Source: Plasmodiophora brassicae (lineage: Eukaryota). From it: a stretch of DNA of 64,000 nucleotides. Where the stretch lies: positions 124,001 through 188,000 of the forward strand of contig CP145425.1 of NCBI GenBank assembly GCA_036867785.1, given 5' to 3'. The translations under genes and the position numbers were made by a program. Within the stretch, counting starts at the first letter, position 1. Every line of letters begins with the position of its first letter. Positions 1 through 64,000 of the stretch are shown here, one piece after another. Under the pieces are notes generated by a model. The model was not told the DNA's origin, did not search any database, and worked only from the letters and a program-made list of their open reading frames with translations.

Positions 1-565
1 GGATTATGCAGTTCTCAGGTGTGGCTGCCATTCTTTTCGTTGTTGCTACGTCCGAATACGACCAGACCTGCCTTGAGGTGCGCAAGGTATCGAGCTTCGT
101 TGAAACGCCCCTAACATCACTGCGTTATCAGGATAATGTCACAAACCGCCTGGACGAATCCTTGGGTGTCTTCGTGGACGTCTGCAGGAACGAAGCTGTG
201 AAGAACAGTGGCATGATCGGTATGGTCTGCACATAGGAGCCTGCGACCTGGCTGTGCTCTTTTACTAATGCGTGTCGTCAGTTTTCTTCAATAAGACCGA
301 CCTGTTCTTGAAGAAACTGCCGGTCGTTCCGTTTGGGAACTTCATCAAAGACTACACAGGGGACGGGTCACCGAAATCAGTGTCGCTGTACATTGTCGAC
401 CTGTTCACGCGGAAGGCGAACGACGCGTTCAAGGAGATCAGCGCGAACAAGCGAATCTACCCGCACTGGACAACGGCCATCGACAGAGGCAACGTCAAGA
501 AAGTGTTCGATTCGCTGAGGGACATAATATTGCGTTTACTGCTCAGTTCGGAGAACTTGCTGTAG
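1..565 (+). CDS. Heterotrimeric G-protein alpha subunit, 3' part (5' end lies outside the window)
   Basis: Spliced translation WIMQFSGVAAILFVVATSEYDQTCLE|DNVTNRLDESL...GMI|VFFNKTDLF...HWTTAIDRGNVKKVFDSLRDIIL contains the G4 (NKxD) and G5 (TTAID) motifs. GT-AG introns at 78-131 and 220-281. Confidence 0.95.
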
Positions 566-908
566 TCAACATACTGCATAAAACTCAACCCAGAAAGGTC
601 TTTGTCGCACAAATTCGTATGAGCGGTGTGACCTTCAGCATTAGGGCCTTCAGCCTCGCTTGGTAGGTCCTACATCGAAGCCCAGACGACGACCAACATC
701 GCGACGCATCACAACACGAAATCAAACCGAGGGAAAGACCGGCTACATAATCTGACATAGACCAGGTGAAAGAGGAACAACAGGCATCGGGCGGAGGACC
801 TGAAAAGCAAAGTCTCGGCGGCAGTGGCCGAGGCCAGCCAGATAAAAACAGCCCGCACGGTGTCCGCGACGGAGTCCGTAACGACAAAGTTGTCGGGAGC
901 GTCGACTG

Positions 909-1544
909 ATGGGTGCCCCTGTCGACACCGGTGCCGTACCACGTCGCCTACGGAAGCGCCCGAGGAAGGGCGTCGGACCGCAGAGCCGCGAAACTGTTGT
1001 GGACAGCCTTGTCAAGCAAGGTGGGGGGTCCGCAGGATAGTCTTTTGGTGTACCTTTACTTACTGTACGATAGTGCTTGCGGAGGGCACTTCCGTTTCTA
1101 CTGGCAATCTGCTGCATTCTTTCTTGAAACGGGTTCACAACTCAGCACCGATCGTCGATTCACAGCGTCAACCCGATGGTTCGTTTACGGCTACGGTATC
1201 GTCCAATTGTACGGTTGTCGGCCGAGGATCGTCAACAGTGCATCCGTCGGAAGCGAAACGTGCCGCTGTCCTCGATGCGTTGTCGAACCTTTGCCCTGAG
1301 GTTACCGATGCACTGTCTCGCGCGTCTACCCAAACGACGCCATGCAGTCAGCCGTCCGACATGGTAAGCGTCGATTTGAAGTTACTACGCGGTCGACGGT
1401 CACACTTGCTGATCATAGGCCTGGCTATTCGACGAGATTAAACGTGCGATCAAGGAAAAAAGGGCATCAGGCATGTTTCCGAGCGATGGCCGTGTGCACC
1501 ACTGGCCAAACGACGAAGATTCGCGATTGCCTGCACCGATATGA
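909..1544 (+). CDS. Small (about 175 aa) protein with a basic NLS-like stretch and one dsRNA-binding-domain-like fold
   Basis: Exons 909-1020, 1074-1363 and 1419-1544 join in frame through GT-AG introns of 53 and 55 nt. Contains RRLRKRPRK and NLLHSFLKR..PIVDS..GSFTATVS..VVGRGSS..SEAKRAAVLDALSNL, an alpha-beta-beta-beta-alpha dsRBD pattern. Confidence 0.6.
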
Positions 1545-1675
1545 TCGTCTTGACTTGTGCACAACGATAGACGAATTGCCAATTCTGGATGCGATGGGCC
1601 GCTCGGCACGACCTCAAAAGCATCATATCCCCTCCGAAGGGTACCGACGGACAGACGTCTACCGTAATAATACTA

Positions 1676-2290
1676 CCACCATGGGAACATGAAATTGCAT
1701 AACGGTGACGAAATTTTTGCATAGCGGGGACATAATTTTTGCATGACGGGGAACAAATTGAAGGATGGCGAGGAACAATTGAATGGATCGCAGGGAAGAA
1801 ATGCGTGGATGAGTGGCCCAAAATAAATGGATCGTCTCCGTGCAGGCGAGATGGGCGAAGGTGAGGCCTCTTCATCTTCCGTTGCAGAACAACGTCACCT
1901 GAACAATAGCGGAGACACAGCCGACAACGATACGTGTGGAAAACCGTATCGCTGACGTACGTACCGTACCTTAAGGTATTCTGACTTCATATTCCGCGGC
2001 GGCACCACAATCGTCGCAGCCGCGCGCTCGTAGGCGCGCCGGTCGTCCTGCCATGAACCCAGAGCGAGTTCCTCGCTTGGATCCCATTATCGCTTGTGAT
2101 CCTATAGAGTTGCCGCCACGCGCACGCACCTAACGCTCCAGCAATCGGTTACAGAGAGACAAAATAAATGGATAGCGATCCACATTTTTCGTCCTCGCCA
2201 TCCTTCAATTTGTTCCCAGTCATGCAAAAATTATGTCCCCGCTATGCAAAAATTTCGTCACCATTATGCAATTTCATGTTCCCATGGTGG
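1676..2290. mobile_element. MITE (non-autonomous DNA transposon), 615 bp, with 99-bp terminal inverted repeats and TA flanks
   Basis: 1676-1774 (CCACCATGGGAACATGAAATTGCAT...) is a near-perfect reverse complement of 2192-2290. TA lies at 1674-1675 and 2291-2292. There is no internal transposase. Confidence 0.85.
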
Positions 2291-3377
2291 TATGGCGCCC
2301 GCTCTAGTTCCTCTGATTGGGTGTCTTGGTAATGTTGGTTAGAGCCAGAGTACTGCTTGACAGTTGTGTGGCGCCGTACAAGTAGGTCGAGGTATTGTAT
2401 CACGTGACGACACGTCGTGTTGATCCAAGACGGAGTCCTTATCAGCTCGCGCTGCATCGCGGTCGTGACGCTGTTCCCCTGTCCCAGCGTCCCACTGCTT
2501 GCATTTCGAATTAGTGGACACGAGCGATCTCGAACGCAGCAGCCGCGCGCCTAAACGTTGTTGTTGTGATTGGCCTGTAGTTCCGGCTATAGGATGAGGT
2601 TGCATTTCACATTGGCGTAGGCGGGGGCCAAAGAGCGGGGTAGGGCGCGCCACGAAAGTAATCAGCAGCTGTATCTCCAGCCTACTACCATCCATTCATT
2701 AAAAAATTGACAGGAACAGCCAGGGCGTTGTTCACCCACATCGCGCGTCAGATCCGTAAAGACGACACCGGTGGGCTCGTATAGGAAGGTACGCACTGAT
2801 AGCCCTGCCAGGCCCAGCCGGCCCTCGACAGCAAGATAATCGGGCCATGTCGTGTTGTAGAATACTTTTCCACAAAAAGGAAGTCAGAGTCATCGCAATC
2901 TCCCAACCTGGACCCAACAGTCTGCCGGTTCGTTCGAGTCCATTGCGTGTGGTAGTGACGCCTAGCGGCTTCCACTTGAACCATGTGGTCGGCAGGACTC
3001 TGCGTGATTCGGAGATCGGCCACGTCCGGGATCTCGTCCCCGTAAATAGTAAACACCGAGCCTCGGCGCTCCGGGTCCCGCGTTACCTGTGACTTCCTCG
3101 CGTTGAATACGAACCGATGCTGCCGGGGGTACTCCTCGCAGTGGTCCAGCATCGATCCGCTGCGCGATGAGCAAGTCCGGGCACTCCGGGCCCGTGGGCT
3201 CCATTCCAGATCGTGGCTGTCCGTCGCTGGCGTTGTCGCCTCGTCGCGTGTAGATACACCACCCACAGGTAGCCACCTCGGGCTGGCGTCTCCACACAAG
3301 GCCAGATTACCCTGTTCCAACAGCAGAGGAGCAGGTCGCCCGGACCATTGTGACGTAAATGGTCTGGCCGACCTATG

Positions 3378-4207
3378 CTGTTGGAACGTGGTAATCTGGC
3401 CTTGTAGAACGCCGATCTGCTGTTGTCGCTGGGCGATCTGCTGTTGTTGCTGGGCGATCTGCTCTTGTTGGAGGCGCACAACCTGCCTAATTAAGCTCTT
3501 CGTTCTCTCGCCGCAGATCTGTGCAATGCGATGTGGACGTCAGTCCTGCTTTCAGCGGGGCACATCTGCACGGGGATAAGCAGCATGCCAAGCATGCACG
3601 CAGCCGAACCATTGTGTACGATAGAACCGATCAAGCAGTATCTAACATCACTCTTGCGGCTGTACGCTGTAACGGCGCTTGATCAACGCCCGTCAGATCG
3701 AGGCGAGATACGCTTTCCGGACGATGCGACATACTTTGCTGCTATGATTTCCATATAGCCGAGACTCGGCGACGTCGGGCATCGTCCACGCGCGCGCATG
3801 GGGCCCATGACACGACTGCTTACCGCGTGGCGACGTGGCAAGTATGTCGCATCGTCCGGAAAGCGAATTTCGCCTCGATCTGACGGGCGTTGAAGCGCCG
3901 CGGCGTACAGCTTATAGCCGCAAGAAGCAGACGGTACGTGATGTTAGATATTGCTCGATCGGTTCTATCGTACACAATGGTTCGGCTGCGTGCATGCTTG
4001 GCATGCTGCTTATCCCCGTGCAGATGTGCCCCGCTGAAAGCAGGACTGACGTCCACATCGCATTGCACAGATCTGCGGCGAGAGAACGAAGAGCTTAGGC
4101 AGGTTGTGCGCCTCCAACAAGAGCAGATATCCCAGCAACAACAGCAGATCGCCCAGCGACAACAGCAGATCGGCGTTCTACAAGGCCAGATTACCATGTT
4201 CCAACAG
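3378..4207. repeat. Inverted duplication (arms about 360 bp, spacer about 100 bp) carrying a Gln-rich coiled-coil exon
   Basis: 3378-3736 is the reverse complement of 3840-4207 with scattered substitutions and indels. Both arms encode (E)LRQVVRLQQEQI(A/S)QQQQQIAQRQQQIGVLQGQIT. Confidence 0.9.
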
Positions 4208-4361
4208 GAGCCCTCTGTCGGGCCCGGATTTACTCGACTGGAGACGCGTGGCCTTTATCCACGGCATGACGCGGCGCGGGCTACACGGTCAGGAACTGGC
4301 CGCGGGGACCGGGGGCGTCGTCACACTTGTATAGAACGCCGATCGGCGGACACCGCAGAGC

Positions 4362-6020
4362 GCGTGCGATTAAAATCCCTCATTCCACGGGCCGCGCCCC
4401 ACGGGGTTGCGCGCAAAACTTGCTGTGCGCGAGTGGGGGTTCCCCGAAGGGCGAGTTGGGAGAAGTCATGGCTCGTGTCTTGTGGTTTCCGATGTCGGAG
4501 GGAGGCGTCCAAGTGAAGAAGGCGCCCAAGCGTCAGGGTGCTCCGTCTGTGAACGCTTGTTTGCGAGTCGCAGTTCGCTTAACAAGCATGCCAAGACGCA
4601 TGCCGAGCATCGTGTCGTTTGCCCGTTCGATGGTTGCAGCAGAACGTATGCGACTTCGGCATTCTTGGCAATCACGTTTGCGACAAGCATCATTGGGTTA
4701 TGGGGTCGCTGAGCACTTCTGAATCGAATTTCCGATGCGATGTACCCCAGAAGGTCCTCGTTAATGGTCCATCTCCGACAGGTCTTATTCGCCTGGTCGT
4801 ATCTCCTCCGCGTTTCTGACATACTGGAAGATCCACTCACGTGAGGTATCCACCGTCGAGTACACGTTCCAGACGGTTGACGAATTTCCGCCACGTTGCC
4901 ACCATAGCATGCCAGGTTTATTTCAACAGCGCTATCTGGCACGGAACTCCGACCATATCATTGACTCCAGCACTGCCTCGTCGATGATGTGATCCGGTGG
5001 TATAAGCGGCATTTCCAATGGACATCCACCAAAGTGGGTTTCATTGACTGCGAGGCCGACAGCCTCGCACCTGTCGCATCGGATCTCACCGCCCCGAGCA
5101 CGGTTGTATTCTCTTTGACGACGGACGAGCTCGGCAACGTAGCTGTTGTACTTGCGAGACAATTCTGTATCATTGCACATCGGTATAGGTACCGGCGGCA
5201 GAAGACGAACGCCAGTATTCGCTGCATAAGAACCAACCGTATCAGTTGGGTACCGAAAAGGCAAATAATGGACAACTGACGATCGAAGTTGATGTGTCGC
5301 CACTCATACTGGTCATTGCGCACCTCGTCATTTGCTGCTGGTGACGCTTCGCCACTTTCTGATCCGACAGCCATGATCAGCGACAGACACATTGTAGGCT
5401 CCAAGCAGTCTCCGTTATACCTCGGAGTTGAACGAGACTAGCATCTGTGTTCAGACAAAATGTCAACGAAGGATATCTAAACAGAATGGTTACGGAGACA
5501 GACCTTCACTTGGCTGCAACATCTTCGACAGAATGGACGCAGTCTTCTCATCGGTCGGGCCCGACAATCCACGATGCCGTTTCCTGTTAGTGTCTGCTTT
5601 CCTCTTTGCAGGAAAACGTATTTGCCGTTCAAAACCTGCACGAGAACCAACACGCTCCTTGTCAACACCGTTGAAGCACGGGGCGGCACGAAGACGATTG
5701 ATGATTCTTGTCGCGGACGTGGTTGCCAAGAGATGCCGAAGTCGCATAAGTCCTGCCGCAACCATTGAACGGGCAGACGACATGATGCTCGGCATGCGTC
5801 TTGGCATGCTTGTTAAGCGAGCTGCGACTCGAAAACAGGCGTTCACAGACGGAGCGCTGTAACCCTGACGCTTGGACGCCTCCCTCCGACATCGGAAATC
5901 ACAAGACACGAGCCTCGACTTCTCCCAACTCGCCCTTCGGGGAACCCCCACTCGCGCACAGCAAGTTTTGCGCGCAACCCCGTGGGGCGCGGCCCGTGGA
6001 ATGAGGGATTTTAATCGCAC
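4362..6020. repeat. Inverted duplication (arms about 300 bp) carrying a tandem C2H2 zinc-finger fragment
   Basis: About 4362-4680 matches the reverse complement of about 5720-6020. Arms encode (C/R)SVCERLF(A/S)SRSSLNKHAKTHAEH.VVCPF(D/N)GC.RTYATSA. Confidence 0.88.
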
Positions 6021-7620
6021 GCCCGCAGAGCAGTGCGCGGCCGCCCACTTGTCGCGCGCCGACGCGCTCAATTAGGTATGCCATCCGCCTCGTGCCCCAC
6101 TCTGACGTCGCGCAGCGGATGCTGGACTCCTGCGAGGAGTACGCCCGCCAGCATCGGTTCGTATTCAACGCGAGGAAGCCACAGGTAACGCGGGACCCGG
6201 TGCGCCGAGGCGCGGTGTTTACTATTAACGGGGACGAGATCCCGGACGTGGCCGACCTGGCGTCTCCGATCAAGTTCCTGGGCATGGTGATGCGCGGCGG
6301 TGATTGCGCCCACGGCGCCCTGGCGACCACTGACTTGCCCTGGCCCGCAAGCGACTTCTCATCTCCAGTTGGGTGCGCGCCTGCGCCGAGTATGGCCTGG
6401 CCTTCTGGGATCATTCGAAAGCGTCGCTCGCAGTATCACGCGCGGCAACGAGCTGATGCTGCGTGCAGCCGGCATCCCGACTTCATCAACGAGTCCATGC
6501 CCGCGAGCGACGCTTTCGTATGATCCGAGAAGGCGAGGCCATACTCGGCGCGGTCGCGAACCCAGCAGAATATGAGCAGTCGCTTGCGGGCCAGGGACAA
6601 GTGTTTGGTCGCCAGGGCGCCGGTCCGTCCAATCGCAGGCAGCAGCGGCTTGGCCTTCCCCGTCCCGTCCGCGAGCTGGGCGCCATGGGCGCAATCACCG
6701 CCGCGCATCACCATGCCCAGGAACTTGGTCGGAGACGCCAGGGTGGCCTCGTCCGGGATCTCGTCCCCATTAACAGTGAACGTCGCGCCGCGGCGCACCG
6801 GGTCCCTCGTCACCTGCGACTTCCTCGCGTTGAATACGAACCGGTGCTGCCGGGCGTACTCCTCGCAGTGGTCCAGCATCGATCCGCTGCGCGATGTCGT
6901 CCGACAACGCGTACAACGAGCGTGCAACGTGGCCGAAGACGCGGTTGCAGGTCATCGATGTGGATGTTGAACAGGAACGGAGACAGCACGGCGACCTGGA
7001 AGGCGCCGATCGCGCTCGACAGCTGCCCGTCCAGCATCACCTGGAACGTGCACCCGTCGAATAGCCACTGGACGACAGTGACAATGTGAGCGGGGACGTT
7101 GCGCGCCAGCAACTTCTCGTAGACGAGCGCACGCTTGCTCGAGGATCTCGGTTCCGTACTGCCTTCGGATGCCAGCGTCGGCCGCCCCGGCAGGCGCTCG
7201 CGTTCTACCCTCGGGCAGCTTGCGCGCCGATCCCCAGCAACACCGGGGGCGGCAGGGGCGCCGTCGAGCCATTCACGTTCCGTGCCGCGATGCTGAACGC
7301 GACATGGACGCGTTCGACAAGACGGAGACGGCCGCGTTGTCCTGCTGTTGAGGCTCGTGCCGGCCGCGTTCATACTGTTGCTGATCTCGTCCGTCGCGCC
7401 CGACCCCGACCCGCACATTGCCGTCGATCTGGACCGCCGGCCACCGCCTCGCGAAGGCACGCGCCTGCTGCCGCCGACGACACCAGCCGCCTCCCGGGGC
7501 TGCCAACCCTCGCTGGCACCCGCCGTGATCCCGCTGTCGCAAGCGTCGCTTCGGCTAGCTCGTTTCTTTAAACGAAACCCCTAACGCGGGGCTGATGCGG
7601 CAAAGCGGAATATTCATCAT

Positions 7621-8748
7621 TTACTGCTGGTTCGAGCTTTTGAGCCATTTCCCATACAGCTTTCCGATCCGTTTGCTGACGTAGGACTGCACCTTATCTG
7701 CAGGGGCATGCGGGTGATCCAGTAGCACCTCGTCGGCAACGCAGCGGATATACTCCAGCAGCCCAGCGCGACCCTTCGCGAAATACGCGTCCGGGCTATC
7801 GAGTTTCGTCGCTGCACTGGCCATGGCATTGTCGAATTCGTTCGCCCTTGCGAACTTCGCCTTTCGGATTCGCCTGCTGTACGTCACCGTTTCCGGCGCT
7901 CCGTTATGCATGACGTCGTGGAGGGTGGTCAGGAACAGGCTGACATCCGCCGGGTACCTGTCCAGCATCGCGACTGTCGTCTGCAGGGCGAGGATCGCCG
8001 AGGGCGCTGCTGGTTCATGGCCCATTTTCCATTTCAGGATCCGCGCCTGCCCAGAATGTCTGCCGGGCCATAGCAGCGATACGACCAACCCTTCACCGTC
8101 GCCGGACATCATCCAGTCGCGTCGATGTGCGACAAGGTCGATCAGGGTCCCTTCGAATGCAATACGCGCGTGCGGCACGTTGCAAGCGGATAGCACCTCG
8201 ACGAACGCCGGGCACGATATCACGACGATCACGTCCGCCCTGCCCGGAGCGTCCTGGAACCAGAACCGTGCCTCACGAAGAGCGTCTTTCCACTGCTGAT
8301 GATCGTCGGCGTTCGCAAGTCGCAGCACGGCTCCGAAGCAATGCCAGGCATTGACGAACCCTTTATCTTTGTACGAATACATCTGATTGCACCCGAGTTC
8401 GCCGTACAGTCGGAAATCGATGGGGTCGGGAACGCCGACGTCCCCGACGGCGTCCCTTAAGTGCGCCAAGACATCGGAGGAGTTGATTGCGGAGACGATG
8501 TTAAGGGGGACTTTCTGATACGTTTCCCGATGCGGTTCAATGCGGAAGCGTCGCCCAAACAGAGCGCCGTCCTGGCCAATGCCGAAATTCGTCCCGTCGA
8601 TCTTCTCAGCGGCAATGACGACCGCGTCCGTCAGCAGATTCTGGGCGGCAGTGGCGCCGCCAAGCGCGAACGCGACGTCGAGCTGCTGGCAGACCTCGGC
8701 GACGAAGTGCTCGGTCTCGGGCCAGGCCAAATCGTTCTTGCTGCTCAT
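7621..8748 (-). CDS. ATP-dependent RNA ligase, Rnl2/Rnl5-like nucleotidyltransferase; intronless, about 375 aa from ATG 8748
   Basis: Ordered ligase motifs: I EKIDGTN, Ia FGRR, III LYGEL, IIIa WHCFG, IV GEGLVV, V ILKWK, followed by a helical C-terminal domain. Confidence 0.8.
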   Translation of the reverse strand: MSSKNDLAWPETEHFVAEVCQQLDVAFALGGATAAQNLLTDAVVIAAEKIDGTNFGIGQDGALFGRRFRIEPHRETYQKVPLNIVSAINSSDVLAHLRDAVGDVGVPDPIDFRLYGELGCNQMYSYKDKGFVNAWHCFGAVLRLANADDHQQWKDALREARFWFQDAPGRADVIVVISCPAFVEVLSACNVPHARIAFEGTLIDLVAHRRDWMMSGDGEGLVVSLLWPGRHSGQARILKWKMGHEPAAPSAILALQTTVAMLDRYPADVSLFLTTLHDVMHNGAPETVTYSRRIRKAKFARANEFDNAMASAATKLDSPDAYFAKGRAGLLEYIRCVADEVLLDHPHAPADKVQSYVSKRIGKLYGKWLKSSNQQ

Positions 8749-9012
8749 GGTGAGCGGCGAAAGTATACAGCGTCTCCGGGCGTCCTCGGTCAAGCGTAAC
8801 GGCACGTACGGCGATCTAGTGGTGGTATCAGTTGGAGCGATTACAGATCCCCTAGGGAAGTGGCCACGTCGGGGAAGTTCTGCGGAAGCTGGACCCGCCG
8901 CCTTGGTGACGTCACGTGTATCCAGGGTCCGGAAAGTGCCGGTGTTTTCGTGGCCGTGGTCGCCGTCCGAAGACCAGGTTCAAGTGAAGGACGCCTCGAC
9001 GGCGGCGTGAAA

Positions 9013-9336
9013 CTAGATAAGCAGCACGAAATAAAGCATTGAATGATGTTCTGTAGTAATGACCGTATGGTCCATAGCAATGGCAGCGTGGCCTCCTGTG
9101 TTTCGAAGACATATATATCGATCCTTAGACCAGGGACTGTAGCGTCTGCGACGCAGCCCTCGTAGCCGTTCCAACGGAGTCAGCAGCAGGACTGATCCGG
9201 GAACATAGAAAACTTCCGCCTTCGGCAGCGTAATGGTTGACGGGTTGTCAGCAGGATTGTTATGCCACGGATTCTGAACGCCTCCCGTTGCAACTCCTAA
9301 CGATAGTGCCATCACCGCTGTCGATATTGTCAGCAT
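9013..9336 (-). CDS. Putative small secreted protein (107 aa) of unknown function
   Basis: ATG start with a signal-peptide-like N-terminus MLTISTAVMALSLGVATG. No recognisable domain. Confidence 0.3.
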   Translation of the reverse strand: MLTISTAVMALSLGVATGGVQNPWHNNPADNPSTITLPKAEVFYVPGSVLLLTPLERLRGLRRRRYSPWSKDRYICLRNTGGHAAIAMDHTVITTEHHSMLYFVLLI

Positions 9337-10004
9337 TCTTGGCGTTGAACAGCAGACTATGCCGTGGCTGCGTGGTGCACCAGGTACGGCAGGTGGTCGG
9401 GGAAGATCGAAATTCTAACCACACTCGGCAAAGCCGCGAGAACAATCTCCGACAGAGGCGGCTTACCTTGCCGATGTATATATGGGCAACGCCGAGGACA
9501 GTTGGGTCACCGACTCACCGTGGACGACTGGCTTGCCGTATACAGCAAATATTGCATGAGTCCCTCCTGAGGCTCCTGCGCACCAAACACAGCGTGAACA
9601 GCGTAAACGCCTGAAAACATACCAATCAGCATCGACGAAAGGCGCCGACAATATGGTCAGAAAGCAGGTGCACTTCTCGGGTACGACGCCGATCGAACAA
9701 GGCCTGGCAATGCGCCGACCGGATGTCAGCGGCACGCCTGGAAGAAATGACGTAGAGAATTCGACGGCGGAAACTGCCGCAGCAGGGTATATACTTCTGA
9801 CATTGGGTCCATGCGGTAGACGCCTCCAACATCAGACAGCTATCTGAAAAACGGAGGCCCAGCGGTCGATGCATTGTTCCCCTTCAAATCGCGTGGCGTC
9901 ACGGTACTCGCAGACCCAATCGGTGACGTCGTTTGATCAAAATTGGAATTTATTGCAGGTTGGGTCGAAGGGAAGAAGAAATGCGCAGCGAATGGCGAAT
10001 ACGC

Positions 10005-12365
10005 TCAGACAGCCGCACGTTGTGGCGCGTTACGCGACGTTTGCTTGGCACGAGCGTTGTAGCGTCGGAACCAGAACGGTAACGCAAGCAAGGCGCCGAA
10101 CACGACGATCGCACAGGCCGCTCCACTCAACATGGTGACGGACGACGTCCCGGATGAGAACATGCTGCTCGAACTACTGGATTGCACAGCCACTTGCTCA
10201 CGGTTCGTCGACGCGAAACGACGACTCCACGATGACACCTTTGTTGGCGGGCGCCGCGACCTCGCTAGGCGTGATGACATGCCCTGGGGAGACGACGTTG
10301 TTCGTGCATGACCTCGGCCCTGACGAGCAGGCGTCGGCGAGGGCGTCGCCTGTGATGCTAGATAGCTTGCTGGTGCTGGGGTTGGGGCCGGACGCGGTGA
10401 TGGAGAGTTTGTCAACAATGCAGTTGGTGTTGGCAGTGGTGTTGGTGTGTTTGTTGGCAGTACGATCTGGACCGGTCGCGGCATTGGTGAGTTTGCTAGC
10501 GTTGCGGTCGATGCCGGACGCGGCGTTGGTGAATTTGTTGGCATTGGGGTCGGTATTGCGGGACGCGGTGTTATACGTGAATTTGTTGGCGTCGGGGTCG
10601 GTGCTGCCGGAGCCGGCGTTGGTGAATTTGTTGGCGTTCGCATCGGTGCTGGCAACGTTGCAGGTGTAGGAATTGGTGTCGGGCGTGGGGTTGGAGAGGG
10701 TACTGGTGTTGGAGCCGGCGTCGACGGCTGTGGTGTTGGCATCGGTGCTGGTAACGTTGTTGGTGTAGGTAGAGGTGTCGGCCGAGGCGTTGGAGAGGGT
10801 AATGGTGTTGGCATCGGTGCTGGTAACGTCGCTGGTGTAGGAACAGGTGTCGGTCGAGGCGTGGGAGAGGGTACTGGTGTTGGAGCCGGCGTCGACGGCT
10901 GTGGTGTTGGCATCGGCGCTGGTAACGTTGTTGGTGTAGGAACAGGTGTCGGCCGAGGCGTTGGAGAGGGTACTGGTGTTGGAGCCGGTGTCGACGGCTG
11001 AGGTGTTGGCATCGGCGCTGGTAACGTTGTTGGTGTAGGAACAGGTGTCGGCCGAGGCGTTGGAGAGGGTACTGGTGTTGGAGCCGGTGTCGACGGCTGT
11101 GGTGTTGGCATCGGTACTGGTAACGTCGTTGGTGTAGGAACAGGTGTCGGCCGAGGCGTTGGAGAGGGTACTAGTGTTGGAGCCGGCGTTGGCTGTGGTG
11201 ATGGGAAATTGACTGGTGCTGGGATGGGTGTCAGCCGCGGTGCAGGGGAATTCGTAGGTGCTGACGTTGGTGTCGGACGCGGCGTCGGCGAATTTGCTGA
11301 TGATCCGGGTGGTACTGGAGAGCTCGCGGGTGTTGGCAGTGGTGTGGGAGATGGCGTCACTGCAGGACCGAGCAGAGTGGCTCGGTACCCGTTGCTGTCG
11401 TACGCTTGACAGCCCTGCCATTCTGGGCCGAGGTCGCACGACTTGAGAATGCCTTCGAAATTCTGCGCGTTCGTGGTCGCACACGCAGACGCTGGTGACG
11501 AAACGACTGGGCACCCGGCCGACCCGGCATCAGTGTACTCGGCTGCGAATACGGGCTTGCCCGCCTGAATAAACGGTGTGAATTCCGCACACATGCCAGT
11601 GAAATCGGCACAGGAGTCGACGACGGCGAAGTCGAACACGGGGACCAGGTTGCGCGGCGTGACCAGGTTGCCACAGTCCTTCAGACCAACAGCCATGCCC
11701 AGGCTGTGTACCGTTGCTGAAATCCATTTCATGTAGTCGACAGCGTTGTCAACAGTTAGTCCAAATTTGTTCGCGAGCGAATAGACGTCGAGGTTGTCGG
11801 TTTGGATGCCATGGCACCCGTACGAGGCCATGCGCTGGAACCGGGCCTTGATCAGCGCTCGTGTCTCATTCCGGCGAATGTCCAGCAGATATTGGAAATC
11901 CCAAACCAAGGAAACGGTGTCAATGATCGTAGGCGTAACGGCTGTAAACGCATTCCAATCGACCGCACCAGGGTCCAATGCTCCCACTACGTCGGCCATG
12001 TCACAACATGGACCATGAGGTCAATAGCATGCGAGGTATACCGTTGACGTAGCAGATGATGTACCGGTTGTGGGCGCGAAGAGCGTTCATCATCACGGGA
12101 ATGTCACTAGGAACGAGTCGCTCCGGATCTATGTCCCATACGGGAACATTGGGTGTCGCCACGTTCGGAATAGTATTGAAGAACAGCTCCCACTAAAGCA
12201 ACGAGTCGAATATAAACCGGCGCTGATCGTGACGAATGTAGACATGCCATGTACCTGCCAACCCATGCCGATTTGTGGACTGGTCCACGTTGCTTCAACA
12301 TCTGCCACCCAAGACAGCGCTGCTGCTGCCGCTGCTGCGAACGCCAACGCACTCGTAAGGCCCAT
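10005..12365 (-). CDS. Secreted, membrane-anchored glycoside hydrolase family 114-like protein with a Pro/Thr-rich stalk
   Basis: Signal peptide [19 protein letters not shown], then spliced [41 protein letters not shown] and [12 protein letters not shown] repeat stalk and a C-terminal TM segment ([18 protein letters not shown]) follow. Two short introns near the 5' end. Confidence 0.85.
10640..11190 (-). repeat. Coding tandem repeat, 99-bp (33-aa) unit
   Basis: The unit [33 protein letters not shown] repeats. The anchor GTCGACGGCT occurs at 10891, 10990 and 11089. Confidence 0.9.
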
Positions 12366-12539
12366 TACAAATATCTGCCAAACGCCAGCAAGATATGACG
12401 TGAGTAGGGACGCCTCATGTATATGTGGATATTTTCCATCGGCGCATAGGTACGCTAAACCAGATAACTGCAGCATAAAGATGATCAGCGGTGTATGAGA
12501 TACACTACGGTGACAGTGTACGTACGCGGCACGCCTGAC

Positions 12540-14660
12540 CTTTGGTTGCCTATGCTTGATGTCTTATGCTGCTGCGCGCGGCCGCCTGGGCGAATGGCGG
12601 CGCGTTACACCCGTGGCGGGCGATCATCAAGTCGAGGAACGTGTTCCGGCCAAGCGGAAGCCCGGCCCGCGCTGCGTGTCGCGACAGTCGCGGGGTCGTA
12701 AGAGATCGCGGTTCTCCGGCAACGACGACGGCGGCGACGAACGCGGCGGCGACAGCGACGACAACAGCAGCGAAAGCGACGACGACAGCAGCGACAGCGA
12801 CGATCACAGCAGCCACAGCGACGATGATGACGACATCGACGACTCCGATCACGAACACGGACAGGACAGCGGAGACGATGACGAAAGTCATGGCGGGGAC
12901 GTAGACGACGAAGAGGAAGGCGAAACCCTCACAGAGTTTGTGTGCACTGCATGTTTGAGAATGCCAAATGTTGCTGACCGATCCGTCCCAGAAATCCACG
13001 TCGTCCCTTCGTGCGCCAGAAAGTCATCGGCGTTCCAGATCTTTTAGTGCCGTACCTGGGCACTGGCGGCCATCGCGCACACCAGTGCCAACAACGGAAG
13101 GCTCTGGTCGCTCACATCAAGTCGCTGTTTGATGCGTAAGCCCGTCCATCTTTTGCAGACTACCAGTATTTACACATGGCAGACATTATGCCACCGACCG
13201 TAAATGCCTTGACGGGTTGAAAAAGAAGGACGTGAGGCGAATCAACGAAAAGGTATGCGAATACCTAGAATCTGACGGGGTTCCGTTTAACGTTGCGGAA
13301 TGCTGGCCTGTTGAATCGACCTACAACTGTATGACGCCGATCACTGCGTGCTGAATATTCCTAATTTTCGGAAATTATGTTAGCGATTAAGAACATGCTA
13401 GCAAATGAGAAAAGGAAGCTCCCGCATACCGCAATGTTTAACCCCTTTGGTTGATGTGGTTCACGTTCTTGTGTCTCAAACCGTCGAGGCATTTGCGGTC
13501 TGTGGCATAATGCATATGTCTGGCATGTGTTATAAGTAAAGTACTGGTAGTCTGCAAAAAGATGGACGCCCTCCGTTGTTGGCACTGGTGCGCGCGATGG
13601 CCACCAGTGCCCATGTACGGCACCAAACGATTTGGGACGACCATGACTTGGCGCACGAAGGGACGACGCGGATTTCTGGGACGGATCGGTCAGCAACAGC
13701 ATTCTCGAACAGGCAGCGCACACATACACTGTGAGGGTTTCGCCTTCCTCTTCGTCGTCTGCGTACGTCCCGCCATGACTTACGTCATCGTCTCTGCTGT
13801 CGTGTCCATCGTCGTTATCGGCGTCGTCGACGACGTGTAGAGCGGGGCTCTACCGTCTCGTGTCCGACCTCAATTGCTGCTGCCAGCTGTCCTGGAAACA
13901 GGGGCCTGAACGGATTTAGCTCTACGGTGAGGACGTGGCATGGCCGACGCCGAAGATGGGACGAAACAGCTCATTGGGATACGAGAGTCTGCACTATCGA
14001 CGTCGTCATTGTCGTCGCTGTTGCTGCTGTCGTCGTCGCTGCCACTGCCGTCGTCGTCGCCGCCAGCTCGTTTGATTCTTGTTCATCGTCGTTTTCCGAT
14101 TCGGTTCGAGAGAACTGCGATTTCTTACGACCCCGCGAGGGTCGCGACACGCAGCGCGGGGCACACACGGGCTTCCGCTGTTTAACACGGAACGTTCCAG
14201 GTTCCCGGGAATGTTCCTGATGTCGTCCGCCCGGCGTTTGCTCGGCTACCGGATCGGGGAAATAAACACAGTTCATTTCAACCGCACTGACGCGACTTCG
14301 TTGGTTGCCAAGAGGTTATGGGCCTCGATTCTTCCACCAAGACGGTACGCCCCATCACGGGCACACCCACCCCGTCCACGGCTGCCATGGCAGTCGACAC
14401 CCCACCACTCCATCAGGGTCCCGCCGGGCAGGACAAGCCCTCTACGACGGCTAGACTGAGGGGGCGTTAGATGCCAACCTCCGTATTTAGCACGGAACGT
14501 TCCAGGTTCCCGGGAATGTTCCTGATATCGTCCGCCCGGCGTTTGCTCGGCTACCGGATCGGGGAAATAAACACAGTTCATTTCAGCCGCACTGACGCGA
14601 CTTCGTTGGTTGCCCAGATCCGCTTGGCCGGAGCACGTTCCTCAACTGGATGATCGCCCG
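12540..14660. repeat. Mosaic of inverted and direct duplications of a degenerate acidic/Cys-containing gene fragment
   Basis: About 12830-13305 is inverted against about 13420-13835. About 12645-12845 is inverted against about 13995-14190. About 12618-12655 is inverted against about 14620-14660. A 129-bp direct repeat lies at 14181-14309 and 14486-14614. Confidence 0.85.
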
Positions 14661-14749
14661 CCCCCTTCTCTGCTGACGCCGTCGTCACGTCCGCAGCCAG
14701 CGCGTCCTTTCGTATCATCGTCGCCTTCCCGTGTCGGGTCGGCACCATT

Positions 14750-16200
14750 GGAATGACCGCGGAGCTCACATCCGGCTCCGTCCAAACCAAATGGCATCTG
14801 CTGAACCACTCAGATTTCTGTTCAAATCTGGATGGCGATGATGAGACGAAAGAACGCGTCGGGCGCGGCCGTGATGACGGCCTCAACAGAGTCGCTGGCG
14901 AGCACCTATGGCGATGTACAAAGCGGACCTGCCATCAGTCGGTTACACGGGTGGTATACTATGAGATCGCCGGCCATGGGGCAATTTCAGTGCAATCCAC
15001 TTGACCGTCCGCTTTCGGAATACGTGGTGTGTTCTCGTCATTGTCTGTGTCGTGATACCTAGTCGAGTTCCGTGAGCCGTCCATCTGGTTGTACGCCTGA
15101 TGCTCACGCGATACGAGCTTCTGGTACCGATTCATCCAGGAACTTCGTCTTTGAACACGCACTGGAGTACCAACGTTGTCGCGATGCAGAGAATCCTTGT
15201 TCGAAGTCGCACTCTCCTCTGGCTTCGTTCTGGATTGCAGTTTCCCATTTTCTGGATGCACTTTCGACAATGCTGTCAAAGGCGTTCATCGGGAGTGATT
15301 TGGATCGTGCGTTGACCTACTGTCTGGACGCTGTTGCACACTTGCGTCGGTCATGCCATGCTCGGTAATGCCGATCTCGGTACGTTTGATCGGTACCAGT
15401 GTCGAATTTATGACCTGATCAGGCGTGTATGCACTCATAGGTCCATCTGTCGGATATCATCAAACGGTGGGGGGTCAGTTGATCGAGTTCATCTGGGTCT
15501 GGCTCATTGAGCGCTTTATCAACTTCATCAAGGATGCCCTCCAAGCAACCATTTCGCAGACGACCCGCCATTGCCTTGTGCATTCAGCTCGTCCAGGAAG
15601 CGACGTTTATCCGGGGTGACTTTCACGATCTGTTGACACTAAGGAACGATAACCAGCTCCTGTTCGGCGATGGATGAACCACTTTGACGCCTTCTCGGAA
15701 TTTCACAAGTCGACGTTAGGCGCTTTGTGTCTTCCAGAGTGCCTTTCCGCCAGTTCCCGGATTGATATCGATATTTTATAACGCATGCCCACGTATGAAA
15801 TGATCAGGTCATTGACTGGATCGCGCAGGCAATGTCTAGTTTAGAACCAAAGACGCCGACAGGTCGTACAAGTCTTGTAACTCCCAATTCGTCGTCGAGT
15901 GCGAAGGCGTTGGACTGTACATAGGGAACATCCACCGTCCTGTCCTGCTTGATCTGAACTGGTCCCGCCGTTTGGCACTTGAAGCTGGTTCGATGTGTGT
16001 CATCCTGGTGGACCGATGGTATCACCTGCATGCAAGCGACGAACCGTACGATCAAGTTCGTCCTCGATTCTACCTCAGTACATATATGCGCCTCCCCCGT
16101 CGGCTCTATTGCTTTTCGATGTATATTTTCTTGTACAGGAAATGGCTGTAAACCAGGACTGGAGGATTAATGTGGCAGGCCGTCCATGAGACCGTGCCTA
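14750..16200 (-). pseudogene. Probable decayed gene of unknown family
   Basis: Protein-like minus-strand segments (LEGILDEVDKALNEPDPDELDQL; MNAFDSIVESASRKWETAIQNE; VPYVQSNAFALDDELGV) are interrupted by stops. Confidence 0.3.
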
Positions 16201-16249
16201 ACAACGTTGTCGCGATGCCAGTTTCCGTGCAGGTGATATAGTCTCTCTG

Positions 16250-16690
16250 GGTGTTTGACGACGGAGATCACGCTCGAACAGAGCGTGCCCGCCAGCGCCT
16301 TGTCTTGCAGGACGGAACTATGCTTGTGAGGCGAGAGCCGCTCCCTGTCCTGCACCATGACTCGATGGCGGGCCGACCAACCAAGGGCGTCGCCGGGCTC
16401 CCTGTCTGCCTGGCAAGCGGCGCCTGCCCGCCCTGCAAGGTCGTCCAGCAGTGCGGCGTGACAACTCGGTACCTGGACAGAACGGACGACGGGTGCCATA
16501 TACGTGTCGCCAACTCTGGATCGGCTTCGTTGAATACCGCCATGGGTCGGGTATCTCCGCTGGAACAATGTCGACCAAGGCCTGCCGTTTGCCGGTGGCT
16601 CATGTGCCGATATACGAGCTGACCATGTTGCTGGTTGATAGGAAAATATCTCAGGCCAGGCACAGGCGCGGTGCAGTCGGGTAGGTGGCA
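16250..16690 (+). mobile_element. Possible degenerate Ty3/gypsy integrase fragment
   Basis: LVLQDG..VLHHDSMAG..CPPC loosely resembles the HHCC region, and LPVAHVP..LLVDR loosely resembles the integrase core start. The spacing is non-canonical. Confidence 0.25.
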
Positions 16691-16852
16691 GGGGCTGCTC
16701 GGCACACAGGTCGCGGAGCGCTGTACTACTAGCAGAACAGTACTACGCTCGAGGCGGTGTCCTCGCCGACTTCCATACAAACAGCGGCCGGTCCACGCCC
16801 AGGGACCCATCGCATGCGTTGAGCGGCACACTAGGGCGCGATGCTGATAGGG

Positions 16853-17811
16853 ATGGGCGCGTTCCTGGCCCGGCTGTGGCGCCGGAAACGCTCGCAGTGC
16901 TTCGAGATTCAGATTCGGATCGAGCGCGTCGAGCACTACCCGTTCGAGGGTGCCGACCTCATCGCCCAGTGGTCGCTGGCGAACTTCAAGGGCCACACCC
17001 GGAAGGCCCGTGTCGATCGCCGACAGTCGGCCACCTGGAACGAGACCTTCACTGTGCCGAAGATCGCCATCCCCATCGACAAGGCAACGTTCCGTCCAGG
17101 TGCACCCCCGGCCGCATCCTTGCCCTGCCGTGTACGGAACACTGTCTGACGGCGCCCGTTCTGTTAGGCAAAGCCACCATGTTCGTCACGTTGACGGAAG
17201 GCAAGGCGGTGATCGGCTCCGTGACGATCGACGCGTCGCAGTTCCTGACGTCTCGCGTGAGCCGACAGCGCCTTCCGAATGGGCGAACCCTTCGCTGACG
17301 GGCGCTCGCATCGCTCAGACCTGGTCTACGGCGCGGCACCTGCTGCGCGATTCGCGAACGAACAGTCGCCTGCAGGTGTCGATCAAGTCGCGTCAGACGA
17401 AGGGCTCCCCGATGTTTCAGTCGGGGACGCCGGTCGCGCTGCCCGACAGGACGGCAACGCCGCCCCGGATCGACAGCACGATGCAGGCCCGATTGCTGGA
17501 ACCGTCCGAGGGCGAACGGAAACGTATGCGGCAGTCGTCGACGTGGTCGGCGGGCGACCGGCGACCGGCAGAGCCAATCTGGAAGCCGACCACGAGACGA
17601 TCCAGTGTGCACAGCGTCGTGCAAGGCATCATCGGGTACGTACCTTGCCGTGATGTGGCGGACGGAGGGAGTTCGAGTTCATGGGACGGGTCGCAGGGAG
17701 TCCATGGCGGACGATGCCGACCACGACCACGGGCAGGTGATGACGGCCTGCGACCGGGCGCTGATCAACGAACTCGATGGGTCCAGCATATTCCGGTTCA
17801 GGACAATCTAA
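16853..17811 (+). CDS. NT-type C2 domain (EEIG1/EHBP1-like) protein, possibly N-myristoylated
   Basis: MGAFLARLWRRKRSQCFEIQIRIERVE..IAQW..GHTRKARV..ATWNETF..|GKATMFVTLTEGKAVIGSVTIDASQF is the NT-C2 pattern. Multi-exon. Confidence 0.7.
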
Positions 17812-17966
17812 ACGGGGGCTAGAAGTAAACGATTAGAGTAATAATACGAAACGTGACTCACGTTCCGTCGGAACCTGGGCGTTGTTGCCGCCGTCGTGCC
17901 TCTGCGCCCTGAGCGTTGCACATCGTCATTGGCGTTTCAGTTCGCAAGAGCACACAGGTCATCAGC

Positions 17967-18575
17967 ATGGTGAAACCGTTCCTCCAAGGCGATGTCGACG
18001 TGGATGGCTTCATCGAGAAGGCTGACACGCTGGCGTCCGAGTTCAAGGACTTCATCGCCCGCGGCAACGTTGTCGACTTGGCTGTCGGCACCATCATGGG
18101 AGGTCGGGAGGCAACCGTTCCGCACTGCAACGCCCAACGCAAACGATTAACGTGACGACCGCGTCCTACAGGCGCATTCGGCGCGATTGTGGCCAGCCTA
18201 GTCAGCGATGTCATCACGCCGGTCGTCAGCCTGGCGTTGCCGTCGTCGGGCCTGAAGGAGCAATTCTCGGTGCTGCGTTGCCCCAAAGCGGGCACCTGTA
18301 CGTTTAGCACGTTGGCAGCGGCCAGCGACGCGGGTGCCATCACGCTGAACTGGGGCGCCTTCGTCCAAAGCGTCATCTCGTTCCTGATCATCTCGCTGTG
18401 CGTCTTCTCCATGATCAAGATCTACACGGCGGCGATGACGGTCGACCGCAAGCGCAGGGAAAGCATTCGGCAGGTGGCGCGCATGTGCCCGTTCTGCGAC
18501 GTCGAGATCTCGAGGAAGGCGAAGCGTTGCCCGCACTGTACGTCGGCGTTGGAGGAGCCCAAGAAGACCAAATGA
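17967..18575 (+). CDS. mscL: Large-conductance mechanosensitive channel MscL with a C-terminal CxxC..CxxC zinc ribbon
   Basis: EFKDFIARGNVVDLAVGTIMG|GAFGAIVASLVSDVITP..LNWGAFVQSVISFLIISLCVF..CPFC..CPHC. A 69-nt GT-AG intron lies at 18103-18171. Confidence 0.95.
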
Positions 18576-18638
18576 TCGCATACACTGTGCAACATGCGGT
18601 GACGAGCGTGTGTGTATCTTGGCAGTGCGCCGTCGGCC

Positions 18639-19756
18639 TCAGGGCGTGAACAACGGGATCCCGTACCAATCGTTGGGACGCAGGTAATGGTGGTTCTTGT
18701 CCAACGTGGCGATTAGACGCATGTCGTCATCTGATCCCGTAACGTCAGACACGTAGGTCAGCGGATGCCCAACGGTGGACAAACCCTCAATCTGGAAGTC
18801 GTAGACGTCAATGTTGCTGGCAATGCGCTCTTCGTGAACGCTCTTGGGCAGGACAACGGTTCCACGTTGCACGGCCCAGCGCAGAGCAATCTTGGCCGCA
18901 TCGACGTGGTATTTCTTAGCCAGCTTGTGCAGTACGGGGTCATCCAGAAGGCGTGGCTCATTCTTGCCTGCGAAACCGCCGGAGCCAAGCGGGGAGTACG
19001 CCTCGAACGCAATGCCAAGGCGCTGCTGGTACGCCAACAGGGCGCGTTGCTGGCAGTAGGGGTGCGATTCCACTTGATTAACGGCGGGCTTGACCTTGGC
19101 ATACGTCAGCAGGTCATGCAGGAGGGCGCACGTGAAGTTGGACACGCCGATGGCCTTGACCAGCCCCTCCTCGACACATTTCTCCATGGCCGTCCACGTG
19201 TCCCGGATCGAAACGCCACGGTCGATATTGGCGCCGTTGCCGCTGTCATCGGGATCACTGGCGTACGCCGCTCGCCCGACCTTGTTCATGTCGAGCGGGA
19301 TGTACTTGAACGCGACCGGCCAATGCATCAGCCAGAGATCCAACTGCTGGACCTTGAGATCCTTCAACGTTTTCAGCAGATGGGGCCTGACGTGCTCCGG
19401 GCGGTGATATCTGTGCAGGAATGAGACGCGGTCTGCTAGTGGAGATATCGGTGGTCGCTAACGGGTTGTTGAGCTTGCTGGTGATGAACACGTCAGAACG
19501 TTTAACGTGGCCCTCTGCGAATATCTGGAAACAGCAGGTTAACGTCACAGGTCACAGGAGGCGGGCAGACGACCTCAGCAAGCGCATCGCCGATCTCGTG
19601 TTCGTTCATGTAGTTCGACGCGCAATCGATGTGGCGATAGCCGGCGGCAATGGCGGCCTTGATCGCGTTGCGGACCTCACCCTCCTTCGACTGCCACGTG
19701 CCCAGCCCGACCGTCGGCAGCGACGCCCCATTGTTCAACTTGACCGCCCGACTCAT
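18639..19756 (-). CDS. Aldo/keto reductase
   Basis: VKLNNGASLPTVGLGTW, GYRHIDCASNY, VFITSKL, LDLWLMHWP, IGVSNF, NQVESHPY and LPKS motifs. Multi-exon. Confidence 0.95.
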
Positions 19757-20198
19757 GTTGCTGACGGCAGACGGCGTTTTGCCCCGTGACCACTTGCGAG
19801 AAGACGAATGAGGATCCGGGGCGCCGTCGCCCGCTTTGACGACTGTGCCTACCTGCAACCTGATTCAGCGTCGTACACGTAAACGGGGACGAATGAACGC
19901 CAACGTACGTAGGGGACTACTGGTTTCAGAACGACGTCACGGACCTCCACATCGACAGATATGTCATGCAGCAGGATGCACACGCAAGGCGCTTTGATGC
20001 AGAGTAGGCAGGTCCCGGGTTCTGAGCTACGCCGACAGAGCCACGCTGCGCGAAACGTGCTTCACCAATACATTCGTACTTACGGTAGTTGCGCACTTGC
20101 GTGCAGACGCACGCCGCCACGGCATTTCTGGACTGTTGCTGTTTGCCAACGGCGCGGGGGCGGTGAGGAGCGCGCACATTCGTCGTCTTCCGGAACCG

Positions 20199-21313
20199 AT
20201 GCAGGAGCTCTTTGGAATCGCTGCCATGGCATTACTCTTGGCTGGTGTCTCAGACGCCGTCACCACCATCCGGCCTACAACGAGATACAGCGTCAGGCTG
20301 GAAGACGCGAAAGTCGAAGTTGCCCTGCGCAACAGGAAACGTCAGCCGCCGCCCCAAACTATGTATGATCTTGAGGACATACGTTTGACGACCACGGATC
20401 ACCACAACGCTTCAGGTTACCTAACGTCAACATCCGTGTGGGCGCTCCCGACAATAGGGACCATCCACACGTCAACTTCGTTCGCGACAGCTTGCAGAAT
20501 GCGGGTACCGCTGTGGAAGACCCGCTGACAAGGTTCTTGGGGATATTCCCGCGGAGACGGAGTACAATCATTGCCGTCGGAGCCGAGCCAAACTCTTGTA
20601 TTGCACTCTGAACGTTCGCATTGGACATCGATCTGGGCACAGCTGGCAAGATTCCGATGGAAGTGATATTACGGACCATCAATGCTAGGCTTGGAGGCTT
20701 CTCGGTGCAGTCGATCCGCATCACGACGATGGATAGAAGTTTACTATCCGGCGAGTGGATCCTGTTATCGATGGAGGAGGCGGGCGAAACTGCTGCATGG
20801 TCGCTGTTGGCAATTATCGCTGCCGTTCTGGTGACTCAATCCATTGCTTTCTTCGTGCTCATGCCACTGTTCCGCCGCGTCCCTCGTCGCCTTCTTAACC
20901 GCGCGTCAAAATTGGCCACCCAAATATTACGGGTAGCCTTGAACTGCCTGATCAGCGTAACAGCCAGCGTCATCGCCGGCCAGGACACGGTCATTGGTAT
21001 CAAATACGGCACTGCCTATGGACTGACTATGCTGATTCCGGAAATGTGGGATACGCTGTTTGTGCCAAAGGATGAACAAGGTGAACCGTTGCCACGAGGC
21101 AGTTTCTGGCGCGATCCACGGGTCTGGGTCGACTGGGTCATGCGTTGCGCGTTCTTATGGGTCGCTCTCTTTTCCATGAAGGCATCCGTTCCAGGGTATT
21201 CGTACAGTCTGCCGGGTACATTGCAACTATTTGCGCTGGGAGTTGCCGGCCTAGGTCACGTTGCTTTCATTGCCGACAAGTTCCCGTCGCCTGATCTGCC
21301 ACCGCCCAGCTGA
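20199..21313 (+). pseudogene. Signal-peptide and multi-TM protein gene, apparently disrupted
   Basis: Signal-like AAMALLLAGVSDAVT, and several TM helices in 20621-21313. There is an apparent frameshift near 20470 and an in-frame TGA at 20609-20611, unless an unrecognised intron removes them. Confidence 0.5.
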
Positions 21314-22700
21314 GGAGTGTCTCCGGACGATCTGTGGTTCGCCTATCAATGAACAAGTCTGGGATCGCGTATACCTATACTGCATACGGCTGCTACTATG
21401 AGCGGGAAAGCACGCGTACGTACTGGCATTGTATACCGGCAGTGAAGGCGCAGGCCCCGCGAACTTCGCAATCGCAGTCCGACTCGGGTTTGCCTACGTC
21501 TAGGGGTCGGCGTGACGCCCCGTCTTGCTGCAGAGCGATGTCGCCGTAGTAGCAGGAACGCGATTCTTGGGAAAACAAGGTGTGATAAACCAGCGCGCTT
21601 CTTTCCGCTTCTTGTCAGCGGCCCTGGTTTCGCGTCCGGCCCATCAGGTGGTACGCCGTTATTGCATCGTTGCTGTCCCGACGAACGTTGCCGTTTTGGG
21701 CTCTTCCCTGCCAGAGGTTGACGCTTTCATCCCATTGGCGGTATGAAACGTTCGGGGGGTATTCCGTTAGATTCAAACCTGTGTCTATGGGTGGGCGTTC
21801 TTTGGTACGGTGCCTTGTCATACGACAGAAACAGGTCGTGACGCGCTCTAGACCGGCTTTCGCCAGGAATGCGATTCTTGGGAAGGCAAGTTGCGATGAA
21901 CCAACGCGTTTCGCTTGCCTGACGAAGGTTGACGCGCCTTGACCAATTGGCCGATGCGTTCTCGACATCGCATCCGCTGGCGCAAGCAGTACAGTTACAA
22001 AGGATGACGAGTGTCGGGAATGTACATGGCTACGCCGTCATCTATACAACCAATGTTACTGCCCGTCTGTGATGCCTGTTTCCGTCTGCATATATCTGTT
22101 GGGAACCATTGTCAGACACTCTTTGCGACCAGCTGCCTGTTCATCTCTGCGACATCTCGAAATTAAGTGTCAACATGCTAATGCACGACCGCTCATGTAC
22201 CCGCGTCATAATCGCACACTCTTGATTCTTGTCCACGACCACACTACATAATTTCTTGCCCTCGTCGTCCACTGCCAACTTTCAGAACCGCACCAGGGTC
22301 GCTGACGGGCGGCTGCAGGCAACATTTATTCTGACCTATCTCGTTAAGCCGGCGCCCTGCTCGTAACAGATAGCGAATCGGATGGATGTTCCAGGCAACA
22401 AAGCCCGAAGGAATGTCAATGTTGCGAGGCGTGACCCCCGAACGAAGGATATGAGGGCCGCGAACTCTGTGTTGCAAGCTGCCAACGTCAATCGTGCAGG
22501 ACGCATGAGACTGGGTCCCGCCGACATCGGTCGCGGACGCCAGTGCAGGACGTCTTAGGAGTTCGTAACTGATAACCCAGCCTGGGTGCACAACCCGAAC
22601 GCGGGACAGAACCCGAGGTCTATAGAGCAGGGTGCGAAGACATGCGACGTACAAGCGCGCTGCTCGTTCAGAGGCACCTCCAATTGTATTTAGGCGGAAG

Positions 22701-23514
22701 CTAGCGATACAGATAGTCAGCGGCGATGTTCTGAGCAATTTCCGTTTCCTGAATGAACGGTATTAGCCATAACGTTGTGATCAGCAAACATTGCAGGGAA
22801 TGCTACCCATTTATCGCCGTTGGCAAGCAGCTTCTCCTTGTTGTACAGAAGTTCTTCATGCGTCGCCGTTGCGAACTGTACGTAACGTTCAGAAGACATA
22901 GGGCGCCAGCGATATTCCCTGTTCACCTCGAAATTGGGCCCCTCGACAATGGCGTCTACCGGGCATGCCTCTTGGCACAAGCCGCAGTAGATGCATTTCG
23001 TCATGTCGATGTCGTAACGGGTCGTGCGACGACTGCCGTCCTCACGAGGTTCGGCTTCGATTGTGATCGCCAGGGCAGGGCAGACTGCCTCGCAGAGTTT
23101 GCACGCGATACAACGTTCCTCGCCCGACGGGTACCGGCGCAAGGCATGTTCGCCGCGGAAACGGGGCGACAGCGGCCCTTTCTCGAACGGGTAGTTGATC
23201 GTCACCTTCGGGCTCAGGAAGGCCTCGAACGTAACCGCGGCACCTCGAATCATGTCAGTAAAGAACATGGACGCCGCCGTCTTATCCATGACTGAACGCA
23301 CACGCACGCAGTCAGCAGCAGGCGGACATCATCGGGGGGTGCCCCGATCCCATCACGGACGTTCGCCCCACGACATCGCCATCCACGGTTGCGGTGCCTC
23401 GGGCGGCGGCGCCTTGCGAACCAGCGCCGGCGCCGCCGCCGGCGCCGACTTTTTCGCCAGCGCGTCGCTCAGCAGGCGACGACCCGGCACCCATCGACGG
23501 CGCACCGCGAACAT
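22701..23514 (-). CDS. NDUFS8: NADH:ubiquinone oxidoreductase Fe-S subunit 8 (TYKY)
   Basis: [69 protein letters not shown], with an Arg-rich presequence. Introns present. Confidence 0.98.
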
Positions 23515-23840
23515 CCTGCTCCAACCCAGCTGAAGCGCCGCCGTACGAATTCTTCCAGTCACACTCACACTCACGCCACGATCGGGCGGAGTTCTCCCCC
23601 GATTTTTGGGCCGCATGCGAGGCGCTCCCCTCCGCACGGTCGATTCTGCAGCTTGCGAGTCCCGCCCCAGTCGCGGATGGTTCGCTCGACTGTGCGGCTT
23701 GCGCGCTCCCCCCCCTCAACTGTGTGCACCGTGCCAGTTCTGCTTTTGGAGCGCCGAACGCCGCCGTCGGCCTGCGCGTCCCGACTGTTGCCGGTGCCGT
23801 CGACTTCGTAGTCGGATTGTGTTGGTGCCGGGTTCGGGTG

Positions 23841-24773
23841 ATGACGACGTCGTCGCGGTTGGCGACGGCGATCGACGCGGTCCAGATGGGGTATATCAAG
23901 GCGGCGCAGCCGTACCGCGAGCAGAAGGATGCCTCGCTGATCGAGATCGCCGTGTTCCAGCTGTGGGCGGGTCGTCTTCTCCAGGTGAACCGGGCGTCGG
24001 GCACGTCTACCGTCGTCGATCTTGGCTGCGCCTCCGGGTACCCGGTTGCCGGTACGTAGCGCTATCGGTATAGCGCGCCAGAGCCAGGATGACCCTGATT
24101 GATCCTTCTGTCACAGCGTATGTGCTGGATATGTTAAAACTCGACTATGTGGGTATCGACCTTTGCCCGCACCAGATCGAGCTGGCCTGCCGGGAATTCC
24201 CTGAGCATGTGGAATGTTTCCGACGTGCAGAGATGCTGGAATACGTCGACAGTGTACCGAATGGGTCGTTGGCGGGCGTTTGCGCGTTGTTTTCCGTCTT
24301 TCATTTGCCAAGAGCAACCCACACGCGCCTGTTTGATGGGATCCTTTCTGCATTGTGCCCTGGCGGTGTACTTTTGATCACTGTCTCGCCCGATGCGAGC
24401 GAGTATTACGAGACCGACTTCTTTGGAGCAAAGGTAGGGTCCGAGCGTCTATTCTGGTCCAGTGGTGGCTGACCTTTGCCGCGCCTACCCAGATGTATTA
24501 TAGTCAGTTCTCGGCGGAATGGTACGAGCTAACATTGACTCAGCTCGGGTTCGAGATGATCGCCAAGCAGATGCATACGATGTCATCGCTCGGCGAGCCG
24601 CAGGCAACCTGGTCGTTGCGATTGTGATGCGTATCGTGCTTTGCGATCCTCATTCGTGTCTGTTCAGGTATATGCTCTTCTCTAAGCCCGGCGATGCGGA
24701 TACATCCATCTTTCTGAGCGATCCTGGCGAATCTGTATCGTCGTTCGACGACTGGAACGCCGGTATAATATAA
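23841..24773 (+). CDS. Class I SAM-dependent methyltransferase
   Basis: VVDLGCASGYP, VGID, SVFHLPR and ALCPGGVLL motifs. Multi-exon, head-to-head with NDUFS8. Confidence 0.85.
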
Positions 24774-24799
24774 TGCCCGTTTATGAACTCAGATCAGCT

Positions 24800-25420
24800 T
24801 CACGTGCGCGCGCCGGTTATCGAACCTTGTCTTTGCTTGCCATGGTGACCGCTAGTGGGAACGCCTTTTTCCAACACTGTCGGAAATGAGACGTCGCGCT
24901 CGCGGGTACGATCGCTGCTCTGCAGGTCCAGATGGCCGCGCTCGAGGACGCCATCGCGGCCAAGGACGTGGCTCATAACAGTCACTGAACTCGAACCGCA
25001 ACGATGACGCCATATACGGCCTGAAGCTTGTACTCCGAAGAGCAGTTCGTCGTTTTCACGTCGATGACCGAATTAGCAAGAAGCAAGTTCCCGGAGAGTC
25101 CAGACGAGAACCACGATCGAGCTACTTCAGACGGCAGAAACCGCAGTTTCCCAGGGATGCACAACCGAAACTGGATGTCGAGACGCATCTGCGAATTGAC
25201 GTCTCTGATGGTGCCGATGGGCATCGAGTCCCTGGCCATGATATGGACATGCTAGTATGCCCATGATCCTATGCATGTATTCTGTATGCGTGTCATCCCG
25301 CGTTTGCTGAGGTGCTTTGGTTCCCCAATTGTAGACTGAATGGTGGTGACGGCATCTGACAGGCCAGCCAGGACTTTTGCCATGGCGACGGTTCCAAACC
25401 GCTGGCGCATCGCTCTTTGA
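24800..25420 (-). pseudogene. Degenerate paralog of the 20199-21313 gene
   Basis: MAKVLAGLSDAVTTIQST versus MALLLAGVSDAVTTIRPT, and PIGTI versus PTIGTI. The upstream DNA is also similar. Frames are broken. Confidence 0.45.
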
Positions 25421-26010
25421 AGATGATGAAAATAATCAGAAATGAGGACGAATCCTGCGGCCTGCGGGGCGTTCCTCCACCCCCGCACAATCCAGAAGTG
25501 CCTTGGCGCCGTGGCGTGGCTCTCTCGGAAGAACGATATTAGGGCACAAGGGTAGTCATGTATCCGAACAAGCTGCGAAATTTGGTGCAACTCCAGAAGC
25601 CGTGTTGGAGGCGATAACTAAATTGTGTTTTGCCACAGCTGGTCGACATGTGTGGTAGAAGAGTGTGCGAATAATTAAGCACGCGTGACCAGGCGAGATT
25701 GGAGCGATTCGGCGCTGCTCGCGGAAGATGGGAACGTTCTGAAGGGATGCCCGTCTTGCCCTCAAGTATGGCTGCATGGCGCGTAGTGGCCGACATGGTG
25801 ACGGGCGGCACTCGCGTACTGTACATAGTACTGCAATGCAGCCAGAGTACGCGTGAGGAAACGACGTGTCAGTGCCACTGTGCTTCGCGGTAGGGCGCGC
25901 GCGCGCGCAGCCATGCTGGGTTCCTCGTCGGCTGCGATCCGCACCCTTCAGCAGACGTCATTTCGAATTGCGTCTCCCTTCGCGCACATCACGTTCGACC
26001 CATCGTGCCA

Positions 26011-27534
26011 ATGACCACCTTGCTCACCAATGTCGTTATCGTGGCCGTTGTCTTTACCGCCGTCGCGGCCCAAGTAAGCACCGCTCCGACGCCAAAGCCC
26101 AGCAACACTTCATCACCGACTCCAGCGCCAACTACGCTGTCGTCGCCCACCCCGGCCCCAACTTCAGTGTCTTCGCCTACCCCGGCGCCAACTTCAGGGC
26201 CTCCGACTAGCCCAGCACCAACGACCGCTTCTTCGCAGACCCCGGCGCCGAGTACAGCGGGCTCGCCCACGCCAGCGCCTACGGCCGTTCCTTCAACTAC
26301 CCCAGAGCCAACGGTCGTTTCTCCGCCAACGCCAGCGCCGAGCACATCTTATTCGCCCACCCCAGCGCCAACTAGAGCGTCTTCGCCTACCCCAGCGCCA
26401 ACACCAGCGGGTCCTGGAATCACGTCGACTCCGGCGCCGACACCAGCAAGCACTGGTAACGTCCCGACCCCAGCGCCAACGCCGGCCAGCACGGGCAACA
26501 CCTCATCGCCAGCACCAACGCCAGTGTACGCCCCGACGCCAGCGCCAACGCCAGCCAGCACGGGCAACACCTCATCGCCAGCACCAACACCAGCGTACGC
26601 ACCGACCCCAGCGCCAACGCCGGCTAGCACGGGTAACAGCTCATCGCCAGCACCAACACCAGCGTATGCCCCAACACCAGCACCAACACCAGCTAGCACG
26701 GGCAACACCTCATCGCCAGCACCAACGCCTTCCAGCTCCGGCAATACCTCATCGCCATCGCCAACGTCAGCCAGCACGGGCAACACCTCATCGCCAGCAC
26801 CAACATCAGCGTATGCCCCGACGCCAGCGCCAACATCAGCCAGCACAGGCAACACCTCAACGCCAGCACCAACGCCTTCCAGCTCTGGCAGTACTTCATC
26901 GCCATCGCCAGCCCCAACATACGCCTCGACCCCAGCACCAACGCCAGCGTATACCAAGACGCCAGCACCCACGTCAACGAGTGTGACTCCCTCGCCAACG
27001 ACAACCCAAGCACCGACACCGTTCCCGTCTACTCAGTCTACGTATGCTCCAACGGCTGGGGCGCCCACGACCACAGCCCGCGCGCATTGCATGGCAACGC
27101 CCAAGCCGTGCCCAAACCAGACCTGGCTCGTGTTCACGTGCTACGATGGCGTTATCGTCGGTGGGGCGAAAACCCGGTCGAACCGGGCAGAGCTGCTGGT
27201 GGCGCACAACGGGACGCAGGCGATCACGACTGTCCCGTCAGCCGGCAAGGCGTACACGAACACCAGCGCCTGCTCACCCGTCTTCTTCGTCTACAACACG
27301 ATGACGGGCGTTCTGGAGACGTCGTTGACCGAGACGTCCACGTTCGTGAACGTCTCGGTGAAGACCAGCCCCGACCTCAGGGACGTGTACGTCCTGGCAA
27401 GCGACCCATCGCCCGAGGCGGATATCGTCGCGCTGCTGTTCTCCAGTTACGCGCGCTTCATCAAGTCCGGCCTCTGGAAAGTGCCCGCACGCGCCAGGTA
27501 CGACGCTCTCGTGGCGTTCTTCCACGCCGCGTGA
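26011..27534 (+). CDS. Secreted Pro/Thr/Ser-rich mucin-like protein with a globular C-terminal domain
   Basis: Signal peptide MTTLLTNVVIVAVVFTAVAA, about 330 aa of PTPAP repeats, then a Cys-containing C-terminal region of about 150 aa. Intronless. Confidence 0.85.
   Translation: MTTLLTNVVIVAVVFTAVAAQVSTAPTPKPSNTSSPTPAPTTLSSPTPAPTSVSSPTPAPTSGPPTSPAPTTASSQTPAPSTAGSPTPAPTAVPSTTPEPTVVSPPTPAPSTSYSPTPAPTRASSPTPAPTPAGPGITSTPAPTPASTGNVPTPAPTPASTGNTSSPAPTPVYAPTPAPTPASTGNTSSPAPTPAYAPTPAPTPASTGNSSSPAPTPAYAPTPAPTPASTGNTSSPAPTPSSSGNTSSPSPTSASTGNTSSPAPTSAYAPTPAPTSASTGNTSTPAPTPSSSGSTSSPSPAPTYASTPAPTPAYTKTPAPTSTSVTPSPTTTQAPTPFPSTQSTYAPTAGAPTTTARAHCMATPKPCPNQTWLVFTCYDGVIVGGAKTRSNRAELLVAHNGTQAITTVPSAGKAYTNTSACSPVFFVYNTMTGVLETSLTETSTFVNVSVKTSPDLRDVYVLASDPSPEADIVALLFSSYARFIKSGLWKVPARARYDALVAFFHAA
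26440..26960 (+). repeat. Coding tandem repeat, 69-bp (23-aa) unit
   Basis: The unit STGNTSSPAPTPAYAPTPAPTPA repeats. The anchor AGCACGGG occurs at 26488, 26557, 26626 and 26695. Confidence 0.85.
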
Positions 27535-27828
27535 CACATCCCGGTACTCCAATCCCGCTCGGACATACCTGCCCATGAATCAAGCAATACTAAAGCATCG
27601 GAGGTGAACGGTCGTTTCTAAAACGGGGCACACTCGGCCACGCCCCACAGCCGAGCAGCAAAATATTGCGGGAAGACGGGCGACGATTTGGGGCTTTGCG
27701 TTTTGGCCGCCAACGTTGATCGAGATTGCCGGTCCCACTGCGATTCGTTGGATTGGACCGCTGGCGAGGCGGCCGTTCCTAGCGACGGCACCGGGCGCTT
27801 CCAGACGCGGGGGTGCCGCCGGTATCGC

Positions 27829-30540
27829 ATGGGCGCCGAACGCAATGGGCTATGTCCGCACCTGGAGGGTGCGCAGGTCGACTCGCGGGCCCTGCTTCTG
27901 CAGTTCCTGCACAAGGTTCGCCCCCCGCGCAATGTTCGCCGCCGGACGCGTTCGCTGATCGGCTGTGCTATTAGTGTCGAGAATCGGGAGACCTGAATGT
28001 CTGCAGCGATTGTAAACAGACTGTACCCGAAGGCCAGACGTTTCTTTGCCTTCAGGTTGGGCGGATCGTAATTCGGCAGGGCGTACGAGAACTCACCGAT
28101 CGGCTCAGTGTTACCCGTCGGATGTTGCCCGCTGTGGGCGATCCTTGAACAAGGACGCGATGAAGCATGCGCAGGAGGCCAACCACCAAGTCAGCATCAA
28201 TACTGCAACGTCCGCGCTGTGGTGCTATGCCTGCGATGACGAGGTCTTTTTCAACGCGTACGCATTGCCAGCTTGCCACGATACGCCTGTACGTGATACG
28301 TGCGACATTACAGGAATGTTGCCGATGAAGACGACGAGGACGGTGACGGCGTTCTGGTTTCCAGAGATAAGTCGCCCGAACGACGTCCCTCGGCTCGAGA
28401 AAGCCCCAATCCGATCACGAGGCTTCTCGAAAGGAGGGGATACAGAGGTGCATATGACAAGTGCTGCAGGCAATGCAGGTCGTACTGATGAAGTCTAAAG
28501 GCGACGGATCGTGGAGGTTTACGTCGAACGTCTCTGGAGGTCGTACTGGGTTTGCCAACCTCGGCAATACGTGCTACCTGAATTCCGGCCTGCAAGCGAT
28601 CATTCACGTTCCTCAAATAATCGCCATATTTGGCCAGCAGCGTGTATGTCGAGCCTTGCATTGTTCTGCTGAATTAGGTAGATCTGACCGCCTTCCATCA
28701 GTTCCTGAGTCCCTCGTTCACCACAGGCACGCGGTATGAACGCCTTCTAGTCGCTTTTGCCATTTTGATTACAAAGGTGGGTAGCATGATGTCCTGCCGC
28801 GGCTTCCGGTGCTGACTCGACCCGTCCAGGTCTGGGAAGGCGCCTATGAGGTCTGCGTGCCAAGAGATTTCGTCCGCGAACTTTGCATGTTAAATCCCGT
28901 GTTTCGTGGCTATGACCAGCAAGATACGCAGGAATTCCTGCGATGTCTCGTCGATGCTCTCCACGAGGCCCTGAAACACAGGGCGCCTATACCTCCTCCG
29001 CCAGATGAACCTGACCGTGTCGCCGCCGAAGATCGCTCCCTGGTATCGGATCTTTTCCAAGGGTTGCTGCTGTCGCAGGTCACGTGTGGGGTCTGCGGGA
29101 ACGTGTCGGAAGTCTACGATCCGTTCATGGACCTGTCGCTTGAAATTCCTACCAAGCAACAACTGAAACGACTGTCGGATGCATTGCCTAATGAGTCCTC
29201 GAAGACCTCTCTTGGCGTCCTGGGCTCCTTCCTGAGCACGCTCTCGTGGTCGTCGCCGAATATGACTCTTGAGCAATGCCTACATTCCTTCTGCTCCCGA
29301 GAGTCCCTTGTCAAGCTTGACCAGTATAAGTGCGAAAATTGCAATCTCAAGGTCAACGCCCACAAGGTTCTGTCGATTGGGCGCTGCCCTGAAATCTTGA
29401 CACTGCACATTAAGCGATTCGCACACAATTCGTACTGGGGGTCTAAGCTGTCCACTCCCGTGGAGTTGCCTCTGCGAGGCCTGGACCTTTCGCCGTTCAT
29501 CAAGAAGACTCGCCCGAATGCACAGGCGCACGACGCACCTCCTGTGTACGACCTCGTGTCTCTGGTTCGGCACATTGGTTCTGTCAACGGGGGCCACTAC
29601 ATTGCCTATGCGAAGCATCACCTGACTGGCCAGTGGTACGAGTTCGACGACCGTAGTGTGACGGCCGTTGCAGAGAACGACATCGTATCTCAAGAGGCGT
29701 ACATACTTCTGTACGCCAAACGACCTCCCCAGTCCAAGGACCCCAGGCCCTTTGACGCCTTCATCGAAAGGTCGTTGGCGCTCAAAGACGATGACACGTC
29801 GCGCTCCGACGTGTTCCTGTCGCTGTACTGGCTCAAGAAGGCCGAAGTAAGGCCTCGGCACAGCGTCGTGTGGATCCGCTGGTGCTGACCTCGTGCACGT
29901 AGATTCTGTCGCACCCGGGTCCAATCGACAACTGGAGCCTGTGCTGCGAACATGGTGTCCCGCGTGAAGGCGATCCTTCGGACGAGAAGGCACTTCGAAT
30001 ATCATCGACGGCGTACGACTCGCTGGTTGATAAGTTCGGGGGCGGCCCCCGAGTCGATGCGAAAGCGGAGGGATTTCCCGCGTCCGACTGCTCCAAGTGC
30101 CTTGCTGGTCGGAGAAAGCTTGAGAAGCGGTACTTTCGTGCGTGTCTTCTGGTGCGCGTGGGACTAACGTCGCCGTCATCCTTACAGTCGTATATCCATT
30201 CTTGACAACGACAGCACCGTCACGCGAGTATATTATTTAATTGCAGAGCAATGGCTCGCATCGTGGCGCGACTTCATCTCTGGAGGTACCGGCGTCGTGC
30301 TGTTTGGTACTGGCGATTTCAAGAGCTGACTTCTCTTTCCAAGGACCGTTGCCCGGTCCCATAGACAATTCCGTTCTTCTCGAGGAGGACGGCGAGACAC
30401 CCAAGCCCGGCTTGGCGGTTGCCAAAGACTACCGTGGTGTTGGCGTTTCTGTCTGGAGAGAGTTCGTGCGACTCTACGGTGGCGGGCCCGCCATCGTCCG
30501 ACACTCCATTGACCTATACGAGCCTACTGCGAAAGACTGA
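27829..30540 (+). CDS. USP20/33: Ubiquitin-specific protease, USP20/33-like (zf-UBP, USP catalytic domain, two DUSP domains)
   Basis: CPHL..LWCYACDDEV zinc finger, Cys box GFANLGNTCYLNSGLQ, QQDTQEF, His box HIGSVNGGHY, and two PGPIDN..YGGGP DUSP motifs. Confidence 0.93.
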
Positions 30541-30572
30541 TCCCCCCATCATAAATTATAGAGCGAAGTTCC

Positions 30573-31412
30573 CTAACGTATTGCACGAGGAGGCAGGCCT
30601 GTTGACAACGCAACGCCAGGCGGTGCGTGCTCAGGACGGGATACCGGCACGGGGCTGGTGTCGTGGACGACCTGGGTCGTGCGACGATGCGGTACACTGA
30701 CGACGCATGACTGCAGAAGGTCCACGTCGGCGTGGGAGATGTCAAACGCCTCACCAAGCACAGCAAGAAGGGCGTCCTCGAACGCGGCCCGGTCCGCGAT
30801 ATAACCTGACAGGCCCGTGACAAAGTCGTGATGATCTCTGCCGTTCCTGTACACTGGTTGCCGTTCGGGATGCTTCAGGTACTGCTGCATGGCGTCCTGA
30901 TTGACGTTCCAGAGAAACGACGTGTGATGCACCCAGCGACGACCGCTGATGGTCTGCGCATTGCCAGCGACCTTTCTTTGGCCGACACAGTAGTCGTTCT
31001 CTACCAGCGACAGGCTCGCGCTGCTGCATCGCCTCATAACCTGCTCGTACAGGCCGGCGCTCCAGCTCATGATCGACTTGGGGAACGGGTCCGCGATCGA
31101 ATCCCCGGCGACAAAGCTGACCATGATGGCGTTCTCGTCAATGTAGACGGTACCGCCTCCGGTAAACCGCCGTATGACCCGGACGTTATCGCGCTTCGCG
31201 TTCTCGGCATGCACGAGCCGGTCGACGACGCCGCTGGTCCCGACGACAACCGTCGACTCGGACGGCAACGGGCGATTCACGACCACATAGTTGCGGTCGC
31301 AGTCGCGGCGGTCACCCAGGACGCGGTGCAGGGCCTCCTCGATCCGCAACTGCTCCAGCAGGCAGCGCGACCCCAAATCGAGAAGGCCGACCTGGGGCCG
31401 CCGCCTGACCAT
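30573..31412 (-). CDS. Lipoate-protein ligase A / BPL-LplA-LipB family protein
   Basis: QLRIEEAL, VIRRFTGGGTVYID, ENDY..RKVAGNAQ..RWVHHTSFLW and YR.GR.H.DF motifs. Intronless. Confidence 0.92.
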   Translation of the reverse strand: MVRRRPQVGLLDLGSRCLLEQLRIEEALHRVLGDRRDCDRNYVVVNRPLPSESTVVVGTSGVVDRLVHAENAKRDNVRVIRRFTGGGTVYIDENAIMVSFVAGDSIADPFPKSIMSWSAGLYEQVMRRCSSASLSLVENDYCVGQRKVAGNAQTISGRRWVHHTSFLWNVNQDAMQQYLKHPERQPVYRNGRDHHDFVTGLSGYIADRAAFEDALLAVLGEAFDISHADVDLLQSCVVSVPHRRTTQVVHDTSPVPVSRPEHAPPGVALSTGLPPRAIR

Positions 31413-31649
31413 GTCTGGCCCGCCCCGTGGTCGCGAGCAACGACCGCAACCTGCACAAAAAAACGTCGGCCGGCAGCCTCTGTTTTGTCCGACACAAGTG
31501 GGGGACGGCCACCGAGACCGACGACAGACAGATGCGATCGTTTTTGGCGGCGGTCGTGACGGCCATTTTGCGCGGGAGAGGCCGCCGCCCGGCACAGCCT
31601 GTGCGAAGAGGTCGTCGGGTGCAGCGGGGGCGGCGTTCGCGTGTGGCCG

Positions 31650-32924
31650 ATGTCGATCGCCGAGCTCGATGGATACATTGAGAAGCTGCTGAAGTGCGAG
31701 TACCTGACGGAGGACCAGGTGGCCACGCTCTGCAATAAGGTTCGGGGCGAGCGGATCTGTGCCCCGTCGCTGGCCCCCCGCTGATCCGCGTTTGGGCAGG
31801 CCCGCGAGGTGCTCATACACGAGTCCAATGTCCAGCCGGTGAAGTGCCCGGTGACGGTCTGTGGCGATATCCATGGTCAGTTCCATGACCTTATGGAATT
31901 GTTCCGCATCGGCGGCAACGCGCCCGACACGAACTATCTGTTCATGGGCGACTACGTCGACCGCGGGTATTATTCCGTCGAGTCGGTCTCGCTGCTCGTC
32001 GCACTCAAGGTCGGTTTCATCCGCCTGTCGGGCGTGCCGCTCGCGCGCTCACTGATTGCCCCGGCAGGTTCGATTCCGGGAGCGGATAACGATCCTGCGA
32101 GGGAACCACGAATCGCGACAGATCACGCAAGTGTATGGGTTCTACGACGAATGCCTGCGCAAATATGGCAATGCCAACGTGTACGTCGTTCATAATGGAG
32201 GGGTTGGCCGTCCGATTTCGCGCCTGCTCCTAACAGTCTGTGTTATCGATAGGTGGAAATACTTTACGGATCTGTTTGATTTCCTGCCACTGACGGCGTT
32301 GATCGAGAAGCAAATATTCTGCCTGCACGGCGGCCTGTCGCCTTCCATCGACACATTGGACCATATCATGAATCTGGACCGCGTCCAAGAGGTGCCTCAC
32401 GAGGGCCCCATGTGCGACCTGCTGTGGTCCGACCCTGATGATCGGTGTGGCTGGGGTATATCACCTCGTGGTGCCGGCTATACGTTTGGGCAGGACATCT
32501 CGGAGCAGTAGGCCCTATATGTGTCACGTTGCCGCGAGCGTGTCGCTGACGCGGGGTCGTTAGGTTCAACCATACAAACGGGCTGACGCTCGTCTCGCGG
32601 GCACACCAGCTTGTCATGGAAGGATACAACTGGTGCCACGAGAAGAACGTCGTGACCATCTTCAGTGCGCCGAACTACTGCTATCGTATGGACGGTGGCG
32701 CCTCCACTGTGACCTCGTCGGGTACTCATGGCTGTTCCCACAGGCTGTGCGAACCAGGCGGCCATCATGGAGATCGATGAGCACCTAGAATATACGTTCC
32801 TGCAATTCGACCCTGCTCCGCGTCGAGGCGAGCCGCATGTTACGCGCCGCTGTCCAGGTAGACGCGACGTGGCTTGCCCGCTTCTGATGCCCAACTTAGT
32901 CGCCTCACAGACTATTTCCTATAA
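31650..32924 (+). CDS. PP2A-C: Serine/threonine protein phosphatase 2A catalytic subunit
   Basis: [34 protein letters not shown] and SAPNYCY motifs. C-terminus [16 protein letters not shown]. Confidence 0.98.
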
Positions 32925-33009
32925 CTCCTGCAACAACCTTCCCGTGCTCCAAATACAGTATTTGTTGCATAACTTGGGGCGCTCCATCGCACGGCGCATT
33001 CGCCGATGT

Positions 33010-34119
33010 TTAATATGCATCAGTGGGCCACACGACATGGTGTCGTGTCAGGGGCCGGGAGAACGCAGCCGTATCGGCAATGCGGTACATAACGCCCGCA
33101 TCCGCGAGGCCCGGGTCTCCTCGGCCACTGCCGTCCGCGTCAACGACGCCGATGTCGATGGCGATCGGATACGGCAGTTTGACCTTGAGGTCGGATTTCC
33201 CCTCTACCACGTACGTCAACAACGTAGCCAGCGCGTTACGATCGTGCGGGTCACGAAGTCCAATCTCGTCCAGTTCGACGAGGCCGTTCGCGTCCCTGGG
33301 TCGAGCCGCGAACGCGTACGCGATCATCTTCGACGACGCGTCGTACAGGCCGGCAGCGACGATGTCGCCCCGACGTTCGTGGCGCCGGGCGACCCATCGC
33401 ATCATGTAGGACAGGTTGCGAACGGTCGTGCCGTCGAACCGACTCGAGTATCCCGAGTAGATGTCGAGGACATCGTTGCACACGTCCGGGCGCCGAAGGT
33501 CCAGCGCCTTGCAGTGCACGTCGGGCGCAGGCAATACAGGGCGGATATCAACGGCTAGGAAGTCGGCCGGATACGCCTGCCACCCGAACCGACGGTAATG
33601 CCCAGCAGCGGACCGGGTGTGCAACGCCACGACCGATATGGGAGGCGTCTGCTTCTCAACGATGGACAGCGCATGCGAAATCAACCTGGACGACAGGCCT
33701 CGTGAACGATACTGGGCGCGTGTGGCCACCTCCGCCAGGCCGACCTGTGCAGGGCGCAGCGGTCAATCGCAGCACCGTTACGACACGACACTGTACGACC
33801 GTGTGGACAATCGTACCGCCGTTGATGTACACCTGACGAGGTACCAGGCGTAGCGAGGACGCAATCTGCCCGTCGACATCAATCACGAGGATGTCGCTGG
33901 GCGACAGCGCCGACAGGAACGGGTCGTCATTGACGTGCGACTCGAAATACGACCTCGGCTGCTTGCCGCCAAACACCTGGCGACGACAGCGGACATGAAT
34001 CCCCGGTTGCCGGGCCGATCCTCCCGGGTGGCCCCTACGTCGACGCACAGATCAACCCATCCCCCGAGATCGTCTCGCGTCAGCGACCGCACGTCGCCGG
34101 CGGTTGGCGGCGACGCCAT
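33010..34119 (-). CDS. GNAT-family acetyltransferase (Eis-like tandem GNAT)
   Basis: [19 protein letters not shown]..|[22 protein letters not shown] (acetyl-CoA motif A), YRRFGW and [12 protein letters not shown]. Two introns. Confidence 0.85.
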
Positions 34120-34231
34120 ATTTTCAGCGCCCCTGTCCGCTGGGCCGCTGCTGCCTCTAACGGCACCTGCACGAGGACATCGTGTGCCAGCTGGCCAATG
34201 GACGGGTACAGGGTCGCCCGCGTATACGGAC

Positions 34232-34384
34232 GTGCGTGAAGCAGCACTGCAGCTCCTCCCGTGCGTGCAGCTGCACTGCAGCTCCTCCCGTACGTGCAGC
34301 AGCACTGCAGTTCTTCCCGTGCGTGCAGCAGCATTGCAGCTCCTCCCCGTGCGTGCAGCAGCATTGCAGCTCCTCCCCGTGCGT
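34232..34384. repeat. Minisatellite, about 5.2 copies of a 29-30 bp unit, in a divergent intergenic region
   Basis: GTGCGTGCAGCAGCA(C/T)TGCAGCTCCTCCC(C) starts at 34232, 34261, 34290, 34319 and 34349. There are no spacers. Confidence 0.95.
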
Positions 34385-34543
34385 CAGGGCGACGCGTCGT
34401 CACGGCGTGGGCAGCAGCTCTACCTGCCGGTGTCCCGAAAATAGATCATGTTCCCGCCGGGCTGGCAGGGCGCGTGCTCTGAAATAGATCGCTGACGCTA
34501 TCGCCGGCCGGCAGTTTCGTTGAGGCCAGCCAGTCGGGTTGCC

Positions 34544-37147
34544 ATGGACCCGGTCGTCGCCGCCATCGTCGACGCATCGTCGCGCGTCGATGATTCCGCC
34601 CAGGACTCGCCCGATTTCTGGCGGTCGATCACGTCGGCGCGGTCCAGGGCGGAGCTGCTGGCCAACGCCGCGTCGCCGGCCGCGTCCGCGTTCGCGCCGT
34701 TCTTCGCGTGCGGCGACGACGAGGCGCTGCGGAAGTCCACCGAGGGATGGTCCGCGTATCGCACGTTCCTCGGCAAGGCGGGCGCCAAGGACCACGAGAA
34801 GTTCGCCGGGCTGCTGTCCAACCTGGCCGGCACCCGGTCGCTCCTGGACAAATCGGTCCAGGCGACGTTCGTGGCGCCGCTCGCCGCGTTCAACGCCCGC
34901 GGCCTCGAGGAGCTCAATCGAACGAAACGCGCCTACGACATGCTTAACGAGCCGTATCTCGCCAGCGTGAAGAAGTTCCTGCAGACCAAGGTGGTCGTGG
35001 GTCGCGCGTAACCACGCTGCACGGTTGCTGATTGCCACGGTTCAGGTGGATCCGGCGGCTGCCCCGGCCGTGCAGGCGTCGCTGGCGGCGCAACAGAAGG
35101 AGTTGGCGATCGGGAAACAGTTCATCGACATTACAAGGTTCGATGTGGAAACGAAGGCGGAGGAGCTGGAGCGGGACGTCACCGTGAACGTTCTGCGGCC
35201 TCTGTACGAGTGCCTGCAAGCGCATTGGGAGTACTTCCATTCCGGGTACAGCATGATGCAGCGGTTCAAGGACAGCATCGACGAGCTCAAGCTCGTTGTC
35301 GAGGAGCTGGAGTCCCGTCAGCAGGACCAGACGGCACATCGTCGCCTTCAGCGACGTCAGCTCGAGAAGGTACGCACCCGGGTGGCTTGTGCTGAACCCT
35401 CTCTTACGGCCTGCTCTATCTTTCAAGGCGACGTCCACGCGTTCTGAAACGGTGCAAGCGTTCTCTAGCGGTGGATCGGCGGCGCCTCTCGGTATTCGGG
35501 ACCTGGACGAAAGGACGAGGCCGCTGGACCCATTGGAGGAAGCAGCACTGCCGACATCGATGCAGAACTATCTGTGGGTGCAGTCGTCCAATTCTGCACC
35601 TGGTCAGGCGCCTCTGCCGTTGACGCGAGCGTGGTGCCAGCTGGACAACCACCAGCTCGCGGTCAGCGTGCCCTGCCAGCCAAAGTTCGTCATCGACCTG
35701 CTCCTGTGCACTGTGAAGCAAGCGCGCGACCTGAACGTCCAGTTCGCGTTCCACGTCATCTCACCGACCATGCAGTTGACGTTCCAGGCGCTGAGCAACG
35801 AATCCATGATGCTGTGGATGGACTGCATCCAGCGTGGCATTCTTCACCAGCTGAAGACGCAGCGGCGGGCCAGTGCCAGCAACGCCAACGAGGAGTCGAC
35901 GTTGGAAGAACTGTGGGCCGTCCCTGGGAACGAGTTCTGCGCCGACTGTGGCGCGCCGCGACCCGACTGGACGTCGCGTAACCTTGGCATCATGATCTGC
36001 CAGGACTGCAGCGGCATTCATCGATCCCTGGGGACGCACATCAGCAAAGTCAGGTCGTTGCGCCTTGACCGGCTTGACGATAGCCTGCTCCAGGTAATGG
36101 TCATCGTCATGTGCCCTGGAAACAACCGTCGCTGAACATGTCTGTCGTGTAGTTCATTAAGGCTGTCGGCAATACGAATTCCAACGCCATCTGGCTGTCC
36201 GATCTGCCTTCGGATGTACGACTCCCGAGCTGGGAAGACTCAAGGTACGGTCGAGATTCGGTGTTGGCGCAGGCCGCCCGTGACGAATTTGTGCAGGGAA
36301 TGCAGGATGGATGCCATCTCGAGCAAGTATTCCGGTCGTTACCTGAAGAGGCCCAGCTGGACGAAGGAGGCAATCAACTTGGTACGAATCCCTGTTGTGC
36401 ATTCCCGTGTCGCTACCTGGCCTGACAGTTCGAAGGCCATGTTCGACGCCATCGAGCGGAACGACCTGTTCGAGGGCATGCGGTTGATTGCCCTGGGAGC
36501 GGATCCGTGCTGGGTCAACGAGAACGAAGAGATGCGGACGGCCGTACATCAGGCAGTCGACAGAGGCCTTGAGGTTTACGTTGAGATGCTGTGCGCGAAT
36601 GGTAATGCCAGCGCACAGGACTTTCGCCCTGTACCATCCTCACGTCCGTCTAGGTGCGTCGCTTGTCGTAGTCGAGGCTCGAGGATGGACCCCGTTGCAT
36701 TATGCAGTACGGCGCGTTGTTCCTGCGTTTGTTTGTGTCTAACGTGATGAATGATTTCAGGCGTATCGGGATAACGCGCCCATCGTCCGTCTGTTGCTGA
36801 GACGCGGGTCGAACGTTCTCCTGACGGATCATCAAGGGATGGACCCGCTCACAGTCAGTTGTGAATACGAATGCGACATCGTGAGGTCGATTCTGCAAGA
36901 AGCGCATAAGGCGGCCACCCAGCGACAGGTGTCTGCTGTATGCACGGTACCATGTCGTGTCACGTTCTGACTGTGTCCCCAGGCCGAGCAAGATATCGCC
37001 GCGCGTGCGCTTTCCCCCGAATCCGCTCTGCCATCACACAGTACTTCGTCGTTCCCTTCATCCGGCCATGGCAAGATGCGAAGTCGCCTAGGGACGCTGT
37101 TCCGCCGGGAAACGAAATCCCACGACATGCCGTCTGCATCGCGATAA
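34544..37147 (+). CDS. BAR-PH-ArfGAP-ankyrin protein (ACAP/AGD type)
   Basis: QDSPDFWRSI BAR start, PH (IDLLLCTVK..FHVISP..LTFQA..MMLWM), CADCGAPRPDWTSRNLGIMICQDCSGIHRSLGTHISKVRSL and ankyrin-like GWTPLHYA. Confidence 0.92.
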
Positions 37148-37376
37148 CCATGTGTCCCTTAACACGAGGCTTGCTTCGTATATTGTAATGTAATGAACAA
37201 GCGTCTTAAGGACGTCCTCGCGTGTCTCCACCAATGTTGTGAATGCTCGAATAGAACGCGAGAAGCGATGCCAGGAGCTTTGGGTTGACCTAGTGGGGGG
37301 TGTACGTGGGCGTGTATGGCTTCAGTGTGCTGCACCCTGGTAGGTAGGCTGGCGACTATATCGTGCTGTACTGGGA

Positions 37377-40300
37377 TCAGGCGACTGAGAAGACAGTACC
37401 GCAGAACGGGCAGCTGAATCGCTGTTCCGCCTTGCCGTTGACGTATAAGACGTTGGTGAGCTTGGCGCAGGTTGGGCATTGAACCTGCGCGCAGAGCAAC
37501 GCTATCAGAAATTCAGATGCGCGCCAAGACCCGTCACCCTGCCAACCGTGATCATGCCCTTGTCGTCGAGGAAGTCGGCGGTGACCTTCCGTTCGTGGGC
37601 ATCCTGCTTCTCTGCCTTGTTCTTCTCACCGGGCGCCTTGAACTCATCCGCCGACTTATCGGTTGACATGGTCCTGCCCCCAAACGGTCAGCTGACGCCG
37701 GCGCTCCTCCAAGCTCGGTTTGTACCGTTTCTTCTTCGTCTTCTTCGTCGGTTTGCCCGCTTTGGCTATCGCTAGTTCCTCTGCAACGCCCAGCGGGGTC
37801 ACACATGAGCATTAGGGCAGCGTTCAGATGCTCCACCTGTAATCGGTGGTTCTGGTTGTAGCTGCCGCAGCGACGCCGTCTTCAGGAACGCGTCCGCATA
37901 CGGGCTCTGATCGTGCATGTGGTACCTGGATGACGTCAGCGGCCCCTGGGTCGCAGGAAACACACGCCACCAAGCGCATACGATTCGATTGGGATGCCAT
38001 GTCGCAGGGCGGCAAAGTAGTCGAGGATATCGTCCTCGGCCTTCTTGACCTCGAAACGCGCCCGTCTCCTGAAGCAGAACCTCAGCTGCCATACTTGCCT
38101 AGACAGCTGTCGCGCATGGTTGGAAACGAGACTGCGACGATAGGAGGGGCGGTCGTCACTTACGTTGCCGAACGTGACCAAGATGAACACCGCCAGTAGC
38201 GCGTACCCATTGACGTTTCGAATGCGAGCGTATAGGTCGTCGATGCCGCCCACCCGCATCTGCTGGCATACGAGGTTAGGCCCAGACGCGGGACAGAGAT
38301 CCAGACTCCTGCGACCGAATTAATGATGTTGTCGACAGCCGAGCTCCCCAGCGCGATCGGAGGCACGACGTCCGGTGCCGTATATATCCAGATCGCGATG
38401 GCTGGCGACCGTCAGGGCACAGTACGAGCGCTGGGGCATGCCGACGGCGTACCTGTATGCAGGACGATGGCGTACTGGCTTATGGCTAGCGTGAACATGG
38501 CCAGCTCCTCGTCGAGTTTCGGTGGCGTTCTGTAGAACCGCAACAGCGACACCTGGCACAAGGGTCAGCCTTCCAGCGTATCACGTCATGGTGAACGAAC
38601 CTTGTCGCAGAGGTACGCCAGCGCGAACGTCAGCGACGCAGTGCATAGTAGAACAGGTAGCCCCGACGAGTATAGCAACGACACGAACAACGTGTTCAGG
38701 GCGGCCGCGTATCGGTCGCTCAGCTTGAATTCCTTCCCCGCGTATAGCTCGTTCAGCTCCTGCACAGGTTTCAAACGCGAATCGATGGCTGGTTCCAGTG
38801 CCAGCACCTTCTGCGTCTTGATACGTGGACCTCGGAATCGTCGATACAGGGCCGACAACGGGATTCGGATCACAGGGATGATGTGCGGGTTGAACACGTT
38901 CAGGATCATCGTGAACGTCAAAGACGTGCCGACTTCGCCGTACCATCCGGTGCTGAAGTCGGCGTACTGCCCATGGAAGATGCTTCCCAGGCCGATGACG
39001 CTCAGATCGCCGTTGACGAGAACGTTCAGTATCCCTGGTCCACACTCGTCACTCCGAGAAACAATCGGTAGCGGGTCACCCTGTACTTAAACGAACCTGT
39101 GTTGATGAAAAGGCCCATGAACAGCTTCAAGGTGATGGCACGTTCCTGGGACGAGACCGTACTGTGTTTCTCCCAACGGACAAGCGCGACAACAGTCGTC
39201 TTCAGCAGCACGTTGATGATGACAACCGTGATGGCGATCATTGCAGACAGTAGCTGGGGTACAGTCTCAGTCGATACCTTGGCAGCGCATCGCAGAACCG
39301 ACTTTCGCCTGCACTTGTCCAGTGGCGTAGGCACCACATACGTCGCTCTGCTCTACGAGCTGAGTAGACGTCAACGATGCACAATAGCAATCGACGCCGA
39401 CGCCGTTCAACGCGTCTCGTCGAGTCGGCACCGAGTTCGGATCGCATTGCACCTGCGAATGTGACAGCTCCACTTGCATCTGTGAAGCCTATATCGAATA
39501 AAATCAGTGCCAGACTCGCCCACTCACGAAAATGGCAACCTTGAAGATGACAATTAACGACACCGCCATTAATGCGACGGTGGCCAGGAAGGTGGTCAGG
39601 CGTCGGAGTCGCCGCGAGGCCTCCGAGTACTTCAGGTTGTGGAACAGGATGTTTGACGGTTCGACGGCTTGCAACACCTTGATCCGATGGCCCTTGAATC
39701 GCAGATTGTCCGGCATGAACAGCACAGATGCCCTTGGCAAGATCAGTTGACAACATTGATTCGCGGGTGTAGGCCCGATACCATGTGTTCGGGTACTGCA
39801 ACAGGCATGCGTCCTTGGAACTGCTCGCGTTAAAAGTCACATAAGCGTCCACTGCGACTCGCTTGAAGGCCTCCTAAAACCGCATTCTTGTTCCACGAGG
39901 GCCAGCCAACGACTTGAACGCAGAAGTACCTTGAATTTGTGCAGCTTCTCGTCGAACTTCTCGACCTTCTCGTTATGCTTGTTGATCTCAGGCTCCAGTT
40001 CCGCGGCGGGTCTGTCCATGGCGCGGATCTTGACGAGTTCGTGCTTCAGTTTGGCTCTCTGCAGGTACATCTGAACGAGCTCGCTGTCGTTGAAGCAGAT
40101 CACACAGTCGGCGACCTTGCCCCATCGTTCCTAGTCGGTCCATAATCAGGATCCCAGCATTCTCCTTCACAGCGCGGCTGGTCAACCTGAAAGAACTGGA
40201 AGAGCTCCATTCGATCGGTTAAGTCGGGAGGCAGGTTCTGCACCCGAACCGTGAAATCGGAGGCAGTGATCTCCGTGGTATTCGACAGGGTGACTTCCTT

Positions 40301-41116
40301 CACAAACGACCGTCGCAAGTGCCACAAGAAAACAACGAAGTAGGCGATGATAAGGATGTCCAGTCCAGTCAGGACGGCGCCCACTTCCCGCTTGTCAACT
40401 TGCAGACCGACAAACGGTAGCGCAATAGTCGACGAGTTCGCTATGTTCATGTCGTCAGTTAACCGCTGAGCTCTCAACAGTATGGTATCCGTACTGCTAG
40501 GAAGGCCGCCTAACATTGTCTTTTCGACCTTAATACCCGATGCCCGCACCTCCTGGTTTGGGCTCTGGACGCGGGCTTCAGTGATGATGAGATGTGACGG
40601 GTACGTAGGCTCATACGTTACCGTCCAGCACATGAATATTTGTGGAGCCGACAGGACCAGCATAACGAGGAACGCCACTGCCAGCTTCTTCAGCATTGTG
40701 AAACTGAGCATTCGCATGTCAAACACGAGTCACTTGAACGGTTTAGCCGCTGGCGAACGTACTACAGAAGAACGCCTTTCCCGAACTGCGCAAAGTCCTC
40801 GAACGCGCAGATGGGGTAGGGAACCGGCCGCCCGCTCGTGTTCTTCGCATGAGGACACGTCCTATTCCTAAACTCGATCGCAGCTTGGACCGATACGGCT
40901 GGACCTCCCTGAAACGAAGCCATCATTTAGGAACTTCAAGTATTGTCGTTCCGTACGGTCAACGCATACGTCGCCGTTGTTTCCAATGTCAACGACAACG
41001 TGCTTGTCGCCTGGCGCGGACGCCAGCGGCGTTTGGTTGCCCGGTTCGCCGGTTGCTGGTGCGACACTCGCCGAACTATACTTGCCTGCGGATACCCGGG
41101 CTCGATTGTTCACCAT
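37377..41116 (-). CDS. OSCA/TMEM63/TMC-superfamily multi-pass cation channel with a C-terminal zinc ribbon (start approximate)
   Basis: ITASDFTVRVQNLP, AYVTFN, AVEPSNILFHNL, WEKHSTVS..LKLF..FINT, YADFSTGWY, SLLYSSGLP and LLRFYRTPP motifs. The last exon reads VQCPTC..FSCPFCGTVFSVA*. Confidence 0.85.
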
Positions 41117-41425
41117 CGTCCCACCGTCCAGGGGCGCCCGTAATGATTCATCCAGCGGCACTGAGACTGCAAGTCATCATTACCACGTCGCCCAACGTTA
41201 CCCGTGCGGTAGGTGCTCACGAGGAGGCCGCCGCCCACTACGCAAAAAACGTCAGTCCCGGTGTTTCTATTTCTATTCTGCGACGTGTACCCGGTCCGAT
41301 GCGCTCAGTCAGGCGCGCCGGACCCAAAACGTGCCCGCGGGTCCGCGAGAATATTGGGCGCCTGCCGACCACTCGGCACTGCGCTGGCTGCGTGCGCGTG
41401 ATCGCCGCTGCCTGGCGGCCTGACG

Positions 41426-42505
41426 ATGCCGCCTGGCCGGTCCAAGGCCTGCTCGACGTGCTGGCTCCGGCGGACGAAATGCGACGGGCGGCGGCCCTGC
41501 GGGCGCTGCGAACGTCTGCTCATTCGGGACTGCAGGGATCGGGATCCGGCACCGCAGGACGGCCGCGGACATCGCCCACGACTGGAGCGGGCGTGCACGC
41601 CTTGCGCCGCCAGTAAGGTCCGATGCGAGGCGGACCGGCCGTGCCGACGATGCGTCCGGCTGGGCATCGCGCGGCGATGTTGCGAGGCGGATTCGATCGA
41701 ATGTCTGTCCGTCGAGTCATTGCTCGTTGCGCCGGTCGCCCTGCCGGAATCGCTGACGACCCTGTTTCGCCATGCGCACCGCATGTTCGACCGGGACTCT
41801 ATTCGAAGCCTGCGCCACAATGTGTAAGAAGTGTCACTTCGGAGCCGTTGACGAGAATAGTGTGTCTCATTGCGTGATCCGTCAGGCCAGCATACTTACG
41901 CAGCCTGGCAGGGTTCATACTGAAGCCGCACGACCTGCAGTCCGTCGAGGAAGAGATATGCGGCGATATGACATACGATGAGATCGTTCCGCCGACTGCG
42001 GTGGTGGCGGGCAGTTCTCCGCGGAGCACGCGTTGGCAAACGCCAATGATTATTTTTACAGCTCTGATACCTGGTAAGGCCGGATGGGCGCCACCTGATG
42101 ATATGATGCCCTGATCCTATCATACCTGTTTGACTTACAGGAGATGGTGGCCCTGCTGTCCGTATAGCGACGCCGAACCCGGCGGCGTCGGACCTTCTGG
42201 GGTATACCCAGCAGGAGATGGCTGCTGCGACCGCTGATTATAATAGCCGACCACATGGGGAATTCATATCGCCTCTCTTCAAGCTGATCCACCCGAGCTC
42301 ATGGCCGGCAGTCGCGTACGCGTTCTGCCGGGACTGGATGTTCGGATGCGTAACGATAGATTTCGGCCGGATCACTCTGCTCAGGAAAGACGCACTCCCC
42401 GTCGAGGCGTTCGTGTCCATGACCATCAGAAGACACGTCAGTCCATCACCTGGAGGACCGATTATCAGCCACCATATCGTTGATATCAATGTAGCGGACC
42501 CTTGA
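41426..42505 (+). CDS. Transcription factor paralog 1: two Zn(II)2Cys6 clusters plus a C-terminal PAS-like domain
   Basis: CSTCWLRRTKCDGRRPCGRCERLLIRDC and CTPCAASKVRCEADRPCRRCVRLGIARRC, then NPAASDLLGYTQQEM..LIHP..LLRKD. Introns at 41824-41885 and 42074-42140. Confidence 0.9.
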
Positions 42506-43119
42506 GCGTTCCCTTTGCTAGTGTTATCCCAGGCCTCGATGGATGTGCGCGGTGGGCAAATGACGTTCACGGGGATTGTTGCACATGATCAACACTCACC
42601 AGTCATGAGTCCACCCGATCCGGCACCTCCCGACCCGTCCAGGGTCCCTTTCTTGCCGGCGCGGGAAAGAAGACCAGGAGTAAAGAATGTGGCCCATTGA
42701 TTGCAGCACTTTGTGCGATTGTCGGCGAAACGGTCATCAACAGTCAGCCGTGTGCGACATTGTAGTCGTGGTATTGCTCGGATATCGGTACACGCATCAT
42801 CTTGTGATCGACCAAAGTCATGTCATGGACTGATCACCTGACATATCAGGGCACTTTCTGGCTCCAAACGGCAATACCGATGTCGGAGCGACACAAGACG
42901 TACGATACCGGGGAACCCTGTGCAGCTGGCAGCGCCACGCGCCTACGAATGCGAGTGTCCAGGGTGGGGCTCTGCGCGCGGCGATCCAAACAACCACCCC
43001 GGACGGCCCCGCGAGGACTTGGGCCTGCGCGTGCCCGCTCCGCGCGCGCGGCGCAAATCAATCGAACCATCGGAGTCAATAATTTTGGCTCGACACGGTC
43101 ACGTACGAGGTGGTTAGCG

Positions 43120-44186
43120 ATGCACCACCAACGCAAGCCAAAGACCTGTGAGACGTGCTGGCTCCGGAGGACGAGATGCGATGGGCGGCGACCATGCGAG
43201 CGCTGCCAGCGGCTGCTTATTCCAGACTGTCGTGATCGGGATTATCCTGATGGGCAAGACCGTCGGGAGAGCCACCCACGAGTGGAGCGGGCATGTCCGC
43301 CTTGTGCGGCTGGCAAGGTTCGTTGCGAAACAGACCGTCCATGTCGACGCTGCATCCGTCGGGGTATCGCAACGCGTTGCTGCGGAATCGCCCCGGTCTG
43401 GTATGATCTCGCGATTGTGTCGTCGTTTCTGACCATGCCGATTGCCCAACCGGAATCGTTGACATGCTTTTTCCGATCCGCACATCACATGTTCACTCGC
43501 GACGTCATCCTTTGCAGTGACGTGTGAGGACTGTATGTACCTGCTCGTCTCCTGTGGAATTGACAGTCAATGGGTTGTCCAGCCAAGCGTACCTTCGACA
43601 GCTGGGTGCAATGGTGCTGAAGCCGCACGACCTCCGAGCCGTGGAAGATGATATCACCAGCGGTGTTTCGTGGAACGAGACCGTTCCGCTTCCTGTAATT
43701 ACGGCTGGTTCTGCATCTGGCCTGGGTTGCTGTCGCCCAATGGTTATCTTTACTGCTGTGATACCTGGTAAGTTCGTGTACGTCGACATTCAGGTGCTAT
43801 ATCCCTTCCTTATTGTATCATCAACAGGAGATGGTAGCCCTACTGTTCGTGTGGCAACCCCAAACCCGTCCGCGTCGGTCCTGCTGGGCTACTCACAGCA
43901 GGACATGACTGCTGCAACTGCTGAATATAACAGCCGACCCCATGGAGAGTTCCTGTCGCCGTTCTTCAAACTATTTCACCCGGCTTCATGGCCGACGGTG
44001 GCCTGGGCTTTGTGCCGGGTCTGGTTGTTCGGATGGGACGCGGCAGAGTTTGGCCGAGTGACGCTGCTCCGGAAAGACGCACGCCCGGTGGACGCGTTCG
44101 TTTCCATGACGATCAGAAAGCATGTCTGCACGTCGCCTAGACCATCCAGAACGACTCATTTCATCTTGGATATCAATACATGTTAA
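43120..44186 (+). CDS. Transcription factor paralog 2: two Zn(II)2Cys6 clusters plus a PAS-like domain
   Basis: CETCWLRRTRCDGRRPCERC..C and CPPCAAGKVRCETDRPCRRC..C, then NPSASVLLGYSQQDM. Introns at 43524-43582 and 43768-43827, in the same positions as paralog 1. Confidence 0.9.
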
Positions 44187-44636
44187 CTGGGCGATTTAGC
44201 CTTAATCCGCTGTTACACTTGATATTGTCGTTATTCTCGTTTCACCGCGCGCTGTTGTAGACCGAACCGCCAACTAGGCCCTGAGAGCGCCAGGCTACAA
44301 GAGCAGCTGCTCTCGTGGCTAGTAATTGACAATCTGATCTACACTGTTACCGGGAACAGGCCCCGATCCTTCTTGCTTCTGAACGCGCCCCCCGCCACAG
44401 CTGATCTTCTTGAAACGGTTGCCTTCAGGATGACTGCATTGAGCCACCCGGGTGTTCTTTCAGTGGCGAGGACCCCGGTCAGGTCCGGATCACACAGCAT
44501 GCAACAGGTTCCCAGTTACCGTAGTCGACCCTGGGGGCCAATAAGCTTGCTATCTGCGAGGTTGCGGAAACTGCGGCACGCGGGGCCCCGTAATGTTGAC
44601 TTGCGCGTCACTCGTGAGCCCGCCGGTGACTAGAGG

Positions 44637-45730
44637 ATGTGCGCTTCCAGGCCAAAGGCCTGCTCAGTGTGCTGGCTTCGTCGGACGAAATGCGATGGTG
44701 GGCGACCATGTGCGCGCTGTGCGCGCCTGTTCATTCCAGACTGCCGAGATAGGGATCCCGCCCCGCAGAACGGCCGCGGGCACCGCCAGAGGTTGGGGAG
44801 GGCGTGCCCGCCTTGCGCGACTAGTAAAGTTCGTTGCGACACCGATCGTCCGTGTCGACGCTGCATACGTCTCGGCATCACGACGCGGTGCGGCGAGGTC
44901 GAACCAATCTGGTGCCTGGCTGTTGCGTCGCTCCTAACGACGCCTGCGGCCCAGCCGGAATCGTTGATTTGCTTGCTTCGCACTGCCCATCGGATATTTG
45001 ACCGCGACACTGTCCTACGTAACGACGTGTGAGAGCAATGGGTTGCCTGCCAGTTCTCGTTACTGGCAAATTGGAACGGAACGCCGGATGCTTATGTATA
45101 TATGATTGACAACCAGGCAATCGTACTGCCGGAGTCTAGGCGGGCGGGTACTGAAACCGGACGATGTCCGTTTCATTGAGCGAGAAATCTGGAGCGGCGT
45201 GGCCTGGAACGAGGTGGTCCCGCCTCCTGTCCTCGTTTCGCCGAGTTCCCCGCGTGACGTCGACTGGCAACGTCCAATGGTTATCTTTACTGCTGTAATA
45301 CCCGGTTCGGCCTGGCGTGATGGTCTGCCATCGTGGACTGGTAATCATTATTTTCATAGGAGATGGTGGGCCCACTGTTCGTATACAGACCCCGAACCCG
45401 TCCGCGACGACCCTGCTGGGCTACACGCAGCAGGAGATGGCCGCTGCCACAGCTGATTATAACAGTCGCCCACATGGGGAATTCCTGTCGACGTTCTTCA
45501 AGGTGTTCCACCCAGCATCATGGCCGACGCTCGTCTACTCCCTGTGTCGTCACTGGATGCTCGGGACGGACACGGTCGAATTCGGTCGGGTGACATTGCT
45601 TCGCAAAGACGCGCGCCCCGTGGACGCCTTCGCTACCATGACCATCAGGAAACAAAGCGGCTGCTCCTCGCCTACTGGGCCCACCATCACAGTTCACCAC
45701 ATCATGGATATCGATGTCATTGACGCGTGA
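44637..45730 (+). CDS. Transcription factor paralog 3: two Zn(II)2Cys6 clusters plus a PAS-like domain
   Basis: CSVCWLRRTKCDGGRPCARC..C and CPPCATSKVRCDTDRPCRRC..C, then NPSATTLLGYTQQEM. Introns at 45029-45116 and 45305-45359. Confidence 0.9.
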
Positions 45731-45850
45731 TAACGCCCCGCGTCTGCTGGACGCGTTTCACCAGCGCAGCAGCTGCATTCTACATACAGCCGACGCCGAT
45801 GGTGTTGCCCACTGAATCCCCGCGGCCGGATCGTGTCGCGGTCGACTCGT

Positions 45851-45869
45851 GGGGGGGGGGGGGGGGGGG
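45851..45869 (+). repeat. G19 homopolymer
   Basis: 19 consecutive G about 125 bp upstream of ATG 45994. Confidence 0.95.
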
Positions 45870-45993
45870 TGGTTCTCTCCGTCGCCTGTTGGGGTTCCGG
45901 CTCCGATGCGATTTTGCAGGTCCGCCGCAGACGGGAGGGGGCGTTCGTGATGCGGGGTCCGCCTTTGATGAATAACGCAGCGCTGTAGACCAT

Positions 45994-47793
45994 ATGGCGG
46001 CGACATCGACGCGACGGGCGACCACTGGCGTATCGGGACGCGGCCCTCGACTAGCGATCCTGTTCGTCGGCGGTCAAGACGTGCCGCCGACGCTGTGCGC
46101 AGCGCTCCAGGCGGCTTTACCGGTAGTTGGGGAGCCTCCCATTTGGCGCACTGAACGCACTCATATCTGTACAGAGCACGGCTGTGGTTGGATATGGGTC
46201 GTCGTGGGTGTCTGTAGAGAGGCTAACGCTGGTGTCGCCGGCTGCATCCGTGCTGGACTCCCTGACGACTTTGCACGCCAAGGTGGCGTTGCCACTCCAA
46301 TTCCGGTATCGTCGAACCTGAATCCTGAACGGTGCAGAATAATGGAAAGCATAGCGACATTGTGGTGTTTTGCACTGGGCAGGAAATGCCACCGCCGGAG
46401 GACGCGCTGGACACGTTCATCGCCATCGACAATGCCCTGAACGATGTAGACTCAGGCATCCGCTCTGCAACTTGTGTTTGGGCTTCTTATTCCACGTATT
46501 GGACTAGCAACAATGTCGTCTTCGAGTTGTTTGCCTGAAGGGGTATGATCTTCGAGACTGGGACCGGCTGCTGGGCGCCTTCGTTACGTAAGGACGAAGC
46601 CCTGGTCTTGTACTGTTTCATGCCGTGCTTTCTTACGATCAGACAGGCGCATCGATGACTGGTCGCACGTTCCTCCGGAGGCCTTATATGACGTCAGCAA
46701 GCTCTGGACCGGGACACTGCAATTGGGGCCGGGCTGCGAACTCCCTGGCGTTGTACTGACCAGCACGAGTTCATCACCGCGGAAGCCAGGGTCGCTGACG
46801 TCGTCGGCGCTTTCCGCGATGAACGACAAGCCTCTTCAGGTTGGTTTTGTTCTATGTGCAAACACGTTGCTGGAGGTTGACGTGCGCCAGGTCGTTGCTC
46901 GTGTTCGCCTATCAACGGTTCCGGTATTCATCTTTCGGAAAGCGGTTCGCGGTCAACTGCGACCGACGTCGGGTCGTGGTGCGACGCATCGTTTGCTGTC
47001 TGTCTGGGCAGCGGGTCGTGGGGCCATGGCTGATGGGCATGGTCTTCTTATGCAGTTCAGTCCCGACTGCATCCTGATGTGCTATGCCGTTGGCGCAGAG
47101 GGATTACACTTTCGGATGCTGTGGTCCACGTCGGAGGAGGCCAAATTGTCTGGCTCCGGCGTGTACTCGTATCTGTGGACTCATGGCTGCGTTGCTGCGA
47201 GCAAGAAGCGCGTTTCCAGGTCCGGCAGTCAACCTAGCCTGCTGGAGGCCGGCGCGGAACGAACCCGAAGCCAGATCCTGTTGGAGAGCGCGCCGCTCGA
47301 CACGCCGAAAGACCTGACCCGGTTCATGCAGTGTCAGCAACAGCTCCGGCAGACGCTGCCCGAGCATCGGAACAGGAGGACCATAGCATCCAGCAGTTCG
47401 AACACGTCAATGGAGGATGCGATGGCCGATCCCAGCATCGAGTATTGCAACGCTGACAGCGCCGGAAACGACGCCATGATTTCGACGTTGCACAAGCTGT
47501 TCCTGCCGAGTCCCTATCGCCGCCTAAGCGGTATTATGCCGGTCATGGATGTTGGCAACGAGGAGAACGTTCGCCCAGTCAACGTCGGCAGTGACAACGC
47601 GGGCGCCCCCGGTGCCGGGCCACGTGACGAGTGCCCCCGACCTGTACAGCCATCACCTCAGGACGCACAGCCGGCGTTACCGGACACGCTTCATCACGAC
47701 ATTGTCACGTTCCTGGTCAACCGGGTGCCCGTGCACGCGCTCGCAGACGCAGCGGCGAAAGTCGAGGACGTTATACGGCGGTCTTGGCTGTGA
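45994..47793 (+). CDS. Uncharacterised multi-exon protein
   Basis: Protein-like exons (PRLAILFVGGQDVP; QEMPPPEDALDTFIAIDNAL; a long 3' exon ending DVIRRSWL*) linked by plausible GT-AG introns. No family recognised. Confidence 0.55.
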
Positions 47794-48075
47794 TGTACAC
47801 TACCAACAACAATACAGTATTTATTCTACGTCGCTTCGACACACCGATAGCGAGTCCCAGGCATCCAGAACGCTGTCGACGTCATCGAGGCAGTGGGCGA
47901 ACAAGACCAGGATAGCCGGTAGGTGGAAACGAGTCAGGACCAGGGAACGTATTCGTCTCTCGGGCCACCGCAGCCACCAGCGTGTTTCAAATATTCGACG
48001 ATTTATTCACGAAAGCGGGAACCGACGCGGTGTCGCCCACAAAAATCATCCCAGGATGGTGGTTGCACATGATGC

Positions 48076-48681
48076 CTAACGGCCAGTGACGGATTCCTTC
48101 AGGTTGGACATCTTCTCGGAGATGGATTCCTTGGCGCCCTGGATGGTGCTGGATACCTTCTCGCCAGCCTCTCCGAGCTTCTGCTGCGTCGTTTCTTTGG
48201 CGCTCTGCAGCTTCCCCTTGCTGTTGTCGGCAGCGTCCTTCGTTTGCCACTTGGCCGACTCGGACGACTCCTTCAGCTTGTCGCCGGCTTGCTGCATATT
48301 GTCGCGTGCTTGTTCGCCGAGCTCCTCGGTGCGGTCCTGGGCCGATTCTTTGGTGCCACGCAGCGACTGGCGGGCCTGGCCAGCCTTCTCATGCATGGAC
48401 TCCTTCATTTGCTGCGCCTTCTCATTTGCCTCGTGGCCTAGGTCTCCGGCACGCTCCTTGACGCCCTCCTTCATGTCGCGCATCTTGTCGCTCAGGGACT
48501 CGCCTCGCTCCTGCGCCGCCTGCTTCGTCTGCTCGGCCTTCTCGCCCAGGCGTCCCTTCTGCTCATAGGCCTCCTCCTTCGTCTGTTCCTTCAGGATGCC
48601 GACCTGCTCGCCCGCCTTCCTGGCGGTCTCGCTGATCTTGTCCTTGCCCTCGCCAACCTTCTGCTTGATGGTGTCGAACAT
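48076..48681 (-). CDS. LEA group 3-like hydrophilin (201 aa)
   Basis: Rich in K/E/Q/A with no Cys, and roughly 11-mer amphipathic repeats (AKETTQQKLGE, AKESISEKMSN). Confidence 0.8.
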   Translation of the reverse strand: MFDTIKQKVGEGKDKISETARKAGEQVGILKEQTKEEAYEQKGRLGEKAEQTKQAAQERGESLSDKMRDMKEGVKERAGDLGHEANEKAQQMKESMHEKAGQARQSLRGTKESAQDRTEELGEQARDNMQQAGDKLKESSESAKWQTKDAADNSKGKLQSAKETTQQKLGEAGEKVSSTIQGAKESISEKMSNLKESVTGR

Positions 48682-49016
48682 GTTGTCTCAATCACACAAA
48701 TTGATGAATGCCGGCCAGCCGTCGACCTAGACCGATGGAGCACCAGGCGCGCACCTTTCCCTGCCGGTTTCCGACCCGAACAAGTGCCGCCCCGGCGCCT
48801 TCGCCTATTTCTGTCCGCTGACAACACCGACCGACCCGGGGAACTTTCCGAAGGACCCCGAGCCGCACACGTTGCCAGCGTGGGTCCGGAACCTTCCGGA
48901 CGGCCCCGGGCCGGTTCGCAAGCGGCGCCTGCGAGACCGGGGGTCCGATGCTCGCGGATCGCTGAAGGGTACCCGAATCTTGATCATCGATCGCGTCTGT
49001 CGCCCCGTTGCAGGGC

Positions 49017-49529
49017 ATGTTCACAGCCTGGCCCCCGCACCATGACCAGGTCGGGCGGTCTGCCAACTCGCCTCGCCGAACGGGATCGTCGGCGCGCCGA
49101 CCGACGTCCACAACCCGGCGACGTTCGTCGTCGGGCCCGTCTACCCCCGAGAAGCCGCCCAGGCTCGTGAGGAAGCCACTGCCGGAGGCCGAGGCGTGCC
49201 GTGTCGAGTACCTGTGCCGGCCCCGTACGAAACATTTGTCGAAGAAGGGCACGGCCGGCACGCTGGCGAACGCGTGGGTCGTCATGCGCGCCGTATCGTC
49301 CGGCAAGGACATCCTCGGCAAGATCGACCAACGTCTGCTCATATCGCAGATGTCCACGCCCAACAACGACGGCGGCGTCGACGCGACCGCCGACCGGAAA
49401 GCGTCCAGCGAGGCGATGCGCGCCAGCCGTGACCGCTCGCGTCAAACGACCCGTCGGCGCCTCCAGCAGGTCTCCACCCCACCGGTCCAGTACGCGCGCA
49501 TGATCTACCCTGGACGCTCGCGCCGTTAG
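49017..49529 (+). CDS. Uncharacterised basic protein (5' structure uncertain)
   Basis: Open frame with protein-like RVEYLCRPRTKHL..NAWVVMRAVSSGKDILGKIDQRLL. Confidence 0.35.
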   Translation: MFTAWPPHHDQVGRSANSPRRTGSSARRPTSTTRRRSSSGPSTPEKPPRLVRKPLPEAEACRVEYLCRPRTKHLSKKGTAGTLANAWVVMRAVSSGKDILGKIDQRLLISQMSTPNNDGGVDATADRKASSEAMRASRDRSRQTTRRRLQQVSTPPVQYARMIYPGRSRR

Positions 49530-49993
49530 CAGTACACAGTACACACACACATGCCCATGCGGTACTGCAATAACAGAACGATTAGGGCGCGGCTTCCGTA
49601 CAGTTGCAGTCGTGACTCGTGACGTGCCGTTACAGCCAGTCCGTCCCCCGTGCAGTTTCCATTCGGCGCCGACGTGGACAGAGTACGTAGCCTGCTAGCC
49701 GCGACGGGGCCGGGCAGTGTGTACTGTGTGTAGCTTCGGCAGTCGTCGACAGTCCGCGACTGCAGTTGGTCCGGGCATCGCTGCGCGGCGGTCTGTGAAT
49801 CGCGGCCGGCAGCAGCATCCGTCCCGTGCCCGGTTGCGATAGATACGTGGCGATATCTTTGTCGTGTCACGTGCCACGTGATACACCTAGACCGGCGTCG
49901 CTGGCGACATGGAGAATGGAAGGTCAGGCGAGTGCGGGGGGTCGCATCGCCGCGACGTCCATATCTGAGTTTCGATCCAGGGCAACGGAGCCC

Positions 49994-52453
49994 ATGGAGA
50001 CGCGCCTGCGATCGAGGGTCATTGCGTTCGTCGCTCGTTGGCCGAGCCGGTTGCATGCGTGATACTCACTGATGTGGGCCAGATACTACAACATGCTGCA
50101 TTCGGGCTGTGGGAACGCGGGCTGCACGAACGCGAACTGTGCCAGCAATCCTGGTCAGCTGCTGACTTTGTCGAACGCTGCTGCGCTTTGTGGCTGATTG
50201 TCGATCGTGCAGCGTTCTCTGCTTTGTCCAGCCAAGCCGCCCTTCAACGCGCCATTGAGCTGGTCAAGGAAGACGCTCCTCTGTGTCGCGTTGGATCGCC
50301 AACAGACCCTTCTGGTCAACACCTTATGCAACGGTGTCTTACACCGACGATTGAATCGTTCGTACAGGACTCATTGCGCTCGTCGAATCATCACCTGTTG
50401 CCGTTGTTAAGGCACACGTTCAGCAGGTGCTGGCGCCCGTGTTTTCGAAGGCCAACCTGTAAACAGTCGTTGTGTCCAGGTGTTTGCCAATTCGAGGACG
50501 ATCTGCGAATCGTTCCCGAGGGCGACAGAGGCCCTGGGCCCAGTTGTCGCCACGTTCTCGGCGCTGCAATCGTTGAACGACGCATCGGTCACCGAGGCGT
50601 TACTGCAGCGACTGCAACGAATCGGGTCGCTGACGGCCGACAGAATTGATAACGGCACGCTGCTGGCCATCTACATTGTCCTGCAGAACGAGATGTTTCT
50701 CGACCCAAGCAGTCACAGCGTTCTGCGAACGCTGTTCGACGCGTTGCATACAGTGACGCGTGCCCAGCGGGAACAGCTCGAGAGATGGATGTCGCAGACG
50801 TCGGCATCTGACATCGGTCGCATGGTCGCCATCGTGCAGACATTCATCTCAGTCAAGTGGGCGCTGGGCCCGCGTATGGACGAGATCGGTCCTGCGGCAC
50901 GCTTCCTGGGCATCGTCTACAGCGCAAACGTTCATATGGGGGAACCGGTACCCTACACGGAATTCCACAATGAGCTCGTCAATGCCGGTTCGTCCGCCTC
51001 GCAGCTAGAGAACAGTAAGCGTGCGATTGATTCCTTGTGTCGACAGAGCTGGACGTCAAGCAGGACTTCATTGACTGGCACGAATCCGACGGGTTCTGCT
51101 TTTCAAGATCGCCGTACTTACTGAACGCGGCAACGAAATCGAGCCTGATGCAATTCGACGCCATGCTGCAGATGCGCGATCAGCTGGACGAAGCGCTGAT
51201 GCGGTATCTGTTCCATCATTCGATGGACGGGCCTGCGCCGTTCCTCATCCTGCAGGTGCGCCGGAGCGATCTGGTCGCCGACACGCTGCACCAGATCCAG
51301 GGCAGGAACAGCGACGACTTCAAGAAACCGCTCAAGGTGAAGTTCATCGGCGAGGACGGCATCGACGAAGGCGGGATCCAGAAGGAGTTCTTCCAGCTGC
51401 TCGTCAAGCAGCTGTTCAACCCGGCCTACGGCATGTTCATCGTCGACGACGAGACGCACACGTACTGGTTCAACAAGGACAGTTTCGAGTCGAAGCACGA
51501 ATACGAGCTTATCGGTAGTACCAGCGCTGTCGTGCGGACCATCGCATGGGCACTGATTTGACATTAGGTGCCATGCTCGGCCTGGCGATCTACAACAGCG
51601 TTATCCTGGATCTGCATTTCCCGCTCTGCGTCTACAAGAAGCTTCTAAACTCGCCCGTATCGTTCGACGACCTTCGGTCATTCAACCCGTCTTTGCATAG
51701 AGGGCTCCAACAACTTCGCGATTTCGACGGTGTGTGGGGTACCGTTCTTGTCGCATCGCCCGCTCCCTGACGACGAACCTTGCAGGTGATGTCGAATCCG
51801 TGTTCTGCCTGACCTTCTCCATCGAGTACAGCCTGTTTGGCGAGGTGAAGCGCGTCGAGCTCTGCCCTAACGGGCAGAACATCCCCGTCACGAAAGAGAA
51901 CCGGGAACGGTACGTCGAGCTGTTCACAGAGTACACGCTCAACACCAGCATCGAAACGCAGTTCTCCGCGTTCAAATACGGGTAACCGCGTCGCCGCCTG
52001 GGAACGGGCCGTTCGTTCTGATTGGGGAATAGGTTCGAGATGGTTTGCGGTGGCGCCTGGTTGCACCTGTTCCGACCTGAAGAGCTCGAGCTGGCGATTT
52101 GCGGCTCGCCCGAACTGGACTTCCATGCCCTGGAGGCGGCGGCCAAGTACGAAAACTACACGAGGGACAGCCCCGTGATCGTCAACTTCTGGAAGGTGGT
52201 CCACGAGATGACCGAGGAGCAGAAGCGGCGATTCCTGTCGTTCTGCACGGGCAGCGACCGCGTCCCGATCAACGGTCTTGGTAGCCTGCGTGTCCCGTTC
52301 ATTATCGCGCGGAACGGTGGCGACTCGGATCGCCTCCCGACATCGCACACGTGTTTCAACCACCTCCTATTACCCGCGTATTCTACGCTGGGCAAGCTTC
52401 GCGAGCGCCTTCTGACCGCCATCCAGAACTCGGAAGGGTTCGGCCTGATGTAG
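49994..52453 (+). CDS. UBE3A: HECT E3 ubiquitin ligase, UBE3A/E6AP-like with an N-terminal AZUL zinc finger (start approximate)
   Basis: [22 protein letters not shown] (AZUL), [28 protein letters not shown], and [16 protein letters not shown]. Confidence 0.93.
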
Positions 52454-52670
52454 CGCACTCCCTACCCAGCGTCATACTGTTCCAAAGAACGCTGTTCATA
52501 GATAAACTCACCCACATAGCTAGTCCAGCCCCGATGGCGACGATTACGTGTCGAACAGGCGCGCGTTCAGGGTTTGTACTCGCTAATGAAAACGGCTGCA
52601 CTTCAACGAGGGCGGACAATCTATCAGTTCACGTACCTGTTTGGGTTGGGAACGCAATGGATCGGATCAT

Positions 52671-52755
52671 GCCTGCGTGGCTCAGTTGGTAGTAGCGTAG
52701 GTCTCATATCCAATGAGTTATCCTGAGGTCGCAAGTTCGAGCCTTGCCGCAGGCA
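52671..52755 (+). tRNA. trnM: tRNA-Met(CAT), elongator type, with an 11-nt intron at 52709-52719
   Basis: Acceptor stem GCCTGCG/CGCAGGC, D-arm GCTCAGTTGGTAGTAGC, anticodon CAT at 52705-52707 and T-arm GCAAG-TTCGAGC-CTTGC. Confidence 0.95.
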
Positions 52756-52757
52756 TC

Positions 52758-52765
52758 TTTTTTTT
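52758..52765 (+). terminator. RNA polymerase III oligo-T terminator
   Basis: T8 run directly after the tRNA 3' end. Confidence 0.8.
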
Positions 52766-52877
52766 GGCGCAGGCCGGGCAGAGCCACCGTTGCCCGCTTC
52801 GCCACTGAATTCAGAACTTGGCGGCAGATGCTGGGCTCAATGACGCTATCCCTGCCTGTCGTCGCCAAGACGCTCAA

Positions 52878-53035
52878 TGAGCTTATCCTCCAGGCGATCC
52901 GTTGCGACAATCGCCTCGCAGAACATCGATCGAAACGGGAGGGGCGGACGGTGCTGCGACGACGACGGGAACGCGGCCGTCGATCGATGTTCTGCGAGGC
53001 GATTGTCGCAACGAATAGCCTGGAGGACAATCTCA
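52878..53035. repeat. Long hairpin: perfect 34-bp stem extending imperfectly to about 56 bp, 46-nt loop
   Basis: 52900-52933 (CGTTGCGACAATCGCCTCGCAGAACATCGATCGA) is the exact reverse complement of 52980-53013. Confidence 0.95.
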
Positions 53036-53080
53036 GAGCAACGCTACAGCTTTGGCGTTCAGATGGCGCATTGGGATATT

Positions 53081-54774
53081 TTAATATTGTGTTACACTCC
53101 CAAGATGTAGGGCAGACTCGCACGTTCCGACGCGTTTCGACAGTAATTGCAAAGACGCCAGAGCGTTGGCAAGTGCCTTCTCGAGCGTTGCCACGCGGGA
53201 CTCCAGTTCGGACGGCTGCGTCGATGGTGGTGGAACAGATGCATCTTCGTGTTCTACTGTCTGGACCTCACAGGTCGTTTGCTGAACGTTTCGAAGGGCT
53301 TTCACTCTGTACAAGAATTGTCAAAGTAACGGACCATCAGTACCAGACGATTCCTAACCGTTCCATGCAGCTCCTGAATACGACCCGAAGACGCCTCCGG
53401 CGCCAATGACTCTGGATAACGGTCGCTGCGACCCCTCTAACTGTCCACCTTGTGCTGGAAGACAGCTTTTGGACGTCAGGAAGGCCGGCTGAAAGCCTGG
53501 CACTGGTTAACCTGCAGAGCAAACATCAACGGCGGGAGCCAACAGTTGGTTGAGATCACGTACCTCAGGTTCGCTAAACATTCTGACAGCATATTGTCGA
53601 CATCGTCATCACCAGATGCAGGTCCGTCTGCAAACACGAATTGGGATGACGAACGCACGTCGAGATTGTCACTGCCAGGCTGCAGTATTGTACACACACG
53701 GCCTGCATCCTTCTTGTCGGTATTCTCAACCGGGGCGACAGAACGCAAGTAGCGCGTCAGTTCGTCCTCGTATCCGCCGTTTAGCAGGTTCAGCAGGTCG
53801 AGGGACAGTTCTAGCGAGGGACCTTCGCAGAACAGCACCCTGCTCTGACTCCTGCAGCACAATACTGTCAACGTGAACAACAGGCTGACGATGACGAGTG
53901 CTTACAGCTCGTTTTGACTAGGAGGGCGCTCGTCGATTGTCTCTATAAATGGTAGAACGAAGCAGATAAACGCTCTGTAGCTGTAGCCATCTCTGTACGC
54001 TGTAATGATGAACGGATTGTCATCTGCAGAAACTTCAATTGCGAGCAGATGCGACGAACCTGCATCTTACCGCACGACAGGGAACGAAGCTCGTCGAGGC
54101 CACTGAGGAACGTGAACGATTGCAGGCTGGCCAAGGCATTGCTGGACAAGCTTAGCCACCGTAACGACGCACGTGGCAACAAGTCAGAGGCGTCTTGCAA
54201 CGACGATATGAAGTTAGCCGTCAAATCGAGAACCTGCCAGGGTTGGCGTCAGCGGGGCACAAATGCGATATACGATGCCAGCCAATCACGGCATAGACCA
54301 CCTCAAGGTTTTCATTCTTTGTCAGATCGCTGATCGATTCGATCTCGTTATTCGCCAGATTCAGTACACGAAGATGACGAAGCGAAGACAGGTTATCGAT
54401 GTCGCGAATAACATTATTCGACAGATTCAGCTCCTGCAGGTGAACCGAACCCTCCAGCCCTGCCACATGACAGCATCAGGAACGCATCGACCAATGAATA
54501 CACAACCGCTAACCATGAATATTCGATATCGCGTTATAGGACAGATCGAGAACTCTCAGTCTTGATAGTAATGCAAAGGGGCTGCCCGCCAGCGACGATA
54601 TGCCGTTATCGAACAGATGCAACACTTCCAGCGTATGCCCAAACTCAACAGGAAACGGATCGACCCGCGAAATCGAATTCTTGCCTGCAGATCGAAAACC
54701 TCAGCCGGGCGAACATGTTATGGGCGAGGACCCGCACCGAGATCGAGCTCGACGACGTCGGCGTCACCGACCAT
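53081..54774 (-). CDS. Leucine-rich-repeat protein with an IQ motif and coiled coil, CEP97-like
   Basis: SDS22-type LRRs (LEVLHLFDNGI, LRVLDLSYNAI, LQELNLSNNVI, LRVLNLANNEI), AATVIQSHWR and SELESRVATLEKAL. Confidence 0.75.
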
Positions 54775-55109
54775 ATTGGCCGCCGCATCTACGGATGTGA
54801 TCCCGCGTCCTAATCATCAACAGTCGGGCCCCCGTTCTGTAAACAATCAAAGCGGCGCCCGCTCACCAGCCAGCTGAAGTCGGTGGTGACCGCCCGCGCG
54901 TCCCTCCGGCTCCTGCGCCGTCATGTCATTTGCCCGCCGCCAAATGTCGCGCTCGACAAAAATAGCCACCGAATGCAACAGGGACCGCCCGATTCCGACG
55001 ACTGCAGATCTCATCGTCGTGACGCACTGGGGACCCACTGCAGCTTCTGAGTCACGGGGCGCCGGCAGCTGCAGCTCTCGCTGAGCGAATACGTTACGGG
55101 CGCTGTATA

Positions 55110-57776
55110 TTACCAGAAGCCGCCACAGGAGCAGCGGCCGTCCTGGAAGTGGTGGTGACAGTCGGCGTCGCGAACGAAGACGTCGCGCTTGAAGATGTAC
55201 GAGACACGCCGGACGGCGTCGTGGCAGTCGGAGCAGAGCGACTGGTTGACGGTGATGCGCACAGGCGCACCCGGGCGCAACGTCGTTAACGCGTACGACA
55301 CCGCCAGCTTGACGCTGTGCCTGTACACAGCGGGACGTGCGAAGTCGCTGCTCGCGGGCGTGTACCCATCATCAAGCAGCGCCTGCATCACAACGTCGTG
55401 CTGTTCGACCAGACCCGGATCGTACTGGCATCGTTCGTCGTCCGAGAAGAAATGGTGAGGGCGATCCGACAATTGCAGCGACGTCCGGCACGGCATCTTC
55501 GATACGCCTCTGCCTTTCACCGTGTTCCGCACGCGTGCCATGTCCTCGTACTGCCCAGCAGCGGCGTGAATATCGGCCATCAGCAGGTACGCGTTCGAGA
55601 TCAACGCCACTGGGGCGTTACTCGCACTGATCATGGCGAAGACGCGTTCGGCGCGCGCGACATCTCGATGTGCCCGGCAGGCACGCAGCAGGGCCATCGA
55701 CGATGGTGCTAGGCGCTCCGCCTCATCCAGGTCGCCGACTCGGCCGTGCACAGCGGCAAGACACGCGATATGATCGCCATTCATCGCGACTCGCCAGACA
55801 TCACCGAATTCAGCAACGAGGTCCTTGGCGCGTTCCGGGTCCCTGCAACCTGATAGAAGCGCCGTTAACGTTCCCGCATCAGGTCGCCATGTCCCAGACG
55901 CTTTCATGCGCTCATAAGTCGCTAACGCCAGATCCAGCGCCCCATAGCGGGAATAGGCGGCGATCATGGCGTTAACGAGCGTGATGCCGGCGGTCGCGAT
56001 ACGGCGTTCGAAGAGCTGTTCGGCGGCGTCGAGGCGCCAGCAATGCGCGTAGGCGGACACGAATGCGCGCGCGATCGTGTCGTCCTGCAGAAGCAATTCG
56101 TTCTGGGACAGGCGTTGCAGCGTGGCGATCTCAGAGGAGCGACCGCAGGCGGCCACCAGGCTGGTGAACACGGCAGCGTCGCGCTCGACCGCATCGGTGA
56201 AGAACGACATGGCGGTCGGCACCTCGTCGATCTTGGCAAGGGCGGCAACCAGGTCGGACAGCACGGCCGGGTCCAGATCCAGGCTGGCCTGACGCAGGTT
56301 GCCCACGACGGTAAGCGCGTCAGCGACTCGCCAACGGTACCCGTAGGCGGCGATCATGGCGACGAACGCGCTAGCAGGCGGTTTCGTCATGCTTTGGAAC
56401 ACGGTCTCAGCAGCGGCCAGGTCGCCACATTGATCGTAGGCGGAGATCAGGGCGCTGGCGACAGCGTTGTTGTTCGCGTACTTGTGCAGGTTCTTGACGG
56501 CGGGAAGGTCCTGGCACCGAGCCGAGGCCGTGAGCAGGTGAACCAGGACGGACGGGTGCACAGACACGCCTCGCGACACCATGTCGTTGAACAGGTGCAC
56601 CGCCCGAGGCACCGCGTTCGCCTTGGCCAGGACCGACAGGATCGTCGTGTACAGCCGATCCGACGGGGTGACGTTCGCGTTGTCGAACAGGCCGATCGCC
56701 TTGTCCAGCAGGCCGTGCCGGGCGTACCCGGCGACCATGACGTTGACCAGCGGGGCGTCGGGCGTGTCGACCCCGGCGAAGACGCGCTCGGCAGACGGAA
56801 GGTCGCCACACCTCTCGAACGCGGACACGAGTGAGCACGCGATCACGACGTCGCCGACGATCGCGCTTCGCGTCGCGTAGTCGTGCAGGACCCGGATGGA
56901 CGGCAGGTCGTCAGCGCGGGCGCACGCGCCGATCAGCAACGTGATCACGGGGACGCCCGGGGCGACGTTCCGTTCGATCATCCTCCGGAACATGGATATG
57001 GCCTGTTGCACGCGATCGGCCTTGGCAAGGGCGGACAGGACGTGCGTGTAGATGTGAACGGACGGTGGCATGGTGCCGTCGACCAGGTCGACGACGTCGA
57101 CGGCGTCGTCGATGCGGTTCTGCGCCAGGAACGCCTTGATCAGGTTGCCGTACGCCTGCGGGACCGGATGCGATGGGACACGCCCCGAGCGGATCAATGC
57201 CAGGAGGTGGGCGGCCGCGTTGGCCGATCTGGATTCGGCGCAGCAGACGGCGAAGACGGTCAGGAGGCGGTCGGTGAACTCGACGTTGTGGGTGACGGCG
57301 TCGGCGATGAGCGGCAGGGCGGCCTGAGGGGCGTGTGCCAGCCGCGCGAGGTCCACCATGCCGAGGATGACGTTGTGGGTGCGCGGGGCGCATCGCTGGT
57401 ACATGTCGAACGCGGGGCGGGTCAGCGGCGGCGTTGCCGATTGGCACGAGCCGAGGAACGTGCAGAACAAGCCTTCGCAGACGGGGATCCCGCGGGACAG
57501 CGCCGCGTCGAGCACGTCGGGCGCTTTCGCCGGCAGGCGACGTTTGCAGAACGACAGCATGACTTGGAACAGGCGGACGTCGGCAGGCGTTCCCGACCGG
57601 ACCACGTCCTGGAACATGGTCCAGCCGCGGTCCGGGTCGCGTTCCCGTTTCAGGTCGCGGACGACCTTCGGCACCGACGGTCCCTGCCCGAACATGGCGT
57701 CGAGCCCGGCCTGCGTCGCATAGCGGACGCGCCGCGCGACATGACGGTCCAGGGCGCGCCGCACAGCCGACCGCAT
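55110..57776 (-). CDS. PLS-like pentatricopeptide repeat protein with E and DYW-type C-terminal domains (888 aa, intronless)
   Basis: Arg-rich presequence and many PPR motifs of mixed length (SLVSAFERCGDLPSAERVFAG; NVMVAGYARHG). E-domain AYLLMADIHAAAG, then HSVKLA..CSDCH..VRD..HHF.DGRCSCGGFW*. Confidence 0.95.
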   Translation of the reverse strand: MRSAVRRALDRHVARRVRYATQAGLDAMFGQGPSVPKVVRDLKRERDPDRGWTMFQDVVRSGTPADVRLFQVMLSFCKRRLPAKAPDVLDAALSRGIPVCEGLFCTFLGSCQSATPPLTRPAFDMYQRCAPRTHNVILGMVDLARLAHAPQAALPLIADAVTHNVEFTDRLLTVFAVCCAESRSANAAAHLLALIRSGRVPSHPVPQAYGNLIKAFLAQNRIDDAVDVVDLVDGTMPPSVHIYTHVLSALAKADRVQQAISMFRRMIERNVAPGVPVITLLIGACARADDLPSIRVLHDYATRSAIVGDVVIACSLVSAFERCGDLPSAERVFAGVDTPDAPLVNVMVAGYARHGLLDKAIGLFDNANVTPSDRLYTTILSVLAKANAVPRAVHLFNDMVSRGVSVHPSVLVHLLTASARCQDLPAVKNLHKYANNNAVASALISAYDQCGDLAAAETVFQSMTKPPASAFVAMIAAYGYRWRVADALTVVGNLRQASLDLDPAVLSDLVAALAKIDEVPTAMSFFTDAVERDAAVFTSLVAACGRSSEIATLQRLSQNELLLQDDTIARAFVSAYAHCWRLDAAEQLFERRIATAGITLVNAMIAAYSRYGALDLALATYERMKASGTWRPDAGTLTALLSGCRDPERAKDLVAEFGDVWRVAMNGDHIACLAAVHGRVGDLDEAERLAPSSMALLRACRAHRDVARAERVFAMISASNAPVALISNAYLLMADIHAAAGQYEDMARVRNTVKGRGVSKMPCRTSLQLSDRPHHFFSDDERCQYDPGLVEQHDVVMQALLDDGYTPASSDFARPAVYRHSVKLAVSYALTTLRPGAPVRITVNQSLCSDCHDAVRRVSYIFKRDVFVRDADCHHHFQDGRCSCGGFW

Positions 57777-58296
57777 CGCTCGACGACGACCCGCAACTGC
57801 TCAGCGCAGACGCCGACAATAATAGGGCGGCACACTGTTAGGGATGTCTGCGAGCGCATGATGAGCATGCGCCGGTTGGCGTCGAAGTGGTGCACTCCGG
57901 ATTGCGGGGATGCGCCTGTGGTTTAGAGCATCTCCACCGGTGCTCTAGATTCCAGATTTGGTGTAACTTGGGGGTTCTCCCAGCGGTGTAAACGGGAGAG
58001 GTGTCGGCGCCTTGGCGCATGGAGTCATCTGACGAGTCTGACGAGTTCCCGCTGCCGTCGAGCGACGACGATTACGACGATATGAGTGCGTAATCTTGTC
58101 ATACGCTAACCACCTCAAGATCCACCCTCGAAGCCAATGCCGGTGGTTCGTGCGAGATTCCGTCACGAGGGCACCCGATTTAGAGTGAGGTACCCCTTTT
58201 TAACTGCGTGGAGATGGCCTCCTTCCAGCCAGTCGTCGTTTCGTCTCTGACGCCGTCCCCGTTGGGCACCTGATCGGTCGCCGTCAAGAAACCTGC

Positions 58297-59879
58297 ATGG
58301 ACATCGACGTGTGCGGTTTTCTCAAACTCGTTCTGCGCACCCTAATCGTGTTCGCTGTTGCCAGTGACGCTGTGACGCTGCGCTCCTGTGACGGCGTTGA
58401 CCACAGCGTCGACACCTTGTCTGCGATCGCCCATTCCGGACTGCTGAAGGGTCTGATCGGCGGTCCCAACTCATCTGACGCCTTAATTCCCCTACCTGAA
58501 GTCGCCAATTCAGAGTTGCTGTCGATTGCTAGGTTCATCAACGTCGTTGGAGCGCACCAGGTATCCTCGCATTCGACTGATGATCTTCTGTTGTCCATCG
58601 ACGTTTATTTGGAATTCCGCAGTTCAAACTGGCCGCCCAGTGGGCTCGGAGTCATGCGGCGAACACGACACGGCATGAAGCGCGGTGCCGCTTGCTGAAA
58701 GCTGCCTGTTACCTCGACATGCGGCCACTGACAATTGCCATCGTGTCCGCTACGTCGTTCAGTCCGCTCGACGTTTCTGAGATGCGGGAAACGCTGCCGA
58801 ACGAGTTCTTCCGGTTCGTCATGGGCACCGGCAGGCTGTCTCGTGCTGCGGAAACAAAGAACCAGAAGGCGATCGTAGACCAGATCCATGATATCATTGT
58901 TCGCGATGGCGACCCGACCCACGAAATTGAGGCCGCCGTATCTTTCGTTAGTAACGCTGAATGGGATCCCAAACTGCATCACACTGTGCTACATTGGGCG
59001 GTGCTCCATCGAGAGGATGCGATTCTTGCATTTCTGATCAACCATGTTCCCGGTATTGACGTCAATGCACGTGACAAGTTCCTCAAATCAACGCCGTTGC
59101 ATCTGGCCGCAACTTCTGGGGATGTTAACGCCATCAAGTTGCTTCTGGGGGTCGAAGGGATCGATGTGAACCCTCGCGATGCGTTTGGGATGACGCCGTT
59201 GTCGTGGGCCGTTGCTAGCAAGGGTAAGCATGCCGTCGAAATTCTTTTAAAGGCACCCGGAATCGACGTCAATTCCTGCGACGCTGACGATCAGACACCT
59301 TTGTACACCGCTGTGAAGGTTGGATGTCTAGATATCATCGTCTCACTTCTCAGTGCCGACGGGATCAACGTCAACCCTCGTACCAACGACCAAAGCACGC
59401 CGCTGCACAAGGCAGTGATTGATGGACGAGATGACATCGTCGAATTGCTTCTGCATGCCCATGGCATCGACCTCAACGCTCGCGACAATATGCAGAGGAC
59501 GCCGCTACACTGGGCCGCGATTAAGGGATACGATCGCATCGTCCAGCTACTGTTGATTGACCTAGGGGTCATGGTCAACGCGCTCGACACCTGGAATAAG
59601 ACGGCGCTGGACTATGCTACGTCCCAAGGATTCAGCCGTACCGTCGTCTTGCTGATGAGTACACCGGGAGTCGATTCCACGACATGCGATGACGATCGGG
59701 AAACACCGCCGGAGATGGCCGAAGCAAACCGCGGGTGGCCTGACGTGCCATCCCCTCTTGATCACACGCCCTGGGGCATTGATATCGAGTACAAGCAGGA
59801 CCCGATGATACAGGGGATTCGTCAACTGGCCGATAGTCAAGTGAGGCGCAGCACACAACCCCCTAATCACGACCCGTGA
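58297..59879 (+). CDS. Secreted SKP1/BTB-like plus ankyrin-repeat protein (effector candidate)
   Basis: Signal-like N-terminus (LVLRTLIVFAVASDA), then VTLRSCDG..HSGLLKGLI..IPLPEVANSELLSIARF|..LLKAACYLDM, then about 7 ankyrin repeats (TPLH type). An intron at 58561-58622 joins the two ORFs. Confidence 0.88.
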
Positions 59880-60077
59880 ACATTCGTTTCCCAGACCTGT
59901 TCCAAATGGCTCCAACAATGACAACGCCGTCGTCGACTCCAATACAATCACCGTCGCATCCGCTTTCCTTGCGCGATCCCCTATTGTTCTATGTGGCCCT
60001 CTTGCTCTATACTGTCGTGCCGCGTCGTCTGTCGCAGCTCCTCGCGGAATGCGGACGTTCTCCCAGGTTATGCACGA

Positions 60078-60990
60078 CTATACTTTCGCGTTTGTCGTTC
60101 CTTGGCTTCGTGTATGGGTTGAAATCCAGTAAGCCGTTTGTAGCGTGCAAGGCCCAAAGTGAGTCTCGGTCAGTACGTCCGCATCAAATATTAAACTGTG
60201 GGTTCCTCCGTCAATAACATGGACCACTGACTCGGTGTATTCGAACACTTTGAGCACAGCATGGATCGGGGCAGTGTCATCTTTCGTGCCGTGATATACT
60301 GACAATGGCCAGCGGCATCGCGTCACGATGCCAACGATATCAGGCGACTCGCCCAACTTGCCTAGCGCCATCAAGACCTCGTCGCATAATCCGCCAGTAT
60401 TCTCGCTTGCTGCAATGCGAAAGCTCTCCGCCACACTTGAACACAGAGTCGGGTCCTGCTCGAGGAGCAAACGCTCGCTGGCGCTATAGGTTTGAATGGC
60501 CGCCCAGGGATTCGTCTAGAACATCAGTATCTGCTGAAGAGACGAGCCTACATTTAGCCCTCATCGTATCATCCATGAGGGCATCATATCGCCACCGTCG
60601 GGGGACGCGACTCGTCAGCGGTACCCATGGCGATATCAGCGCGAGGCTCCTTACACGATCCGAATTGATCTTGTTGCCTCGACAGCATAAATGGCTCCAC
60701 ACGATTGTCCAATGATAGAAAAGTCGTCGACCCCAAACCCAGGGCAGTCAATTTGATGCTTTTGACGTTGCGCTGCTTTACCAAGGACTGGAAGGCGATG
60801 CTGGATGCGCATTCCCCCAATGAATACAAAGGGCCGCCCTTTTCCGCGTCGCCGACCACAGGGTAGCTCAATGTGGATCCATCAGATAGGACTCGAATTA
60901 CGCGGTTGATGCCGGGGAATCCGTAGCAGGTGGCAGCATGAACGACGTTTCTCCCTGCTTCGGTGAGGTGAGCGCAGCGTTGTCCGTCGA
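60078..60990 (-). pseudogene. Frameshifted alpha/beta-hydrolase
   Basis: LSDGSTLSY..GD, GLGST, IIGQSCGA (GxSxG), LALISPW, YHGTKDD and GGTHSL occur in order but change frame without intron-sized gaps. Confidence 0.65.
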
Positions 60991-61158
60991 CGGAGTGCGA
61001 TGGCTACCGCAAAGATCACGACCGGATGGCTTCGGCCCCGGCTTGGGGTCGGCGCCGGCCGGGGCCAACCCAATCGTGACTGGGAAACCAATCCAGTCCT
61101 GACTGAGACCGGACCCAGCTCCAGATCTACCGCAGGTCGCTGGGACTGGCGCCGCTGG

Positions 61159-62480
61159 TCACTCGTCCCGGTCACCGTCCGCTTGGGCATGTCCGTCCTC
61201 TAGACCTGCTCGCAGATGTCCACCGTTGTTCGCGTCCTGCTCCTGCTGTACACAGCCGTCATCCTCGTCGTCGGTGTCGCTGGCCGTTGCAACCAGGTCG
61301 GTCGGCAAAGGTACAGTGAAAGCCGCGAGAGATTGACGATTCCCTCTACTGCATAACGCTTGGTGCCGCGGTCATTATCCCCGTCCGATCCTATGTGCCG
61401 AGTAAGCATGTCGTTGCCCTCGACGCTGTCCCTGTGGCCCGCTTTGCTGATGTGTTCCGTTCGTAGTGGACGTCGTCGCGCGTACAACGCTCCGTCATCT
61501 CATGGAAGCCGTGAGCAAGCTGATCAGCGTTCTCGTTCTGCTCGTCGGTACGATAGACATGATATCGTTGCGCTGACGACAGGATCTCGACGTCCTCGAA
61601 CCGTGGGGCGCCCGTCGGAAGGGAACACGGCTGTAGCAGCGATGCAGAAGCAGGACTCGAGTATCGCCGGTGGCACCGTAACGGATCGTGTCCAGAAGCC
61701 GATGAGCTGAGCGGCGACAATGCTGCCTCGTACAACCGTCCAGTAGTACCGAGGCGGTGACGACGTCGACGGTGGGAGACTGATACGGCGACGGGGGCGA
61801 GGCCATCACGCATGCCCTGAGGAGTACAGGCGACGACGTACAAGATGGCGGCGGTGAAGAACGGGTGGATGCATCGTTGGCAGGCAAGGCTATGGCGTGA
61901 TCGTCCTGCACGAAATCGGGCGCATCATGATCGTGTGCCCCGGCGCTGGTCGGTCTGGCAGCGCTCTGAGAAACATCCCTAGTCAAAAAGGATGTCAACA
62001 TTGGTGGGCTGAAGATTCCCGAATCGGCATTGTCCAACGATGCAGAGGCCCGATACAGACCAGAACGGATAGTCGTTTCGCTAAGGATGTGCGAGAGTTG
62101 GGCCCCTTTGCGAATCATCATCAGATAGCGCGTTGGCTGTGCGGATGACCCTCAAAGACGGCTCGTCGTACACCATCGATTGTACTATGCCCGGCTTCGC
62201 AGACGTCTGCTTGTCCGTTTACGTTAACAGACTTAACAGGCAGCCGGCCGGCGGCCGGAAAGCGTCAACCCTGAGAGAGACGCAACTGTTTTCCAAGCTG
62301 CTGTTCACGAACGGTCAGCTGAAATGAAACCGTTTGTCCGAGGTGAAGTTCTGCGCCTGCGGTTTGAACGAATCAATAAACGTTTTCAAATGTCGCCTGT
62401 TTTCATGGTAACGTCGGCTTAGGTAAACCGCTCCACCTGGATGAAGGTTCGCGATCGCACTACGTCGTCGCCGTCAGCAG
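61159..62480 (-). CDS. Possible uncharacterised multi-exon gene with an acidic C-terminus
   Basis: Last exon ..ATASDTDDEDDGCVQQEQD..DGDRDE* with a stop at 61159-61161. Upstream exons are unresolved. Confidence 0.3.
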
Positions 62481-62551
62481 CATGACCCCAAGCCGCCCTT
62501 GCCCGTCTCTTTCCTTCCCATTGCTTTGTCGCGTCGGCGAGTGCTCCTCAA

Positions 62552-62570
62552 CCCCCCCCCCCCCCCCCCC
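62552..62570 (+). repeat. C19 homopolymer
   Basis: 19 consecutive C about 120 bp upstream of ATG 62693. Confidence 0.95.
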
Positions 62571-62692
62571 TCCCCTGGCTAACTATTTCCGGCGCATAAC
62601 GTGCGGCGATTCCATTCACACCGCGTGGGAGTCCTACTCTCCGGGCCCCTTTCTTGGCTATTTCCGGTGCTCCGAGTTCAGATAGGCCCCAA

Positions 62693-64000
62693 ATGTCGGC
62701 GGTTCTATTCATTCTGCGCCGCTCTGCCGCGCTCTGGTCATTGTTGAAAACGTCGTGTGACCGGAGCAATGACGGTTTCGCACAGTGTCGTTGTCGCCAT
62801 ATTCCTGTGGCTGCAGGTAAAACAACTAAGATGCAGTCATACGAGCCCCGTGCAACTCTGACACACGAACCAAGTCGCAGATTGTCGCCCCACGTGCGAC
62901 CGATATCAACTGGATACTTCACGATGACGAAGGCGGCCCCAGATTCGCGTTGTCTTCCCCGATGCCAACCAGCAGGGCATCACCGAAGACGACCGGCAGC
63001 TCCTTCTTGATTTACATGGCGATGGACGATTCCGCGCACAAAGTTGCGATGTCATCAAGCGCCTGCCGAGAATCGCGAACCAATATCTCGACCAAGGTTT
63101 GTCGACACGTCATTTCTGAACGGCGTTGCTGAATGTGCCCTCGTATCCACTGACAGGGACAGGCAATGCGACCCAGATTATCCAGTCGATCTTGCAGGCT
63201 GCGGATGATCACATCGACGCATATGATGGCAAGTGTCTGGCAATGCTTGCAATCGCCGCCTCTCGGTTGAAGCCGTGTCGAACGCGTTTCGTCGTACAGT
63301 TCGCATACGCGTACAATCAACTGCCCGCGCCAAGCATCCGCCAGACCTGTTCTTCACTATCAGCAATCTTCTTTGCCCTGGCGATATGCAATGTTACTGA
63401 TCGACCTCTCCTTGGTCACTACGTCAGCCTCGTCGTTCACCATTTACGGTACTTCAAGGCGTCGGACGTTTCGAGCACGGCTCTGGCGTTTCATATCTTG
63501 GGCATCACAGATCTCGGCGTGTTCGTCAAACTGGCGAATCGTGCCATCCAAGTCATGAACGATTTCACGGCTCAAGATCTGACGCACACTGCCTTGATAT
63601 TCGGAATACGGCCGGGACGGTACTGTGGGCCATTCCCATGAAGATATCGATCGGTTCTGGAAACTTGCAGGTCGGCGTGCACGCACCGTCATGCATAGTT
63701 TTGATGCGACACTCATCACTACGACGGCATGGGCATACATCATAAGGGGTGTTGACGACCCGAAAGTGTTCCATGCACTTGCACGACAAGCAATAGCAAT
63801 CATTGACACGTTCGATGCCAATGCGGTGTCCGTTATGGCCTGTGCGTTCGCCGAGTTTCTTATCGCCGATGACGAACTGATTCTTCATCTGTCCGCTTGG
63901 GTAATCAGCAACATCCACACGTTTCAAGCGTCGGAGCTCGTAGCCACTGCCTGGGCTTTCGCCAAATGGAATCCCTCCACCGACGAACTTCACCGTCGCA
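62693..64000 (+). CDS. Helical-repeat (HPR/OPR/FASTK-RAP-like) organellar RNA-binding protein; runs off the window and has an apparent frameshift near 63620
   Basis: Presequence-like MSAVLFILRRSAALWSLLK, and about 37-aa repeats: FKASDVSSTALAFHILG..D, FTAQDLTHTALIFG, FDATLITTTAWAY, FDANAVSVMACAFA, FQASELVATAWAFAK. Confidence 0.7.

Follow-up and report, generated by a model that had tools for sequence, protein, structure and literature searches.

Editing factors of the PPR-DYW type are characteristic of land-plant organelles and seldom found outside them; the heteroloboseans have about 10-12 such proteins. Outside plants, the PPR-DYW proteins reported from Naegleria, Acrasis, Physarum, the paradinids and the Agaricales are tied to mitochondrial C-to-U editing, and the protist and fungal sequences covered there keep the His, the Glu and both Cys of the active site (PMC11946409). 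According to the same report, one and three PPR-DYW sequences occur in the paradinids, which belong to Rhizaria, and rhizarian C-to-U editing had never been reported before these 2025 data. A 2026 survey only counts “31 DYW in Rhizaria” (PMC13386178).

Two described systems illustrate what may follow when a deaminase fold of this kind is altered at its catalytic residues, a change which in PPR65 abolishes editing completely if any key HxE or CxxC residue is replaced by Ala (PMC6397227). All Poaceae DOT4 proteins are reported to read HSS in place of HSE while the PPR array is kept, and they are judged non-functional in editing by authors who propose a new RNA-binding role for them after the loss of the editing site, similar binding roles being proposed for CRR2 and PpPPR43 (PMC6424221). 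Yeast ADAT3 (Tad3), which belongs to another deaminase clade, is reported to carry Val218 where the catalytic Glu would stand, to keep His216, Cys254 and Cys257, and to have a structural role in its heterodimer with ADAT2 (PMC7713142).

The locus considered here lies in a window of 64,000 nucleotides of Plasmodiophora brassicae (contig CP145425.1 of assembly GCA_036867785.1), whose longest ATG open reading frame is a complete single-exon coding sequence of 888 codons and a stop at 55110..57776 on the minus strand, the strand of all the features described below. The gene is a nuclear gene of P. brassicae and an allele of PBRA_002018, to which it is 99% identical. The first-pass annotation had described an intact, intronless frame, and this is what the transcript data contain: two contigs, one of 2721 nt from run X16 and one of 2706 nt from run X18, are colinear with the gene, with no differences and no gaps, and the gene is intronless and transcribed. 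The transcript contigs extend over 55090..57795 (X18, 55090-57795; X16, 55090-57779), which leaves a 3' UTR of about 20 nt beyond the TAA stop codon (55110-55112) and a 5' leader of 3-19 nt. In the same two runs, introns of 53 nt and 57 nt are spliced from a neighbouring parasite gene about 50 nt away. The sole run recorded as RNA-Seq, X20, covers only 55520-55809, outside of which codon 822 lies. Four intragenic “joints” were considered as splicing and rejected; their sides are 20-22 nt long and belong to small parts of different contigs that contain 2-7 mismatches, and they are paralog cross-matches. As a possible mark of retrocopying, a poly(A) remnant was looked for, and no run of A was found past the stop in 54980-55130; an old insertion would have lost such marks, and an old expansion of the family may or may not have gone by retroposition.

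The encoded protein (P0001) has the mixed-length PPR motifs, E1 and E2 motifs, DYW score and fold, and zinc ligand residues that characterize PPR-DYW proteins. The plant-style PPR-E-DYW architecture noted from the DNA letters is supported and is of the PLS type. Pfam detects PPR (3.8e-36), PPR_2 (8.5e-35) and, at residues 817-888, the DYW_deaminase family PF14432 (2.5e-23; 82.1 bits, cut-off 24). A HMMER search of PDB chains with the whole protein matches the synthetic PPR-DYW protein 9kfx with an E value of 1.4e-74, residues 666-888 aligning to it with HSVKLA facing HSEKLA and CSDCH facing CGDCH. The full-length model has a pLDDT of 93.4 and comprises 20 hairpins followed by E1/E2, and the DYW domain that follows these approximately 20 PPR-like hairpins and E1/E2 is predicted to be confidently folded.

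From the N-terminus, residues 1-30 (57687..57776) form an Arg-rich putative mitochondrial presequence, whose first 29 residues contain seven Arg and one Asp and whose lone helix (residues 2-29) is modelled at a pLDDT of 54-61; a presequence at this position is plausible from its composition. It is followed by five cryptic PPR-like helical hairpins (residues 35-197, 57186..57674), identified as helix pairs in the model in a region where the Pfam search of the protein found no PPR match; this region is family-specific and common to 63 of the 161 proteins collected. Fifteen PPR motifs of 27-36 residues occupy residues 206-689 (55710..57161), as delimited by a repeat HMM derived from the protein itself together with the model, Pfam and the PDB alignment, and their order is P-P'-L-S, with three rounds and one leading P, and then P2-L2-S2. 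Only about six of the fifteen motifs have canonical plant 5/last code pairs under our own segmentation, in which three motif boundaries are uncertain; this counts against the binding role favoured below. The E domain that had been proposed corresponds to the TPR-like E1 and E2 motifs at residues 694-755 (55512..55697), seen as the two helix pairs 694-718 and 723-755 and in the superposition on 9kfx, the Pfam E_motif match (22.5 bits) being under its cut-off of 27.3. The DYW-type deaminase-fold domain (residues 756-888, 55113..55511) is modelled at a pLDDT of 93.2. Superposition of the domain model on the E1/E2-DYW part of 9kfx gives a TMq of 0.82, and Foldseek pairs the model with the DYW domains of OTP86 (7o4e; TMt 0.87, E 1.1e-8) and DYW1 (7w86; TMt 0.78).

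P0001 resembles the land-plant PLS proteins represented by 9kfx, OTP86 (7o4e/7o4f) and DYW1 (7w86) in its mixed P, L and S repeats, its E1/E2 motifs, its DYW fold, its H...CxxCH and H...CxC motifs and its intron-free gene. It differs from them in having Val at position 822 and Cys at the PG-box Gly, in lacking the KNLR motif before CxxC, in the extra P-type motif that produces P-P'-L-S quadruplets, in its five cryptic N-terminal hairpins, in its rhizarian parasite host and in its sequence, which is only 23-25% identical to plant proteins.

The alignment with 9kfx places Val822 (codon GTC, 55311-55313) at the Glu of HxE, two residues beyond H820 (55317-55319), so that P0001 lacks the Glu of an active DYW deaminase; GTC is two changes away from GAA or GAG. 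The replacement is not an assembly slip, because the protein of strain e3 (P0013) likewise reads HSVKLA, and does so despite differing at 12 of 888 residues. In place of the Glu codon that reads might have revealed, the Val codon stands without difference in the contigs of three runs, although contigs drop rare variants, and a minor allele or a partial change at codon 822 would escape them. The residues expected to hold zinc are kept, as had been claimed: H820, C848, C851, H875, C882 and C884, the putative ligands, are all present, within HSVKLA, within CSDCH (C848, C851, H852; 55221-55235) and within the C-terminal H/CxC site (55113..55157), which runs from HHHF (55146-55157) to CSCGGFW (55113-55133). 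Since the zinc ligands are kept and the Glu is replaced by Val, a pseudo-deaminase, as first suggested, is the natural reading.

The surroundings of the active site have also changed. Across 77 canonical DYW domains, 35 columns show conservation of at least 80%, and P0001 deviates at 10 of them (G763C, L796V, E822V, K843V, L845Q, R846S, K856R, I866V, R873C and D886G), and the sequence comparison indicates that these surroundings are decayed while the scaffold and all His and Cys ligands are kept. Two other features call for qualification. The PG-box equivalent KMPCRTSL (55476-55499) was correctly read, but its description as degenerate holds only in part, in that the box is largely a family trait (the paralogs read K.PGRT.L) and only G763C, at a position that is Gly in 81% of canonical domains, sets this protein apart. 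The terminal tripeptide GFW is not diagnostic of decay, because it also ends 2 of 57 canonical DYW domains from outside the family.

P0001 belongs to a large and apparently undescribed family. Clustered at 50%, it comprises no fewer than 39 lineage-specific PPR-DYW proteins, whereas other protist families are small, and P. brassicae is the named source of 23 of the 25 members whose source name was checked. The first-pass annotation had made its editing hypothesis depend on paralogs with an intact HxE; HxE is intact in 20 of the 39, and three have HxV. Among the 39 family DYW domains, 20 are canonical, 12 lack only the Glu (Val replacing it in three) and 7 lack a zinc ligand, so that half of the family is non-canonical, unlike the protist and fungal proteins so far reported. 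The proportion of non-canonical domains (19/39) far exceeds that outside the family (4/61; Fisher p 1.6e-6), and H875, C882 and C884 are retained in all 39.

The losses are recurrent, since a family tree built without paradinid sequences requires at least 13 changes of state, and by this comparison P0001 is neither a unique oddity nor an isolated accident. Its position in the tree is an unsupported polytomy, and its terminal branch, at 0.61, does not exceed the family median of 0.73. Free trees separate the three HSV paralogs, P0042 being sister to the Glu-bearing P0035 (99/92); holding the three together is not rejected by the AU test (p 0.765), and the constrained tree has the higher likelihood. 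Horizontal acquisition, which had been suggested for the gene, and host contamination are both contradicted. The gene falls within a monophyletic lineage-specific family that has its own N-terminal repeats, is 37-40% identical to P. brassicae paralogs as against 23-25% to plant proteins, and lies next to an intron-bearing parasite gene; identity pattern, adjacent gene and family tree rule out host contamination or recent transfer. A profile search with a 59-row alignment of the family gave 13 matches, among which the family N-terminus was not found in another named organism, the named matches being P. brassicae, plants, or Effrenium with PPR only.

The family bears on the question of whether non-plant DYW genes came by transfer from plants, and it forms a natural series of stages of DYW active-site loss that should be useful for the study of roles other than deamination. 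It is carried by an obligate intracellular plant parasite, at a number far above the counts given here for other protists. Full-text literature searches found no paper describing this family, and nothing on C-to-U editing in the mitochondria of phytomyxids came up in the literature searches. Because HxE is intact in 20 of 39 paralogs, an editing system in P. brassicae is plausible: the family hints at RNA editing in its mitochondria, and from their sequences the 20 canonical paralogs predict that this editing would be of the plant C-to-U type. If the canonical members are active, a major crop pathogen would be expected to have mitochondrial C-to-U editing. The single gene at 55110..57776 is more ordinary, being a degenerate paralog such as is already known.

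The reading favoured here, in which we place about even confidence, is that P0001 is a mitochondrial sequence-specific RNA binder derived from a former editing factor, and that it no longer deaminates. We infer from its sequence and model that the protein is probably imported into the mitochondrion, where each of its approximately 20 helical repeats would take up about one nucleotide of a single specific mitochondrial RNA in single-stranded form. The E1/E2-DYW module would remain folded, with its zinc ligands kept, and would have lost cytidine deamination, since Val replaces the HxE Glu that shuttles protons and nine more of the conserved DYW positions are changed. A former C-to-U editing factor would then now act by binding alone. 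Its role could be to shield a transcript or give it shape, or to aid the folding and splicing of one of the 54 mitochondrial introns; the P. brassicae mitochondrial genome is reported to have 54 introns against 5 in Spongospora (PMC6823432), and these introns are candidate substrates. A precedent is the natural Glu loss of Poaceae DOT4, which differs in kingdom and in having Ser rather than Val, and which is a single orthologue case, whereas P0001 is one of 19 non-canonical proteins among 39 paralogs in one genome.

The alternative that survives best, although we consider it unlikely, is that P0001 is a functionless relic, an editing factor made obsolete once its target C had become T in the mitochondrial DNA, still intact and transcribed and drifting towards loss. 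Stepwise degeneration of obsolete editing factors is reported for DOT4 (PMC6424221), and the 10 altered DYW positions, the two steps that separate GTC from a Glu codon and the recurrent loss in the family are what such drift would leave. The comparison with strain e3 points both ways. P0001 differs at 12 of 888 residues and five canonical pairs at 0-1 each (3 in 3980 residues in all), while non-canonical paralogs differ at 67 in 7069 residues over 8 pairs, with two further comparisons at 1 in 563 and 1 in 445. The excess in non-canonical paralogs (one-sided Mann-Whitney p 0.02, from a small sample, with confounding because the two strains' genomes are a patchwork of identical and divergent regions) fits relaxed constraint and to that extent favours a relic. 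The distribution of the differences in P0001 does not. The 2667-nt frame is intact and free of indels in two divergent haplotypes, and all 12 differences are conservative and confined to residues 260-577 (56046..56999), 36% of the length (p 4e-6 under uniform spread), so that the first 259 and the last 311 residues are invariant. No zinc ligand has been lost, the branch is of ordinary length, the models are of high confidence, and the complete H...CxC tail in all 19 non-canonical paralogs would be unexpected under simple decay. The intact frame, clustered differences, ordinary branch length and transcription are signs, at the sequence level, of continuing constraint on P0001. Diversifying selection on RNA-specificity residues was considered as a source of the differences and rejected, only one of the 12 (R570S) falling on a position-5 residue.

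It is less likely still that P0001 is, as also proposed at first, a partner in an editosome, in which its PPR tract picks the site, an active DYW paralog catalyses in trans and the dead domain is structural. In plants, full-length DYW proteins whose HxE has been mutated are not known to be rescued in trans. The 20 canonical paralogs are possible donors of activity, 12 of the 39 paralogs lack the Glu with zinc ligands kept, and ADAT3 offers an analogue in the same superfamily, a structural subunit with Val for Glu (PMC7713142). ADAT3 shares with P0001 the CDA fold, the Glu-to-Val change and the His/Cys/Cys ligands; it has no PPR tract, however, and is a proven obligate partner of ADAT2, whereas the partner of P0001 is hypothetical. 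The dead domain would fill the place that an active one needs. None of 120 matches in a search for short DYW-only proteins is named P. brassicae, and the best of them, P0197 with 165 aa, begins within E2, as a fragment probably would. A complex prediction for the E-DYW regions of P0001 and canonical P0003, run without controls, scored 0.00 and is neutral. The wider scheme, an undescribed plant-type C-to-U system in P. brassicae mitochondria with about 20 active PPR-DYW deaminases and, within one expanded family, Glu-less, zinc-retaining paralogs as ADAT2/ADAT3-like non-catalytic partners, is improbable; in it the partners, this HxV protein included, would choose the RNA or keep it in place for the paralogs that are active.

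A DYW domain with Glu-independent catalysis, such as a site-specific ribonuclease in RNA processing, has very little probability. One report links an RNase activity to recombinant DYW1 (PMC10318007), and the kept metal ligands would fit a metal-dependent activity. Nothing in the sequence is nuclease-like, however, and the conserved basic K843 and R846 beside CxxC are lost.

In CDA-fold chemistry, Val is unable to shuttle protons. A still-active cytidine deaminase in which another residue replaces the Glu is hardly credible even with the zinc ligands and fold kept, given that Glu is present in 57 of 61 non-family domains (and, by definition, in 77 of 77 canonical ones) and that its substitution by Ala is reported to abolish editing (PMC6397227).

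The first-pass annotation had described an open reading frame in which the HSEKLA motif of DYW deaminases reads HSVKLA, with a GTC codon, and this is confirmed by the reading frame, the Pfam matches, an alignment to proteins of known structure and the position of the codon. The frame (window 55110-57776, minus strand) runs from ATG to TAA through 888 uninterrupted codons and is the longest ATG open reading frame in the 64-kb window. In the encoded protein, P0001, Pfam matches PPR families from residue 208 on (PPR, 3.8e-36) and DYW_deaminase at residues 817-888 (82.1 bits, cut-off 24), with E_motif slightly under its cut-off. In an HMMER comparison with PDB sequences, residues 666-888 align to the crystallized synthetic PPR-DYW protein 9kfx, with HSVKLA facing HSEKLA and CSDCH facing CGDCH; further matches are the DYW domains of DYW1 (7w86, 1.5e-16) and OTP86 (7o4e, 3.2e-15). 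The codon of Val822, the residue at the catalytic Glu position, occupies window 55311-55313 and is two changes from each Glu codon, and the zinc-ligand motifs lie where the annotation had placed them.

Val822 is carried by transcripts and by both haplotypes compared; the transcripts were read as assembled contigs, which could hide rare variants. The counterpart in strain e3, CEP01412.1 (hypothetical protein PBRA_002018, Plasmodiophora brassicae), falls in the same 90% cluster as P0001 and is identical to it at 876/888 residues, HSVKLA included. When contigs from four public sequencing runs were aligned to window 54500-58500, those of X16 (2721 nt; 55090-57779), X18 (2706 nt; 55090-57795) and X5 (4820 nt; 55083-58500) each showed 0 differences and 0 gaps, and X20, the sole run recorded as oligo-dT RNA-Seq, contributed two 151-nt contigs at 55520-55809 only. 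For X5, X16 and X18 an RNA origin is presumed rather than stated in the run records; these runs hold spliced transcripts, since their contigs skip introns of the adjacent gene (54513-55038, minus strand), which has two mini-introns, GT..AG on the minus strand. The first (54684-54736, 53 nt) is skipped in all three (54683 to 54737, CT..AC on the plus strand) and the second (54809-54865, 57 nt) in X5 (54808 to 54866). The P0001 gene is transcribed and intronless, in a very compact region with an intron-bearing neighbour; the PPR-DYW transcript ends about 50 nt from the neighbour's 5' end.

Two details concern the 5' end. The X16 contig carries 31 letters past 57779 that have no genome match, perhaps from an alternative leader or a chimeric assembly, and the X18 contig is colinear on to 57795. 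The e3 gene model has 919 aa, with 31 additional N-terminal residues (window 57777-57870); here the matching upstream ATG is shifted by one base relative to the P0001 frame, and the transcript contigs stop at 57779 and 57795. The extension probably reflects an error of annotation or assembly, or else a strain difference of 1 nt.

When 1.84 billion representatives were searched exhaustively with HMMER, 12,635 matched at E up to 0.001, and 161 proteins were collected, comprising 150 listed of these matches and proteins from other searches. The N-terminal region of P0001 (residues 25-235, more than 120 aligned) is common to 63 of the 161, which make up a lineage-specific family; with four near-duplicates taken out, 59 rows remain, of which 39 have a DYW region and 20 give no DYW match, perhaps as fragments or as genuine members without that domain. 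Because the family counts come from 50%-identity representatives, in which alleles of several isolates are mixed, they are lower bounds. The source name, checked for 25 of the 39, is P. brassicae in 23 and ENA metagenome in 2. Trees with six plant-like DYW proteins as the root recover the 39 as monophyletic (100 SH-aLRT in one tree, 100/100 in a second), and the metagenome proteins P0059 and P0092 fall outside the clade of the other 37 (94; 100/99). Long terminal branches (median 0.73) give the 37-member clade a star-like shape, which indicates an old burst of duplication; the placement of P0001 within the family has no support. Four ENA/JGI metagenome proteins (P0059, P0092, P0198, P0199) have the family's DYW-region motifs with canonical HSEK, and these motifs and the branching imply that uncultured relatives also carry the family. 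Four P. brassicae PPR proteins (P0017, P0036, P0189, P0194) are labelled '(mitochondrion)' though their contigs span 1.2-2.1 Mb, and the label was rejected as evidence of location, being a record artefact.

Loss of the active site is frequent in this family. In an alignment of 100 DYW regions scored at the H820, E822, C848 and C851 columns, all four were intact (canonical) in 20 of the 39 family domains, compared with 57 of 61 non-family domains, the named ones being from plants; Glu was lost with the three ligands kept in 12 and 2, and the His or a CxxC Cys was lost in 7 and 2, respectively (Fisher p 1.6e-6). All 12 Glu-lost family members have the source name P. brassicae, and the replacing residue is Val in P0001, P0029 and P0042 and Thr (2), Asp (2), Ala (2), Pro (2) or Cys (1) in the rest; H875, C882 and C884 are retained in 39/39. 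The family tree implies at least 13 switches between canonical and non-canonical states, with supported mixed-state sister pairs (P0003/P0040, P0021/P0033, P0046/P0054) and with P0042 (HSV) sister to the Glu-keeping P0035 (99/92); a single clade of the three HSV proteins is not rejected by the AU test (p 0.765). Departures from consensus have a median of 4.5 in canonical, 9.5 in Glu-lost and 12 in ligand-lost members; P0001 departs at 10 of the 35 columns at least 80% conserved among 77 canonical domains, including the K-N-L-R stretch preceding CxxC and the PG-box Gly. P0018, which lies on the same 741-kb contig as P0001, groups with P0031 and P0047 in a well-supported subclade (94/97 and 100/99); all three are non-canonical, each differently (HVD; loss of the first Cys; loss of the second Cys), which suggests that disabled DYW domains outlast duplications.

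The reading that P0001 is a mitochondrial RNA binder which has lost its editing ability has about an even chance of being correct. An AlphaFold model of the full protein, with the 59-row family alignment as input, has a mean pLDDT of 93.4. Residues 1-29, which include 7 Arg and 1 Asp, form an isolated helix of low confidence, compatible with a putative mitochondrial presequence; five helical hairpins uncalled by Pfam follow (35-197), then fifteen PPR motifs of 27-36 residues each (206-689), E1 and E2 (694-755) and a mixed alpha/beta domain (764-888). A family-derived repeat HMM agrees with the motif registers; the repeat order is P-P'-L-S, an additional 'LAKAxR' P-type motif standing ahead of each L-S pair, and the array terminates in P2-L2-S2. 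Residues 692-888 were also modelled separately (pLDDT 93.2); this model matches 9kfx (TMq 0.82), the OTP86 DYW domain (TMt 0.87 and 0.78) and DYW1 (TMt 0.78), so the DYW fold is predicted to be intact. Among documented cases the nearest is grass DOT4, where a C-to-T change removed the editing site and HSE then became HSS; its PPR array was retained and even lengthened, and the authors suggest that it took on a new role in RNA binding (PMC6424221). Mitochondrial introns, reported as 54 in P. brassicae versus 5 in Spongospora (PMC6823432), are plausible non-editing substrates.

That P0001 is instead a drifting relic is rather unlikely, and the comparison of family proteins with those of strain e3 bears on it in both directions. 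Canonical paralogs differ at 3/3980 residues (five pairs) and non-canonical ones at 67/7069 (eight pairs), with two further partial non-canonical pairs at 1/563 and 1/445; the difference (10 versus 5 pairs, one-sided Mann-Whitney p 0.02) points to relaxed constraint on the non-canonical paralogs, in a small sample confounded by strain mosaicism. Two non-canonical pairs are identical, which suggests that the genomes of the two strains form a patchwork, identical in some stretches and divergent in others. In P0001 the 12 differences are without exception conservative and confined to residues 260-577 (p 4e-6 under even spread), with no change in the five N-terminal hairpins or the last 311 residues, and only one difference, R570S, alters a position-5 specificity residue; as judged from these substitutions, selection would be weakened but still present.

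It is doubtful that P0001 acts together with an active paralog in trans, for which the canonical family members would be the candidates. The same-residue parallel within the superfamily is ADAT3, in which Val218 replaces Glu with the zinc ligands kept, as in P0001, and which is the structural partner of ADAT2 (PMC7713142). A different catalytic role is improbable. That P0001 remains a deaminase is scarcely credible, as Val is unable to serve as the proton shuttle in a CDA-fold deaminase. In PPR65, Ala at any key HxE/CxxC residue abolished editing (PMC6397227).

UniProt and NCBI label the family proteins 'DYW domain-containing protein'. For Rhizaria, a 2026 survey gives a total of 31 DYW domains, with names absent from its main-text passages (PMC13386178). 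Full-text literature searches returned host-plant papers only for Plasmodiophora with DYW, a generic mention and host genes only for Plasmodiophora with pentatricopeptide, and no reports of parasite editing for Phytomyxea or P. brassicae with RNA editing. The available passages of a 2025 paradinid paper state that mitochondrial C-to-U editing had never before been reported in rhizarians, and leave Phytomyxea unmentioned (PMC11946409). Within the reach of these searches, the family's size, P-P'-L-S layout and cryptic N-terminal repeats are undescribed, as are the large proportion of members with a disabled active site and the editing system that the family, on its sequences, would imply in P. 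brassicae.

Elsewhere in the window, a 664-aa frame with a GH114 glycoside-hydrolase domain (10005-11999) coincides with strong GC skew (+0.25), and a 507-aa frame (26011-27534), in a stretch with GC skew -0.20 and AT skew +0.16, has no Pfam match. Exons of an ankyrin-repeat protein (58719-59879, plus), a ubiquitin C-terminal hydrolase fragment (28887-29888, plus) and a lipoyl ligase A/B domain (30573-31886, minus) are ordinary parasite genes surrounding the P0001 gene.
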